Notes under the pieces: model-generated
What the model was told of the DNA's origin: nothing
The model's input: only the letters and a program-made list of their open reading frames with translations
Database searches by the model: none
Shown: positions 1 through 5,671 of the stretch, one piece after another
Numbering within the stretch: the first letter of the stretch is position 1
Layout of the letters: each line of letters opens with the position of its first letter
Position numbers and translations under genes: made by a program
From: a virus
DNA length: 5,671 bases
IMG/VR virus record: IMGVR_UViG_3300045988_012439
Strand: one strand, 5' to 3'

Positions 1-119
1 ATTTTTTTTGTCACGTATCCTGCAACATATCGATAGGTTTCTGGAACTGCTTGCGCTATCTGTATTTGACCCATTCCCCACAGACCTTCTAGCCATTCAC
101 TGGTATAGTATCCGTTGTG
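1..119. repeat. Terminal redundancy, left copy; identical to 5553-5671 (circular contig overlap)
   Basis: Base-by-base comparison shows 1-119 equals 5553-5671 with no mismatch. The offset of 5552 gives the unit genome length. Confidence 0.97.
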
Positions 120-662
120 ATGAATTTTGTATAGATTTTTTAGGTCTGTTGGTTTCCAGCCGTATAGAATCATGTGATAATGTGGTCTCGCTGTCTGCTC
201 TCCGTACTCACCGGCCACAAAATAGCGTAATTTGCCCCTGTAAGCCTTTCTGAGGCGTTTTAAGAATTTTTGAATATCTTCATACAGCAAAATTTGAACA
301 CTGCTAGGGCGCTTCTCTCCCGGCTTCCACGTGTATTGTACCTTTCGTATGATTTCTCCCGTTTTTACTATCATGCCCGGTACATGTTCATCGTCATAAG
401 TTAGTGTTATAAACCAAACTTCTTCTTTTGGATAGTCTCGCGCTTCTAATTCGATTCTTGTCGTCCAATCTTCCTTTTGCCTGATTCTGCATCCAATACA
501 CTGCCCGCATGGTATTAACATGACTTTCGGATTATACATCAAATCTTCATATTTTAACTGTTTCCCGCTTAATTGAGAAAAGCGGGCGAGAGAATACACC
601 CGCCCGCTGATTTCTTTATTATCCGGGTTGTACAGCCTTATTAATGGCTTGTAACAACTCAT
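1..662 (-). CDS. Replication initiation protein VP4 (HUH rolling-circle endonuclease), 5' part. This covers aa 1-220 of a 339-aa ORF that continues across the circular junction to 5195.
   Basis: Hand translation from ATG 662-660 gives [66 protein letters not shown]... It contains a CGQCIGC cysteine cluster, motif 1 FITLTY (413-396), HUH motif PHYHMILY (HYH at 182-174), and motif 3 YVAGYVTKK with two Tyr spaced i/i+4 (29-6). These match phiX174 gpA and gokushovirus VP4. The frame is continuous with listed ORF 5195..5626 after subtracting 5552. GGTGA lies 8 nt upstream of the ATG. Confidence 0.92.
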
Positions 663-1522
663 TTCAGGTAATCACCCGGCTTTCTCTTCTCTCCGTATGT
701 TCCTGTCTTATCTTGCGGCTTCATTGCTCTGTTTTCTTTGTTTTCCGGTTTCGGAGTCGGTACTGTCTGTTCGGTCTTTTCCATCTGCTTATAGGTTTTG
801 AGCAAATCTTCTGTCAACTGCACTGGACTACTATATCCTGTGCTCATTTGACTTCCTACGGCTTCTGCTAGCTGATACCATTGTGATTTACTTTCACTGC
901 GGCTGAAATAGCTGTTTGGTACGTTGCCGCTGAGTGTAGATACTCCCAGTGCGCTTGATGCTGGCATTCCCATGCTTGCGCCTGTGATGGTTGCGCCTGA
1001 GCCGCCCGGCGTGCTTGCTCCGCCTTGTGCGTATGCTAGAATCGGATTTAGTCCTGCTTTTCGCATATCTTCAACGGCTCTTTGGTATGCTGTACTGCTC
1101 ATACGCTCTTGAAACTGCCTGTTTGCCAGTGCTTCGCCGCTGTTGTATTGCATTGCGGCGTTGTTCTCGATGTGGTTATAAATGCCTTGCTGAATTGCTG
1201 ATAGCGTATTATAGCCCATCTGCATTAACATATTTTGGCGGTTCGTTTTGCTTTGGAAAGCATTCTGCCCGCCCTGCCATTCATAGTATTTGTTGAGGTA
1301 ATCCATGATTTGCTTGTCGTTTGTTCCTCCTTCGCTCATGGATGCACTTTGTCCTCCGCCTTGGCTTTGGCTCATGTTGCTTCCTTGGCTTTGGCTTTCG
1401 CTTTTCTGTCCAAACATGCTTGACAGTCCGTTCCCTAACAGTGACATACCTGTAGTTACGACTTCTGGATGACTTGCAAGCCACGTTCCGGCATTTGCTA
1501 GCATTGCTCCTAATCCTGCCAT
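659..1522 (-). CDS. Minor capsid / DNA pilot protein VP2 (287 aa)
   Basis: The ORF sits directly downstream of the capsid gene. It has a glycine-rich, hydrophobic N-terminus and an S/Q/G low-complexity tract. The segment [31 protein letters not shown] is one I recognise as typical of gokushovirus VP2. Its stop TGA (661-659) overlaps the Rep ATG (662-660) as ATGA. Confidence 0.85.
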
Positions 1523-1532
1523 ATTCTAAAAT

Positions 1533-1552
1533 AGCCCGCATTTCTGCGGGCT
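1533..1552 (-). promoter_or_regulatory. Intergenic VP1-VP2 stem-loop (8-bp stem, GAAA loop on the mRNA strand). Candidate leaky terminator or mRNA stabiliser, and a split-RBS element.
   Basis: On the minus strand, AGCCCGCA-GAAA-TGCGGGCT is a perfect 8-bp stem with a GNRA-type tetraloop. It is preceded by AAGGAGGA (1560-1553) and followed by ATTTTAGAAT, then the VP2 ATG at 1522. Confidence 0.6.
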
Positions 1553-1563
1553 TCCTCCTTTCT

Positions 1564-3237
1564 TTACAGCTTTTCCAGGCCCGGCACGCTGTACAGCGGC
1601 ATGCAACGAGTGGTTTTGTTCATTACTCGGATTGCTCCAAAGAACTGCGGTTCATTCTGCACAATCAAAGTTCTTTCAATTTCGGTTTTGCTTTCTTTCA
1701 TCCACTCTTGACTGAGTGTCGGCACGTCGCTGTAGTTGTCTGCATAGTGCCAGAAGTCCATTGTTCCTTCTGCATTGCTTCGCATTTTACCGCTTACCCG
1801 GTTTGGCTTCATTCGATAGTCGGCCCAAGCTTCCTGGTAACCGAATACTTCTTCATCTGTTGCCTTTCCTGTAGCCATGATTTCTTTCTTCTTTACTGGC
1901 TGCTCCCCCAAATTTGCGAATTGCGGGAAGTAGTAGTCTAGCCTGTCTGAACGGCTCCAAAACCGTTCAAGTCCCTGCTGATAACTGTGATTGTGACGTA
2001 CACACATAACACCGATAACGAAGCCGTGCTCCTCAAAGCTCTTTGTGAAGGAACTTTCATTGACAGGAGTAACAGACATTGCACCCGTTTCACCAATAGG
2101 CGTGTCGTTTTGGTTCTGCTGTCCACTGGTCTGCACGATTTGGTTCATGTTGACGTGATAGCGTCCACCACCTAAATATTCTGGAATCTGAACAGTTTTG
2201 TCACTGATGCTTACGCCAAACAGTGCCCTCACCTGTTCACGGTATCTACTACCGCCACGTGCCAGCGCTTCATAATAGTGTTGTACTGCAAATGCTTGGC
2301 GTAACTGGTTGATTGTTGTCGCTTCGATGTTTTGAAGGTCTGCACCCATGTATTTATATGGGATTCCTTGGTCGAATATATCTTTGCCGGCCACTTCTGT
2401 TGCGTCTGTTGCACTTGCTTCAAGCTTGCCTAGTTCGTTTCCCAGATAGATACTACCGAAATATGGTTCTGTCATTTCTCTGTTGTCGAATATTTTTACA
2501 GGTGCATTTCCGTTTAGTGCGATCGTCACTTCCGGCCCGCGTTGAGGATACGGTAGACAGCTTGTGAAATAGTCGTGGAATTTGTTTACCGGTAGGCAGT
2601 ATCCGCCATGGATAGCATACTTGAGAAGTTTATCTTCGGTTAGGTCGCTTTCATTTGCGCTTCCTGCCGCGTATTCGATGTCGTCGTCTCCTGTACTGAA
2701 TACTGCCGGGTTTCCTACGTTTTGGTCTCTGAAAAATTCATTCCAGATTTTAACGTATGCTCTGACGGGTAGCGCGTTTATATCTATTTCTCCCGTTTCT
2801 CCCGTTTTGATAATTTTTGTCGGGACTCCCATATAGTCCAGAATGCTGTTTGTGTCTGGATATGGTCTTTTTGCTCCACCTACATCGTTAAAGATTTTGA
2901 TACTTGGCACTTTGTATGTTTTTGTTGGCATCCATGGTGCATTGTCTGCTTCTCCCATGAACTGTTTGAAGTTGTCCCACAGGATTCTGTTTGGGCAGAA
3001 GAAGTAGTAGAAGTCAATGTATGCATCATCAAATACTGGATATTTTGGCGTTGTCATTCGGATGATCGCCGCCGTGTTTACGTTGAAAGTGTCGCCGGGA
3101 AGGACTTCGTCAACGTAGAACGGAATTAGTTTTCCTGAATCGAAAGTTGTGAGGATATTTTGATCTCGATTGAATCGTGTTCTACTGACGTGCGTTTCCG
3201 GTACTTGATTGAAGTGCCTCTCATTATTCCGGTTCAT
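1564..3237 (-). CDS. Major capsid protein VP1 (F-like, 557 aa)
   Basis: This is the largest ORF. The N-terminus MNRNNERHFNQVPETHVSRTRFNRDQNILTTFDSGKLIPFYVDEVLPGDTF fits the conserved Microviridae capsid N-terminal pattern, and the size is typical of gokushovirus VP1. GGAGG lies 6 nt upstream of ATG 3237. Confidence 0.93.
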   Translation of the reverse strand: MNRNNERHFNQVPETHVSRTRFNRDQNILTTFDSGKLIPFYVDEVLPGDTFNVNTAAIIRMTTPKYPVFDDAYIDFYYFFCPNRILWDNFKQFMGEADNAPWMPTKTYKVPSIKIFNDVGGAKRPYPDTNSILDYMGVPTKIIKTGETGEIDINALPVRAYVKIWNEFFRDQNVGNPAVFSTGDDDIEYAAGSANESDLTEDKLLKYAIHGGYCLPVNKFHDYFTSCLPYPQRGPEVTIALNGNAPVKIFDNREMTEPYFGSIYLGNELGKLEASATDATEVAGKDIFDQGIPYKYMGADLQNIEATTINQLRQAFAVQHYYEALARGGSRYREQVRALFGVSISDKTVQIPEYLGGGRYHVNMNQIVQTSGQQNQNDTPIGETGAMSVTPVNESSFTKSFEEHGFVIGVMCVRHNHSYQQGLERFWSRSDRLDYYFPQFANLGEQPVKKKEIMATGKATDEEVFGYQEAWADYRMKPNRVSGKMRSNAEGTMDFWHYADNYSDVPTLSQEWMKESKTEIERTLIVQNEPQFFGAIRVMNKTTRCMPLYSVPGLEKL

Positions 3238-3628
3238 TGCTTTCCTCCTTCTTCTTTGGTTCGTTTGGTTCTTTTGCTTTCTTTTCCTGCATCTGCTGTA
3301 GTTCCATTGCTTTGGCCTGTGCTGTTGCTATCATTGTGTGGTATTCGTGGATGTTGGTAGGCCATTCGGTGATATCTATGGTTTCGTCTGTTTTTGCACT
3401 GTCTGCAAGACTTTTTGCAAATTCCGGGTCAAAGCTTGCTTTGCGGACGATGTTTTTGATGTCACATTCGTCTGCATAGCTTTCAATTTCTGCTTGAATG
3501 TCGATTGGCTCCGTCTCGATTAGCTTCTTTTTGCCATTTTCGTCCTTGCCCCAGACGTATTGTTTGCGGAATTTTTCACCTGTGTCTGAAAGGAAGGGCT
3601 TTCGCCCTTCCTCGTATCGTTTATTCAT
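3224..3628 (-). CDS. Putative internal scaffolding protein VP3 (134 aa from ATG 3628; the longest ORF starts at 3685)
   Basis: The position is immediately upstream of VP1, overlapping it by 14 nt. The size, acidic composition and the motif YADECDIKNIVRK resemble the ECDINNIV-type motif I recall in gokushovirus VP3. ATG 3628 has GGGAGGG 9 nt upstream and overlaps the stop of the preceding ORF (ATGAATAA). ATG 3685 has no SD. Confidence 0.65.
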   Translation of the reverse strand: MNKRYEEGRKPFLSDTGEKFRKQYVWGKDENGKKKLIETEPIDIQAEIESYADECDIKNIVRKASFDPEFAKSLADSAKTDETIDITEWPTNIHEYHTMIATAQAKAMELQQMQEKKAKEPNEPKKKEESNEPE

Positions 3629-3863
3629 GCGGTTTGCCCTCCCATACCTTTTCCGGTTCGATGCTGGTGAACGTGCCGTTTTCATCGTTGAAGTTTGCTA
3701 CGTGGTATGCTTTGTAGTCCTCGGGTGACTGGCCCAAGAATGTCTTTTCATCTTTTTCCATGATATTGCACATTCGTGCGAAGGTTTCGTTGCTCTTGCT
3801 TTCACCAATGTAGCAGTAGCTCTTTGCTACCTTGTCGTAGATGCCGTAGTAGTTGTGAATCAT
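3621..3863 (-). CDS. Small conserved non-structural protein (80 aa), possibly VP5-like; function unknown
   Basis: AAGGAG lies 7 nt upstream of ATG 3863. The gene is packed between neighbours. The pattern YGIYD-KA-SY ... ARM ... SPEDYKAYHVANFNDENGTF resembles a small protein family I recall from gut Microviridae (S/PEDY/F-L-IG-FD-TG). This is unverified. Confidence 0.65.
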   Translation of the reverse strand: MIHNYYGIYDKVAKSYCYIGESKSNETFARMCNIMEKDEKTFLGQSPEDYKAYHVANFNDENGTFTSIEPEKVWEGKPHE

Positions 3864-3875
3864 GGTTTTTCTCCT

Positions 3876-3995
3876 TTACAGTCGGATGCCGCCCCGCATG
3901 GGTTTCTGGCTCAAGTTGATACTCTTCGTTTTTCGTGCCGTTACGTTGAACATTCGCTTGTCAGTTTTTGCGGGCATTCTCTGTCTATGCTTCAT
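3876..3995 (-). CDS. Small basic DNA-binding/packaging protein (39 aa; J-like / gokushovirus ORF8-like). Not in the supplied ORF track.
   Basis: Hand translation gives MKHRQRMPAKTDKRMFNVTARKTKSINLSQKPMRGGIRL-stop. It has 12 K/R against 1 acidic residue. The C-terminal MRGGIRL is the ending I recall for gokushovirus ORF8-type proteins. AAGGGAG lies 7 nt upstream of ATG 3995. It overlaps the preceding ORF by 11 nt, and its stop is followed by the SD of the next gene. Confidence 0.75.
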   Translation of the reverse strand: MKHRQRMPAKTDKRMFNVTARKTKSINLSQKPMRGGIRL

Positions 3996-4206
3996 TGTTG
4001 TACTCCCTTCGTATCAGTTCCAGTTGGATATCGTTTGCCCATTTTTTCATTATCCAGATTCGGTCAATCATTTTTTTTGCGTCCTCAATGTTGGATATTT
4101 TTTTGAGCATTTTATAGCCGGCTTCGATTTCTCTGTATAACTTATCTGCTTCAATTCGTAAATCTTTTTCGGTCTGGTCTCTGACGTTCCATGTCTTATG
4201 CAACAT
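3985..4206 (-). CDS. Hypothetical protein (73 aa), charged and predicted helical
   Basis: The ORF is on the same strand and fills the gap exactly between neighbouring genes. AGGAGGAG lies ~11 nt upstream of ATG 4206. I recognise no motif. Confidence 0.6.
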   Translation of the reverse strand: MLHKTWNVRDQTEKDLRIEADKLYREIEAGYKMLKKISNIEDAKKMIDRIWIMKKWANDIQLELIRREYNNEA

Positions 4207-4211
4207 TGTCT

Positions 4212-4316
4212 TTACTTCTCCTCCTTCAGAATGTGGTAAATCTGGTCCAGCTTCTCAAGTACAGTTTTAATCAGCTGGATTGCTTCCCGCATGTCTTTGA
4301 TTCTAATCAGTGCCAT
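4212..4316 (-). CDS. Hypothetical micro-protein (34 aa), amphipathic helix. Not in the supplied ORF track.
   Basis: Hand translation gives MALIRIKDMREAIQLIKTVLEKLDQIYHILKEEK-stop. AGGGGGTG lies 6 nt upstream of ATG 4316. It starts 3 nt after the peptidase stop, and its stop is 5 nt before the next ATG. It is short, so the coding call rests on packing and the SD only. Confidence 0.5.
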   Translation of the reverse strand: MALIRIKDMREAIQLIKTVLEKLDQIYHILKEEK

Positions 4317-4319
4317 TGA

Positions 4320-4703
4320 CTACACCCCCTTTCTGTATCGTTCTTCACGCACATCCACGTGCGTAAAATTTGTGTATCTGATTACTCCGCCCTGTTTCAT
4401 AATGCTGTCTGCGTATTTTGCGACTTCTCTGCTGCTGTGTCCTTTCACTATGATATCTGCTGCCATTCCTTTGCAGTGGTAACTGTTTGAGCTTCCATTT
4501 ACTTTGCTGTTCCAGCTTGGTGTTCTGTATCCGCTGTTGATGATGACCGGTGCGTTGAAGTGACTTCTGATTGTTTCCAAGACTTCGAGTAGTTCAGGTG
4601 CCCATAAGAATTCTTTTGTTTTGTCTTTGCATCTAAACTCCTTTGCTTTGAAGTGCTGCGTTAATTGGTCGTTGTTTGTTTGGTTTAAGATTGCTGTACT
4701 CAT
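4320..4703 (-). CDS. Zinc D,D- or L,D-peptidase, M15 family (Peptidase_M15_3/M15A-like); putative endolysin (127 aa from ATG 4703)
   Basis: The motifs are SGYRTPSWN, SYHCKGMAAD (H-x6-D, with His at 4478-4476 and Asp at 4457-4455) and THVD (His at 4361-4359). Together these are the LAS/M15 zinc-ligand arrangement. ATG 4703 has AGGTGA 7 nt upstream and lies just downstream of the promoter. The listed 154-aa version begins at a TTG upstream of the -10 box. Confidence 0.85.
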   Translation of the reverse strand: MSTAILNQTNNDQLTQHFKAKEFRCKDKTKEFLWAPELLEVLETIRSHFNAPVIINSGYRTPSWNSKVNGSSNSYHCKGMAADIIVKGHSSREVAKYADSIMKQGGVIRYTNFTHVDVREERYRKGV

Positions 4704-4725
4704 TTTTTTATCACCTTTCGTTTTT

Positions 4726-4754
4726 TTTATATCATGCCCGGCTTGATAAGTCAA
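4726..4754 (-). promoter_or_regulatory. Sigma70/SigA-type promoter for the whole gene block. It has -35 TTGACT (4754-4749), a 17-bp spacer, and an extended -10 TGaTATAAA (4734-4726).
   Basis: Read directly on the minus strand: TTGACTtatcaagccgggcaTGaTATAAA. There is an A/T-rich UP-like tract upstream (4755-4778). The SD and ATG of the first gene lie ~10-25 nt downstream. Confidence 0.75.
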
Positions 4755-4807
4755 GGGTTTTTGAAAAAAACTTTTGACGTTCAAGTCGGATGCCCGCGGC
4801 AGGCGTT

Positions 4808-4909
4808 TTCAACATTTTCAACATAGTTTTCAACATTTCAACATTGTTAAACTTTAACACAACAGAGTGTTTCAACATTTCAACAAGTTTTCAACAAATC
4901 TTTCAACAT
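4808..4909 (+). repeat. Iteron-like array of eight direct copies of TTCAACA(T/A), arranged as two clusters of four
   Basis: Copies lie at 4808-4815, 4817-4824, 4829-4836, 4837-4844, 4871-4878, 4879-4886 (..AA), 4890-4897 (..AA) and 4902-4909. All have the same orientation. A degenerate copy, TTCAACTT, lies at 4956-4963. Confidence 0.9.
4845..4859. repeat. 15-bp palindrome TGTTAAA-C-TTTAACA between the two iteron clusters
   Basis: Perfect 7+1+7 dyad symmetry, read directly. Confidence 0.85.
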
Positions 4910-4916
4910 TCTTTTT

Positions 4917-4954
4917 AGTGCTTTTTCTTCGTACCAACGTAAAGAAAAAGCACT
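4917..4954. other. AT-rich stem-loop (13-bp perfect stem plus 3 bp after a 2-nt bulge, 4-nt loop)
   Basis: AGTGCTTTTTCTT (4917-4929) pairs with AAGAAAAAGCACT (4942-4954). CGT (4930-4932) pairs with ACG (4937-4939). The loop is ACCA. Confidence 0.8.
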
Positions 4955-4961
4955 TTTCAAC

Positions 4962-4970
4962 TTTTCCACA
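4962..4970 (+). promoter_or_regulatory. DnaA-box-like 9-mer TTTTCCACA
   Basis: It fits the relaxed consensus TTWTNCACA at all constrained positions and lies in the non-coding region next to the iteron array. A single such match has an appreciable chance expectation (~0.3 per genome). Confidence 0.35.
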
Positions 4971-5073
4971 TACTCTACTACTACGACTACAACAAGTTAT
5001 ATAATAAAGGCAAAGCGCTATCCCTTGAAGCGAAGCGAATAGGGATTACAGGGTAGAACGTACTCCCTATTTT

Positions 5074-5116
5074 ACCGTGCGCGTGTACGTGCGTTTCGCG
5101 CGTGCGCGTGCGCGGT
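5074..5116. repeat. GC-rich alternating pyrimidine-purine tract (19 nt + 18 nt, Z-DNA-prone). It contains the 10-bp direct repeat CGTGCGCGTG (5076-5085 and 5101-5110) and folds as an imperfect hairpin.
   Basis: 5076-5094 and 5097-5114 alternate strictly Y-R. Pairing i+j=5190 gives 14 Watson-Crick plus 5 G-T pairs around a TTT/GTTTC loop. Confidence 0.85.
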
Positions 5117-5143
5117 CTAACGCCTTAAGAATACGCTTAAATC

Positions 5144-5182
5144 AATAAAAAGCCCAGTACCTTACTTGATAGGTACTGGGCT
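5144..5182 (-). terminator. Rho-independent terminator downstream of Rep
   Basis: A perfect 12-bp stem joins AGCCCAGTACCT (5151-5162) and AGGTACTGGGCT (5171-5182), with an 8-nt loop. On the minus strand it is followed by TTTTATT (5150-5144). It starts 12 nt after the Rep stop codon. Confidence 0.85.
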
Positions 5183-5194
5183 AGGTGACACTAA

Positions 5195-5671
5195 TTACAA
5201 AATACCACTTTTTTTCGTTTGTTTTTTGGTGACACGTTCTTTGGTCTCTAAGACGGTTTTATAGTCTTGACCCTCTAGCTGTAGTCTCTTTTCTTTCATT
5301 GCGTTTTTTTGTCGGTTTTGCTTAATTCTCCACAATCTTTGTGGGTTTTCTGCTTCCATCTGTTTTTCATAGTATCTTGGAATTTGTGCCCGTTTTCCGT
5401 TGGTGCATTGAATGTAACCTTGTTGCCAGATTTCTGCTTTGTGCTCTTGATAGTAGTGGTCCCCAAGTCCTGGCTTTAAGCTCATGCATGCAAATGGTTT
5501 TGTTTGCCCTAGCTCGTAGTATTCGTTAGCCTTTTTCCCGTCTATTTCGTACATTTTTTTTGTCACGTATCCTGCAACATATCGATAGGTTTCTGGAACT
5601 GCTTGCGCTATCTGTATTTGACCCATTCCCCACAGACCTTCTAGCCATTCACTGGTATAGTATCCGTTGTG
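5195..5671 (-). CDS. Replication initiation protein VP4, 3' part (aa 181-339, stop at 5197-5195). 5553-5671 duplicates 1-119.
   Basis: The frame is open to the right edge of the window. The listed Met at 5626 is internal residue 197 of the full protein. The catalytic YVAGYVTKK motif lies at 5581-5558. Confidence 0.92.
   Translation of the reverse strand, partial: HNGYYTSEWLEGLWGMGQIQIAQAVPETYRYVAGYVTKKMYEIDGKKANEYYELGQTKPFACMSLKPGLGDHYYQEHKAEIWQQGYIQCTNGKRAQIPRYYEKQMEAENPQRLWRIKQNRQKNAMKEKRLQLEGQDYKTVLETKERVTKKQTKKSGIL
5553..5671. repeat. Terminal redundancy, right copy; identical to 1-119
   Basis: Same evidence as the left copy. Confidence 0.97.

Follow-up and report, generated by a model that had tools for sequence, protein, structure and literature searches.

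A cassette of DnaA boxes, DnaA-trios and AT-rich DNA resembling a host chromosome origin in gut microvirus genomes

Results

An oriC-like cassette in the main intergenic region

The analyzed stretch of viral DNA (IMGVR_UViG_3300045988_012439; 5,671 nt, here called the window) holds a microvirus genome of 5552 nt. Between its gene for VP4, the Rep protein, and its gene for an M15 peptidase (start codon ATG at 4703) lies a 205-bp cassette with the layout of a bacterial oriC, in which DnaA boxes are followed by DnaA-trios and AT-rich DNA (Table 1). Ten boxes of the TT(A/T)TC(C/A)ACA type stand in one orientation and in a 4 + 4 + 2 arrangement on the + strand, and the trios (5'-TAG-3') are on the - strand, which is the gene strand. 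Box cluster 1 is situated upstream of a promoter-like site (4754-4726, - strand), at a distance of about 50 bp; this site was absent from the output of a promoter scan, which returned six weak sites compared with nine expected from shuffles. Beyond the AT-rich end is a GC-rich tract whose counterpart directly adjoins that end of the cassette in most relatives. No tRNA was found in a scan of the window, and an Rfam scan of the window gave weak matches only, all outside the cassette (Termite-leu, E = 0.035, lies inside the Rep gene).

Table 1. Features of the intergenic region, in window coordinates
Feature	Position	Strand	Basis or remark
Promoter-like site, TTGACT, 17 nt, TG-n-TATAAA	4726..4754	-	Read from sequence; upstream of M15 peptidase gene
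Whole cassette (DnaA boxes, DnaA-trios, AT-rich DNA), oriC-like, 205 bp	4805..5009	boxes +	Block aligning with relatives
Box cluster 1, four 9-mers: TTTTCAACA 4806, TTTTCAACA 4815, TTTTCAACA 4827, ATTTCAACA 4835	4806..4843	+	Motif counts
15-bp palindrome TGTTAAACTTTAACA, spacer 1, like two degenerate half-boxes	4845..4859		Sequence
Box cluster 2, four boxes: GTTTCAACA 4869, ATTTCAACA 4877, TTTTCAACA 4888, CTTTCAACA 4900	4869..4908	+	Motif counts
Perfect 13-bp inverted repeat AGTGCTTTTTCTT / AAGAAAAAGCACT, spacer 2	4917..4954		Lineage-specific
Origin-proximal tandem box pair, TTTTCAAC(T) then TTTTCCACA	4954..4970	+	Kept in 96 distinct cassettes
Spacer TACT, 4 nt, proximal box to first trio	4971..4974	+	Variable in relatives
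DnaA-trio block, + strand CTA CTA CTA CGA CTA CAA CAA	4975..4995	-	Conservation and motif count
AT-rich stretch GTTATATAATAAAG, candidate unwinding element	4996..5009		Sequence composition
GC-rich alternating purine/pyrimidine tract, two 15-mers (repeat D4), 70% GC	5079..5116		Repeat search and composition
Terminator-like hairpin and T-run, after Rep (VP4) gene	5151..5182	-	Far edge of intergenic region

The box core TTCAACA occurs eight times, always on the + strand (4808, 4817, 4829, 4837, 4871, 4879, 4890 and 4902), and nowhere else in the window when both strands are counted. Shuffled sequences held 1.3 copies on average and five at most, and none of 200 reached eight. The initial annotation of this DNA, which had called eight same-orientation copies more than chance and had seen no further copy in the coding part, is thus borne out: the whole window has none outside 4808-4908. 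We also reproduced its start-to-start spacings of 9, 12 and 8 in one cluster and 8, 11 and 12 in the other, with 34 between them, although spacings that range from 8 to 12 make a weak argument for its suggestion that the sites lie on one face of the helix. When one mismatch is allowed, TTWTCMACA gives ten same-strand boxes in 4806-4970 and 17 matches in the whole genome, compared with a shuffle mean of 6.6 (17 was reached in 0 of 200 shuffles). Perfect sites number five in the genome, and all five fall within 4806-4970.

The last box, TTTTCCACA at 4962-4970, had been noted as a full DnaA-box match; it is present as described, with no mismatch to TTWTNCACA and one to TTATCCACA, and is abutted by TTTTCAAC(T) at 4954-4962. 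The view that the array ends at 4970 holds for the boxes but not for the unit, which runs on through CTACTACTA (4975-4983) and an AT-rich run to about 5009. CTACTACTA begins 4 nt past the proximal box, is unique in the window and has a shuffle mean of 0.01. Read on the - strand, the trio block is 3'-GAT GAT GAT GCT GAT GTT GTT-5', in which trios 1-3 are perfect, trio 4 is variable, and trios 4, 6 and 7 are non-canonical; in the CGA, CAA and CAA trios, the conserved adenine is not central on the gene strand. Positions 4997-5008 (TTATATAATAAA) are 100% A+T, and the AT-rich stretch is short, about 12-14 bp. The region first annotated had stopped short of the trios and AT-rich DNA that follow the tandem box pair.

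Two inverted repeats also lie in the cassette. The palindrome at 4845-4859 is there as first described, and the layout of four copies, palindrome and four copies stands for the window; it is partly incidental, however, the palindrome being broken in the close relatives L005, L012, L081 and L121 (TTTAGCA) and L031 (TTTATCA), and other clades having unrelated spacers. The hairpin at 4917-4954 is the sole stable single-strand structure of the cassette, contains no box, and was otherwise seen in L080 only among the contigs examined. Neither repeat is conserved, and both were rejected as functional elements on that ground.

Conservation and movement of the cassette among relatives

A search of related genomes had been proposed as a check on the array. 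We ran it on 80 relatives that were picked by the capsid protein VP1 alone (53-83% identity), without use of the motif, and 74 of them carry the module. About a hundred microvirus relatives carry it altogether, and across 96 distinct cassettes variation is concentrated in the spacers, with boxes and trios conserved; in the 74 relatives, conserved boxes and trios with free spacers form a pattern of purifying selection. Within the core of the proximal box, variation between C and A is confined to position 6, which is C in 52% of the 96 cassettes; the other core positions are at least 89% conserved. The positions of CTACTACTAC are 96-100% conserved, and the next two 55-64%. The AT-rich part keeps its composition and varies in sequence, in relatives and hosts alike. 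The tail CTACAACAAG is common to all microvirus cassettes and was seen in none of the hosts, and the invariant tail CTACAACAAGTTA was seen in microvirus cassettes only; CTACAACAAGTTA may have another function, for example in recognition by Rep.

Homologous box positions also change form: TTTTCAACA interchanges with TTTTCCACA or TTATCCACA, and the third position of cluster 2 is TTATCCACA or TTTTCCACA in relatives. These exchanges bear on an earlier suggestion that the repeats are Spo0A sites, which would make them an array of operators that keep the phage silent when its host sporulates, in the style of the phi29 0A-boxes. The gene-strand reading of the unit, TGTTGAA, differs from TGTCGAA by a single base, and the likely hosts belong to the Clostridia, many of which form spores. 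The base that differs, however, is the conserved C within CGAA, the core of the 0A box, and relatives have TGTGGAAAA or TGTGGATAA at homologous positions, both farther from a 0A box. No TGNCGAA occurs in the cassette or anywhere in 4700-5200 (the whole window has two, compared with 3.1 expected), and this reading would offer no explanation for the trios and the AT-rich part. We therefore regard a Spo0A array as exceedingly improbable.

In six relatives (L006, L263-265, L122 and L030), the cassette is inverted as a unit with its flanks unturned, and in L030 the inverted cassette is also at another site. For some GenBank gokushoviruses (H18-H20), the cassette is the sole megablast match. Similar arrays with trios occur in two non-microvirus viral contigs, one of which (L068) encodes tail proteins; cluster 1 of the window is 37/38 identical to the L068 cluster and 37/39 identical to several L084 sites. 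The cassette is absent from phiMH2K, Chp2 and SpV4, which indicates that the module is not required for the gokushovirus life cycle in general, and no alternative repeat arrays were found in cassette-less relatives or classical gokushoviruses. A scan of viral contigs for canonical TTATCCACA-plus-trio sites returned large contigs with canonical BUS-like sites and no further microviruses, and a plasmid collection gave only short, chance-like matches in Acinetobacter plasmids.

Arrays of the same motif in Oscillospirales chromosome origins

In four Oscillospirales MAGs (L147, L164, L169 and L196), the spacer between dnaA and dnaN, both genes identified by Pfam, is taken up by irregular arrays of TTCAACA. 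The spacer of L196 has 24 TTCAACA and that of L169 has nine, with no canonical box in either. In the three whose downstream ends were read (L147, L169 and L196), a box pair is followed by a short C-rich spacer, CTACTAC-type trios and AT-rich DNA; the host oriC has the spacer CCCC and then CTACTACTACTACTA at the place of the trios. None of the genome-collection loci L123-L242 encodes a microvirus VP1 or VP4. Many genome-collection matches to a three-copy pattern came from unrelated phyla and were set aside as simple tandem repeats with a period of 8, 9, 10 or 12.

Judged from the position of the host boxes, TTTTCAACA appears to be the DnaA-box form of Oscillospirales chromosomal origins, and Oscillospirales are the likely hosts of the phages that carry the cassette. 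The initial annotation had placed TTTTCAACA one mismatch from the DnaA-box consensus, a description that does not suit what would be the box form of these origins, and one that fits the mollicute consensus TT(A/T)TC(C/A)ACA (PMC3322544). Mollicutes themselves are not the likely hosts, since an M15 peptidoglycan peptidase in the phage implies a host with a cell wall.

The host arrays also weigh on a reading of the repeats as iterons for Rep (VP4) or a small phage protein, comparable to the pMV158 'bind' locus or the iterons of CRESS-DNA viruses. They are direct repeats close to an AT-rich site, and the replicon in whose main non-coding region they lie is of the rolling-circle type; VP5 has a match to a PHROG whose annotation is DNA-binding protein, and the microvirus-specific tail CTACAACAAGTTA could be a Rep site. 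The pMV158 locus and the iterons of geminiviruses and circoviruses are Rep-specific and co-vary with Rep, whereas the repeat here is unchanged across VP4 identities of 40-95% and identical to the host oriC motif. It is found in host dnaA-dnaN spacers and in a tailed phage, both without VP4 or VP1, and its units interchange with canonical DnaA boxes; conversely, VP4 and VP5 are present in the array-less phiMH2K and Chp2. This role, another of those first proposed, is therefore highly improbable. A phiX174-like Rep origin was also searched for by Hamming scan: the best match to the phiX174-type origin CAACTTGATATTAATAAC (an 18-mer) has six mismatches and that to the phiX174 cleavage decamer CAACTTGATA has one, both no better than in shuffles and both outside the cassette. 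AACTTG sites in phiMH2K, Chp2 and SpV4 share no common context.

Discussion

Our results support a model in which the array supplies the boxes of a 205-bp module (4805-5009). This module would reproduce the basal unwinding system (BUS) found at the host's chromosomal origin and act on the duplex replicative form, a reading to which we give a probability of about 0.6. The BUS was defined in Bacillus subtilis as DnaA-boxes 6 and 7, DnaA-trios and an AT-rich region (PMC8287927, PMC6669920). It is recognized as a DnaA box, with up to two mismatches to the consensus, next to at least three trios within 16 bp; tandem boxes are the commonest arrangement, 3'-GAT-5' is the commonest trio, and the spacer averages 4 bp (PMC8287927). 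A BUS further has a second, weaker box in the same orientation within 3 bp of the first, trios of the form 3'-NAN-5', and AT-rich DNA past the trios. In the cassette, TTTTCCACA at 4962-4970 is such a box, TTTTCAAC(T) is a second, weaker box that abuts it in the same orientation, CTACTACTA supplies three 3'-GAT-5' trios starting 4 nt from the box, and 4997-5008 provides AT-rich DNA, though short, on the far side of the trios. The cassette thus resembles the B. subtilis BUS: its boxes stand in tandem and in one orientation, about 4 bp separate them from the trios, three or more 3'-GAT-5' trios share a strand and have AT-rich DNA beyond them, and additional box clusters lie upstream.

The setting of the cassette is nonetheless different. 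A chromosomal oriC sits beside dnaA and dnaN, whereas the cassette lies in a single-stranded DNA phage of 5.5 kb with a rolling-circle Rep of its own, and the orientation of the cassette relative to the genes can be either. It is also compressed to about 205 bp, with a short AT-rich part and the extra invariant tail CTACAACAAGTTA. It would be BUS-like in its working, yet it is not an oriC. For autonomous plasmid replication in two Mycoplasma species, a dnaA-dnaN spacer of 217-247 bp that contains AT-rich DNA and one or two boxes is sufficient (PMC4351888). The cassette is of similar size and likewise combines boxes with AT-rich DNA, but those plasmids are laboratory constructs from chromosomes and the cassette is a natural phage element.

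The proposed sequence of events begins once the infecting single strand has become a duplex replicative form. Host DnaA-ATP would then fill the boxes, extend from the proximal pair onto the trio strand and open the adjacent AT-rich DNA in the fashion of an oriC. Binding of the boxes by host DnaA is very probable, and unwinding of the cassette DNA by DnaA somewhat less so but still probable. The open region might give the host's machinery for helicase loading and priming a place to begin DNA synthesis on the replicative form, or it might offer single-stranded DNA to the phage Rep; any single downstream use has well below an even chance of being the right one. Because microviruses already have a rolling-circle Rep, a second initiation system would serve no obvious necessity. 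Among the roles first proposed, recruitment of host DnaA and an origin are nevertheless those favored by the layout of boxes, trios and AT-rich DNA and by the match to host oriC.

A different possibility is that the cassette works on the packaged strand, as a complementary-strand origin at which DnaA on the 5'-TAG-3' trios would nucleate a primosome in the style of the ABC primosome. According to the accepted paradigm for the Microviridae, virions carry the gene strand, and in about 95% of genomes this strand also bears the trios; the incoming strand must be converted with host proteins alone. DnaA-dependent assembly of the ABC primosome has reportedly been described for E. coli plasmid hairpins. 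Like these hairpins and the complementary-strand origins of phiX174 and G4, the cassette would recruit host factors in non-coding DNA of a single-stranded replicon. Those elements, however, act as folded single strands, whereas the boxes of the cassette are unpaired when either strand is folded alone, and its one stable hairpin is box-free and not conserved. In the published BUS, moreover, duplex boxes are needed to load DnaA onto the trios (PMC8287927). The unpaired boxes, the inversion of the cassette as a unit in six genomes (and its move in L030) and the similar arrays with trios in two non-microvirus contigs, one of them from a tailed double-stranded DNA phage, all argue for action on double-stranded DNA and make a complementary-strand origin very unlikely. 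If the Rep nick site lay inside the cassette, the inversions would be uninformative about the strand used.

The boxes could instead bind DnaA without origin firing, either as a sink that lowers host initiation by titration or as a regulator that tunes phage transcription. DnaA is a transcription factor that can be titrated, and datA and the Bacillus DnaA-box clusters (DBCs) titrate it. The genome has ten boxes, which a multicopy replicative form would multiply, and cluster 1 stands a short way upstream of the promoter-like site in the window. Such a role needs neither a tandem pair, nor a fixed 4-nt distance to the trios, nor AT-rich DNA, although these are the most conserved parts; datA and the DBCs are boxes without an unwinding element, and the cassette has such box clusters, accompanied by trios and AT-rich DNA. 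The promoter-like site is kept in L012; other relatives have TTGACA-N17-TATAAT at a variable distance from the cassette, and together with the six inverted or relocated cassettes this speaks against a regulator and against the operator function considered initially. We consider a DnaA sink or regulator unlikely. A fragment of a host origin might also persist as a selfish or neutral mobile cassette that does not serve the phage, as its discrete form, its inversion and relocation and its occurrence in a tailed-phage contig could suggest. This is scarcely probable, however, in 5.5-kb genomes under strong size constraint, 74 of 80 of which keep the cassette, its boxes and trios conserved and its spacers free to vary.

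An unwinding module of host type on the replicative form has partial counterparts in plasmids. The P1 oriR, pSC101, F and R6K origins have a few DnaA boxes flanking element-specific iterons for the plasmid Rep. They, too, are mobile replicons that recruit host DnaA through origin boxes, but the cassette has no separate iterons and amounts to a full copy of the host unwinding system, including the trios. Literature searches found no paper linking Microviridae or gokushoviruses to DnaA boxes, DnaA-trios or DnaA-dependent complementary-strand synthesis, in agreement with the initial remark that such arrays are not described for Microviridae origins; on the gokushovirus origin, they returned virome surveys only. 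The cassette suggests that these phages recruit the host initiator DnaA, which is not described for this virus family.

More tentatively, gut gokushoviruses could be dual-mode replicons, in which the duplex form carries a portable mini oriC that is opened by DnaA and supports minichromosome-like replication or maintenance. We think this doubtful, but it would have several consequences. Plasmid-like persistent carriage in Oscillospirales could occur, perhaps through spores, and the phage Rep would serve single-strand production, possibly on DnaA-melted DNA. The cassette of about 200 bp would be a mobile origin module swapped among single-stranded and tailed double-stranded DNA phages of one host group, and its box variant would report the host.

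In summary, about a hundred gut microvirus genomes carry what would be a complete unwinding module of host type, which provides a concrete and testable entry to gokushovirus replication. Its presence suggests that some rolling-circle phages may also depend on the cell's own initiator. The match of box variant and layout to Oscillospirales origins offers a way to predict hosts from sequence in a phage group that is abundant but uncultured, and the inversion, relocation and occurrence of the cassette in a tailed-phage contig suggest that origin modules can move as units among very different viruses. If the model is correct, DnaA dependence would tie phage replication to the growth state of the host and could explain persistent, non-lytic carriage in the gut.

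Results

The window contains a circular microvirus genome of 5552 nt with a 119-nt terminal redundancy (bases 1-119 repeat 5553-5671), and all of its genes lie on the - strand. Within the Rep coding region, Rfam matched 525-612 on the same strand weakly to Termite-leu RNA (25 bits versus a gathering score of 51, E = 0.035), probably by chance.

Features of the window and dnaA-dnaN spacers of four Oscillospirales metagenome-assembled genomes (MAGs)
Feature	Coordinates	Strand	Remarks
M15 peptidoglycan peptidase	4703-4320	-	
Three small ORFs		-	
VP5		-	
VP3 scaffold protein		-	
VP1 capsid protein	3237-1564	-	
VP2 pilot protein		-	
VP4, rolling-circle Rep	662..1 joined to 5552..5195	-	spans junction
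Single large non-coding region	5194-4704		houses repeat array
Terminator-like hairpin	5182-5151		after VP4; one edge of non-coding region
Promoter-like TTGACT-N17-TG-n-TATAAA	4754-4726	-	other edge of non-coding region
L196 spacer	1631-2496		TTCAACA 24, canonical TTWTNCACA 0
L169 spacer	4822-5116		TTCAACA 9, canonical TTWTNCACA 0
L147 spacer	1694-2332		TTCAACA 12, canonical TTWTNCACA 5
L164 spacer	6475-7748		TTCAACA 23, canonical TTWTNCACA 8

The eight same-orientation repeats described in the initial annotation are borne out: TTCAACA occurs eight times on the + strand at 4808-4908 and nowhere else in the window on either strand, whereas shuffled sequences held 1.3 copies on average and none of 200 reached eight. 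The description also holds for the spacings (9, 12, 8, then 34, then 8, 11, 12), for the 15-bp palindrome spanning 4845-4859 and for TTTTCCACA, found at 4962-4970. The array is therefore real, but its extent had been drawn too small, as more boxes, DnaA-trios and AT-rich DNA lie beyond it. Allowing at most one mismatch to TTWTCMACA, there are ten same-strand boxes in 4806-4970, among them all five perfect matches in the genome. Two clusters of four boxes each precede a tandem pair (TTTTCAAC/TTTTCCACA), and 4 nt past the last box, across the spacer TACT, lies the only copy in the window of CTACTACTA (4975-4983; shuffle expectation 0.01), followed by CGACTACAACAAG and then TTATATAATAAA. Three perfect CTA triplets read 3'-GAT-5' on the - strand, and the module includes a pure A+T stretch of 12 nt. 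In the basal unwinding system of bacterial oriC, one DnaA box or, more usually, two in tandem precede three or more DnaA-trios that lie within 16 bp, with a spacer averaging about 4 bp and 3'-GAT-5' as the commonest trio (PMC8287927); the module agrees with it in every sequence criterion that could be tested. AT-rich DNA adjoining the boxes was essential for replication in the Mycoplasma oriC plasmids of one study (PMC4351888).

This module is widespread among related phages. In several gut gokushoviruses from GenBank (H18-H20), megablast finds DNA-level conservation at 4801-5007 and nowhere else in the genome. A motif search of viral contigs recovered dozens of 5-6 kb microviruses with 5-8 copies, whose VP1 is 40-93% identical to that of the window and which are all built alike: clusters 1 and 2 lie ~30 nt apart, ~50 nt separate cluster 2 from the box pair, and 4-5 nt further on come CTACTACTAC-NN-CTACAACAAG and AT-rich DNA. 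When relatives were picked by VP1 alignment alone, to take away motif bias, the module was present in 74 of the best 80 (VP1 53-83% identical); the other six are four partial contigs of < 5.3 kb and two odd contigs of 7.2 and 8.8 kb. It is absent from the classical gokushoviruses phiMH2K, Chp2 and SpV4. Across 96 distinct cassettes, the box cores and first three trios are ~95-100% conserved, and the spacers, the fourth trio and the AT-rich sequence vary. Within the box cores, the proximal box varies freely at position 6, where 52% have C, and this is the only such position. No conservation of the palindrome or of a 13-bp hairpin was found in the relatives. In one relative, L044, spacer 2 and the proximal box pair are tandemly duplicated (...TTTTCAACTTTTCCACAGTC twice), and thus two proximal pairs stand ahead of the trios.

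These comparisons bear on what binds the array. Several other boxes that read TTTTCAACA in the window are replaced in relatives by TTTTCCACA or TTATCCACA; canonical and variant boxes are thus interchangeable, which points to one binder, DnaA. The suggested role as Spo0A 0A-boxes was not supported, since the region has no TGNCGAA and substitutions in relatives depart further from the 0A box. The initial annotation also raised iterons bound by Rep or a small phage protein, but the motif shows no co-variation with VP4 and is also found where there is no VP4, whereas phiMH2K and Chp2 have VP4 and VP5 and no array. An operator of fixed geometry for the promoter, likewise put forward, is unlikely because relatives differ widely in how far the next promoter lies from the cassette. 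DnaA might instead be titrated by the boxes or control transcription through them, but this would leave unexplained the parts that are best kept, namely the trios, their fixed distance to the box pair and the AT-rich DNA.

Similar arrays are found at bacterial origins. We searched a single genome from each bacterial species for TTCAACA in three copies 8-12 nt apart; many matches proved to be simple tandem repeats from unrelated phyla and were discarded. The irregular arrays belonged to assemblies of Oscillospiraceae, Ruminococcaceae, Ruminococcus and 'Clostridiales'. In four Oscillospirales MAGs (L147, L164, L169 and L196), the array occupies the whole spacer between dnaA (Pfam Bac_DnaA and Bac_DnaA_C) and dnaN (three beta-clamp domains), which in Firmicutes is the site of the unwinding half of oriC. 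Because TTCAACA outnumbers canonical boxes (24 versus 0 in L196 and 9 versus 0 in L169), TTTTCAACA appears to be the main or only DnaA box of these origins rather than a degenerate form. This agrees with the mollicute consensus TT(A/T)TC(C/A)ACA (PMC3322544). We found no description of such use in Oscillospirales. Where the downstream end was read (L147, L169 and L196), the arrays finish with a pair of boxes, a short spacer rich in C, trios of the CTACTAC type and AT-rich DNA, as in ...TTTTCAACAGTTTCAACA-CCCC-CTACTACTACTACTA of L147. No locus from the genome collection has a gene for microvirus VP1 or VP4; these are chromosomal origins, not prophages. Two Oscillospiraceae MAGs (L136, about 1500-1700; L148, about 4400-4600) have small mixed clusters of TTCAACA, TGTTGAAAA and TGTGGAAAA adjoining conserved genes; these clusters may be secondary DnaA-box clusters.

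The cassette also varies in orientation and position. It is inverted in five relatives (L006, L263, L264, L265 and L122) with the VP4 and peptidase flanks unchanged in orientation, and in L030 it is both inverted and elsewhere, at 2640-2857 between VP2 and VP4; it therefore behaves as a discrete, movable 200-bp unit. Two non-microvirus viral contigs, L068 (39 kb; 1828-1975) and L084 (68 kb; about 1180-2200), carry closely similar dense TTTTCAACA/TTTTCCACA arrays, accompanied by CTACTAC trios and AT-rich DNA. The four-box cluster at 4805-4843 matches one in L068 at 37 of 38 positions. Genes for a tape-measure protein, Dit and other tail proteins lie right beside the L068 array, and the L084 array has no annotated neighbours. 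Separately, two large IMG/VR contigs (L317 and L375) contain canonical sites of the basal unwinding type, TTATCCACATTATCCACA-GCCC-CTACTACTACTGC, which AT-rich DNA follows and which have 9 boxes in the vicinity; they may be origins of phages, or origins of hosts that were binned as viral.

Discussion

With the architecture of the module and its likeness to host origins established at the level of sequence, the stage at which it acts can be considered. DnaA recognises its boxes in duplex DNA, and when either strand is folded singly the boxes are unpaired and the sole stable structure is a non-conserved hairpin, which argues that the module should act on the double-stranded replicative form. A strand-specific role in complementary-strand synthesis is unlikely on the same folding evidence, and also given the six inverted cassettes, five between unchanged flanks, and the similar arrays in two non-microvirus contigs, one beside tail genes. 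Should the cassette contain the Rep nick site, however, an inversion would reverse the packaged strand as well, and the argument from orientation would be weakened. A search of the whole window found no phiX174-like origin sequence.

One speculative candidate for a Rep recognition or nick site is the tail CTACAACAAGTTA that follows the trios (4990-5002 in the window), which is invariant across microvirus cassettes and did not appear in the host origins or in the other two phage contigs that were examined, including the end of the L068 cassette. Its resemblance to the phiX174 origin was without statistical meaning, and we rejected that relationship. At 5079-5116 lies a GC-rich alternating purine/pyrimidine tract made of two 15-mers, GCGCGTGTACGTGCG and GCGCGTGCGCGTGCG (70% GC). 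Most relatives have such a tract immediately after the AT-rich end of the cassette; in the window the two are separated by ~65 nt that include small hairpins (for example, 5038-5071). Single-strand folding of the region is not unusual (z = -0.7); the tract might serve as a Rep site or a complementary-strand origin, or might limit unwinding.

We propose a model in which DnaA-ATP would occupy the boxes on the supercoiled replicative form, spread onto the trio strand from the proximal pair and melt the AT-rich DNA. Host helicase and primase might then be loaded, leading to Rep-independent amplification or plasmid-like maintenance of the replicative form. The oriC plasmids of two Mycoplasma species, for which a dnaA-dnaN spacer of 217-247 bp is enough (PMC4351888), make this plausible. 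Alternatively, the single-stranded DNA might be handed to the HUH-type Rep.

We found no literature linking Microviridae or gokushoviruses to DnaA boxes, DnaA-trios or DnaA-dependent complementary-strand synthesis, and only virome surveys on the gokushovirus origin of replication. A DnaA-dependent unwinding module is a known kind of element, but a complete, portable, host-matched cassette in a clade of rolling-circle single-stranded DNA phages appears to be new. The module also predicts the host group, namely Oscillospirales with a cell wall, and the M15 peptidase is consistent with such a host.
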